DNA from: Hydrolagus colliei
Lineage: Eukaryota
Assembly (NCBI GenBank): GCA_035084275.1
Contig: CM068742.1
Span: forward strand, 101,742,001-101,806,000
DNA: 64,000 nt
Reading direction: 5' to 3'
Position numbers and translations under genes: made by a program. Under the pieces are notes generated by a model. That model worked only from the letters and a program-made list of their open reading frames with translations. It ran no database searches and was not told the origin of the DNA. Position 1 is the first letter of the stretch; each line of letters starts with the position of its first letter. Positions 1 to 64,000 of the stretch are shown piece after piece.

Positions 1-101
1 CGAGGGTGGGGGTTATGTGGTCACGGAGGCGGGTGCGGGATAGTACACGGGCTGCAGAGTTTTGGATGGCCTGCAGCCTATGAATGGAGGAACTGGGGAG
101 G
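1..101 (-). mobile_element. L2 fragment running off the window edge
   Basis: Near-identical to 38216-38316 of the long L2. Confidence 0.9.
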
Positions 102-499
102 CAAGAGCATAGGTTGCAACCAGGAGTGGTAAAGCTTAGTTGCAGCTGCTGCTCTAGTCATGGAAAGATCAGCACTAACACCCTTGGCTATGTTGCATAT
201 TACTTTAAGGACATAAGGGACAATTGAATATGGATGATGCAAGGATAAAAGGATTCTGGGATAGTGACTGGGCAGATTTGAAAGAGATTGATTTGTAACA
301 TTCATATCTGCACTGTGCTTGGGATTAAATAACATTACAAGCCATATGTAAATGAACACATTATTGTCGACCTGTTCATTACAGATAGGTTTATTAAGGG
401 TGAGAGAAAACAGCGACAGGCAAATCACAAAAGTGAAATTCTATTATAGAAAGGTTATTTCGCAATCAAATTTAGAATCTTACATATCTCTATAAGGTC

Positions 500-800
500 T
501 CTTATGCGATCCCTTTTCAAAGCTGAAGAGCCCCATCTTATTTAATCTTTGCTCATTCCTCCAAACTAGGGAATCAAACATGGAGGATCATCCTCGTTGG
601 TTTCCTCTATGCATTCTCTGAGATCTGGTCAGCCCGCATATTGCAGTGACCAGTTTTGGGTGTAGTACTCTAGGTGCGGCCTTTCCAGAGGATTTTAAAG
701 CTTGGGCCTGATGTCTGAACTCAACTAATTTCACAATGCAGCCCAGCATCCTGTTTGCTTTGTTTATTGCTGTCTCATATGGTCTTGTATGTTGTGCAAC
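500..800 (-). mobile_element. Old CR1 fragment
   Basis: AINKANRMLGCI remnant and RT C-terminal-like sequence. Confidence 0.6.
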
Positions 801-3051
801 ACCGTGTCTGATCAGACCATCCACTCAGAAATAATGAATAAAACCTGGATCACACTGTTCTTCCCCACGTCTCCTTACCCATGGTGGCTTTCAAGCTGCA
901 TTAAATGCTCTGATCACAATGTCCTCTCCAATCCAATTTCATTGAATAGGTTCATAATTAATTTTTGAAAGCCTTGTGGAATTTATTCTCAAGTGAGCAG
1001 GATAACAAAGCCTAATGTAAGAATTAGTTTGGGGTCAGAGCAGGTGATTATGCATCATTATTGTGCTAAAAACAAACTGAAACATTAAAGTTATATTTCG
1101 CTGTATAATTATACCATTTTCATTATTTGTATTTGTTCGAATGGGTTTGAAAGTTCTCGCTTCTGCAAATTGGGGTCATTCCTCTGTCAGATAACAGCAC
1201 TGCCTGACAATTAAACCACTTCAAATTCTGTGGCTGAGCTCTTTAAAAAGGGCAAGAGTGGACCATATACCTATTTCTAGCAGCAGCTTTCATCTAATGT
1301 GACAACGTGATATGAAACTATATGACTACAGCTTTCAGTGTAAAAATTACACAAAGTAATAATAATTAATACTCCTTGCATTTGAGCGGGAGGAGGTCTC
1401 AAAGCACTTTGCAGTATCTTATTGTAAAGTATTGTGACTGTGCATTTTGTAGGCAAAATTCCTGAAAAGAGAACTACTAAAAAAGAATTTAGGTCATGTA
1501 TATGTTTCCTACACTGAGAGATTCGTAAAGTATCAACTATCAAGATTGATTGCAAATTATGTATTCCTTCTCCCTTATGCCTTCACTGTATCTGTCCCAA
1601 TAACAAAAAGGTTGGTCAGGTGCCTTGGATTACTTTGCACTAACCGCGCTCTGAGGCATTTCTAGTCATGAATCACCGTGTAAATAGCCACTCTCAGTGG
1701 CAACACAACACTTAGATCCAATTTCCTGCAATCCAACTAATAGTAGGGGATGTGGTCTCATACTCCAATCATTGCTATTCACATGATAAAGAATATCATC
1801 AAAACAAGATAAGAGACCAATGAACTAAGATTAGTGGTATTAGTGGTATTCCTAAATGTATTCCATTTGTTCTTTAGGAATATGAGCAGGTGTCTCCCCT
1901 TTCCAGGAAAGTGATTTGCTCTATTCAGTGGCCAAGCACCACTATTTTGTTTTTTCCCTGAGGCAATGGATAATACAATGGATTTTTCATTAAATCCCAT
2001 TGTAAGGATTTAATGAAAAGATTTCTAATTTTAGTAATATGTCTCAGATTGGCCTTAACATCCATAATCCTGAGGCAAGCATTCCTATATTGCAAATTTC
2101 AGGCCCTGTCAATCTGGTTTCATTTCGCGTTTATGGGGTTTATCTGGCAAGGAGGGAATTTTGATCACATTTTCAATAGAGGCTGTTCCTGCACTGTAGC
2201 AAAGCTCAACCCACTGTTATCCACTAAGAGTCCCAAGCAGAACCGGCAGCATCTACGCACGTTTAATAATTCCAGTGATGAGTTTTTAGTCTGAAATCCT
2301 TATGATACAGCAATCCTTTGTGCATCATGATGATCATTCAAATGTTATTCCAAACATTTCACAATCGCGCCACAATGTTTTGCTGATCTCCTCGGAATAG
2401 TACAAAGGACCCATTGTAGTTATATTTGCAATGTTTCCAAGTAAAACGGATCAGATAAAGGTCAGATGTTCCAGAAACCTTTGCAAGCCAGGCTACACGA
2501 CTGACTCATAATTTTATGGGCATTGTTAATTCCACTGCTCTCAGTAAGAATGCTCACATTCCCATTATTTAATATAATCCACTGCAGTAAGCGCATGGCA
2601 CATTCCGGAATAACTTTGCAACATTATAAAGAACATGTTCAGGGTTTAGGTACATCGAACCAATGTTAATCTAGTGTTTCATAGGAGTTGTCAGTGAAAA
2701 AGCTTGAGAAATATTATTATATTATTATTATATAAGAAAATTGTGCTTTTGGATTCACTGTTGGTTTTGGGTTCCCACTATCTCAGCCACTGATCTGCAG
2801 ACAAAATTCAATTACTTTTAAAAATAACATACAGATGGTCCATACTGAAACATACAGGTGGTCCATCTATACAGGACCATCTGATATGAGGAAAGCTTGT
2901 TAGTTATTTGATTGCATTTGAAAATAAAATACTAAAAAGTTATCTAATTTACGTCGTGCTCTGCCTGTCAAGTGCTCTGGAACAATACCCTGCGTGAGGG
3001 GCGCAATATAAATGCAAGTTGTTGTTCTGATTTGCCTCTGCAGGATTCCAT

Positions 3052-3300
3052 AACAACAAAAACAACAAAATTACACTTGTATAGCACCTTTCACTTCAGG
3101 AGGACCTCACAAGGCACTGGACAGTCATTGTTTCAGAGAGCTGGGGACAGGGAGGGTGGAGGGGAAGGGAAGGATTTGGAGTGGCCAATAGGACCGTCGA
3201 AGAGGATGGTCTTGAGGCGGGACTTGTAGGAGGCCAAGCAGGGTGTGAGGCAGAGGGATTGCAGGATGGAGTTCCAGAGGTTGGGAGCAGAGTGGCTGAA
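3052..3300 (-). mobile_element. L2 3' fragment
   Basis: (TTG)n tail, stem-loop and PxLWNS..FK..LKT-like end. Confidence 0.8.
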
Positions 3301-4369
3301 GGATAATAATAATAAATGTAAAAGGGAATTGCTTACTGTAACTGGACAGAAAGCACAACATGTGTGTGTGGATAAACTGCAGAAGGGTTTAGTTATAATG
3401 TCTAGAAATGCCCATCAATTAGATCCTGATAACACATCCACTGCAAAAAATAATACAACAACTTGCATTTATATAGCATGCTTCACATGGGACAGTGTCT
3501 CAGGGTGCTAATAACACAATGCCCTAGTTTATAAAACTCTTTGTAAAATGTCACATTCATACAATGCCTATAGTGACACTTTCATCTGATAACTGTTATG
3601 TAGACATGGTGGTGGTTAATCTTAGCCAGTGTCCACAAGCAGCAATGAGGGGAGTGTGACCAATGATTTTGTTTCTGTCTATATCTGCATTAACTTTCTC
3701 AGGGTGTCAATGGGGCAACTCCAAACCAGGCTTTCTGAGGCAGATTGTTTTGTACTTCAACTGGCTGCTGAGGGGTCTTCCTGGATTAGGAAAGGAATCG
3801 TTTCTGCTGTATCTCAGACCCACATCATGTTTCCCTGTTCTCAGTCCATAGTCAAATCAAAGTACAGTATCTCACTTAAATTGCTTCATATACTTTGGCA
3901 ACAGAAATGACATATTCTGTGTTAACACAGTAAAACTTTGTGTTTGGTTTTCCCCACAAGATACCAATGAGGATGCTTGGTTCCAGACCAAGCAGAAGTC
4001 AAACAAGTCAAGATGCTCTTAGGTAATTGCTATGAAAATGATTAAAGTAGATATCAGAGGTATCCATAAGACCCAGATCATAGAGGGACTACAAATTTAC
4101 ATTATAATCACATTGGATTACAGATGCTGCGCATAGGATAATGTGTTAATATTTGGTTCTGAAATGAGGGATTTGCAAACACAGAGAGATGAAATTCAAT
4201 CTGAATTTATATTTACTTTAAGAAATTCACAAAACATTCCAGAATTTGAAAAGTTGTTGAATTCACTACAGACTTTGATGTGAAATGTTAAAAGTACAGT
4301 GCTTACAGAAAATCTGTTTCAAAATTAAGACTGTGTTTAAGAATTAGCCAAATTTGTAACACTGAAACA

Positions 4370-4940
4370 TCAATAACAAAATTACATTTGTCCTTTCATG
4401 TCTGGAGGACGCCCAAGGTGCTGAACCTCCTGTGTTTCAGACCTGAGCTGGGATCGGGGAGGGTGGAGGGAAAGGAGGGGAGGAGGGTAGTGACCAATGG
4501 AACCATCAAAGAGGAGGGTCTTGAGGCAGGACTTGAAGGAGGTCAGGGAAGGGGCAACGGGGAGGGATTGAAGGATGGAATTCCAGAGGTTGGGTGTAGA
4601 GTGGCTGAAGACTTGTACATCGATGGCGGGGTGGATGGGTTGGGGGAGATGAAGCAGATTGGAGCCCACTGAGCGAAGGAAGTGGGCAGATTGGTAGGGG
4701 TTAGGAGGTCGCAGAGGTAGGGTGGGGCAGGGCCATGGAGGGCTTTATAGGTGAGATCCTGGATCTTGAATTGAATCCTCTGGGTAATGGGGAGCCATTG
4801 GAGACGGGTGAGAATGGGGGAGATGGTGTCATAGAGCTTGGTGTGGTAGAGGACATGGGCTACAGAGTTCTGGGTGATCTACAGCCTATGTAGGGAGGAG
4901 TTAGTGAGGCCGACAAGCAGGGCATTGGAATAATCGAATC
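4370..4940 (-). mobile_element. L2 3' fragment
   Basis: PNLWNSILQSL...SFKSCLKTLLF plus L2 3' tail. Confidence 0.85.
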
Positions 4941-5569
4941 CCTAAGGAAGCAAAGTAAATCTGGACCCAGGTAGAACTTCTGTGATTTATTGTGTTAAAC
5001 ATGACTTTCCAGGCTATAGAGTCCAATTCGTGAATATTGGGTTAGAGAAGTCACAGCTGTTGAATGGCAATTCCCAAGACAGCAACGTCTGAACAAAGAA
5101 AGTTTCATGATTGAACACATGACTTTTCATGGTCGCTTTCACAATAAACACAGCAAAAATAACAACAAAAACAACAAGAATGGCAGTGGGTGGCAGATAA
5201 TAAGCATGTTTCTGAGAAGTATTCTAGTTGAAAAGACCTCAAAGTTGCTACACTGGAAATCCTACCTGTGAGAAGTTGGCAGCCCAAGCTTAGAATATGG
5301 TGCAACTCCAGTACTATCTGTGCTCAAAAGTGTTCATAGCAAGCAAGGCCTACTGACGCTCATACAAGGTAAAAGCAAACCTATTGACACTCTGCTCCTT
5401 CACTAATTCACATACACCAAGTAGGTTGGGATTGTCAGAAGGTGCACGAGTGGTTTTCCTAAACTTGCCACAAATGTGTGTTGGTATGTAACAACAACTC
5501 TGATTTATATCGCGCCCTCCATGCCGGACGGCATCTCAGAGCGCAATACATGTAGCTTATATTTGGGAC

Positions 5570-5878
5570 TAATAATATGAATCCTTGCATTTGATATAGT
5601 GTTTTTCACATCTTCTAGACATCTCAAAACGTTTCACAGAATAAACTGTAAAGTGAATTGATTGTATATTTATGGGCGAAACGCAGCAGTCAATTGCACA
5701 CAGCAGTGTCCCACAAACAGTCGTGGATTGAAATTACCAATTTTATTATTACATTTTTTTTAGGGATTATTATTAGGCATGTGGAGCAAGGAAACTTGCT
5801 CAAGGTTTCACCCTGACCTTCGAACACAGGTCTCAAGCTTGTAAGGTGAGTGCTCTAACCACTGGACTACAGGACTCC
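5570..5878 (-). mobile_element. tRNA-derived SINE, short subfamily
   Basis: Head GGAGTCCTGTAGTCCAGTGGTTAGAGCA...GTTCGAA (A and B boxes). L2-type tail ATATCAAATGCAAGGATT then an AT-rich end. Confidence 0.88.
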
Positions 5879-6332
5879 GGGTCAAGACAACCACTAACAA
5901 TTTAGAAAACACTGCTTGGGTTTTTGGCCAGTGTATCTGTCTTCCCAAGTCCAATGGAGGACGGCAAGGTGGATGGAGAGCCCTGAAATACTGTAATGTG
6001 TGATAGAAAAAGAGGTGCACAAACACAATCACTACATAAAAAAGGACTTACTTCTTTGATGGCACTTTCAATCACTCCTTCAGCTCAGATGCCTAGGCAG
6101 CTGTTTGAGTGTGCAGTACTGCACGTATTTAGATACCCAAATGTCAGAGGATAGTTTGTCAATTGTGTAGACTATGTATTTTGTAAGTAAATGCAATAGC
6201 CAATTTGTACATGGCAGCGTCCCTCAAACAGCCATGAAGTGCATGACCAATGTTATTGGGGAGTTGTTGACCAGGAACACAGTAAAAACTCCTTGATTGA
6301 AGTATCCTCAAAGTATCCTCTTTCTGCTGACT

Positions 6333-6645
6333 ATAATAATAATAATCTTTGCATTTGATATAACTTTTTTCGCATCTTGTAGAAGTCTCAAAGCACTTCA
6401 CAGAATATACTATACTTTAAAGTGAATTGACTATTTTTGAGGGTGAAAAGCAGCCAGTGGCACACAGCAGTGCCCCACAAACAGTCGTGGATTTAAGTGA
6501 CTAATTTATTATTGGTTTTTTTCAAGGGATTATTATCAGGCATGTGGAGTAAGGAAATTTGCCCAAGGTTTCATCTTGCCTGGAATTGAACCCAGGTCTC
6601 CCACTTGTAAGGCAAGTACTCTACACCACTGAGCTACAGGACTCC
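6333..6645 (-). mobile_element. tRNA-derived SINE, short subfamily
   Basis: Same head, body and (TTA)n tail as the 5570 copy. Confidence 0.88.
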
Positions 6646-8203
6646 ACATTCTGCATGTAATTTACTGAGGCAGGTCAATTCGGTATGACAAATAACACAA
6701 ACAGAGTCCGTAATTTTAAACAAATTGACACATTCTTTTAAAAGCTGTACAGTGTAGGAGTTTTAGAGTTCAGTTAATAGTAATTCTTGTGTTTGACATA
6801 GAGGCTTATCATGTCATTGACATCTCAAAGCTGTTGTGGGTAGCCCACTGAAGTTGAATATAAGGCACATATTGAGCTGGAATAAAGGGATGTCTGTGTC
6901 TTGACCCATTACTGTACCTGACCTAAATATGTTTGATGCTGATGCTGCAGGTCCAAACTACAGTATAATGTGTCCCAGTTTACAGCACCATTTTATTGAA
7001 AGTCACAACATGAGAATGATGAAGTCAAAAACACAATATTCGCACTCCTGATTTGAACGGGTTCATAAATCGTAAATCCTGACAGCTGTGCGTTATGCCG
7101 ACTGCTGAGAATTCTGCTCCAACACTACAAAAACAACAACAACAACAAAATTACACTTATATTGCACCTTTCACGTCAAGAGGATGTCCCAACACTAAAA
7201 TGACTCCTCACAGCAAAACTTGGAGCATTTTAAACCATTAAGTATAAAGTGTACCAATGTGGTGTGGTAGAGGAAACAGAAGAGGCAGTCTATTAATCCC
7301 TTCAAATAAATATTAATTTAGTCACTCAATCCACGATTGTTAGTGCAACATTGTTGGGCACAATTGGCTGCCACATTTCACCCACAAATATATACAGTCA
7401 ATTCACTTTACAGTATATTCTGTGAAGCGTTTTGGGACGTTGATAAGTTGTGGAAAGCACTATATCAAATGCAAGGATTATTATTTTATTATTATTATAC
7501 AGTCAATTCACTTCACAGTATATTCTGTGAAGCACTTAGAGACGTCTCAAATATGCGCTAAAATGCTATATCAAATGCAAGGATTATTATTATTATTCAG
7601 CTAATTCTGAGGACATGCAGCACCGGGATCAGACTTTCAGTCAATACCAGTATTCGAATGAAAGATCATAAAAATGACATGCAAAATCATGGGGAGTCTG
7701 TCAGTAACCATCACAACCAGCCACGTACTTGGTAATCACGATTGCCAAAGATGAACACAAGGCATAAATGAATGAATGGATCAATGAATGAACCCGAATA
7801 AGGAAAGTCGAGTTGAAAGGAATACTAACAGGAAGAAATGACTTACTTTAAAGGCCATGCTGATGGTAAATGACGGTGATGGAATGGAAAGACCGGGATA
7901 GACATTGTATTATATGACCATCTTTTGTAATCCATTGGCAGAAGTTAAAATAAACACTATTTAGGAATGAATAGCCTGAATAAGGAAGTAGCAAAATGCA
8001 TTTATGTAGTGTCTTTCATGTAAAAGAAACATCTCGTAACATCTTACAGAATTAGATCAGTTAGGAATGAAATGAACGTTGTTATGCAGGCCAACATGGT
8101 AACCAATTTGTCTGATAAACAGTGATGGGATGGAGCAGCCAATTCATTTGAATTTGGAGGAGGGAATATAAACCAGAATAACTGGGCAAAAACTCTACTC
8201 TTC

Positions 8204-8510
8204 TAATAATAATAATCCTTGCATTTGATATAGCGCTTTTCATGTCTTCTTGACGTCTCAAAGCGCTTCACAGAATATACTGTAAAGTGAATTGACTGTA
8301 TATTTGTGGGCAAAACCGTGGCAGCCAATTACACACAGCAGTGTCCCACAAACTGTCGTGGATTGAAATGACCAATTTTTATTATTGTGTTTTTTTGGGG
8401 GGGGATTATTATTAGGCGTGTGGAGTAAGGAAACTTGCCCAAGGTTTCACCCTGACTTTCCTGGATCCGAAAACAGATCTTACTCTCCAACCACTGAGCT
8501 ACAGGAGTTC
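8204..8510 (-). mobile_element. tRNA-derived SINE, short subfamily
   Basis: Same architecture as the 5570 copy. Confidence 0.88.
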
Positions 8511-8934
8511 TCCCAGTCAGTTTCATGAGTCCACCTTGGAGTGTGAGTGTTGGTTTGGCACACCTCCTGCTAGATCAATTAAAGCTCCACTCATCCAAGG
8601 CATGATGTGGCTCAGGCACAAGCACATTTAAAAAAAAGTATTCTGCTGATTGAATGTCATATGCACACTGTGAGCTCCACCTTATTACAGTAATAATTTC
8701 ATAATTATGCCTTTAAAAAAATATTACTGCCAATCATTAGCAAGTGAGTCGTGTACCAGCGCCTTGGGACGTCCTCCTGACATGAAAGGCATTATACAAG
8801 TGTAATTTTGTTTTTGTTGTTGTACCATCTTCATACAGCGATTAGCTGCCAGCTCATCAGATCAGATCCTGAAAGCAAAGCAATGGGATGAACTGAGAAG
8901 TGGGTGTCACAGTTTCTTATCACAGTGTCACAGT

Positions 8935-9166
8935 GCCTTCAGCCACTATGCCCCGAAACTCTGGAACTCCCTTCCTCACTCCCTTCACCTCGCCTCCTCT
9001 CTTCCTAGTTTCAGGACTCAGCTGAAGACGTTTCTTTTCAACCGCACCTTCGGTCACCTTCTTTCCCCCTCCCGCTGGCTCGGGCCCGGGATCCATTATT
9101 GAGAAACGCTCTGAGACGCCATCCGGCGTGGAGGGCGCTATATAAATTGAAGTTGTTGTTGTTGTT
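8935..9166 (+). mobile_element. L2 3' fragment with variant tail
   Basis: AFSHYAPKLWNSLP...LKTFLF, then cgctctgagacgccatccggcgtggagggcgctatataaattgaag(ttg)n. Confidence 0.8.
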
Positions 9167-11254
9167 ATAGGACCATCGCTTCATTTAGTAGAAGAACCTA
9201 AGCCTGATAAGTTAGTGTAATGAAAAATTCAGGTGGGGAACATCCTGTGTTTATAAGTACTCATGGCAGATTCTCTTCTCCCACTGAGTGAAAGATGAAC
9301 AACAACAAAATTACATTTATAATAATAATAACAATCCTTGCATTTGATATAGCACTTTTCACATCTTATCAACATCTCAAAGTGCTTCACAGAATACACT
9401 GTAAAGTGAATTGACTGTATATTTGTGGGCGAAATGCAGCAGCCAATTGCGCACAGCAGTGTCCCAGCGAACAATCGTGGATTGAAATGACTTATTACTA
9501 TGGTTTCTTTGGATGGATTATTATTATAGAACGCCTTTCACGTTGGGAGAACATCCCAAGATAAATAACCATTCTACTTCTGAGCTTGCTATCCTGTGTC
9601 CACACAGGTAGCGTAAGATCACAAGATTAGAGCAACTTGTTTCATCACCATGATCTGGTTTATTCACCAAAGAGAACAATTACAACAATAGTAAACACAG
9701 GTATACAGAGCACAGTTCCCAGGTGAGGTACTAAAATAAATTAGTTGGGGTCTACTTTTCACAAAGTACACTATTTGCTACCATGTCTGACTAGAAGGCA
9801 AACTGGATGTGACATTCAGCTAAGATATCACCAGTTTATTTTCACAGCAAATCAGTAGATCTTATACTGCAGTAAATAGGACAGTGACAAGCTTCGGAAC
9901 ACACAGAGAGCACAGTCTGAATAACTTTAAATAGCCATTTCTCATTCAAGCGGCACAACAGAGCTTGCTGTACTTAGCAAGCAATTCAGCTCAAACCTCA
10001 TTTCTTAGCAACTCTAGCATGCAGTTTCAGGAAAATATAGTTGGCCTAGATGCAAATAAACTGGTGCAGCTGCTGTGTGTTCAGTTCAATTGGGCCTTTG
10101 TGCATTGTACCCTCCCTTTGTAAGATAAGAGTACTGATGTCCTGTAATTAACTTCTGGATTGAGCTCATTGTTTATGTGTAAGTGACAATGGCTTTCTCG
10201 GTTTGGGAAACAAGTACGGTTAAAGGGGCAGGGGCAATGTATCAGGGGGTTACGGCACAGGTTCAGTCTCTGGAGTAACCTGCTCTGAGCAGTACACTAT
10301 AAGAGTGGTCATGTTGGTCACAGCACATATTCTAACTGCTATAGTGGAGCAAGCTTCAAGCTTTTTGGGGGATGGGATTTTTTCTGTTCTCAACCATCAG
10401 ATTTGGTAACTTTACTGACTGGTGGACATGAATTCTGTCCAGCATTATGCATGCCGCATAATGTGACACTATTATGGGAATTTCCATTAATGTCCAACAT
10501 CACCAAATGCAATGTGCATGGTACAGTACTAAATCCTATTCCAAGCCCCTGACATGCCTAGCTAGACAAGTGATGATAATAATAGTACTAATAATAATAA
10601 TCCTTGCATTTCATATAGCGCTTTTCACATCTTTGAGATGTCTCAAAGCGCTTCACAGAATATACTGTAAAGTGAATTGACTATATTTGTGGGCGAATCG
10701 CGGCGGCTAATTGCACACAGCAGTGTCCCACAAACAGTCGTGGATTGAAATGACCAGTTTATTATTGTTTTTTGAGTGATTATTATTATTAAGTAATGTG
10801 CACTGTCTGATTACCAACTCTTCTATCAGTATTTTGGAGGTGTTTGTTGCAGTGCTAGTCTACATTTCTATAATAAATACATAAGAATAATCCTTGCATT
10901 TGATATAGCGCTTTTTCACGTCTTCTAGGCGTTACAAAGTGCTTTACAGAATACACTGTAAAATGAATTGACTGCATATATTGTGGGAAAAATATATTAT
11001 ATCTCCAGGAAACAATAGTTTCTTTGCTGTTGAAAGTATGGAATTGCCATCAGTAAGAAAGCAATTGTTAGGAAAAGCACTCTGTTCGATGCAACATTGG
11101 ATTCATATCTCAGAGTTTATCAAGATTCCTTCCTGTGTCAGAGAGAAATTGCAGAATCTTTTCTTTTCTTGGAAGTTTCACCTGAACTATTTAACTGTCT
11201 CAGGTCAAGAACCTTCAAACTGGAGGAGAGCCCATGATATGGTCTATGGAGGCA

Positions 11255-11475
11255 ATTAATCTGACGTATTTAATAGCTGAATTATCACCAATCCTTTTGG
11301 TATTTTGGTTTATATTTTTGGTAGTTCAGAGTATTAAGGGATATGGGGAGGAGAGAAATTGAAATTGAAAGGATTTGTAGAGGTACAGATCAGCCATGTT
11401 CTAATTAAATGGTGAAACAGGCTAGAAGGGTTGAATGGCCTACTCCTGTTCCTATGTTTCTAAGTTTCTATGTAT
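11255..11475 (+). mobile_element. CR1 3' end, family of the 57907 copy
   Basis: gatcagccatg...gaatggcctactcctgttcctatgtt tail. Confidence 0.75.
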
Positions 11476-11509
11476 GTACTTCACATATCTCATATAACCA
11501 ATCTGGAAT

Positions 11510-11728
11510 TCTCAAGCCCCAAATTTCCTATGATTTTCAGCTTTAAATCATAGTCTTAAAAATTTAAGATCATACAGATTGGTTTTAATTTAGAAGCTGA
11601 TTTTCCAAAATCCTCCATTTGATTTGCAGAACAACACTTCCCAAATTAAGGCTAAAATACCCAAATCTGGCAGGACTTGAAATGTTAAGACTATAGTCCA
11701 TGAATACAAGAACATTTGGGGCTTTGAA
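11510..11728. mobile_element. Foldback / palindromic MITE-like element
   Basis: Inverted pairs caagccccaaat / atttggggctttg and atagtcttaaaaatttaag / cttgaaatgttaagactat. Confidence 0.65.
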
Positions 11729-12391
11729 CGTTTAAGTACAACAACAACAACAAATTTACATTGATAGAACGCCCTTCACATCAGGAGGATGTCCCAAGGC
11801 GCTAAAGTGTCATTGGCGCAGAGGAAAATTATTATTACCAACAAATAATTATTACAACATTCTTACTGAAGGAAAGGGCAGTTGCTGAGGTTACATGCTG
11901 AAAGCACAATTTTTGTCAGTCTTCCCTGGAGTTTTCGTTTCATTGAATATTTAAATTCACAAGTGTTACAAAGGCACAGCTGCACCAGCACCAGACCAAC
12001 GCATCAAATCGGCAACATAAATAAACATTTGCCAACTCTTGGATTTTAAAAAAAATAAACTACAACATTCACAATGCAACAAAGTCTTTGGATATAATGG
12101 ATTCTGATGCAATTTCTATTCACTGTGGCAGCCCTCAGCTTAGTTCAATTGGGAGTACTCGCAACTGCAACTGCACGTGAATTCAAGCCTCATTTTGGGA
12201 CATTGATCTTATCGTTCCACCTGGACACTCTGGCTGAGTTATATTGTTTATTGGTTCTGTCTTTTGGAAGAGGTTTTAAATTAACATCCCATCTTCCTGT
12301 TCAGGTCTGTAATAATTCACAATACTAGTTTATTAAGTAACTTTTGTTTAATACCCTCCAACCAATTATTCTCCCAGAATTCCTTTTATAC

Positions 12392-12510
12392 TAAACAGAA
12401 ACGCAAAATACTGCAGATGCTGGAAATTTGACTAACACGAAATGTCGACTACTTTTCCTTTCTCCTTAGATACTGCCTGCCTGCTGAGTGTTCCCAGCGA
12501 TTTCTGATTC
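12392..12510. mobile_element. Penelope-like terminal-repeat remnant, two pieces in inverted arrangement
   Basis: AAAATACTGCAGATGCTGGAAAT joined to CGAAATGTCGACT...AGATACTGCCTGCCTGCTGAGTGTTCCCAGC, resembling chondrichthyan Penelope UTRs from memory. Confidence 0.5.
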
Positions 12511-13459
12511 ATTTTATACTTCCTGGTCTTCTTTCATTGATTCCCAGTTAATTGTTTATTTATTCTTAAAAAGAGTTATCCAACAAGATGGATGTCAAAG
12601 ATCCCATGGCACTATTCAAAAATAGAAGATACTTTCTCCTGTTTTCCTGGCCGAGAATCCACAAGATAAAATCAGTCATTCATAGACATTGTTGCTGTGT
12701 GCAAATTGTTAATTATATTTGCCTACAAAATACAACAATAACAAATTTACATTTGTATATTACCTTTCACATCAGAAAGATGTCACAAGGTGTTGGGACA
12801 TCAATACAGTCACTACACTTAACAGCAAAATCTTGTGAAATACTTTGAAACATTTTGATGTCTGATAAAAGTACTGTAACAAATTAAAGATTAATATTAT
12901 ATTGTAACAACAGGAAGCCAGCTAATTTGGATTGCAATTGGAGAGGGAGGATGGGTCTTGTTCTAGATAAACAACAACAACAATAAAATTACACTTGGGA
13001 GTGCCCTAACCCTAGGAGGCTCTTTACCCATACCGCAGGATGGGAGATGCTGCTGGCAGTGAAGAAGAGGACCAAGAAAGCCGAACACCTCTATATAGGT
13101 CCAGAGAGAACTGGCCTATTAGAATTCACATTGAGTACTGGGAGCCTGAGCTGGAAGCACAGAGGGCTCGAGGTTTAAAGGGTTTTGACATCCCAGAGTT
13201 GCTGGGCTATGAGAACCATAACCTCTGAATAATATCTGGCTGCACGCTCTGTCTGACTGAACCGGTTCATGTTACAATATGTTTCTTCAAATCTGTTCAA
13301 AATGAATGCTGTTATCCAAATTCAATTGTTATGATGCTATTAAAATGGAATTTCAATGTTATTTTATAACTGAAGCAAGTAGTTCATGATGTTTTCATTA
13401 TACTGAAGTTTAGAAGATAGGGCGATGCCAAGTGTAACTGGATCAGAAAAAATATTTGC

Positions 13460-14486
13460 AGTGAGCAGTGGTGTGCCACAGGGATCGGTTTTGGGACCAT
13501 TGCTCTTTGTAATCTACATCAATGATCTGGACTTGGGTGTAGGGAGTACAGTTTCCAAGTTTGCAGATGACACTAAGTTAGGGAGAATAGTAAATAGTGA
13601 GGAGGATAGTAGCCATCTGCAAGAGGATATAGACAAATTGGTAAAGTGGGCAGACACATGGCAGATGAAGTTTAATGCAGAGAAGTGTGAGGTGATGCAT
13701 TTTGAGAGAAGAAATGAAGGGAGGCAATATAGGCTAGATAGTACAATTTTAAATGGTGTGAAGGAACAGAGAGACCTGGGGATTTGTGTTAGTGACTCGT
13801 TGAAGGTGGCAGGACAGGTAGACAAGGCTGTTAAGAAGGCATATGGGATACTAGGCTTTATAAATAGGGGTATAGAATACAAAAGTCAGGAAGTGCTGAC
13901 TAACCTCTATAGGACTTTGGTGAGGCCTCAGCTGGAATACTGTGTTCAATTCTGGTCACCACACTACAGAAAGGATGTGAAGACATTGGAAAGGGTACAA
14001 AGAAGATTTACGAGGATGGTGCCAGGATTGAGGGACTTCAGCTATGAGGAGAGGCTAGATAGGCTAGGGTTATTCTCTCTGGAGCAGAGAAGATTGAGGG
14101 GAGACCTAATAGAGGTTTATAAGATCATGAGGGGTTTCGACAGGGCAAATAGAGAAAAACTATTTCCACTCGTGGGCGAATCTGTGACTCGTGGTCACAG
14201 ATTTAAAATAGTTTCAAGGCGAAGTAGAGGGGAGCTGAGGAGAAATGTTTTCACTCAGCGAGTTGTTCGAATCTGGAATGCATTGCCTGAAAAGGTGGTG
14301 GAGGCTGATTCGATAACAACTTTTAAAAGGGAATTAGATCTTTATTTAGGGAGAACAGGTCTATTAGGCTATGGGGAGCAGGCAGGGCAGTGGGATTGAA
14401 TCGTTCTTTTCAAAGAGCCGGCACAGACTAGATGGGCCGAATGGCCTCCTTTTGTGCCGTAAAATTCTTTGAATCTATAATCTATA
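13460..14486 (+). mobile_element. CR1 LINE, 5'-truncated, uninterrupted C-terminal ORF2 (reverse transcriptase) plus 3' UTR
   Basis: ORF 13425-14399 carries SGVPQGSVLGPLLF, KFADDTKL and LVRPQLEYCVQFW. 3' UTR gatgggccgaatggcctcct ends in a short (aatctat)n-like tail. Confidence 0.95.
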
Positions 14487-14632
14487 TCAAGTATGAATAT
14501 GGATACACAGAAATAAGATCATTTTCATTGCACGGTTATCGATGATCAAGAGAAGTGAAACATAACAATGTCTTTTTTTTTAAATGTTGCATAAGTATTT
14601 TAAATTAACTGCGCTAAAGTTAAAGTGCAATA

Positions 14633-15610
14633 CAGGTAGAGCCCGCTTACCGAATGCCCGATTAACGAAACTTCACTATAATGAGTGTTTCTATTTGTAC
14701 CACTTCTCCGCTTAGCAAAGGTTGCTTTCGCTATAACAAATGTTTACACACACTTTAAATCTCGCGGGCTTCTTGTGCACAGCTTTTCATGTGCAGCTTC
14801 TCTCTGGTTGCCCCAGCAACGCACACTCAGTCTTTAGCGTGCCTCAGTTAAGCAGTGCAGTGCAGCCCCTCCCATATGGGAGGATCTTAAGCGGCAGGAT
14901 GCTTTGTGGCTTCAATAATAGTAAGTCGAGATGGGGGTGGGGTGTGGATAGAGAGATAGAGGGGAGATAAAGAGATAGGGAGATAGAGAGGGAGGGGAAG
15001 GGGGATAGAGGGGAGGGGGGATAGAAAGGAGGGGGGGATAGAGAGATAGAGAGGAGGGTGGGATAGAGAGGGAGGGAAGGGGGGAATGGAGAGGGAGGGG
15101 AGGGGGGTATAGAGAGATAGAGATGGAGGGGGGGATAGAGATAGAGAGTGGGGGTAGAGAGAAAGAGAGGAGGGTGGGGGTAGAGAGAAAGAGAGTTGGG
15201 GGGGGGGGAGTAGAGAGAAAGAGAAGAGGGAGGGTGGGGAGTAGAGAAAGAGGGGAGGAGGAGGAAGAAAGAAGCGCATTCCGAGTCCGAAAATGCCTGT
15301 GCCCAGGTTGTGATATTTCAGTGCTGTGACTGTGAAGACCTGGCCTAGAGCAGGTAGGATTGGCGTTTTTATTCCTGCAATTTTTGTCACATTCCAGATT
15401 CCGGAACTCCGGACTTTTGGCTGCTCAATTGAAAATGTTAGCGCTAGGAACCGCTAGGAACTAAACTGATTTTAGCGGGGAGGCTCGGGTCGGGGCGGCG
15501 TTTTGGCTTCTGCCAAATACAGTAATACAATTAAGCTCTCGCTTAATGAAATTTTCGCTTAACGAAGGGTTTTAAAATCCCTAACCCCTTCGTTAAGTGG
15601 GGTCTACCTG
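14633..15610. mobile_element. Non-autonomous Tc1/mariner (Tigger/pogo-like) element
   Basis: TIRs CAGGTAGAGCCCGCTTACCGAA and (reverse complement) CAGGTAGACCCCACTTAACGAA. Left flank TA, right flank TG. Subterminal CGCTTAACGAA repeats; GA-rich core about 14935-15272. Confidence 0.85.
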
Positions 15611-15906
15611 TGCTGTATTAGTCTTAAATATTACAGTGGGATTTCATTTAAAGATTCAACATTGTCATCATACTTTGTACGTCTATCAAATACTGTAAAG
15701 CACAGCCTACAACAACGTGTAATTATGTAGCATTTTGATGTGACATAACATCTTCGAACACTTACCTTTGTATGACGTATCACGGTGAGTTCAGGTTTGG
15801 AGACTAAGACCTCATCAGCGGTTTCAAGTCACAAATGCATAGAACACCTCCAAAGCACCACCCTCAAGTGCAATAATTAAACTCACAAGCATTTTGATAG
15901 CAATAT

Positions 15907-15912
15907 TTTAAT
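15907..15912 (-). terminator. Candidate pgm5 poly(A) signal (ATTAAA variant)
   Basis: ATTAAA on the minus strand about 455 nt after the stop codon, followed by a GT-rich stretch. A second ATTAAA lies at 16218-16223. No transcript data available. Confidence 0.25.
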
Positions 15913-16365
15913 AATACTTGAAAAAAAATGAACAAGTTGAAAGTACTTGACCATTTAAATCATTAACAATGGCTTACAATTGTTTGGCTTACGTAAAAAT
16001 GGCTTACAATTATAATTGTACAAAACCACAAGTGACTACACTGAAAGTAAAATGTAAATGTCACTGACCAACACACAGTCCTCTTATATAGGAATTGGTA
16101 ACTCAAACACATCATGCAGGAATAACACAGTGGTTCTTTGTAAAATACATAAGTATGGTTAACATAAACACATAAAAAGCAAAAGTTGGGTAACCTTGTA
16201 ATTTTACAAATTGTTTGTTTAATTTTCCCTTTTTTTCACATTTTCTTCATCCAGAAGGAAGGAAGATGTAACAGTACAGGCGGCTGATGTGAACATCTCA
16301 AGCTGAACGTCAACAGAAAGAAAATAACATCTCTCTTGGCCCCTTGTGAGTGCACATTGGTGAGC

Positions 16366-16455
16366 TCAGGTAATGATTGTAGGTCCTCTACGCGCCGTCC
16401 GGTCATGAATCTGTGAAATCTTGAGTGCGATGGCTATGAGTGGGCCGAGCACCAC
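16366..16455 (-). CDS. pgm5: Phosphoglucomutase 5, terminal coding exon (90 bp including TGA); absent from the ORF track
   Basis: Translated by hand: [29 protein letters not shown], close to the PGM5 C-terminus ([24 protein letters not shown] as recalled). Acceptor ccttcttccacag. Confidence 0.96.
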
Positions 16456-17129
16456 CTGTGGAAGAAGGACAAAGCTGTTATCCCAAATCACAAGGGTCCA
16501 CAAAAAGCATCTCTTGAACTATGTCAGCAAATTGGAGATGGTCAACAACAACAGCGCTGAGAGTGGAGCTGGAGTGAATTGTGTGGTACAGGTTTTCTGA
16601 AGTAGAACTATGGGCAGCACACAGTAACCGAGCACTGCTCAGCTCATTCACCACATGTTAAAGTGTGTACTTTCTAGTGTAAAAGGGCAAAAAAAAGAAT
16701 CACGAAAAACCATCAAATGCTTCACAAGTCCTTTTGTTTTCCTTCTGTTGTGGTGATTTTTGGTGATCTGGACTACCATTGTTGTTGGCTATAAAGACAA
16801 TTTAAATAGCTGCTCCTGTTATCAAAACACTTTGCTGGAGCAGCAATTTGCTTACAACACGCTCCTGTGACCTGCAGTCATGGGAAGTGATGTCAGTAGA
16901 GACCTGATGGAGGTTATGTGTTTGATAGCCATATGTTTAGTATCTATAACACTGCATTTTAATGGGATTCATCCTGTAAGTTCTGTAGTTGAGCCACACC
17001 CCAATGTCTCAGTGGGAGAATGGGCTTCCCTGTGTGAGATATACAGAAAATAAATACCCTGATTTGTCATACAAGGGCAAAACATTAACCAGAAAATAGC
17101 TTTGTTGGCCAACCATGAAATTTAATTTA

Positions 17130-17825
17130 CCGTATATCTCCGCGTATAAGGCGCACTTTTTTTGAGGTCGGAAGATCTCGAAAGTAGGGGGTGCGCCCTA
17201 TACGCAGGTACAAGCAATTTTGAGCCTCGGGGATACAGTAAACAGGGGGGGCGGCCGGCGCGCTGTCAGCCGGGGTTTGGTCAGTGTCCGGCGGGGGTTG
17301 GGAGGAGCGGGTGACGGGGCTTCGGCCTCGGCCGCCCGGGCAGCGGCAGCAGCAGCGGACTTCAGTGCTGTGCTTACCTTCTGCCGAACCCAGTCTGCCT
17401 GCCTCACTCCCTGCCGCTCTCTCTCCCTCCCTCCCTGCCTGCGTCCCTCCCTGCCGCTCTCCCTCCCTCCCTGCCTCTCCCTCTCTCTCTCCCGGGCTGC
17501 CGGCCTGCCTCTCTCCCTCTCTCTCTCCCGGGCTGCCGCTCTCCCTCTCTCTCTCCCGGGCTGCCGCTCTCCCTCTCTCTCTCCCGGGCTGCCAACCTGC
17601 CGCTCTCCCTCCCTCCCTCCCTCCCGGGCTGCCAGCCTGCCGCTCTCCCTCCCTCCCTCCCTGCCTGCGTGCCTGCCTCTCTCCCTACCTACCTGTCTCT
17701 CCTGTCTCTCCTCCCTGCTGCCGGCAATATCATTGAAAATGCTTCCGTTTTTTTTCACCAAGAAAAGGTCAAAAACGGGGGGTGCGCCTTATACGCGGGT
17801 GCGCCTTATACGCAGAGATATACAG
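17130..17825. mobile_element. Non-autonomous Tc2/mariner-like MITE
   Basis: 27-bp TIRs CCGTATATCTCCGCGTATAAGGCGCAC and CTGTATATCTCTGCGTATAAGGCGCAC (2 mismatches). TA target duplication on both sides; CT-rich internal minisatellite. Confidence 0.92.
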
Positions 17826-17956
17826 TAACTATTCAGGCTCAAGCCAGAAGTTGCAATTAGTTCAATGACTCTAGTTATAATAATCCATCCATTTGATACG
17901 GTTCCTTATCACGCCATCAAAATGTCTCAAAGCGCTTTACATGATCTATTGTATAT

Positions 17957-18792
17957 AACAACAACAACAAAATTACATTTGTATAGTGTTTGTCATGTTG
18001 GGAGGATAATCCAAGGCACCGGACAGACAGTATTTTGGACCCGAGCTGGGAGTTGGGATTGGGGAGGGTGTAAGGCAGGGTGGGGAAGGAAGTCTCAATG
18101 AAAGCACAGTCAAAGAGGAGGGCCATGAGGTGAGTCTTGAAGGAGGCAAGGGATGGCACGAGGCAGAGGGACTGTGGGATGGAGCTCCAGAGGGTGGAGG
18201 CAGAGTGACTGAAGGCCCGCCCGCTAATGGTGGAGCAGGCAAGGCAGGGGATATGAAATAGGGCTGAGCCCGCTGAGAGGGCAGAGTGAATAGGTTAGTA
18301 TGTTACAGAGGTAGGGGGGGAGCGAGGCCATGGAGGGCTTTGAAGAGGACTAGGATCTTGAACTGTATCCTCTGTGATGGGAAGCCAGTGGAGTCGGACG
18401 ATGGTGGGGGTGATAGGGTCACAGAGCCTCATGTGGGAGAGGGCAGGGACTGCAGAGTTCTGGATGATCTGCAGGCTGTGGAGTGAAGAGTTGGGGAGGC
18501 CATTAAACAGGGAGTTTGCATATTCAAACCTGAATGTTATGAATACATGGATGAGAGTTTTGATGGCCAGAGTGCGAGTCAGTGGCGGAGTCAGGCAATG
18601 TTACGGAGGTGAGGGTAGGCAGAGCAGGTCACGGCACGGATGTGGGTCAGAAAAAATAGATGAAGGTCAAACAAGACACCAAAGTTCCTGACTGGCTTTA
18701 GTGAGATGTGCATCCATGGATGGTGATGCTGTCAGTGCCTGAAGTGTGGAGGCGATGACTGGAACCAATTAGGAGGGCCTCAGTCTTGTTGA
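17957..18792 (-). mobile_element. L2 3' fragment
   Basis: NKTEALLIGS remnant, L2 C-terminal similarity and (TTG)n tail. Confidence 0.85.
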
Positions 18793-20289
18793 CAATGTTT
18801 AAAGCAATCAGTAAACCTGGATCCAATTGGTACTGTGCTTTGCTAGAGCCAGGTGGCACTGAACCAGCACCCAGGATGAGCTGAAACGACATTCAACAAT
18901 CAACAAAAAGGAGCCACTTGACCCTGTAACATAGATCACCAGAGGTGCCCAATGGCTGGGGAGGCAGAGACTATAAATGTGCTCAGAACAAGGATTCCTT
19001 TGGAAAAGTTACACAATGTATCTTTATCTAGGTAAATGGACATGGATGAGACTTGGAGCATCAAGTTGATCATAGCTCCCTTTCACAAAGATAATGAGAA
19101 ATCCCCTGATGGTGGAATCCATTTGGTCAATTTGATCTCAATCTTTCGCCTTCAAATAGGTGGTAACATACACTTACTAAACAATTATTTTTCTGAAGGC
19201 ATGCTACATAAGTGCCAATCCCTAAATAGCATGTCTCACAATCTTGTCTGTATTTCTCATGACACAATGCACCAAAAACAGCTGTTATACACTCTGCCGT
19301 GTTGGGAATATGTCAGGTGATGTGCTTATACTGTACTGCTACTCATGTAAGAAAATTAATGGGAAGTCTGATTGAACCAAAGTTTGGTGTGTTTAAAAAT
19401 TTTCATTTGCGATACATGCAGCTTATTATATTTTTCTCTATTTGAGACATGAATCAAGAGTGTCTCCTTGTGGTACGTTAGCTGTAACTGCAAGCCCAAA
19501 TGAGTTGCATTGTTCGGCAGTACAGTCCATGTTACTCATACAAGTGCTCAGTACTCATGTAACCATGAACCCCATGACTAGCCAATATTAATCTCACCCC
19601 TTGGGTTTGAACAGAAGGCATGACTTGAAATACAGTATAATAATGTAGAGGTAAGGCAAGAAGGTGGTAGTGACAGTAAGCTATGGCTGACCCACGATTA
19701 ATTGGACATTTTATATTTACTCAGGAAAGCTCACACTGGCCACATTAAGAGAGACATGAGCGGCATATTGTGTGTTGCCACATGTCTAGCTTTTGTGGTC
19801 ACTAGCTAGAGTTACAACAAAATTACATTTATAGAGCGCATTTCACGTTGGGAGGACGTCCCAAGAGTTAAGGCAGAGGCGAACAACATTTGCTGTTTAC
19901 ACCATTCTGCCCCTATTCTCTGGAATTCCCCCCTCCCTCCCTCCCTCCCTCCATCCATCCATCGCTCAATCCCGCAAATCCACCGTAAGATCTACTTTAT
20001 TGAACGCTTGCTGTGTGCCTTTTTACTGTGAGTACATGTGACGTATAATTTAGTTGCTTAGTGCGAATCGAGGAGTGCACGAGGGTTTATTTAAATCACT
20101 GAACATTTTAGATAAATAATAAAGTGATTTTTGCAAAAAGGAAAACAATGGGACTGTAACTAAAGCTGTTTTAAATAAACAAATGGATATGTTTTATTTA
20201 TTTCAGCTACTCATATTTTCCTCTCTTACTCCTCACAACCACCATTAACTGCAAGAAGAGATGGCATGGATAGCATCTGATCTTAGTTA

Positions 20290-20680
20290 TTGGAAGATAT
20301 AAAACAGTTCAGTTGGAGTGAGATGAATTTTTGGAAATGCTTTGAAAGTGAAAAGGGAGGGGCATCATGGAGAGATTTAGGAGAGAGTTCCAGAGAGCCA
20401 AGCCATGAGCTGAAGACTTGATCACTGATTGTGAGCAGGTGATGAGAAGAAGAGCTGGGTGGGCAAGTGTGGAAGGAATGTGCTGGGGAGTTAAGACAGG
20501 AGGAAATCAAATAGTGGGACAAGGCCATGAAGGCATTATAAAAGTCAGGGTGAGGATTTAAAATCAATTGTTTCAGGAACAGGGAGCCAGCGGAGTCCAG
20601 CAGAGATGGAAGTTATGAGTTTGGGATCCTGATTCTGGGAAATTATAGGAGCTATGAAGTTTTGGGTGAATAGGCACTTG
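20290..20680 (-). mobile_element. Old L2 fragment
   Basis: Degenerate similarity to the L2 C-terminal region of the 37781 copy. Confidence 0.6.
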
Positions 20681-21947
20681 TGGTGGACAAAACAAACGCT
20701 GAAATAGAATTTAAATAATACCAAGCTTGCTTGATGATTTTGCCTCCCTCTAGTGGGGAAACAAAAGGTAATTTTACTTATTGGGAGTGAAAAATTGTGG
20801 TCCTGTCCAACTATTCAGGTGAGGTTTAATGATCTCATGACACTCAAACTCCCAATGACTTCATTGGAATTAATGGAATGGAAGAGTTTCTGCTCTTGTA
20901 TTGTAATATTTATCATCTGCGCCTGTGATATAATACTTATGATGTCAAAAAGTCTCAAAACGCTACACAGGTTGAATTTGGTAACTCTTTCTGAACGTTA
21001 GTTTTGCCACAGCAAAATCCCATTTATAATCCTTGCATTTGATATAGCGTTTTTCACGACTGCTAGACGTCTCAAAGCACTTAACAGCCAAGAAGAGAAT
21101 GACCAATCTACAGTTCACCTGGCATATTCCTAAATTATTCAAGTGCATAAAACAAGGGAGTACAAAAAGGAAATGTAAAAAGAGATACAAATTTTTCAAA
21201 ACGAGATGCAAATTTAGTACCATAATTTATTGTTACTACTAAGTACAGTAGATCTCCCTTAGAACCTGGCATGGATGGGTGGGAATCCAAAACATCCTAA
21301 AGTATCACTTGACTGGTATGCAGAAAGTCACTTGGCTTCCCAAGGTAAAAAAAAATGGTTGTCTTCGAGGTCACTTCACTTTGTTTCCACAGCTTGGTGT
21401 ACAGAAATTGTAAATCAATGAAGAATAAGAGAGAAATGTACAGGAGGGGAAGGAGAGCACCGAGGTACATGAGGCCAAGCTCAAAGCGTCACATTTCAAA
21501 AGGAGATTCCAACTCATCAAATGGAAGGAACTTTAAAAATGTTTCTCCAGCACTGTGCCAGTGTCTGAGCAGACTATACTGGAGCCATCTATTTTGGGAT
21601 GATTAAACAGCTATCTATTCAGAACATGCACTAAGGCTGCACCAACAAATCACTTTTAAAGGTGCAATTCATCCACGATAAAGTGTTGGCAAATTTGTGT
21701 TTAAAGCCTGCCTAAAAATGGGCAACAAGATCCAACAACAACAAATTACATTTGTATATAATGCTTTTCATTTGAGTCCCAAGGCGCTGGACAGTCAAGG
21801 ATTTGCATGGATGCAATAAATTGCCCTTTGAAATGTTCCAGCCCACCAAGTGTGTCTTGACATTGTCCAGTCTTCCAGTAGGAGGCAGATAGATCAGGTA
21901 TATCAATTATCCGGCTATCCTAGTCCAGTGGATGTCACCGAATCACA

Positions 21948-22745
21948 GAATGTGGCAGTACAGAAACAGGCTATTTGGTCCATCAAGTTTGACGAGGTAA
22001 GGTCCTTATCCGATTTTATCCTTCCAGCATATCATCCCCCATCAGTGCATCAAGTTGCTTTCTAAATTAGTCCAGTGCTATGGCCTCTACCAATTTTGCT
22101 GTCCATCTGTTCCAATCATTGATAACCCACTGTGTAAAGAGAAATGTTCTGGTGTCTGCCCTAAATTTGCCCTTTACAACTCTAATCATATGTCCTCTTG
22201 TTCTATTGTTATGATACATCCTAAAATATTGGTCTGGGTTTACTTTTTCAATCCCATTTAAAATTCTGTACACCTCTAGGAGATGCCCTCGGAGTTGTTT
22301 CTCTCAAGACTGAAGAGCTTGTCTAGTTGTTCATAGCTCATTCCTCTAACATCCGTGTTGCTCTCCTCTGCACTGTCTCTAGGGCTTGGATAGCTCTCTT
22401 ATGTTACTGTGACCAGAGCTGTACACAGTATTCAAGGTGTGGTCTGGTCTGACCAGAGCACTGTACAGACTGAATGCAACATCTTGAGATCTACTCACCT
22501 GATTTTGCAACATAGCCCTGCTTGCCTTGTTTATTGCTGCCTCACATTGTTTTGACATATTCAGCAACAAGTCAATGAACAACCTGGTTGTAAAGTTCAA
22601 TCTCATTAATGAAGTACTTATGTTTGCCATTCTTGGATCCTATCTGTAGTACCTTGGATTGATCAGTAGTACACATTTGACAGTTAACAACCCATGTGCA
22701 AAGCCTACAAAGCTCTCTTTGTAGGAACTTTCCTGCTTCCTCTAA
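21948..22745 (-). mobile_element. Degenerate CR1 3' fragment
   Basis: Remnants LYSALVRP, YRILNGIEKVNP and RTRGH...FFTQ.VINDWN, with a CR1-like 3' end. Confidence 0.8.
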
Positions 22746-23405
22746 TTCCACAGTTCCCCACAACTGGGTAAAGTATTGTGTGCAAATTTATCTGTCTTAC
22801 ACTGCGTTTGCGAATCCAAGCCACTGATATAATAATAATCTTTCATTTGATGTAGCTCCTTTAGACATCTTCTAGACATCTCAAAGCAATTCCCAGAATA
22901 TACTGTGAATTGACTGTAGAGTGAATTGACTGTATATTTTGTGGGCAAAACACGGCAGCCAGTAGCGCATAACAGTGTCCCACGAATAGTCCTGGATTGA
23001 AGCGGCCAATTTATTATCGTTTTTTGGAAGGAATTATTATTGCCTGGAAAAGCAACCCGCCAATCGTCTACTTACTGCTAGATAAACAGAGTGGAGTAAG
23101 GAAACTTGCTCAACATTTTGCCCTACTGGGAATCTCGCTTGTCAGGTGAGTGCTCTAAACACTGAGCTGCATATAAATGAGTAACTATAAACCTGCTTGA
23201 TGGAAGTAGAATCTCAGATTAGTATCCAAACAGAAGTTCAAGGAGTCAGACTGAAACAGACCCAGGCACCTGCGAATTCACAAGTTACAAATCCTTTTAC
23301 CAATCTCATGAGTTACAGCCCAATAGTGAACGTTCCACTGGAAGACGTCATTCAGGCTATTCTCCCATGCAGTTCTGAGACACTCTGTTCTTCAATAGTT
23401 GTTAC

Positions 23406-23540
23406 CTGAGGCTCTCTGTCAATTTTGCTGGGGTCACGTTCATAGCATTCTGCATAGATCCTGATGGTGGATCCCGTGCTCCTGGTTCCACTCTGCCGAA
23501 AGATGAGTCTGGAGCCATCCGTGAGGATCATCCGCAGCCC
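23406..23540 (-). CDS. pgm5: Phosphoglucomutase 5, exon 10 equivalent (135 bp)
   Basis: Translates [45 protein letters not shown] (domain-4 phosphate-binding loop). Acceptor ctcttcctgcag, donor gtaaca. Confidence 0.96.
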
Positions 23541-23769
23541 CTGCAGGAAGAGAATAGGCAACAATTCTGTCACAAATCACCATAACTTGAAAAAGAAATA
23601 GCAAGGATAAAAATAATAATCCTTGCATTTGATATAGGACCTTATGGCATTTTGCCCACAAAATAAACTCAATTCAAATTACTTTATATTCTGTGAAGTG
23701 CTTTGAGAGGTAATCAAATGCTACATCAAATCCAAGAATTATTAATATCGTGTCATTGAAACATATCAA

Positions 23770-24060
23770 AACACTTTACAGGATACACGTTAAAGTGTGT
23801 ATTTTGTTGGCAAAACCAGCAACTAATTCGTGAAGTTAATGACCATTTTATTTCCTGGGAATTGTTAACCAGGACAAGTGGAAACACTCCTTTCTTTTCT
23901 CAAGTAGTGCCATGGGATCTGTAACATCCACCTGAACAGGGTCCTCAATTTAACATCTCACCCATAGGATGACAATTCTACAAAGCAGAACTCACCCTGC
24001 AGTGCACTGGAGTATCAGACAAGACTGTAAGCTTAAAGTCTTGGTATGGTAACTCCAACA
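23770..24060 (-). mobile_element. Old Deu-domain SINE (SacSINE1/AmnSINE1-like)
   Basis: GGTGGATGTTACAGATCCCATGGCACTACTTGAG...TGTCCTGG resembles the Deu core as recalled. Similar copies at about 12585-12900, 31740-31980, 54430-54630 and 57150-57350. Confidence 0.7.
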
Positions 24061-27000
24061 ATTCATCATATAAGAGGCATAATGAAAGGGCAAAGGAAAT
24101 GAGGCTAAATAGGTAGCTTTTTCAGAGGCCACAAGCATGTGCACAATGGGCTGAGTTACCTCCTTGTGTGCTGTAAAATTCTACGGTTATATCAAAGTGT
24201 TTTACTGGGATGGATAGTGCCGACCTGTGGCAAGGCCATATTTGACATTTAAACAGGAGGTGACAGCAGATGTCCTGATCGGCACATGACTGGAATTCCT
24301 TCAGTGTTCTGACACAGCTGAGAGTACATCAGACCCAGGAGCCAGGAGGAATCTTTCCAGATTCCCCTTACAAACAAAAGGACACCAACCACAGCAGTGG
24401 AAAGAACTGTAGAACCATAGAAATTTAGAGCACAAAAGAAGTCCATCATATCTGTGCTGGCTCAATCCATTCAGTCCCATATTGTTGCTCAATCACCCAC
24501 AATTTAACTCAAACATTTTCCTGACAACATTCCACTAAAAGTCCACCACCGCCCCCCCCCCCTCCACCCCACTCCACACTCTCCCCTCCACTTTCCCTCC
24601 CAGCTTCTGTTTGAACTTCAGTCCCTCAATACCACCCCAGCTCAGATTCCACTTTCGATCTAGAAGTTGAGAGACAGAGGAGTATGAGAGTGTAATGGAG
24701 TGGTTGGGCCTGATCATATACAATTAAGCTTTCCCATCCCTTACAACCCTGTGTTTCTTTGCCCTGGTTCCTTCTTTCACTCTGTTTCATGTTTCCTGCA
24801 CACACTCACAGCGCATGTTTTTGTGCGACTTTAAATGTAAAGTCATGTTCCTCCAAAATGCAGGGCTGTGAGGTTCATTCACAGATGGGTACACAAGATA
24901 GAGTTTGCCTAGTTGCATTTTGCATTTGAGAGATCAACTGCAGGGAGCACCACTGACTCAGAGTAAGAACACCTCTAGCAGACATCCTTCTGGTTAGGTC
25001 AGCTAAACACTGTGTCTGGGCTGGCAGCTACTGGTCTTTGATCTGTCATGACCCACTCAGTTCTTGGTACTTTTTATGTGGCTAAAATAAGTACAGTACA
25101 GTGTCTATGAATATCTTCCCTTTGGTAAGTGAAGTAAGTTGTATTTTCCTGGGAATAAAAAAATCTGGCATGCTCTCAGCAATTTAAGGCCGATTTAGAG
25201 ATGTAGACATGCATGCAAGTGAAAGCCCCCATGGGTAGGATGTTCCATGCAACACATAGGGAAATGTCCTTATATCTGAAATAAAATTAACACTCTCTGC
25301 CTGGAGGGACATACTCTGTTTCACTTATTCCAGAAAGGATAGGCATTGGATGATGAGAGCCAAGTTTGTAGACCCAAGAATGTGGGTTAGGGTACCTCTG
25401 GAGCTTTAACCAGTGAAAATCACATAGCTATTTTTTTTTAGGGAATGTTATCCCGGAAAAGCAGACCACAAATCAATTAACAACCTGGTTCCTACTCACC
25501 GCTAGGTAAATAGAGGCGTGTGGAGTAAGGAAACTAGCTTAAGATATTGCCACTGCCTGGCAAGTTTTGCAATACTTGTCCAAGTAGGACCACCCTACTC
25601 ATTGGTACATTAGTTTGTTGGGTTAAACGGAGCATAAATATAAGGGCATGAATCAGTGAGTTACCAATAACCAGAGTAATGCACTCTTGTACAGATGTAA
25701 GGTTGGGTCACAAGGTTTTAAGAAAAAAATACGCTCCTGAGGTTTATTCAAACTGAAATAGATATACGGTAAGCAAGGCTCCAATTATACAGGTAAAAAA
25801 GAAATAAGTCTGCATGTGGATTCACTCTATATATAAGGAATGTAGGATCATAGAAAGATTGTAGGCACACAGAAACAGGCTATTCAGACCATGGTGTCTG
25901 CACTGGTTTAAACTTCCCCATTCGAGTTATCTACAAAAAGAATGAGTTTGTGTGCCATTAAAAACACACAGCACGAAATCCACAAGAGAGCGAGAGCTCT
26001 GTGCCAAAACACATGAAACATTCTGACAGAAATATGGACAACTGAACATAAAATACATTGCATGGGAAGACAGAAAGCACCATTTAGGGTTAGCTCTGCT
26101 ACAGGGCCACTGTGCTGGGTTCCAGATTGCTTTTAAAGCTATACAGTATTCCGGGATATCCATTGTAACTCACACCACTCTGAGGCGTGCACCTCATCAG
26201 AACACACAGAAATACTTGGCTGCCAAAGACCTTACATACAGGGAAGTGGTGTCATAGATGTAGTTTTACTTACTCTCCAGGGAACTGAGTTTTTTGCTTA
26301 AGGTACAGGAAATAAACCTGACAAACAGTGTGAGAGAGAAGAAGACACTGCAGAGAGCCATCAGTTATGAGTGAGGAAGGAAGGATTTTACTTGAAAATC
26401 GCTGAGCTTTCTCTGAAATGTTCACCGAAATATGTCAACATTCATCTCTGCTTTATTTTGAAATAAGCAGAAATGATACTTGCTGCTCTGCGAATTAAAA
26501 TACCTTGAAGAAACAATGATTAAAGTGAAATAGAACAGAAGGAGATTTGGGGACAAGTTTATATTAAAAACTCTTTTCAAAACAATGGGATAAAACTGCA
26601 ATCACTGAACTAACTTCACTGTCTGCTTTGTGACTGAAATTGGAAGGCTGGCCAACATTGCTGTTGCACATTTACTTGGATGCAACAACAAGTTGTATTT
26701 GTATAGCTTCACTTGGGTCTCGGAGCACTTAACAAAAGGATTTGTGGATGTATTCATGAAGGGAAGGGAATGGAAGGGAGCAATGATGGAAATGGAGCAC
26801 TCTCCTGTTTGTTTTCCATCAATGACAAGTGGGCTATGGTTTGGTGCAGCACAGGGTGGCGTGTTCCACAGCCAATCTCACTCTACTCTCTGAGCTTCAA
26901 AGTATCATCAGGACTGACAATAGTGTGCTGATATGGTGCCTTATCACGTCATCATGAGATGTCTTAAAGTGATTCACAGAATATATTGTAAAGTGAATTG

Positions 27001-28894
27001 ATGCTATATGATATGGGTGAATTTTGGGTATTTTGTGGATGGAAATTAATATAAAATGTAGATGGAAATAAGATAATGTTTGAAACTGAGGATATAAGCT
27101 ATATATAGAGATCATACAATATTCTTGTGTGATGATGTACATGTACACATCCCAACAGGGGAAAATCTACATTAACTATAATGTTGAAGTGAATTAATGT
27201 GATCAGCACATAGAGCATCACCAATTTACAGCACACCCACATTTTCTGAGTCTCCTTCACTGCTTAAATCTTTTGAAATAGCACATGTGATAATAAATTA
27301 TTTACGAGTATACAGGATCAAAGTGCTATTGGAAAAGAGAAGGGTGTTCCTCCCAATCCCCTGGAAAACAAGTTAAATTGGTCACTCACTTATTTGTGGG
27401 ACACTGCTGTAACCCAATTGGAAGCAAAGTTTGCCTGGATAAAAAATACATCATCACTAAACTTTACAATAACCTCTCAACACAGATGCTATTTCAAATA
27501 TGGGATTATTATTGTAACCTTATTGCTGACATTATATGATATTTCCTTGCTTTGTATATTTGGGTATAATAATCAATTATTTCAAATGAGATAGTTTAAT
27601 AAAGAAACAGTGTGTCATCTCCTTTGGATGACCTGAAATACATTATACCTGAAATACATTTTGCAGATCCATGAGAAAGTACATTTGAGGCAGTTTCACC
27701 AATCTCAGCTTTCCTCACATCCCCCACTTCAACCACCCCACAATTTGTGGCCAAGCTTTCAGCCTATCAGTCTCCACTCTCTGGAACTCCATCCCTTAGT
27801 CCCTCCAACACACTCCCTCTCTAGGATCTTTTAATGTCTGTCTCAAGACCTTGCTCTTGCCCCTTCCCACCCCATTTAGTTCCCACTTCCAGCTTAGGTA
27901 CCAACCCTTGACTGTTAAACACCTTCCCAACAATGTCCTAAGGTGTTTACCAGTTCTGACTAAGGTACTTGCTAGTTCTGACTTGCTATGAAAAATGTAA
28001 ATTGCATTGTCATTTATAAATAATTCCTGTGAGAAATTGTTGCGTAATAGATCCCATAACATCTGCTTGAAATTTATATCAAACAAAATTTTAACATTTC
28101 CTTTTTTCCCCTTCCTTCTAGAATAATGAATGCTTCTTCGGTTCATTCTGGCAGTGCTGAATAGCCACCGCATCCCACATAGTCTTCCAAGACTCATAAA
28201 AGCTTAAATAATACAGCAATCAGGCACCAGTAAAGAGCTTGTGAGTCTTGGGGTCCCTCAGGCCTCCTCATTTGTGGATTTGCTTCAGTACATCATTATA
28301 AAGCAGCTTTTCAACACTGTTACCAGGGATTGGCTTTATTTATAGGATTGCATTATCAGCTTCACATTTTGTGAACTTAACAGCTGTAATACTATTTAAC
28401 CTAACAGGCAAGGCCTTCCTTAAACTGTGAAAAAGAGGACAAAACTCTGTGTAAAGTTACTGCCCCAAAGTTTTTCTTGTTATATGTTGTGAGGCCGCTG
28501 ACAGGCATGAAAAGCTCCGTGTTTTTTGCGGTTAGTCGAATCTGGCACGCATGTGTTAAATCAACACCATGTTTAATAACCCACAAACAAAATTACTGAG
28601 TTACACAACATACATGGAAATTCCACTGTGTCTGGAATGGAATGTATGCTCTCTTCCCAGGTGAATGCTTATCTAATCCCAGAGAGTATTAGCTACAGAA
28701 CTAAGGCTTGGTAACTCCAGAGTTTCCATTGGGACAACTGCTGGAGTCCAACCAGCTAAAACTATACAGCTTGCCATTGCTTGATGGTATCAGTCGGCAA
28801 CACTGAACAAATGTCCTGCAAAATTCAGCCTTCAAAACCATTGGTTTTCCATTTGTTTGATAAAGAGGCAATTGGGAGTAGTTTAACCTCTGAC

Positions 28895-29078
28895 CTGGTT
28901 TCTGTACACGATGCCGTCCACGGGGTCAGTGTATTCAAAATTATCTGTCTTCTCCACGGTGAAGTTGTGATTGCCAACAGCAAACTGCTGACTGGCGAAG
29001 GACCGGTCCGTGATGACAGCCTCAAGATCCCTCATCAAGTTGTGTGCGACCCGGGAATCCACTTCCTCATAATCAAAC
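28895..29078 (-). CDS. pgm5: Phosphoglucomutase 5, exon 9 equivalent (184 bp)
   Basis: Translates (R)FDYEEVDSRVAHNLMRDLEAVITDRSFASQQFAVGNHNFTVEKTDNFEYTDPVDGIVYRNQ. The CRFDYE, MRDLEA and QQFAVG motifs are PGM5-type. Acceptor ttatgtag, donor gtcaga. Confidence 0.95.
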
Positions 29079-29080
29079 CT

Positions 29081-30005
29081 ACATAAGAATATAAGAACAT
29101 AGGAAATACTAGAGAGAAAAAGACCAAGGTCCATTAAGTTCCCCTTCCACCTCCTGGAGGTCGAATACACATATGACCCAAACTACATATGTACTCTACC
29201 CCATAATGTTATTTCCTAAAAGAAAACGGTCTCATCTGTGTTTGAAAGATTGAATACTTCCTGCTTCAACCATCTCCCTGGTTCACTATTCACTCAATGA
29301 AATAGTGTTTGTGTAGATTTGTTCTGATTGTTGAAGACAACAATCATGTCACCTCTAAATCCTCTCTTTCCCAGCGTGAACATGCCCAATTTACTTAGTC
29401 ATTCCTCATAGTTCAGTCCCTCCATTCCCTCAATCATTTTGGTTGCCCACCGCTGTGTCTTTTTGACTTCTCCAACATCATTTATATACCACAGCAACCA
29501 AAACTGTGCACATTACTCACCAAAGTGTGGTCTCACCAATCGTTTTACAATAAATGTATAAATGGCAAAATTATACCACTAATTCGACTTACTAGTTTCC
29601 TTACTCCACACACCTAATAATCCTCAAAAAATAAAACAATAATAAATTGGTCATTTCAATCCACAACTGTTGGTGGGACACTCTGTGCACAATTGGCTGC
29701 TACATTTCGCCCACAAATATACAGCCAATTCACCTTACAGTATATTCTGTGAAGCGCTTTGAGACGTCTAGAAGTTGTGAAAAGTGCTATATCAAATGGA
29801 AGGATTATTATTATTACTACTGATCTGTTGATACGTCCCAACATCTGGTTTGCTTTACTCACTGCCACAGAGCATTTTTGGGTGAGGTTCAATTATTGTC
29901 AATCAAGACCCCCCCAGGTCCTTTTCATTTTCCAGACATATTATTTTCTTTCCGTTCATATAATAATTTAATCCCTACAAGATTTTTTTATCCCTATGTG
30001 AAATA
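29081..30005 (-). mobile_element. Old CR1 3' fragment abutting pgm5 exon 9, interrupted by a SINE (about 29590-29818)
   Basis: Degenerate translation LVRPHF...AQFW...TQRWATKMIEGMEGLNYEE...RGDMI. The (TTCTTATG)n-type tail ends 2 nt before the exon. Confidence 0.85.
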
Positions 30006-30349
30006 TAGGACCTTGGGAAGTCCTCATAACATGAAATGCATTATACAAATGTAATTTTGTTGTTGTTTACATTTATCCACATCCACATAAATACTAGTTG
30101 TTGTAGATCCTATTAAGTTTTTTGAGATATCTGTTTGATGTGATAGGCTCTATATCAAATGCAGGGATTATTATTATTATTATTATATTAACAGACAAGA
30201 AAATGACACAATTGAGGTGTTTGTGAGCATCTTCTAATGGTGTGTTAGAGAACACTATTGGTGGAGGGATGGCTTTTTCTCTGATAGGCTGAACTTTATG
30301 CTCTGATCAAGCCACCTTTATGGGTTGTGACTTTCGTAGTGTTTCTGTA

Positions 30350-30640
30350 GATTCGATTTCCCAACCCCCACATTATAATCTTCATGTCTGAGTCCAGACA
30401 GTCACTTCTGTTCAACAACATGGGGTATCGCAGTTGAACCTGACCTTACCCATTATCCACACACATGCAGAATTCTGATTTAGACCTAGGAATGTTTGCT
30501 AATGTTTTCTCCTCCCTCACCCAGGGTCACCCGAACCCAAATGCAGCAATGATGCACCATCTGGCTGAGATCAACTGATTCCACTTTCTTGGTCCATATG
30601 GCTCAGTATTGGACCACAAGATGATTTTTCCATCTGACTC
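30350..30640 (-). mobile_element. Old chondrichthyan SINE-like element, family unassigned
   Basis: ACTGAGCCATATGGACCAAGAA...GTTGATCTCAGCC...CCCTGGGTGAGGGAGG...CATGAAGA resembles a recalled shark interspersed repeat; not verified. Confidence 0.4.
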
Positions 30641-30652
30641 TAGAAAATGCAA

Positions 30653-30867
30653 GGTCTAAATTCCCACACAATCTTAGCCTGAAAGACCATTTTGTCTTAA
30701 AATTTAAAACTATGAAAAATTTGGGATAATGTTTCAACTTGGTCTTGATTTGGAAACCATTTTTTCCTACGCTTCCAATTTAAGAACTGATTTGAAGAAC
30801 GTTTCCCAATTCTATGTAATCTTAAATTTTAAGGTTAAGACAGCCTAAGACTCGATGGAATTCAGCC
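30653..30867. mobile_element. Foldback / palindromic MITE-like element
   Basis: Arms of about 100 bp are diverged reverse complements of each other. A related element lies at about 11510-11728. Confidence 0.7.
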
Positions 30868-31159
30868 AACAAAGCACTTTAAAAAAATACTATTTATAGA
30901 TCAAAGATACAGGAATGTTCATGTGTAGGTAGAATGTACGGAACCGTCAGTCTGGTTTGCAGACCCTTGAGCATGATGATGGGTTTCTGTAAGTATCAGA
31001 CATCTATCTGACCAAAAGAAGATTATATCTCACAGGCATTTCAGGCTGTGTGTTAGTGTTGGGAATAGGCTCCCAACACTATCAGTGTGATACACTGTGT
31101 GGTATGGTGTAGTAGCTCCCTCAGTGGCTGGACAGATACCAAGGTGAGGAACAAATCCA

Positions 31160-31440
31160 GTCAACAAGAGGGTCAAGACAGAGGGATTGAGGAACAATGT
31201 TCCAGAGTTTGGGGCAAAGTGGTTAATACATGACCTCCAATGGTAAGGCGAAGGGTACGAGGGATGAGCAGGAGGCCAATGCCTGTTGAGCTGAGCCACT
31301 GGATGGTGGACTGGAGAGTGAGGAAGTCGGAGAGATAGGGAGGTGCCAGAGAGTGAAGGGATTTGAACATGAGTGAGGATCTTGAAGTCGATCCATTCGA
31401 TGATTGGGGAGCCAGTGGAGCCTGGCCAGAACTTGTGAGA
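31160..31440 (-). mobile_element. Old L2 fragment just downstream of the exon 8 donor
   Basis: HISQVLARLHWLP and FKSLHSLAPPYLSD remnants. Confidence 0.75.
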
Positions 31441-31498
31441 TGTGAGTACGAAGTTTGGTCCGAGTTAGTAAGTGGTCTGTGTTCAATTTCTCTTCTCA

Positions 31499-31654
<156 letters not shown>

Positions 31655-32782
31655 TTAAGTGGTACCAACAGATTGACTCCTTTTAAGTTGCCCTCAGTTT
31701 CAACAACTAGCCCTTGAGGAGCCCTGCATTGCCAGAGATGCCATCCTTCAGATTAAACATTAAATACACCTTCCTGCTCAGGTGGACACTAAAGATCCAA
31801 TGGCACTACAGGAAAAAGAGGATGATGTTTTTCCTGGTGGCCAGACCAACAAACACCTAGATAAACATTCTTGCTAATTTCAAATTGACTGCCACGTTCA
31901 TCTACTAAATGTGAAAAATCTTTTGAAGCACTTTTTGATGTTACGGATGCTAGGTCAAATGCAAGGCTTAGTTTTAATTATTTTATTTTTATTATTCTAT
32001 ATAGGTGTGTGTAGCCTGGTACAGGAGAGAATTAAGGCTTTCCAGAATAAAATCAAATTGCTGCTGATAGATCGTTACATTTTGGTGAAGTTGAGAGTTT
32101 ATTAGTGGTGGTCAAACCAGGCTGAGAGGCCCTGTTTGAGCACTATAAACGAGACCACAGTGGGATGTCACAGTGGAGGCTATTAACAATTCCACTAAAT
32201 CCAATCCAATGCGAGGGAACAGCGAAGGAAATACATTCTGCTGATCAATTCAGAATGTTTCCTAATGGCTAAGGCTGCACCAAGTCAATTAAACAGACAA
32301 GCGAAAGGAAAGTGTGAAATTAAAGGTTTATGTCTGCCAGGACAAAGTGAGGCCTTTTGGAGGTCAATTCAAAAGTGTGGAAGAATTGAATTTGCAACAA
32401 GGTCCAAATTCCAATTTAAGTCCTGTTCCAATTGCACATTTTCTCATCTACTTTTCCAAGAATCACACAGTTACAGTTACCAGCAGACTGAGTGGCTGAA
32501 GGATTTTAACTGGCAATCACTGGGTAACACATCTATTCTTGGCAAAATTTGTCTTTGAACCCACATGCACTACTTTCCACAAGCAACAAAGAAAATATTA
32601 TTGGGTTGGAGGGCAGCTGAGTAAAGAGGTGAGCTGTAGGTAGATTTGGGGGATTGAAGCCCCTCTAGCCCTAGCTACCAACAACGGCCCCCTCATGTGA
32701 GCCGTTGCACTTGCAGAATGATTATCAACAGACATATGTGAGAGGGAAGAAGGAAGGGAGCAAGGACAACAACAAATTACGT

Positions 32783-32896
32783 TTATAATAATATTCCTTG
32801 CATTTGATATAGCGCCTTATCATGTCTTCAAGACATAAAATGAAGAGACATATCAAATGCTTCAAGACATATCAAATGCAAGGAATATTATTATAA
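32783..32896. repeat. Perfect 28-bp inverted repeat inside a SINE tail
   Basis: TTATAATAATATTCCTTGCATTTGATAT (32783-32810) and its reverse complement (32869-32896). Confidence 0.9.
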
Positions 32897-35800
32897 TCTC
32901 AAAGTGCTTCACAAAATATACTGTAAATTGAACTGACTGTATATTTTGTGGACAAAATGCAGCAGCCAATTGCGCATAGCAATGTCCCATAAACAATCAT
33001 CGATTGAGTGAACAATTTTTTTAAAGGAATTATTACCTCTGGAAAAACGATCCACCAATCAACTAACCAGGTTCCAACTTACTACTAAGGTAAACAGAGG
33101 CAGGTGGTGTAAGCAATCAAACCCAGGTCTCTCGCATGCGAGGTGACTGCTCGAACCACAGAGCCACAGGAGTATACTCACTTATATATAAACTACATTT
33201 ATACAAATGCCTATCATGCCAAAAGGACATCCCAAGATGCTGAAAGGCCGAAAGGAAGGAAGAGGTTGCAGGATGCTCTCATAATCATCCTAGTTATTTT
33301 CTGTCCAGCAAAACTACTTATTAAAAAAAAATAGTTTTCTGCTTTTGTGATAAATTGTTTTTTTCATAACCTATGCTTCAAATTCTTCCATGGTCACAGC
33401 CTATTCACACTAATTGTTGTAAAATACTTCGGGACCTTATAGCAACAAACTGAACTGATCTAAATGGCTGGGATACTGGGATCTGTCCAACATTCTGTCT
33501 AATTGAGATTGAATAATCTGTGGTCAAACAAAGAATCATTAGGCATAAACCCAAAAGAGTTAGATGACAAGACATGTCTGTCAGTAACTCTGACAAACGA
33601 TAGAGAATGTACATGCATTATTAAGACTGACGTAGAAAAGACCAAAAAATGTTGAAGAGAAACTGTTCAACTATTCAACTTGAGTATGAGGTTTATTGAA
33701 TTCCACAGTAGCATGCTTAGAGGAAATAACATAAACAACAACAACAGGCATCCATTATTCTTAATCCATGGGCAAATCTGACGACATATTGGCGCATTCA
33801 AACCAGAGATGGCACAGTGCTCACTTCTTGGCAGTGCAGCAATAACAATTATCGAAAATTATAACAGTGATAATTCTTGCATTTGATATTGAACCTTTCA
33901 CGTTGAGAGGAAATCACAAATCATTTCTGAGGATTTTACTGTAAAGTGAAGGGATTTTGTGTGATGTGCTCATGGATGACTGCATCGTCCACTTAATTTC
34001 ATTTTGAAAAGTGCTTCAAGATGTTTCTTAAATTTTTTACAATAATAATCCTTGTATTTGATACACTGGCTGCAGCAGAAACCAAAGAGCTGCATCATCC
34101 ACCAGCACATCCAGTCCTTTGGTTATTGCTGCAGGTCCTATGCTTTCAAAAGGGAAATGTGGAATGTGACTGGACCTTGTGGGAACAGGGCTGCAGTGCA
34201 ACAAACTTTAGGTGGAGTAAAATCAAATCAGTTCACTTTCATCTTGCAACGGACTTAAATACATTCAACCTACCAGTAAAGCACAATATCAGTATACGTT
34301 GTTCTTCGTATGAGAAATGAGTGTTTCTTCTTTAAATTGAGTGTAGGTTCAAAGATTTAAAAAAATTAAATAGTGACAGAAGAATCACAGAATCAGCAAC
34401 ACAGATGGTGTCTAATAATAATAACAATCATTGTATTTGCACCTTATCATGTTGTTAAGACATCTCAAAGCACTTAGCAGAATATATTGCAAAGTGTAAT
34501 GACTGTGTGTTTTGAGGATGAAACGCTGGTGTGTCCATTGTGTGTCTACTGGTATACGCTCCCCAAACTGTCTATAACTTGCAATCCCGAATTGGAAACA
34601 AAGGCTCAAGTTAACAGGCAAGGCTTCCTCAACCATATTGTTAACCTAAACAATCTTAATACAGCAACGTCTTATATTTATAGAATGGCTTCTTCATGAA
34701 AGAAACATCTCAAAGTGCTTTACAAAATCAGAATAATTAGAAACAAAGTGAATGTTACAGAGCAGGGCAAACGTTTCTTCTGTAATATCCTACAGGTTTG
34801 GGTGTTTTTTATGGATAAAATCTAAAAATTGCTACTGTAATGATCAGTGGATTAACAATAAGCAATGTTTCATTGCTCTGCCTCTGCTTCTCCTATTCTG
34901 TTTTCAAAAGCCCTGTTATAACGTGCTTCATTACAATGTTGATTTATTTATAATGCTTTCATTGCGCATGCAGGCAGCCACCTGGCTGTGTTCTTGTGCT
35001 AAAAATGTTGCCTCCAACATCTCTTCCCGCTTGCTGGGCATACCACAGTGACATCAGCAATGACCTACATTTTATGAATCCAAAGACTGTGCCTTCAGCG
35101 ATCTCCCCCTACACACACATCCCCGCTATTTCTGTCGCAACTTGGGCTCCCAACCCGTATTTGTAAAGCGATTTGAGAAGCTCTCCCTACGTGGAAGATA
35201 GGATACAAGTGTAAAATTATTGCTGTTGTGGAACTTGTGCCAGTCAATATGGATTGCTTTCTCCTCAAACACACTGCCCAGAATGCTGCTAGTCATTATC
35301 ATGTGAAGAGGCGTTATTCTCCCATGGGCATCAATGATGTTTGCTCTCACACAGATGCCTTGAGCCTTCACAGTGTCAAACTGTTCTACTTTACAAGACT
35401 GTAAACAGATACACGACCTCTGCTTTAATTCGATGGCATATGATCTGGAGTGGGTCTACAATGAGCCACGTGACTACAATCAGGCTACTGTGTGCTGCAT
35501 TCTCTTTTAGATACAATCATTTATAGACAACATAAATAGCTTTGGTTCCCATTGTGTGGCTACTCAGAAAGAGAACTTAGAAACACTGGAACTTGTACCA
35601 CACACTTACTCTCAGTTACGTGCATACAAAATTTTCCCCAATTAGCACAGCTGCAAGTGGGACATTACTGACTTGATCAATGCTTTATATGGACTGGAAA
35701 TTGCATCCATGTGTGACCTGTAGTGTATGAGCTTAAAAGTGTGAAGTATTTACAGTTAACTGCTGTTGTAGTTTACTCCATTGTGCGTTTATCTGTGAAG

Positions 35801-36055
35801 ATATGGGTTTGCTCAACCCAGTGGCAAACTTGTCAGATCCCTACTGCATCCACACCACCAGTTTTATAGTGATCTTGCAATCACACAATTTGAACTGGCT
35901 GAAGAACTTCTAAGTCATTTTGTCCATCTTACTATCTCTTCCCGACATCGACGTTGAAAGGAATAATCAGAAAGACGCTTACTATTCCTTTATCTATATT
36001 CACAGCACCATTTGGCTTCTGTTAAAGCAAAGTACCAATAGATAGGGTTGACCTA

Positions 36056-36445
36056 CAACAACAACAAAATTACATTTGTATAGTGCTTTCCATGTCAGGA
36101 GGACATCCCAAGGTGCTGGACAGACAGTATTCTGGACCCGAACAGAAGCAGGGATCCGGGAGGGTAGAGGCCAGTGGGTGGGGGGGTAAGAAGGTTGATC
36201 AAAAGCACAGTGAAACAGAGGACCTTAAAGTGGGTCTTAAAGGAGGTGGGGGATGGGAGGAGGGGGAGGGACTGCAGAATGGAGTTTCAGATGGTGGAGG
36301 CAGAATGACTGAAAGCCCGTCTACCAATGGTGGGGTGGGCAAGGAGGGGGTCGTGAAGCCTACAAAGCAGAGGGAGCAGGCAGAGTGGTAGGGGGTTAGG
36401 AGGTTCCAGAGGTAGTGGGGAGCAAGGCCATAGATGGCTTTAAAT
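36056..36445 (-). mobile_element. L2 3' fragment
   Basis: FKAIYGLAPHYL remnant plus L2 tail. Confidence 0.85.
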
Positions 36446-36791
36446 AGCTTGGCATTGAGAGCATTGTCTGGCAAGATTTGCCACTTCTTGACCGAGGAGG
36501 ACCAGCAGTGAGGAAACTAGCCAGACAATCCTCTCAGTGGCAAGCTATGTGATTTTCCAGCGCATTTGGATATCCTCCTGATGTGAAAGGCACTATACAA
36601 ATGTCATTTTGTTGCTGTTGTATTAACTTACTAAACTGTAGGAGTGCTCCAACCCAGGCGTATACAGCCTTGGCTCTTGCCAGCCTGAGCCTAACACAAT
36701 CCTGAATTAGCTTATCAGAGTGTATCCCTCCAGGGAGGCAGTGCACATTCCGTTCCAACAATATATCTCCGTAATTTCCACTTGTTGGTGA

Positions 36792-37311
36792 TAGGGTCCA
36801 GTGATATATCGATATATCGCTAAAACCCGACATAATTTTCATATTGATACACTGATATAGGCATTTTAAAAATATCGATATATCGAAAAATCGAAAAACC
36901 GAGGTGCAAAGCCGCCATATTGTATTCATAGACCTCGAATACAATATACAGGTATGCAAGGGGTGGGGGGCGGGAGAGAGACGGCTGGGGGGGGAGGGAA
37001 AGACGGCGGGTGGGGTGTGGGGAGAGACGGGTGGATGTGATAATATACAGATAGATAGAGATGGGGGGGATGTGAGAGAGACACAGAGACACAGACAGAA
37101 AAACACAGAGATGGAGAGAGTGAGAGACACAGAGAGAGAAAGATATTTACCTCCTGAGGAGATAGGCCCCGGAACGCGCGCACACTCGGTATGTGCGCGC
37201 CACGCGCGCATGCGCAGTATGAAAAACCTGAAAATAACGATATTTCGGTATATCTCGATATGAGCCCATTGATATATCTAAATCGGAAAATTTCCATAAC
37301 AACGGACCCTA
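36792..37311. mobile_element. Non-autonomous hAT element
   Basis: Perfect 8-bp TSD GTTGGTGA (36784-36791 and 37312-37319). TIRs begin TAGGGTCC; many subterminal ATATCG/CGATAT motifs; GA-rich core. Confidence 0.92.
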
Positions 37312-37780
37312 GTTGGTGATATACTTTTAAGCACTATGATAGGATTCCGCGTGTGTCAGACACCCAGCTGAAAATCCTCAAGCAACCATTCGTTTTAGGT
37401 GACACCATTTGGGGCTGGGTGGGGTTGGAGAATTCATTGGGACATTTCCAAGACCAGAATGTGCCATATTGTGATAAATGCTAAATTTTTATGCTACACT
37501 AGTTTCTGCAGTTCCCAATAAAGGCTTTGTTACTCAAGTAATCAGTCCACATTCACAAGGATCTATATAGGCATCCTTCAAAAGCAGCTGAATGCCATCG
37601 CAATTTATATCAACAGCAAGTGGTGTCAGGGATATACGGGTAAGGTATATGAAAATCTCTCAGAGAAACTGGGGTAAAACATTAGTTTTCAGATATCTCG
37701 AAAAATTATTTTAAAAACAATCCTTCAATTGGATTAGCACGTTTCATGTCAGATGGACACCTCAAAGCACTTCACAGAAT

Positions 37781-39515
37781 ACAACAACAACAAATTACAC
37801 TTATAAAGCGCCTTTCACGTTGGGAGGACGTCCCAAGGTGCTGCACAGGAGGCGTGTGACCCGAGCTGGGAGGGGAGTGTACGGGAAGGGGTGAAACACG
37901 TAGGGGAGGTTGAAAAATTTGGGGGGGAACAAAAGGCACGGTCGAAGAGGAAAGTCTTCAAACCGGCCTTGAAAGAGGAAAGGGAAGAAACGAGACGGAG
38001 GGATTGGGGGATGGAATTCCATAGGGTCGGAGCAGAAAAACTGAAGGCCCGGCCTCCGATGGTGGGGCGGTTCGGGCGGGGGGCTTGGAGCAGGCCAAGT
38101 CCTGCTGAGAGTAAATTGGTTAAATAGGGCGGGGCAAGGTCATGTAAGGCCTTGAAGGTGAGGACGAGGATCTTGAACTCGATCCTCTGGAGGATGGGGA
38201 GCCAGTAGAGATGGGCGAGGGTGGGGGTTATGTGGTCGCGGAGGCGGGTGCGGGATAATACACGGGCTGCAGAGTTTTGGATGACCTGCAGCCTGTGAAT
38301 GGAGGAACTGGGGAGGCCGACGAGGAGAGTTTCTGTAGTCCAGCCTTGAGGTGATGTACGCATGCACGAGTGTTTTGGCAGGGTGGGGGGTAAGATAATT
38401 GCGGAGCCTGGCAATGTTGCGCAGGTGGAAGTAAGCGGTGCCGGTCAAGGCATGGATGTGGGGGAGGAAGGAGAGTTTTTGGTCGAACGTGATGCCGAGG
38501 TTCCTGACTGGCTTTGTGAGGTGGAGAGTACAGCCTTGGATGTTGAGGCTGGCAGCGCCCGATGTGCGGAGGTACTGGCTTGAGCCGATCAGGAGGGCCT
38601 CGGTCTTACTCACGTTCAATTGGAGGAAGTTGTCCCTCGTCCAGGACTCAATATCGGACAGACATGCTGTCAGAACATCGATGGTTTGGGGGTTGAGGGA
38701 TGAGGCAGAAAGGTACAGCTGGGTGTCGTCCGCATACATGTGGAAATTTACCCCATGTTTGCGGATGACATCGCCCAGAGGGAGCGTATAAATGGTGAAA
38801 AGGAGGTGGCCGAGGACAGAGCCCTGAGGGATGCTGTGAGAAACTGTGCGGGGGTTTGAGGAGAAACCGTTGGAAGATACAAAGTGTAAATGGTGGGTCA
38901 GGTAGGAATGGAACCAGTCAAGGACTGTGCCTTGAAGGTTGAGGTGGGAGGAAAGACGTTGGAGGAGGATGGTGTGATCGACTGTGTCGAACGCAGCAGA
39001 CAGGTCAAAGAGGATGAGGAGGCAGAGGGAGCCTTGGTCACAGGCGGTTAGGATATCATTTGTAACCTTAACCAGGGCAGTTTCTGTGCTGTGAACAGGG
39101 CTGAAACCTGATCGGAGGGGTTCAAGGAGTGAGTGAGTTGAAAGGAAAGAGCGGAGCTGGGAGGCAACCACTCTTTCAAGGACCTTGGATAAAAACGGGA
39201 GGTTGGAGATGGGTCGATAGCTTGATGGTTGCGACGCATCAAGGGAGGGTTTCTTCAGGATAGGGGTGATGGTGGCTGTTTTAAGGGAGGTAGGGACGGT
39301 GCCTGAGGAGAGGGAAAGATTGATGGTGTCAGAAATGAGCGGGGCCAAAAGGTGGAGCTGGGTGCGGAGGAGGGGGGTGGGGATGGGGTCCAATGAGCAC
39401 ATGGTGGGTTTCATGGAGGTGATTATTTTAGTGATTGAAGACGGGGAGGTGGGGATGAAAGTATGAAGGGGGTGTTGGGTGAGGGTTGAAATAACGGATG
39501 GAGGGGCGGAGGTGG
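37781..39515 (-). mobile_element. L2 LINE, 5'-truncated, RT domain with one frameshift
   Basis: YRPISNLPFLSKVLE, LFDLSAAFDTVDH, PQGSVLG and YADDTQLY motifs. A 2-nt CT deletion near 38327 shifts the frame (the copy near 62260 has TCTCTCCTC). 3' stem-loop GGGACGTCCTCCCAACGTGAAAGGCGCT followed by (TTG)n. Confidence 0.95.
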
Positions 39516-40958
39516 AGGAGAGGTTTACATTTATATAGCACTTTTCAAATCCAGAGGACATCCAAAGGACAAGGATATACTGTACTGAAAATTGCAACAA
39601 CTGTGTATTTTTCAGGCAAACGTGAGAGAATTTGCACACTGCAATATCCCACAAACAACCATGGAGTGAATGACCAATTCTAACTTGAAGAATCAAGGAA
39701 AGGGGAATGCACGCAGTACTTGTGGATGTATTACAAAATGAGAGTTTAAGCAAATATAGCTTTACAGAAATTGACTGATTAGCTTTACTGAAATTGACAC
39801 TGCACGTCTCATAGCACGTGGACACAATTTTGATGTGAATGTTAAGGCGTATCGACCATACTCAGTCACATACTCAGTTTTATCATCTGCAGATGAAGTT
39901 CTCACTGCTGGTTTCAAAACAAGTGTCCCAATAAATACTGCAATCCATGCAGCCTTTCAGGATGTGCAGTTTATTTATGTTGGTGAGCTGGATGCCTGAA
40001 GTAGTGACCTTGACCAAACCTTAGCCCCTTGTATCACAGCAATTCAACACTCACTAGCACAAGCTGACCTGGTACAAAGCCACATCATGTTTCCCTGCTT
40101 GTTGTCCGTAGTCAAAACAAAATATCGCACTTAAGTTGCTTTATGCACTTAGCCAAGAGTAATTACCGTACATATTCTGTGCAGTGTAATGGTCCATGGT
40201 ACTATTCGAAAAGGGATGGGAGTTTCTCCTGGTGACCAATAATCCCCCAAATAAAATTGCTAAATTTCACACAAGGAAGCTCTCAGGGAGTTCCTCACAG
40301 GGATCTACTGGAACCTGCCATCCACCTAGTGAGGGCTTAAAGCCACATTTGTCAGATGTTAAATGACTAAGTAGTGACTATCTTCCTTGGAGGGAGGTAA
40401 GTAGAGTCTCAATGAACCTGAACTGGCTCCAAAGTGCAATATTTGCCAACTGAATGACAGAATCGAGCCAACCCTCATGGTCAGTCTCAATAGTCTAGTT
40501 CCTCAGCCAGACAGGATGGCAGGACTCCAGGGCACTGCTGACGACAGCACAGCCAGCCTGGCGCATCAGCGGGATTTGGAAGGGAGGGTAGTCACTGGGA
40601 CCAGGGACTCTTTCCAATCGGCTCCCGTTAACCCTGCAAACCAAAACCCCATTGGGACAATCAGTGGGAAAGCTTGCCAGAAAGTGCTCTCAAAGGCAAG
40701 TTTTAGCTGGTTAAACTCCAGCAGCACCCCAACCCACATTCTGAGGTTCCCAAGCCTTAGCGCTTGTCAAACTCTTGCCCAATACTCTCTGGAATTAAGT
40801 AAGCAGAATGTGTACATTAAGTGTGCATTGCATTCCAATAAATATCTTGGGAAATTCCAAGGAATACCACAAGGAATGTGGTATGAAATATGCAGAATTT
40901 CAGTTCCGTGTCCTATCATAAACCATTTAACTGAGTCAAAACTCTCAGGCCCCACATT

Positions 40959-41338
40959 AATAATAATAATCCTTGCATTTAATACAGCACTTTTCACGTC
41001 TTCTAGACTTCTCAAAGCACTTCACAGAATACTCTGTAAAGTGAATTGACTGAAGATTTGTGGACTAAATGCGGCAGCCAATTGCATGCAGCAGTGTCCC
41101 ACAAACAGTATTGGATTGAGTGACCCACAAACAATATTGGATTGAGTGACCAAATTAGTTTTTTTTAAGGATTATTATCCCCAGAAAAGCAATCCAACAA
41201 TCGACCAACAACCAGGTTCCTACTTACTGCTAGATGAACAGAAGTGTGTAGAGTAAGGAAACATTTTGCCCTGCCAGAAATACTATCCAGGTTTCTGCTT
41301 GCAAGGTGATTGCTCTAACCACTGAGTAACAGGACTCC
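40959..41338 (-). mobile_element. tRNA-derived SINE, long subfamily
   Basis: As the short form plus about 60 bp (CTGTTCATCTAGCAGTAAGTAGGAACCTGG...). Other long copies at about 22828-23170, 32783-33171 and 25430-25560. Confidence 0.88.
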
Positions 41339-43337
41339 ACAATAAAATGAAGCGCAGTAAAGTGACTAACTTTTAGATGTCAGGCTACCAATAATATGAC
41401 TTCCTTCTCAGTACACTTCCTGCACAACAAGAAACAACATCAACAAATTTACATTTATATGTGCCTTTCATGTCAGGAGAATATCCCAATGCATCATGGA
41501 GTCATAGAAATGGCAGCAAAGCAACAGGCCATCCAGACCACCAAGTTTAAAATGGTGCCCGCTCATCCACTGGAGCTAACTGCTCTAATCTCAATTCCCT
41601 TGTCTTTCCCTTCTCCCTTTCACATTCTTCCAATTTAAATGTTTGTCAAAATTGTTTGTAAATGGTGCTATGGTCTCAGGCAATATATTTTATATTGATT
41701 ATCCTGATGATGTGTTCTAACTTTCCATTTAACTTTCCAACAACAATGCAATACCCATATACTGTATTACATAGAATTACATAGAGATATTACACTGAAA
41801 CAGGACATTTGGCCCAACTAGTTCCTGCCTTTGCTTATTCTACATACAAACCCCCACTCCTATTCCTCTCTCCTCTACTCCCTTCTCCTTGATGAATGCA
41901 CCAAACTTTCACTTAAATACATTGAAAATTGTCAGCACAATGAAATCAGCTGATGAATTGCAGTTTTGTATTATGTTTTTACCTTATGTTTTGCTCATGG
42001 ATTATATAGTCACTGCACATGATAATCAAAATAATAATAATAATACTATTATTATTTTGTGAAATGCTTTGAGACATCAGAAAGATGTGATAAGTGCAAG
42101 GATCATTATTATGATTTTGCATAACTTGCTTTTTTATGTATGTTACCAAATTATTAAAAACAAATTTTGGAGACCGCTATTAGATCCGCCTTTTTTTTTT
42201 AATAAGCCAGGTGTCTGACATATGCTGAAACCCATTACAATGCTTAAGAGTATCCAAACCAAATTGAGAATCCCATGCCTCCTCCCTGTATGTGGAAATT
42301 ACCATGTATTGGAATGGAATGTGCTCACTTTCCCCAGAGGGATAACGCATCCTGCTTATCTAATTCCTGGCGGAGCAGGTTGGCAAGAGCCAAAGCTTGT
42401 GTCCCCAGAATGAGTGTTGGGGAAATTAACAAGCTAAAACTGCATATATTTCTCCTTAACTATCTCTGTTCCAGGAAACACACTCAATTTTTCACACCAA
42501 ATACAATTAGCTCTTCAACTCAGATATCACCCATGCAATACCTACACTGCTCACTGGACTATTAGAAATGTCTGTAGCTTTTTGAGCAATAATAATAACC
42601 CTTGCATTACATATAGTGCCCATCATGTTGTTAAGACATCTCAAAGCACTTCACAGTGCTTCTAAAGTGAATTGACTGTATATTTTGTGGAAGAAACAAT
42701 TTCCTCTTCCCAGATCTCATTGCTTTCCAGTGCTCCTGTATGTGGTGTTATGATACCATAGAATGTCGGGGTTAAATACACAGAAATCCCTGGCACATTA
42801 GCCTAATAACTAGGACACCTCCAAAAACACTAACCTTATATGACCTTTGAAAGGAACAAGGGATGGAATATTTAGTCTAAATCTTTTTTATCCCGAATCA
42901 CATCCTTTAATCATTCAGGAATGCACTTTAAGCATATTTCATAAGGTAAACAATGGAAAATTATAAATGTCACTTTGGAATTGGGTGTCAGCTGTTTGAA
43001 AGCTGTAGAATACAGTAGTTCTCCCTTGTCAATATTTGTCTGCTGCAAACACTCTGATATAAAATCTTTGCATTTCATACAGCTTTTCACATTGGGAGAA
43101 CATCTCAGACCTCTTCACAGGATTTTCTGTAAAGTGGGGTGACTGTGTGCTTTATAGGCACATGCCAACAAATATAGATTTCATGAGACGAGCTTATGTT
43201 GTGTGTTGTAGAATCAATTCTGCTGCATCACAATCTATCATCTTTCCTATAGGCTGGCTTCTGGCGTGAAGCCCTCCCTTATGGAAATGTACCATTGCTA
43301 CCAGCAAAGAAAAGGTCCTATAGGTGCTTGTATGCCA

Positions 43338-44395
43338 ACAACATTGCATTTATGTAGGGCCTTTCACATCGGGTGGATATCCCAAGGCACTGGACGGCAA
43401 AGGGTTTGAGCTGAGAGTTGGTTCTGGAGTGGTAGGGACCAAGGGGAAATCGGTGTAGTAAGGGAAAGGTGACCAAAGGCAGTTCAAAAAGGAAGGTTTT
43501 GAGATGGCGCTTGAAGCAAAGATACAGTCAAGACAGAGGGACTCCAGGATGTAGTCGTGGAGAGTAGCTGAAAGCCTGACGGACAATGGTGGGCGGACAT
43601 TGTGGGGGATGATGAAGCAGGCCAGTATCTCGTGAGCGAAGGGAACGGGCAGGTTAGTAGGGATTTAGAAGGTCACAGAGGCAGAGTAGGGCAAGACCAT
43701 GGAAAGATTTAAAAGTGAGGATGAGAAATTTAAACTCAAACCTCAGAGAGTTGGGGAGACAATGGAGCCAAGTGAGGATGGAGGTTACAGGTTAATGGAG
43801 CCTAGTGCAGGACAGGACACGAGCTACAGAGTTCTGGATGGTCTGCAGTTTATGAAGAGAAAAGTTGGGAAGTCTGGCAAGCAGAGAAATGTCGTGGTGT
43901 AGCCTGGATATGATGAAAGCATGGATAAGGGTCTCAGTGAGAGGTAGTGGCAGTGGCGGGAAATGTTGGGGAGGTAGGGGAAAGGTGAACAGATGTGGGG
44001 TCTAATGAACAATTGAAAATCGAACAAGACACTGAGGTTGCACACCAGCCCTGTGAGGTGCAGAGTGCATCCATTTAGATTGATAGTATCAGCACCTGAG
44101 ATGAGAAAGTACTGAAGGGAGCCAAGTAGGAGGGCCTTCATCTTATCGACATTCATTGGAGAAAGTTAGCTCTCATCTAGGACTTGAAGTCTGGCAGACA
44201 ATCATTCAGAAACAACAGTGGTCCTGGAATCAAGGGTGAAGGCAGAGAGATGGAGTTGGATGTTATCCGCATACATCTGAAAGTTAACTCCATGTCTCCT
44301 TACAACATGGCTGAGCAGGAACATGAAGATATGAAAGAGACTTGAGGAATATCCCAAGTGACGGTGTGAGGGCTGGAGGAGAAGCCATTGGCCGA
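43338..44395 (-). mobile_element. Degenerate L2 fragment (RT to 3' end)
   Basis: YADN-type RT motif near 44270, NVDKMKALLLGS and 3' tail. Confidence 0.85.
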
Positions 44396-46289
44396 TATAA
44401 AGTTAAGTCGTTGGGATAGGTAAGTATAAAACTAGGAAATGACAGAACTGAGAGGAAATGCAGACAGTTGGAGTTGAAGTTGGACACAAGGAAGCAGAAA
44501 GCATCCTTTAAATGAGCATATGAGCACAACAGTATGTTTGCTGGTGTTTCCTAAATCAAAGCCTATATGGATAAACAAATATTCAGATAATCTACCCCAG
44601 TAAATATACTTATAAAAGAATTCTCACAGCTTTTGTTTCTTTAACTGCACTGAGGTAACATCTGATTTGTGGTTGGAAACATATCAATGCCTGATCTAAA
44701 TATTTTGCAGTCCTTATTTAAAAGAATTACTTCTGCAGATTTGATTGATTGCAATGGCCTATCTGACGGCCTAAATGTGTTTCTCTAAAGTCTAATCGAA
44801 TGTAATACTTTTGCTATAAAAGGGCGAAAACTTTTAATGTGACAAAGCAGAGGCTGTTTCTTGGAGTGTGCTCTGGGCAGTCTGCCAGTGGGTGGACATT
44901 ATACAGCTCAAACACTTCCAGTTTGCTAGGAATACTCACAGTGTTCTGCTTGCAAATAACAACTCGCTGAAGTCATAATTAAACTCTGTTGCAGTCCGAG
45001 CAATTCAGCAGCAGCTAAACTGTTATTTTCCTATTGTGATGCATATATAAACAGAATCATTTAATCTGTAATTCAAGTAAACATGCAATGAGCCAGCAGT
45101 GTCAATCTGGCCAATATATCATCTGAGTTTGGATAATGGTACGAGGGGCTGCCAAAGAGGTAAGTATCCATTCCTCTCAATTATATTTTTCTTCCTCTTT
45201 ATATTCCGTCAGCTCTGGTACATGTCTACTTAAGGCAAACAAGAGCAATACCTGATTCAATGGTTTGGATGGAGATCTACGTCCACAAAAAAGTTTATGA
45301 AAGAAGGAGAAACATACCACAGTACATAACAAATCACGAGGGTTTCACACAAAAAATATTTTTTCTATGGAGACACTGACCAGATGCTGTGTGTCTCTAC
45401 TGGATATGCACAAGACTGATTGAAAGAGAGTGGGAAAAGCATCCTCTCAATGCCTTTCAAACTTAGTTGGACAGTAGGTTGGCTTTGTGATTTGGGGAAT
45501 TTTCAGCTTCTCAAACAGCCAGGTCTGAAATGTTTGCTGAAACGCTAATAAGTTGCTCACCCTAGGAAACAAATCCCCCTCCTTCTAGGGCTTATCCAGT
45601 TCAACACATATTTTCTCACTGATTAATGCTGGAATTATTTGAAGGTATTTTGTTTTAATAATCAGTAATTCAATGAAGTCATTGCATCGCTATTTGTGTA
45701 AATTAATGAGTGTACGTCTCTAACTATGCCCTCATTAGTCTGAAGGAAAGGGTTCTGTCATTATCTCAGTTTCTTTCACATCTGTTCCACCAGTTTATTG
45801 TGTCTATATTTTGTACAATCATTCATTATATCTTGTATAATTTTAACAAATATCTACCATGAATTTTTGGCGAATTGGTGTGTATTTTCCAAGTTCAAAC
45901 ACACATGTTCTGGTAACGAAAAGGATTCATAAAATACGAATGCATCTGCACAACCTCTGTGACCTTACACTCGTAGAGAGCAAATTTACAATGCTGAGAT
46001 ATGGATAAAGGCAAATGGGAGCTTTTGGCTTCTTTTACATTATTGAGTGTAATAAAAACCTGTACGCAAACTTTGCAGGTTGGGATAAGCATGTGTAACT
46101 TCTTGAGTGTTTTCACTAGAACGTTTTTTACTGTATATAAATACTACACGAGGGAGGGACACTTTTAATGTACCAGTTGCCGGAATAACATCAACTTTAC
46201 AGAGCTCCCTTTTAAGCAGAGTAACATCTCACAGCGCCCAAAAATGTAGTATGAAATATTGCAACAGAAATTCTGATGAAAGTATATTA

Positions 46290-46592
<303 letters not shown>

Positions 46593-47367
46593 TTAACTTT
46601 GAGAGGTCTGGTTTTCTGTAGTTCCTAAAATGAAGGCTTCAAAATTAGGAACATTTTTCAGGATTTATCAAATTGTGGACATCTGAAATGTAGCAATTGG
46701 TAAATTTTTCTGCACTGGAATTCTGTGTTCCCTAAAATGAATCTCAATAATAATAATCCTTACATTTGATAATAGCATCTTTCACAAAGGGAGGACTTCT
46801 CAAAGCGCTTGACAGGAATAATTGTAAACTGTTGTAGACAAATATCTGCCATATTTTTCGTTCTCTGTTTTTACACCAACATTGTTTGTATGTACCCAAT
46901 AATAGCATCAGCAGTCTAGACTTAACATAGTTGGAAGATCTAATGCCGTACAGTGATAGTTTATGATTGTACAAGCTTTAATTGCCACACAGACACTCTA
47001 AGAGAAAGCTTCCTAGTACAAGTTTTCCTTCACAGATTGAATTTAATCAGTTTGAATTACATCAACAGCAACGCTCTGCCAGCATTCCAATGATTTTCAA
47101 TCATTCTTCCCGTTCTTGCTACTGTCACTTTAAACCCTAAATTGGCACATTAGATCATTTGTATTAGTTGATGGTCTAACAGCGAGTCTATGAGAACAAT
47201 ATGAATTACGAGGGCATGTGTATATCAGGGATTTTACCAGATCAGCTTCACCTTGTTCCAAACAAATCCCTGGCGTGGTATAAACAGGGATATACTCACA
47301 CCTCAGAGTTAATTGTTTCCAAAGTAGGCTTAATTTCTTTCAGTTGCTGAAACCATTCATTATACTG

Positions 47368-47720
47368 TAATAATAATAATCCTTGCATTTGATATAGCGC
47401 CTTTTCACATCTTCGAGGCATCTTGAGACAGCTTCACGGAATATACTGTAAAGTGAGTTGACTATGTATTTGTGGGCGAAATGTGGCAGCCAATTGCACA
47501 CAACAGTGTCTCACAAACAATCGTGGAGTGAAATAAATATTTTTTTTTGGGGGGAGGGATTATTATCAGGCACATTGAGTGAGGAAACTTGCCCAAGGTT
47601 TCACCCCCTGCCGAAAATCTAACCCATGTCTTTCACTTGCGAACCGAGGGCTCTAACCATTGAGTTACAGGACTGTAGCTTATGAGGCGAGAGCTCTAAC
47701 CAATGAACTACAGGGACTCC
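47368..47720 (-). mobile_element. tRNA-derived SINE, short subfamily, with duplicated head
   Basis: Same architecture; a second tRNA-head fragment at about 47680-47720. Confidence 0.85.
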
Positions 47721-48646
47721 ACACAAGTAACAGAGAGTAACAGAGAGTGTTAACACAGAGGTAGGCAGGCAGGCAGTTTGTTTCCCCTGGATGTAAAGTC
47801 AAGAGTAGTGTAGAGGTTGCAGTGATTCCAAAGTTCTACCTCCTCCGGGTAACCAACCAGTAAAAGACTGTGCAGAAGTCAATATGAAGATCACTCAAAG
47901 CATTTTGAACATGTCATTTTATGGTAGTCTTTGGCTTCATATAATGATCCTTGACATGGTAAAACACGCTATAAATGTACACCATTATCAGGAGTGCATA
48001 CATTGAAATCCTCAATTTGTCTCAAATGGCAAGCCACAGCCTGGATGAAACTGAATCAGTGTTTACAAAGTCCTCCATGCCCATCATGTGGGATGGTGTC
48101 TCAGATCACTTACGGTAATAGGTTTGTAGTTTGATGAGAAGCTAGGGAGAAAGGTGAGGTGACCGTGGGTACGGTCTAAGAGGAAAGTCTTTAGGTGCGA
48201 TATGAAAACGGAGTCACTCTGTTTCCATGTTAGAAAACCTCTCACACATATGTTACTCTATGCACCATGAACTGCAGTGTTGATGCGATCACTTTTAACC
48301 TGTGTTATCTTTGGTAATTTGCTAAAGATAGATGGGTGCCATGGGAGGCAGTGATAACAGGGTGGGTAATACTTGTACCCATTGTGTCGGATCAGCAAGG
48401 ACGTTTTTATGTGTGTGTCCCAGTGGCACTGGAAGGGCTAGGCATTGGGAAAACTGAAGGTAAACTTTTCTGTGTGACTTAACTGTGCTATCCAGTTTTA
48501 TTCCTTTATTCAACCAAATGGAAAGAATGAACGCAAAGGCACAGGGTGTGTATTGGCTGCTAAAATGCCAGACATCATTTTAGTACTTGGCTTTCTCTTG
48601 GACCAAGAGCAATTAAATGGAATTTCAGACACATCCTGGGGGTTAT

Positions 48647-48705
48647 TTTATGCTGATCACTAAAAATAGTGATCCACAACTGCTATTTTTAGTGATCAGC
48701 ATAAA
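48647..48705. repeat. Perfect 23-bp inverted repeat with 13-nt spacer, each arm containing a MEF2 consensus
   Basis: TTTATGCTGATCACTAAAAATAG - TGATCCACAACTG - CTATTTTTAGTGATCAGCATAAA. Confidence 0.9.
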
Positions 48706-51700
48706 TTTAAACCTCCTTATGTCCTGGGGGAGGGAATGACATATAGAGTTGTGCAGCTGGTCCTCCTCCAGATTAATTTTGCAGCACATGTTTTATAATA
48801 TGAACAGATACTGTGAAGGAGATTGAAGCCTTCAATCAACTCCCAACTTTCTGCTGACCCCCATAAATCCTTCGATAGGAAATTAGGTGAATGCTTGAAA
48901 ACCTGGAATGTTAAAAAGATTACGAAGCGAGCAGAAGAATGGGTTCAGGCATTGAAACATAAAATGATCTTCTTTCTAACTTTTAAAGAATGTTGTGGTC
49001 ACTCAATCCACGACTGTTTGTGGAACATTGCCTTGCACAATTACCTGCCAGTATTTTGCCCACAAAATATAGTCAATTCACTATAGTATATCCTGTGAAG
49101 TGCTTCAAGACATCACCACAAAGTGATAAGATACTATATCAAATGCAAGGATTATTATTAGTTAAACATTTGTCTCTCCGATATAAGAATGGCCTAGCTC
49201 CTCCAATGAATAAGTAGGTAAAAATACAGCACAAGTCTCCAGGTTCAAATCTCAGTCTAGTGCTGGAGGTAGCAGGCGGAAATAAATAGTCAGGCAGAAT
49301 AAATAAATAATCCTTTAGGATGGCATCTCAAAGGGATAGATTCTAAAGTAACTTGTGTATTTTGTAGCAGTCAATTGCACATGGCACTGTCCCACAAACA
49401 GTCCCACAAACAATATTTCGGTGGCCATTGAAGAACCCATTGCATTCCTTTATTTGGAAAAACAGAAGGAGTTTTTCCTTGTGTGGTGGCTAGAAATCAT
49501 TCAGTTAAACCGGTCATTCACTTCATGTCTGTTTGTGGGACATTGCTGTGTGCAAATGCTTACAAATTTAAACAACATTTACACAATCTTATATGTTGAG
49601 ACAACAGTTTTAAAGCTAAGACCACAAGGAATTTCAGGCCTCTAGTTTTTAATGCTCTCAAAACAAAAAAAAAGTTGCATTTATATAGTGACTCTCATGC
49701 TGGGTAGTGTTTCAGGGAGCTTGACAGTTGCGGAGCCTGACACCCAGCAGGGGTTGGGTGGGGAGTTGACCACAAGCACCTTATGAAAACCTTCATGAAA
49801 CCGATGTTTTGGAGCTTTTCTTAGTTATCATATATCATACATTCTGTACACTGGACCATCTGTCAGGAGCTGTACAGTGTGATAAATATTCCTCATTTGG
49901 AGTTAATGCACTGTTGCCAGCGCAGAATCTTAGCTGTTACAGCCACTGTAACCATGCCGTGAAATTCTACTACAGCACTCTGGGGATAATCAGACATTCT
50001 GCTTCCCATCTCTGACATGTGGCATATGTTCTTTGAAGTATGAAGTACACAGCAAGCTTGTGCACAGTGTCATGCTGTGCATTATTAGAAAACAAATAAG
50101 ATTGATTTTGTACTATCAAAGAATTCAGTTTAAACATTTACATGGCATCGTCCCAACACAGTAAGAATTATGAATCCAATCAACTAACCAGCCATAAATC
50201 AGAAAAAAAATGCTTGATTATTTTGGTTATATTTAGCGATAACTGGACATATGTGCTGAAGGTTAGCAAGTTGAGCTTTCGTCTTGTGACTCGCCTGACT
50301 AACAGTTACATAGTGTGATTGCAGTCTCTGTCCCACAGTCACTACACTTTTAATACATTCTGTGAAACGCTTTGAGACGTCTCATTGACATGATAGGATG
50401 CTATATCCAATGCAAGGATTATTGGTATAATTTCCTGGTCTTTCACAGTATCATGAACATTCCGAAAAAAAGGCTTCTGTCTCTTATTTTTTTTTACGGC
50501 TGCTTGTTTATTCTCTTGGGTTCAGCTCTGTTCTTTTCCAGCTTCCCAGTCTTTTTCCCTACCTTTGATGACATACTGTAAACACCTCTCTTTAATGTCA
50601 GTGTTTAAGAGCTCTGAGACACTTTCCTCCATGAAGGGCATTATTTAAATGCAAGTTGTTGTACCTCATTATGAGGTTGAAGAGGGGCAATAGTTACAAA
50701 CCAAAGTTGTCAACTTTGGCAAGGGTGATTCTGGACTTTCTTCCTTGGGTACATAAATTACCACTCATCTTTCTTGCATGGAGCAATGTCAACCTCTCGT
50801 GCAATGCAATTTGAGGAAAAAGACCTTTATCATCTCGACTTTTTCTTTATGACTGAAATGGATTTTCTTCCCACTCTTTTGTTTTGAAGTACTTGACTCT
50901 GGGACATCAGCCAGACATTGTCCTGTCTTCTCTGGGGTCTGGGAGTGTACAATGCAAAACCCCATTGATCTGGCAGCTGAAAGGGCCCTAAGGGAAATTA
51001 CTTTGGGTAATTTCAACCTAGTTTCTGCTTTCATTGGATCCAATACAGAGAATTTGTCCACAGCTCACTACAAATTGGCAATGAATTAGCAGTGTTACTC
51101 AAGAAGATCTCATAAGGGTGATTGGTGGGGTAAGTGGAAATTTCATATTGATGCCAAAAGGGAATGCTCTTAGATTTGGTGACGTTCGTGCAGAGATTAG
51201 AGGAAGTATTGCTTTGCATCTGCTCATGGTACACTATATTGAACCTCTATCCTTCTGCATGGGGAGGAAGGGGAGACCAAGTAAGCATGGTCAACTTGGA
51301 ACTGAAGTGGCTCCAAGATTACATGCTTGGGAACAAAACATTGGTCTCTGCAGTCCGATTCCTGAGCCAGATCCGGGCGGGTCCACAGTATTCTAAACCA
51401 CTGATGATGACAGCTCAGTCAGCTTAATGCATCAGTAGAACTTGGAAGCCTAGGACCAGTCATTGGGGGCAGGGATTATTCTCATTCAGCTCCTGTTAAC
51501 CCTGAAAGCCAAAGCCCTAATGGGTGGTCCTAGCCGGACAAGCAGCAAAAAAGTTTGCCAGACATTTTGCTTTCAATGGCAAGCTATATAATTTTAGTGG
51601 TTAGACTCCTGTAGTGGCCCCAACGTAAACTCTGGGGTCCTTAAGCGTTATCTCTTACCAATTTCCATCTAATCTCCAGAATTATATAAGCAGGGTGAAT

Positions 51701-51749
51701 CCTTCCAGAGCGTGTTTGTATTCCATTCTAATATATGGTGATTGTAGTT

Positions 51750-52002
51750 CTTCAGAAATTAAAGTTACATTGCAGCCTGTTATGATAGACACATTTGGTT
51801 TTAACGGAATTGTACAGAGGACCTCACTCATTATTTTAAAAGGGAGGTGGATGGTTATTTGGGGAGGACGGGTTTGTGGGGTTATGGGAAGAGAACCAGG
51901 GAGTGGGACTGACTTTGAATAGTTCTTTTCAAAGAGTCGGCACAGACTCGATAGGCTGAATGGCCTCCTTTTATGCTGTAAAATTTTATGAATCTATGAA
52001 TA
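51750..52002 (+). mobile_element. CR1 3' end, same family as the 13460 copy
   Basis: gttcttttcaaagagtcggcacagactcgataggctgaatggcctcctttt closely matches 14403-14453. Confidence 0.85.
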
Positions 52003-52142
52003 CATATATGTGAGGCCAGCCTGCTCATTTCCCTCATACCAATGATGTTTAATGCTACGGTAAATGACTAACCCTGATACAACAGCTGCCTCTGCTCCCC
52101 CAAAACCCGTACACAGTTGCTCAACAACTTCGATTTATATAG

Positions 52143-52537
52143 CGGTGGACAAGTCACCCGGTCCGGATGGGATGCATCCTAGGTTACTAAGGGAAGTACG
52201 GGAGCAAATAGCAGAGACTCTGGCCACAATCTTTGAATCTTCCTTGGACACATGGGTGGTACCAGAGGACTGGAAGGTTGTTAATGTTACTCCCCTGTAT
52301 AAAAAGGGGCAGAAGGACAAACCTGGGAACTACAGGCCAGTCAGTTTAATGTCGATTGTGGACAAACTTCTAGAGTCTATAATCAGGGACAAGATAGATC
52401 TTCACTTAGAAAGAAATAGGCTAATAAAGGACAGCTTTATAGGCTAATAAAGGAAAGGATTTGTTATAGGCAAATTTTGCCTTACAAATTTGATAGAATT
52501 TTTCGATGAGGTAACGGAATGGGTGGACGAGGGTAGC
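52143..52537 (+). mobile_element. CR1 internal RT fragment
   Basis: KSPGPDGMHPRLLRE, VPEDWK, KKGQKDKPGNYRPVSL, then CLTNLIEFFDEVT in a shifted frame. Confidence 0.9.
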
Positions 52538-52795
52538 TCAATCTTTTCACCTTGCCTCCTCCCTCCCCACTTTCAAATCCCACCTAAAAGGTTTACTTTC
52601 TGATCATGCTTATGTGCACCTTCCCCCTCCCCCTTCCCTCTCCCTCTGGCTAGGTGTCAGATTCCACCACTGTCAAGCGATCCAAAACGCTTTCCTGGTG
52701 TGAATGAAGTTATATAAATGCAAGTTGCTGTTGTCGACTTCCAGCTCATTGGAGTACCACGATCGTAGGCTGAGTTGTGAATGCACAAATCATGA

Positions 52796-52807
52796 ATTGA
52801 CGTCAAT
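52796..52807. promoter_or_regulatory. Palindromic CRE/ATF site, candidate only
   Basis: ATTGACGTCAAT, a 12-bp palindrome containing TGACGTCA with its CpG intact, in unique-looking intronic DNA. Confidence 0.3.
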
Positions 52808-54632
52808 GGTGACCTAATGATGTGGAAGTCGGCCATTTTTCCTTTAGTGTGAAAAACAGATGGTGCACAGGAAGCAAGCTGTCCAGCTTCACATACGTTC
52901 AGTGAAATAAGCTCTCATGCCCTGTTATATCCCTGGTTGGGATTTTAGCGCTATTGGTTCACAAATCTTCCCTTTGGATTTTGGTTAATGAACCCTACAG
53001 TTTTTGTTAACCATTCCAACCACAATGTGGTAATGGGGACACTAATTTCTTGCAAAGTGATAAACATTATGTGCAAAGGACAGTGGGTGAAGGAAAGTAA
53101 GTGGAAGATGGAGCTACAACAACTAGTGCAAGCTGATCTGGGGAGCTGAGCCGGAGCTGGGAGCATAAGTGAGAATTATAAGCTTTATTGGGAAAACGAG
53201 CAGATTATCCACCTCCCAAATTTCAGTGGACACATAGTTTCATAAAACTGTTCTGCTTTTAGAGTGAGATCTGCCAATTCCCCCCAGTAACAGAGATGTT
53301 TTTGGTTTGTGCATGCTGAGTACGGCTGGTGTGAGCTGTTTTATCACTGCCATTTTATGAAAACCAGGTGCCCGTGCAAGAACTATAACAACAATTACAG
53401 ATGTGAAAACACACTAAACTGTGATTCAACCCAGAACCCAATGTTTAAATCCCCAAATAGTCCACATAGAGTGAGGTCTAAAATTCAATGCAGTTTAGCC
53501 CAATTCAGAAGCCTATACCTGCCTGGATAAATCAATGGAACTTTCTGTTTCACTTAATGCATATCACTGCTTGTGGATCTTTCTATGTACCTTTCTATCC
53601 TAGTGCAGCAACATTAATGTATTAATAATAATCCTTGCATCCGATATAGTTCTGTATCAGTTTCAAACCACTTCACAGAATATACTGTGAAGTGAATTGA
53701 CTGTATATTTTGGGGGAGAAAGCACATAACAGGAGCTAGTGAGCAGCATGCCCATCTGTCTTGCCAGTAAGGATGCATATCACAGAGAAACTCAGCAAAG
53801 GAAAGTATACATATACTTTACCAAGTTTACTATGAGGCATTTTGACATCATGATAATAATCTAATAATCATCTGGGAGTATTTTACATTAACATTTCCAT
53901 GATCTATGCCTTGGGACGTCCTCCCAATGTGAAAGGCGCTCTATAAATGTAATTTTGCTGTTGTATTTTGTTCTTGTTGATCCGTGGCATTGAACCACAG
54001 GGGTGAGATAGACCCAAGGACCAGGAAGTCCTTTTTGAGCAATAAATCTCAATTTTTCAGTGAAATTCTGTTGGTAGCTATGCTTTTCCCTGAAATATAA
54101 TATTTTTAAACTGGTTTGTTTGGCCTATTTTTTGACAGCTGTGATTGCGAAACATAAAATGTATCTGGCTGTGATGGCAGTTCCGGGAATACTCAGGTAA
54201 TCCATTTCTGATACTCCAGAACTGTCTTCGAAGTGTATTCGAGGAACGTAGCATTGCAGCCTGATACTTTCTGGATATGAAGGATAATAATAATTCAAGC
54301 ATTTGATTAGACCTCTTTCATCTTATCAAATCTTCTCAAAGCATTTCACAGGATTTACTGTGTGTTTGTTAGAAAATGTTTAGGTTAATTACTCATTGTT
54401 TATTTGTATTCAGTTTATCTCTTGATTTTCAGATGAGATGTTAAACTGAGTTCTCAATTTGGCTTTTCAGCTGGATGTCAAAGTTCCCATTACACTATTT
54501 GAAAACAAAGGAGTTTCACCCAGTATCCTGGCCAACAATCCTCTAGTTAAATTGGCCATTGATCTCCTGGATGTTTGTGGTACATTTCTGTGTGCAAATT
54601 GGCTGTTGTGTTTTGCAACAAATACAAATATA

Positions 54633-55309
54633 CAGGTATCCCTCCCCAACCTCGGGGATACGTTCCTCTAAACTTCCATGGTTGGTAAAATCACGGTTGG
54701 ATAATGCAGGGCCCTATGGCAAATAGGGAGATAGGGGGAGTACATGTGCTTTTTCATAGTTAGAAAATGCAAGGCCCTATGGGAAACATAGGGATAGGGG
54801 AAGTAAGTTCACGTTTAGTAAAACTAAACACAAAAAAATACAGTTATAACATACATGGGGATAGGGGGAATAAGTTTGGGCGCATCTGCAGCAATCTCCC
54901 AGGCTGTCTGACTGATTGACTGGTCTGCAGAGAGAGAGAAATCATGGTGAGTGACACGGAAGGTGGGGTGGGGGGGGGGGGGGGGGGGGGGGGGTGGATG
55001 ACACCGAGGGCGGGGGGATGTGGGTGACACGGAGGGTGGGGGTGTGTGGGTGACACAGAGGGTGGGGGAGAGAAATTAACGGAGATTTACCTTAAGCCTA
55101 AGAGAGAAGCGACATCTCGCTGGTTGTTTGCGACATAGCAACTGGGTCCTAGTGCTATACGCTGTGCTAAACTTGAAAATTTAAACCCGCGGATTTAAAT
55201 CGCGGCTACGCAAGACGCAAAATGCGGTTTGCGAGGGTTATCATATTTAGCAAACCATGGATGTGTGCGTTTCGTGGTTGGCGAGGCCTTGGTTGGGGTG
55301 GGATACCTG
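54633..55309. mobile_element. Non-autonomous Tigger/pogo-like element inserted in a Deu-type SINE
   Basis: 19-bp TIRs CAGGTATCCC(T/A)CCCCAACC. Left flank TA, right flank TG. G-rich core. The SINE sequence resumes after the element. Confidence 0.88.
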
Positions 55310-55718
55310 TGTATACTTTACCAAGTTTACTATGAGGCATTTTGACATCATAATAATAATCATGTGGCATTTGATATAGTGCTTCATTACATCATCAAAA
55401 TGTTTCAAAGAGCTTCACTGCATTTACTATAAAATCTCATGAATATATATTTTGAAGATCAAAGTAGCAGCCAATTTGTGCACAAACATATCCAACAAAC
55501 AGCCATGAAGGGAATGATCAATGTTATCTGGGGGATTGTTGTCCAGAACACCAGGAGACACTCCCTCCTGAAGCACTATTTCAAATTCAAGGATAATTTG
55601 ACAAGATTCCACTATGTTTGATTTATTGGGCATTGTCATTGTGCTAGTAAAATGCCCTTTTTCTATTAACATAAAAGTAACAAAAGATCTAATGTAGAAC
55701 ACTGACTGCCATTGAATA

Positions 55719-55783
55719 CAATGCTGAATACAGTGTGATCTAAAGAAGGATCAATGCTGAATACAGTGTGATCTAAAGAAGGA
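55719..55783. repeat. Tandem duplication, two identical 32-bp units, period 33
   Basis: CAATGCTGAATACAGTGTGATCTAAAGAAGGA twice, separated by one T. Confidence 0.9.
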
Positions 55784-57906
55784 AGCAGCAGCACTCTGAC
55801 TGAGTTCAGATTATTTCACAATCTAATCTGATACAGTGGGGTATAAAAATATCAATTTCATAAACCAGATGTGTTGATTTCCTGCCTGTGAATATCAGAC
55901 TCACATCCCGCTGGGATATTGTGCTACAGCCTTTTGGTTCCTCAAGATCTGCTATTCTCCGAGTGTAAATTTTGTAACCCAATACAGTATTCACAGACTG
56001 GAAGTCTCTGTGAACACAATAGATCTGATTCCTGAGTATCGCCTCGTTATGTCTTTACACTGACCAGAATGATCAGATTTTAGCAGTGGTTATGAAAGAT
56101 ATTTTGGAAAATATATATCTTGGGAAAACAACTTCTTTTCAGATTCTATTTTCCAAGAGTGCGCTCAGCATGAGAGAGATAAAGGTCCTGGTATTTATCA
56201 CATTAAATAAACTACATTTGTCGACAAATGTACACAAACCATATGTTGCTTTGCCTGCTTGTTTCAAGAATGATCTGAAATGTCTATTTCCAGCGGCTTC
56301 ATGCAATATTTACAAGAATCAAATGTGACACGTGCCAGGAAGGGGCAAGCTGCTACAAAGAGCTAATTGGGCAATAGCCAACCCATACAAGGTGAGACTC
56401 TGGAACCCACTTAAGATAGAAGAAAGGTCTTCTCCTGAATTAGGTGTTGGATTTCACAGTTCTGATAGAATCAAAAAGGACTTGGTTTTAATGGCAAACT
56501 CATTACACCATTACCGATACTCCAGGGTATTTTCGCAGAAAGCACATTGCTATTATTATGTGTTATTTATCAAACCTGCTGGGTAATGCATTATGAAAGT
56601 CTCTTTCAGCCTGGACTGATTAAGGTTTTGGGGAATTCACATACATTGTTACAATAGAAAATAAATCCAGATGAAGGTTGAGCCATAGTCAACCCCAGTA
56701 ATTGGTTTTTATTAATAAATATTAATCAATGACAAAAGTACATTAGTATAGCGGCCTTCATGTCAGTGGGATATCCCAAAGCATTAATCATTATTCTTGC
56801 CTTTGATATAGCTCTTTATCAAATAATTGAAATGTCTCAAAATAGTTCACAGGATTTATTGGTAAGTTTAATGAACATCAAGGTTCCACAAACAAGCATG
56901 AAGTGAATGATCAATTTTATCTGGAGGATTGCTGACCAGGACATCGAGAGAAACACCTTTCTCTTTTCAAATACAGTAGTGGAAGTTAAAGATCCTGTGA
57001 CACTTTCTCAAACTGTATGATTCAACCAAAATATAAACCCACTGTTCATATTTTTCCCAAATAATACCCGAATGAGTATGTGTAGTAGTTTGGATCTTGA
57101 GTTTAAGATTGACACTGATAGGGAAACACAGCACAGAAATGGATTGACTCCTTCAGACTAGATGTTGAACTGGCATCCCATTTGGTTGTTCTTTATGTGA
57201 ACGTAGAGCTCCCATTCCATTATTGAAAATGAGGAAAGGTTTTCTTGTTGCGTCTAAGGCCAACAATCCCTCAAATAAACAGGTGATTCATAAATAGGTC
57301 ATTCATTCATGGCTGCTTGTGGAAGCTTGCAGTGTGCAACTGCCTGTCTGTTGTAATTACCTATGACACTGCTGATGTCAGCACAGCCGTCCTGGCTCAT
57401 CAGCAGGGCAGACCTGTCACTGGGGATAGGGAATCATCCCACTCAGCTCCTGTTAATCCTGCAAACTAAAGCCCTAACTGGACAAGCAACAGGAAAGTTT
57501 GCCGGATAGGAATATCAATGATAAGCTGTGTGGTTTTAGCTGGTTCGACCTTAGCAGTTACCTCAACACACACTCTTGGGCCCCAAGTCAGAGACCTGGC
57601 CAACAATCCCCCAAATAGAATTGCTCATTCACACCATCGCCTTTGTACAAATTGGCCGCTGCATTTACCCTCAAAATACAGTCACTGAATTTTATATCCT
57701 GTGAAGCATTTCAAGGCATCCTCCCAACATGAAAGTTACTATAACAAATGGAAGGATTATTATTATTATGACAGGGGTGTGAGCAGAACAGAGAAGTAGG
57801 GAATGAAATGAAAGTGAAAATCTTGGAATCAATCTATTCTGCAACAGGAGTCTGGTGAGAACTAGGGTGATGGGGATGCAGAGCCTGGTACGAGTGAGGA
57901 CACAGA

Positions 57907-60026
57907 TAGCAGGAGTAGGCCATTCAGCCCCTCAAGCCTGCCCTGCCATTTGATAAGATCATGGCTGATCTTCTGACCTAAATCTAATTACCTGCCCTAT
58001 CCCCATATCCCCTAATTCGTCTATTTAAAAAAAAATCTATCAGTCTCAGCCTTGAAAATGTTCAAGGACTGAGCATCTACAGCCGTCTGGAGTAGTGAAT
58101 TCCATGACTACCATCTGAGTGAAGAAATGTTTCCTCAACTCTATTCTAAAAGGCTGACCCTTAATTTTAAGATTATGACCCCTGGTTATAGATTCTCCTA
58201 CCAGGAGAAACAATCCCTAACTGTCTACTTTATCCAGCCCTTTAAGAATCTTATATGTTTCAATAAGATCTCCACTAATTCTTCTGTACTCTAGAGAATA
58301 CAGCCCTAGTTTATTCAACCTATCCTCATAGGTCAGTCCCCTCATCCCAGGAACTAACCTAGTGAATCTACGCGGCACCCCCTCTAAGGCAAGTATGTCC
58401 TTTATTAAATAAAGAGGCCCAAACTGCACACAATACTCTAGGTGCGGTCTCACCAAGGCCCTATACAGTTGCAGCAAGACTTCCCTACTCTTGTATACTA
58501 CACCTTTTGTAATGAACGCTAGCATGCCATTCGCCTTCTTAGTTGCTTGCTGCACCTGCAAACTAACTTTTTGAGACTGGTGTACAAGGACACCCAAATC
58601 CCTTTGTACACTAATACTATCTAACTTCTCCCCATCTAGAAAATAATTATTTTTTTATTTTTGCTACCTAATTGAATAATTTCACACTTCCCCACATTAA
58701 ATTTCATCTGCCACCTGCTCTCCCACTCCCCTAGCCTATCTATATCCCGTTGCAATCTTTTTGCATCATCTTCACAGCTGACACTCCTACCTAGTCTAGT
58801 GTCATCTGCGCATTTAGACACGTTGCATTCAATGCCTTCGTCTAGATTATTGATGTAAATTGTAAATAGCTGAGGCCCAAGCACAGATTCTTGTGGCACT
58901 CCACTAGTTACATCTTGCCAATTAGAGAATGACCCATACTAATATTAATCTCCCTAAGTTGCTCGCTAACATTGTGTTCTTGGTTCCCCTCTATTCTTGG
59001 TAGGTATTTACTGTCTTCACGGTGAAGACAGTAGCAAAGTACTTGTTTAATGACTCTGCCATGTCTTTGTCCCCTATTATAATTCCCCCTGTCTCTGCCT
59101 GTAACGGATCCACATTCACCCTTGATAGCCTTTTTCTCTTTATATATTTGTAGAAACTCTTGCAGTCTGTCTTTATGTTCCTTGCTAGTTTGCCCTCATA
59201 TTCTATTTTCTCCCTCTTGATCAATTTTTTGGTTCTCCTTTGTTGATCCCTAACGCTCTCCCAATCATTAGGTTTACCACTCACCTTCGCTGTTTTATAG
59301 GTTTCTTCTTTTAACGTTATACTTTCTCTAACTGCTCTAGTTAGCCAAGGTTGGACCACCTTTCCCATGGCATTCTTACTCCTTAAAAGAATACATGTTC
59401 CTTGGGAATTTTGCACTATCTCCTTGAATATCTGCCATTGCTGCTCTACTATCAAATCCTTAAATCTAATTTCCCAGTTTATCTTGGCTAAACCCTCTCT
59501 CATACCAACAAAGTTGGCTCTATTTAAATTTAGTACCTTTGCTTCGGACTTAACTACTTCCCTCTCGAACTTGATGCTAAATCCCATCATATTATGATCA
59601 CTTTGCCCTAGAGGAGCCTTAAGTTCCAGTTTGCTGATCAGCCATGTTTCATTACACAAAACAAGGTCTAATATGGCCTGTTCCCTGGTTGACTTGGCAC
59701 ACTGATCGAGAAAATTATCCCTAAAACATTCTATAAACTCTTCCTCTATCTTACTTTTCCCAATTTGGTTGTCCCAGTCTATATGCAGATTAAAATCACC
59801 CACAATTAGTGTCTTTCCTTTGCTACATGCTCCACTAATCTCCTGATTTATACCTTGAGCGATACTTTGACTGCTGTTTGGGGGGTCTATAAACTACTCC
59901 CACTAGAGTTTTCTGCCATTTATTGTCATGTATCTCTACCCACACTGACTCTGTATCCTGCTTTTCTGATTTAAAATCTTTCCTCTCCACTGTTTTTATC
60001 CCATCCTTTATTAGCAGGGTCACCCC
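57907..60026 (-). mobile_element. CR1 LINE, degenerate, endonuclease plus RT with internal deletion
   Basis: APE motifs ESVWVEI, GVVYRPP, GDFNLH and SDHN; RT motifs PQESVLGP, CADDTRL and LVRPHLEYCVQF. Frameshifts, and an internal deletion near 58940-58990. 3' UTR gaatggcctactcctgc. Confidence 0.93.
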
Positions 60027-60515
60027 CCAGAGGATAACTGGATACCGAACTCGATCCCACTATCCCGGCAAGAACCGCAGGTGAGGAGATGTTAATGGGA
60101 GCCAAGGATCACACTATTGCCTTGTCCATGATCAATTGTAGAGTCAGTCATAAATATATAATAGACAGGCATATCCCTCTACAGTTGTGCTGGACTCTTA
60201 TAAAATGGATCTAACATAGAGACTTGTATTAGGAATTGCCAACTGCCACTCCAAGTCACCAACACAGGAGACCTGATGGCAACCAGAAGTGTATCACACA
60301 TCCCAATGGGAACATCCCTCCAATTTAACCTACTTCTTGTCCCTGGAGCCCTGAGCATCAACATGACACATTCCAGGTTCCTAGAAAGAGTCATTATTTG
60401 TGACTCGGTTTCATTATTAGGGTCTCCTGATAATGATTTGTAGCAAATTACACCCCACCATCATCACCACCACCACTACCAGATGTAAATTGAGCCTAGA
60501 AGATGTGAAAAGCGC

Positions 60516-60823
60516 AATAATAATAATAATAGAATCCTTGCATTTGATATATAGCGCTTTTCACATCTTATCGATGTCCCAAAGTGCTTCACAGAATATA
60601 CTGTAAAGTGAATTGACTGTATATTTGTGGGCAGCCAATTGTGCACAGCAGTGTCCCACAAACAGTCATGGATTGAAATGACCAATTTTATTATTGTGGT
60701 TTTTTTAGACGATTATTAGGCGTGTGGAGTAAGGAAACTTGCCTAAGGTTTCACCCTGACCTGCCTGAATTCCAAAACAGGTCTCCCCAGCTTGGTCTCC
60801 CCAGCTTGCAAGCCACAGGAGCT
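60516..60823 (-). mobile_element. tRNA-derived SINE, short subfamily
   Basis: Same body and tail; partly deleted head. Confidence 0.85.
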
Positions 60824-62084
60824 CCAATATCAAAAGCAAGGATGATTATTCTTTGTCACTTCAAAATCACTGCCAACAGGCAAATGATTGCTGAATGGCC
60901 TCTGACCATTTCCCTATGTTCCTAAGATCTAATGTAGAACAAGGAAGGGAGCTTTGCAAGGACTGCAAAGCTGTAATAAACAGGTAAAGCAGGTTAAGTG
61001 AGTAGCTTCAAGCTCTTTGTGCCCATGAGTGAACTTCTGATTTTGGTTTGCATTAAGAGTTTTGTGATGACAGCTACTCAGACAAAAATTAAACCAGTAG
61101 TTCGTACGTATTATTTAGGAACAATGACTATTCATCATAAACACATGGTTAAATAATACTGGCAGACACAAGACCAAGAGGTACTATTTTGAAACAATAA
61201 AAGGGGCTTTGGATGATTGAGGGAAACCCAGAGATTGTGAGGATTTGGGAGCAGAAATAGTTTCTCGTCACATCTGAAAAATAAACAATTACAATGCTGG
61301 GAGAAATGCACAATTCTTTCCTCTGCTCCCTTAAAAGGAGAAATATTTAATTTCCAATTACATCAAGATTTGACTGAGGTACTTGGCAATTTTAGACCAG
61401 ACTGACTCACTCATAGTAATAATAATAAAAATGATCCATTCATTTGGTATCTTATACACATAGCAAACTATGTGAGCATTCAAGAACATTGAGGGAAAGT
61501 GTAAATTATAGGCTTCATATTTTAGCCTTTCATTCCTTCTCTCTTCTATTTTATGTTTTCATCCTTCAAGGCCATTTTATAGTTGACCCGTTTCTTATTC
61601 CATCCAGTTCCATTTTAATGTTCATCGTCCTGTCTCTTATCTGCATTTTTCTTCTTTGAAACCATCTGAATCAGAGACTCACACGCTCATTCTTTTCTTC
61701 TCAGGTTATTGACTGTTCTTGGAGTTAACAAAGCCTTTGGCGCTTTCTTTTTCAGTGCTAAAGCCATTTGTTTCAGGCAAAACAGTACAATTGCCACCTT
61801 GCCTTAACTCAACAACATAACAACAACAAAATTATATTTATAGAGAGTCTTTCGCATTGGGAGGACATCCCAACTCACTGAGTAACAGGAATTTATTTAA
61901 TCAAAAGGAAAATCAGGAACCCTATTAACAATTCTCATGAGCAATTTCCAATACAAGCCTCTCTATCTTACACCTCATTTGGTAAGGGGGCAAAATAAAC
62001 TGCACAGGGATATCCTGGCAGCTTAGATCCTTCTGTCTCTAGCAATAGGGTCTTGCTCCATCCGGTCTTTGTGGCCTCTTTCAA

Positions 62085-62863
62085 TCGTTCACTCAGTAAA
62101 CACTGGCCTGCTTCATGACCTATGCCCTATCTGGCCAATCATCGGTTGGTGGGCTTTTAACTATTCTGCTCCTACTCTCTGGAACTGTATTCCAGAGCTC
62201 TTCCAACTTGTTCCCTCTGTCCCCTTGTTAAAGGACCATTTCAAAACATACATACTACGGGAACTCTCTCCTCGTTGGCCTCCCCAGCTCCTCCCTTCAC
62301 AGGCTGCAGATCATTCAGAACTCTGTAGCTCGTGTACTCTCCCATACCAGGCTTCACGACCACATCACTCCCTCCCTCGCCCATCTCCATTGGCTCCCTG
62401 TCACCCAGAGGAGCGAATTCAAGATCCTTGTCCTCACTTTCAAGGCCATTCACAGCCTTGCCACCACCTATCTCTCTGACCTACTGTATCCCTATCAGCC
62501 TGCCCATATCCTCCATTCAGCAGACTCAGGCCCGCTCCACGTCGACAACCCTAACCACCCAACCAACGGTGGCCGGGCTTTCAGCCTCTCTGCTCCCACA
62601 CTGTGGAACTCCATCCCACAGCCCCTCCACCTTGCTTCCTCCCTTTCCTCCTTCAAGGCCAGTCTCAAGACTTTCCTCTTCGACCGCGCCTTCAGCTGCC
62701 CACTAACTCTTCCCCCTCTCCCACTCTCCTTTCCCTTCTCCCTACTTCAACTCTCCCCACCCCACCCCACCAATCCCCCCACTTGGGTCCCGACCAGACT
62801 GTTCAGCACTTTGGGACGTCCTCCCGACGTGAAAGGCGCTATATAAGTGCAATGTTGTTGTTG
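62085..62863 (+). mobile_element. Two adjacent L2 3' fragments
   Basis: AFNYSAPTLWN remnant, then NSLLVGLP...RLQIIQNSVAR, ending gggacgtcctcccgacgtgaaaggcgctatataagtgcaat(gtt)n. Confidence 0.88.
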
Positions 62864-64000
62864 TCTGACCTTATTTCCAGTGACCTTTCCCCATACCATC
62901 AACCCCTCGGCCCATCTCCAGCTAAACCAAGAGTCGAATATTTTGAGATGTCCTCCCAACATGAAAGGCGCTACATAAATGTAAAGTGTATTATATAATA
63001 ATTATCCTTTCAGTTGATAAAATGCCTTTCACATTGGAATGAAATCACAAAGCAAGTCACAGAATATACTGTAATATAGCAACGGTGTATTTTGTAGGCA
63101 AATGCACAGGCAATTTGTGCACACATTTGAAATCAATCATTTTGAAGTGATTCTTTTTTATTGCACGGAAAAACAAAACAGAAAGAAAATGGAGTAAACA
63201 AGCTCTCCGGGACAGTATCCTGCTTGAGGGCACCATATGAATACCAGTCCTTACCATTGTTGTAAAGCACACTGCAAAACAACAGTTGTGTTTAAAGAAA
63301 TTACACCTTGTTTCCATGAAGTTGTACGTACCGTAGACTGCTCCAGGCCAGGATTCCACATTACATCACCACAAACAATAAACTTTCCATAGTGTAAAAT
63401 GAATCAACAAGAATGCTTACAAACATGTAAGTCAAATTTGCAAAGGTTTGTCTTGACATTAAGAAGACCTGTTACAGAAAGAGCTGTTTGCCTACTTGTC
63501 CTCCTTGAGCCCAATAAAGTTCTGTGAAGACGGAGAAATAGGTTAAGTGAGAACGAGGTGAAAAAACACCCAAAATAATAATAATTCTTGCATTTGATAT
63601 AGCGCTTTATCAGGTTTTTGAGACATTTCAAAGCACTTCACAGAACACGCTGTCAAGGGAATTGATTGTGTATTTTGTGGGCGAAATGCTAGAAATCTGG
63701 GAAAAATAGGAAATACTGGAAATGAAAAATAACCCCAAAACATGAACCTATCTTCGTCTTACAGATACTGCCTGACCAGTTTTATAATTTCCACATTTTT
63801 TGATTCTGTTGTCAACAAGTCGATGACCGTGCAAAGATCTCTTGAGGTTTGTTCCCTTGAACTGCACACTCACGAATGCCAAGAGGGGAGACAGGCAGAC
63901 AAGGCTTTGAGCTTCTTCCTCTATCAAATCCTCCTCTCCTGCTGTTGCATTTAGCACAACCACACGATAAGATGCCTGCTCAGAAGATAAAACAAGCTAG

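Follow-up and report, generated by a model that had tools for sequence, protein, structure and literature searches.

A CR1-type LINE forms the acceptor region of pgm5 exon 9 in Hydrolagus colliei and carries a candidate second acceptor in frame

In Hydrolagus colliei, the end of pgm5 intron 8 is the 3' end of a retroposon. A 5'-truncated CR1-type LINE in sense orientation stops two bases short of exon 9, at 29081 (-3 of the acceptor), and the acceptor sequence from about -1000 to -3 is all repeat-derived. The LINE contains an AG of its own upstream of the canonical AG, and splicing to it is predicted to add 10 amino acids to the protein. The reading that we favor, tentatively and with slightly less than even confidence, is that of a tolerated LINE insertion with tandem in-frame acceptors, in which the canonical AG is the major site and a real, minor form of PGM5 carries the 10 additional residues. 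All coordinates refer to the window, the whole 64,000-nucleotide (nt) stretch of DNA that was analyzed (assembly GCA_035084275.1, contig CM068742.1, positions 101,742,001 to 101,806,000 of the forward strand).

The gene around the intron was identified as pgm5 by protein search, in which the best matches were to PGM5 of Callorhinchus milii. It comprises 11 exons, mapped in order, and the exon adjoining the LINE is exon 9. All 11 exons are open and are approximately 93 to 98% identical to C. milii PGM5, without being the same, and exon 9 matches both the solved herring PGM5 and PF24947 (HMMER/Pfam). The features that define the exon 8/9 junction are as follows.

31500..31635, minus strand: pgm5 exon 8 (136 nt), with a phase-2 donor, AG/GTGAG, whose last exon base is 31500
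28895..29078, minus strand: pgm5 exon 9 (184 nt), in which the C-terminal domain PF24947 begins
29079..29080, minus strand: canonical AG, at the ancestral exon boundary, which has the same position and phase in pgm1

By comparison with the paralogue, the exon 9 boundary is ancestral and predates the LINE, because pgm1 has an intron at the same position and in the same phase as the exon 8/9 junction; read-through open reading frames (ORFs) of other fishes likewise break ahead of RFDYE. A single contig from run X1 spans 28300 to 29226 with 0 differences from the window sequence, which makes an assembly error unlikely, though X1 may be the source sample itself. Two further features of these genes were encountered along the way. 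Intron 4 of pgm5, outside the window, begins with GC at the end of exon 4 (GAG/GCAAGT), making it a noncanonical GC-AG intron. Roughly 12 kb before the first pgm1 exon match lies a second, more diverged match to the PGM N terminus (47% identity, residues 9 to 133), possibly an alternative first exon of pgm1.

The element itself has the following extent.

29081..30083, minus strand: CR1-type LINE, 5'-truncated, sense to pgm5, comprising the 3' part of ORF2, the 3' untranslated region (UTR), and the tail

When the last 222 nt of intron 8 were used as a genome query, there were 2178 first-look candidates. Among the 39 other copies that were scored (78 to 89% identical), 5 aligned as far as 29081, and none of the 39 covered the final AG (29080-29079). 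Similarity among the aligned copies extends through the pyrimidine run and the internal AG into between one and three TTCTTATG-type units and ends there; in the pgm5 copy, the tail (29105-29081) consists of three such units plus one T. Copies of the family are dispersed and reach 5' to differing lengths, with the pgm5 copy stopping near 30083. A reading made earlier from the sequence only had proposed that a CR1 3' end supplies the acceptor. This proposal is borne out, in that the pyrimidine tract and the branch region both lie inside the LINE and the alignments of those five genomic copies place its 3' boundary at 29081.

A coding remnant at 29539-29330 has 51% identity over 70 amino acids to the ORF2 of a bird LINE (E = 1e-18), and all 120 of the LINE reverse transcriptase (RT) proteins compared, which are mostly from birds and turtles, match it. 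The earlier placement of RT remnants at about 29340 to 29550 was correct in that a coding remnant exists there; the remnant represents the portion of ORF2 that lies behind the RT core. It also matches the window's own RVT_1 element (E = 2e-16), and no ORF2-type match was found between it and the L2-like ORFs of the window. The bird LINEs are presumably CR1 elements, although the matched records carry no CR1 label. Copies of the family end in TTCTTATG-type short tandem units and have no poly(A). On the basis of the ORF2 match, the tandem tail, and the lack of poly(A), we provisionally classify the element as a CR1-type LINE; among CR1-group elements, poly(A) is described as unique to Zenon (PMC13343379). 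Another CR1-type element in the window (13407-14490, plus strand) is represented by a 3' part whose open frame of 330 codons matches RVT_1; its 3' end is unlike that of the intron 8 family, and it looks the younger of the two. The 3' UTR of the intron 8 copy contains one predicted structure that is stronger than in other copies.

29159..29200, minus strand: LINE 3' UTR hairpin, predicted at -15.3 kcal/mol versus -7.1 ± 2.2 kcal/mol in 54 other copies

This hairpin stands out in simulations (P = 0.006 to 0.007), and a sliding-window check, which gave 29 outliers, does not place it among the first 8. It could mask an out-of-frame AG just downstream, at 29155. A conserved 3' stem-loop across copies was rejected (median z of -0.26, with only 2 of 29 copies below -2), as was RNA structure masking either of the two AGs considered below (z of -0.97, not significant).

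The minus-strand AGs at the end of the intron are at 29145, at 29110-29109, and at 29080-29079, the last two being exactly 30 nt apart. The features of the upstream site are as follows.

29133..29139, minus strand: branch-point-like ACTTAAT (A at 29134 or 29135), a derived state of this copy that replaces an AG of the family
29111..29123, minus strand: pyrimidine tract of the upstream acceptor, LINE-derived
29109..29110, minus strand: upstream AG, native to the LINE family and predicted as an alternative acceptor
29079..29108, minus strand: 30-nt in-frame extension encoding SISYVLIFLC, within which 29105-29081 is the LINE tail and also the canonical acceptor's tract

The sequence-only reading had described this arrangement accurately: the second AG (29110-29109) lies exactly 30 nt upstream of the canonical one (29080-29079), no AG intervenes between the CTTAAT motif and 29110 (the next AG upstream being that at 29145), and joining 31500 to 29108 would yield YYC-SISYVLIFLC-RFDYE, in frame and with no stop. 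The spacing of 30 nt would be in frame in 1 case in 3 by chance. The same reading had credited the upstream AG with the stronger pyrimidine tract, and this AG outscores the canonical one on two matrices, a vertebrate one and another derived from this genome's 18 other pgm5 and pgm1 acceptors, both of which are crude, as is the branch matrix. The upstream AG scores 6.1 bits on the vertebrate matrix and 6.2 bits on the genome matrix, against 0.3 and 3.0 bits for the canonical AG; it ranks second of 143 AGs on the vertebrate matrix and, of the top 12 on that matrix, is the best on the genome matrix. The canonical AG nonetheless appears workable, having a TAG/G context and a score (3.0 bits) inside the range of the 18 other pgm5 and pgm1 acceptors (-3.7 to 10.2 bits).

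The best branch candidate of the upstream AG is ACTTAAT at -26, and the same motif is the best candidate at the real exon 8 acceptor. For the canonical AG, the candidates are TTCCTAT at -22 and TTCTTAT at -14. Under the scanning rule, the first AG past the branch point is used unless it lies within approximately 12 to 15 nt of the branch point or a rival AG lies within approximately 12 nt (PMC1431707, PMC9284458), and a downstream AG is reported to be chosen when branch points are too near, or behind, the upstream AG (PMC5378181). With its branch motif and no intervening AG, the upstream AG qualifies as a competent candidate acceptor. A high score need not imply use: the true acceptor of pgm5 exon 2, outside the window, scores lower on both matrices than an out-of-frame AG located at -20, and 1 of the 18 acceptors on one matrix and 2 of the 18 on the other are outscored by an upstream AG, indicating that such an AG can outscore a true one without obvious harm.

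These features suggest how the arrangement could have arisen and how it might operate. The LINE would have landed at the ancestral AG, or a deletion would have joined the two, and the old tract would have been displaced. The T-rich LINE tail would then serve as a moderate tract, with the weak branch candidates at -22 or -14 selecting the canonical AG. Branching at 29134 or 29135 would instead select the upstream AG, because under the scanning rule an AG 30 nt farther on cannot compete, and the choice of branch point would consequently set the ratio of the two forms. That both products are in frame would explain why the insertion was not purged, and later changes may have strengthened the upstream site. 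Some use of the upstream AG is likely, given its higher scores, the ranking of this copy among its relatives (see below), the in-frame spacing, and the first-AG rule. Sequence scores alone favor the upstream AG as the major site; that the canonical AG is probably the major one rests on protein conservation and on the C. milii gene models.

The insertion site is crowded with other repeats.

31160..31460, strand not assigned: fragment of a high-copy repeat, taken to be L2-like and unrelated to the LINE, within the 5' portion of intron 8 (from coverage)
30191..30229, minus strand: AG-free stretch of non-repeat DNA bordering the repeat cluster on its 5' side, a candidate for the branch point and pyrimidine tract used before the insertion
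30103..30190, plus strand: high-copy short repeat fragment, antisense to pgm5, at the LINE 5' junction; candidate SINE or L2 3' end
30011..30067, plus strand: short repeat fragment nested in the LINE, which it interrupts
29594..29816, plus strand: high-copy short repeat nested in the LINE, antisense to pgm5

The segment at 30229-30191 is the 6th of 68 tract-plus-branch peaks in intron 8, ranking behind the tract of the LINE itself (first), three peaks within another repeat, and one next to that repeat. This segment may, as a weak suggestion, be a relic of the displaced old acceptor. No convincing target-site duplication was found: comparison of the 5' flank with the 3' junction gave three 6-letter matches, about as many as expected by chance, and no shared word of at least 7 letters. 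The LINE 5' junction (30097-30085) resembles the element's own tail (29112-29097, minus strand) at 13 matching positions with a 3-base gap (P = 0.011, post hoc), a likeness that could reflect duplication, microhomology, or chance. Repeats are closely packed next to exons throughout pgm5, one example being at about 23540-23620 of the window, and repeat-like (TTG)n or (ATT)n tails were seen by eye approximately 20 to 60 nt upstream of the acceptors of exons 2, 5, 6, and 10. Intron 7 contains a long ORF2 remnant (38143-39861 and 37818-38444, minus strand), the class of which we assume to be L2-like.

The LINE copy is old. Near its 3' end, 21 of 188 sites (11.2%) depart from the family majority, compared with 8.9 ± 1.7% in 28 other copies; for two segments of ORF2, the counts are 35 of 213 and 18 of 171, compared with 15.2% and 12.2% in other copies. 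Its nearest family copy is 11.4% away, and its overall divergence from the family majority is 10 to 16%. As a neutral yardstick, we compared this genome with a C. milii gene model that reads into the 3' UTR (the P0122 read-through); 8 of 62 residues differ, corresponding to approximately 6% pairwise DNA divergence (3 to 10% being compatible), or approximately 3% per lineage, which is a lower bound in that UTRs are possibly constrained. A spurious first exon in P0001 was rejected as a yardstick, as no orthologue of it was found. On these figures, the insertion is probably older than the split from Callorhinchus; the age of the crown group is given as 173 Ma (148 to 214 Ma) (PMC11521621). The sequence-only reading had spoken of a lineage-specific isoform, and because the LINE copy is old, the lineage in question is probably the chimaeras as a whole, or much of that group, and not a single species.

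The principal alternative to a minor +10-amino-acid form is that the LINE tail provides only the tract of the canonical AG and that the upstream AG, as most cryptic intronic AGs do, stays silent as a decoy; we regard this as possible though clearly less probable than the reading above. It draws support from the family, in which the upstream AG and its tract are ordinary features: the A is present in 50 of 55 aligned copies and the G in 51 of 55, and of 54 copies collected with the upstream part of the element, 46 kept the tail (8 were dropped because the tail was lost or unaligned), of which 36 retain this AG. Tolerance of an outscoring upstream AG at pgm5 exon 2 points the same way, as does the protein record. 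After removal of 9 intron read-through ORFs, 2 models lacking exon 8, and 1 lacking the motif from 120 PGM5 matches, the insert was absent in 108 of the 108 informative relatives. It was likewise absent in 6 of 6 C. milii entries, which are gene models, and the C. milii RefSeq entry bears no isoform label although the LINE probably predates that split. Among five candidate read-through ORFs of this intron from relatives, four were matches, none of which, judged by sequence, was from a chimaera and none of which contained the insert; protein searches likewise turned up no shark read-through of this intron. Conservation of the tail is also not above the family level; purifying selection on it was not seen, the last 69 nt differing by 13.0%, compared with 10.9 ± 4.1% in other copies.

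Against a silent decoy, the pgm5 copy has gained a branch-like motif and lost both an intervening AG and a tract purine, changes that all favor the upstream site. The family's CTAGA is CTTAA in the pgm5 copy, two changes that removed one AG and made the branch motif; the T at 29136 occurs in 0 of 28 other copies and the A at 29135 in 4 of 28, and the purine in the tract has become C (seen in 1 of 55 others). A further change, at 29102, is expected to weaken the -22 branch candidate, the best placed one of the canonical AG. When acceptor and branch scores are summed, the pgm5 copy ranks 2nd and 1st, on the two matrices, of 47 tail-retaining copies, and simulations of nine random changes reach its score with P values of 0.023 to 0.028 and 0.007 to 0.010; these tests of directional change were chosen after the changes had been seen (post hoc) and use crude weights.

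The genome was also examined for a recurrent pattern of acceptors behind such tails, which was rejected. Tails followed by YAG number 149, compared with 940 followed by YA[ACT], and the 13.7% share of G represents no enrichment. Among the first 100 of the 149 tail-plus-YAG sites, which provide 94 frames of at least 22 amino acids, only pgm5 exceeded the Pfam cutoff; matches to FYVE (E = 0.027) and DUF5740 (E = 0.043) fell below it and were set aside. Most of these 100 sites come from a different family that shares the tail and is more abundant. In 78 copies of the intron 8 family, 57 of which have a frame of at least 25 amino acids behind the tail, a host domain was found in 0 of 57 and RVT_1 in 1 of 57, this Pfam-based scan being blind to exons with no Pfam domain. 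That one LINE tail should have landed at an acceptor is not unexpected, because the genome holds more than 1000 exact tail matches. The TTCTTATG tail is common to two different CR1-type families. The more abundant of them typically has its nearest AG 44 to 55 nt upstream of the AG abutting the tail, its last 30 nt are pyrimidine-rich, and it could likewise serve as a ready-made tract. The suggestion that the CR1 tail was co-opted as a splice signal holds insofar as the tract and branch region derive from the LINE, but adaptive co-option would go beyond this, in that the 69 nt are no better conserved than in other copies and AG is not enriched behind such tails.

A more far-reaching alternative, which we consider unlikely, is that the upstream AG has taken over and that most PGM5 carries the ten residues, with IFLC replacing NYYC in a strand and the remaining residues of the insert looping out between domains 3 and 4. 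The AlphaFold model of C. milii PGM5, used only for local secondary structure (mean pLDDT of 57.7), places the junction C430/R431 in the middle of a predicted strand at residues 426 to 437 (local pLDDT of 81 to 85), and all 42 sequences compared share G425, R426, and C430 to E435 without variation. The insert, which is strongly hydrophobic (GRAVY of 2.3), would split this nearly invariant predicted beta-strand and would shift the invariant G425-R426 off it. In addition to these structural objections, the junction length is invariant in all 108 informative relatives, and the C. milii models are without the insert. In favor of a takeover are the higher acceptor score, the better branch motif, and the clear run between branch point and AG, together with an alignment (HMMER) of the insert's FLC with YFC of the solved herring PGM5. 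A looped-out form in which the end residues of the insert resemble those they displace is conceivable. Among the insert codons compared, 2 of 3 differences are synonymous, versus 11 of 48 in other copies, a weak signal (P of about 0.13), and the enzymatic inactivity reported for herring PGM5 may relax constraint (PMC7761743). It is more doubtful still that the LINE AG was strengthened by selection, such that chimaerid PGM5 would mostly carry ten residues of LINE tail within a strand that does not otherwise vary among jawed vertebrates, a fixed, constitutive exaptation in which a retrotransposon tail would serve at once as splice signal and as coding sequence.

Finally, a poor LINE-made acceptor that leaves exon 9 often skipped, or a decaying pgm5, is very improbable: although the canonical AG has only 0.3 bits on the vertebrate matrix and new AGs between branch point and acceptor are reported to cause skipping in some cases (PMC9284458), the 11 exons are open and approximately 93 to 98% identical to C. 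milii PGM5, skipping of the 184-nt exon 9 would shift the frame, and the arrangement has persisted through 10 to 16% divergence.

A tolerated insertion with a major canonical and a minor upstream acceptor has partial counterparts in known systems. In canine merle, a SINEC_Cf is inserted at the boundary of PMEL intron 10 and exon 11 (PMC7349775); there, as in pgm5, a retroposon sits directly at an acceptor and its tail serves as the tract, and, as is predicted for pgm5, the original AG faces competition from a cryptic acceptor within the element, use of which exonizes element sequence. The merle SINE, as described in that source, is young, polymorphic, and antisense; its tract is poly(T), its target duplication measures 15 bp, and it has a phenotype. 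The pgm5 LINE, in contrast, is old, apparently fixed, and sense; its tail is a tandem repeat, the extension that it offers is 30 nt long, and there is no clear target duplication. Sela et al. (2007, PMC2394776) report transposable elements (TEs) adjoining exons that offer an alternative 3' splice site and lengthen the exon, as predicted here, and 12 cases of CR1 exonization in annotated human genes. Unlike the cases described there, the pgm5 LINE also replaces the original acceptor signals of a conserved coding exon, and use of its upstream AG is predicted from sequence. Alu insertions within 100 bp of exons occupy a retroposon-depleted zone, and 5 of 23 tested changed splicing (PMC6326789). 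The pgm5 LINE sits in the same exon-near zone, but those Alus are polymorphic human SINEs near alternative exons, and the LINE is at -3 of a constitutive exon. Our search, confined to the open-access literature, yielded no study of this locus and none of CR1 tails acting as acceptors.

Creation of alternative 3' splice sites by TEs is a known process, of which pgm5 is a clear new case with a well-supported anatomy and a plausible +10-amino-acid isoform, and neither outcome at the upstream site would amount to a new mechanism. Introns are normally cleared of retroposons over their last 100 nt, yet at pgm5 a LINE has replaced the whole acceptor region and has long persisted there. The case indicates that the tandem tails of CR1 elements are splice-competent in sense orientation, unlike the usual antisense poly(A) route, and the locus, with two AGs 30 nt apart, is a small natural experiment on how branch points drive the choice between them. 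A silent upstream site would make the locus a good example of a strong decoy acceptor that is ignored; with heavy use of that site, a conserved muscle protein would have gained a LINE-derived insert.
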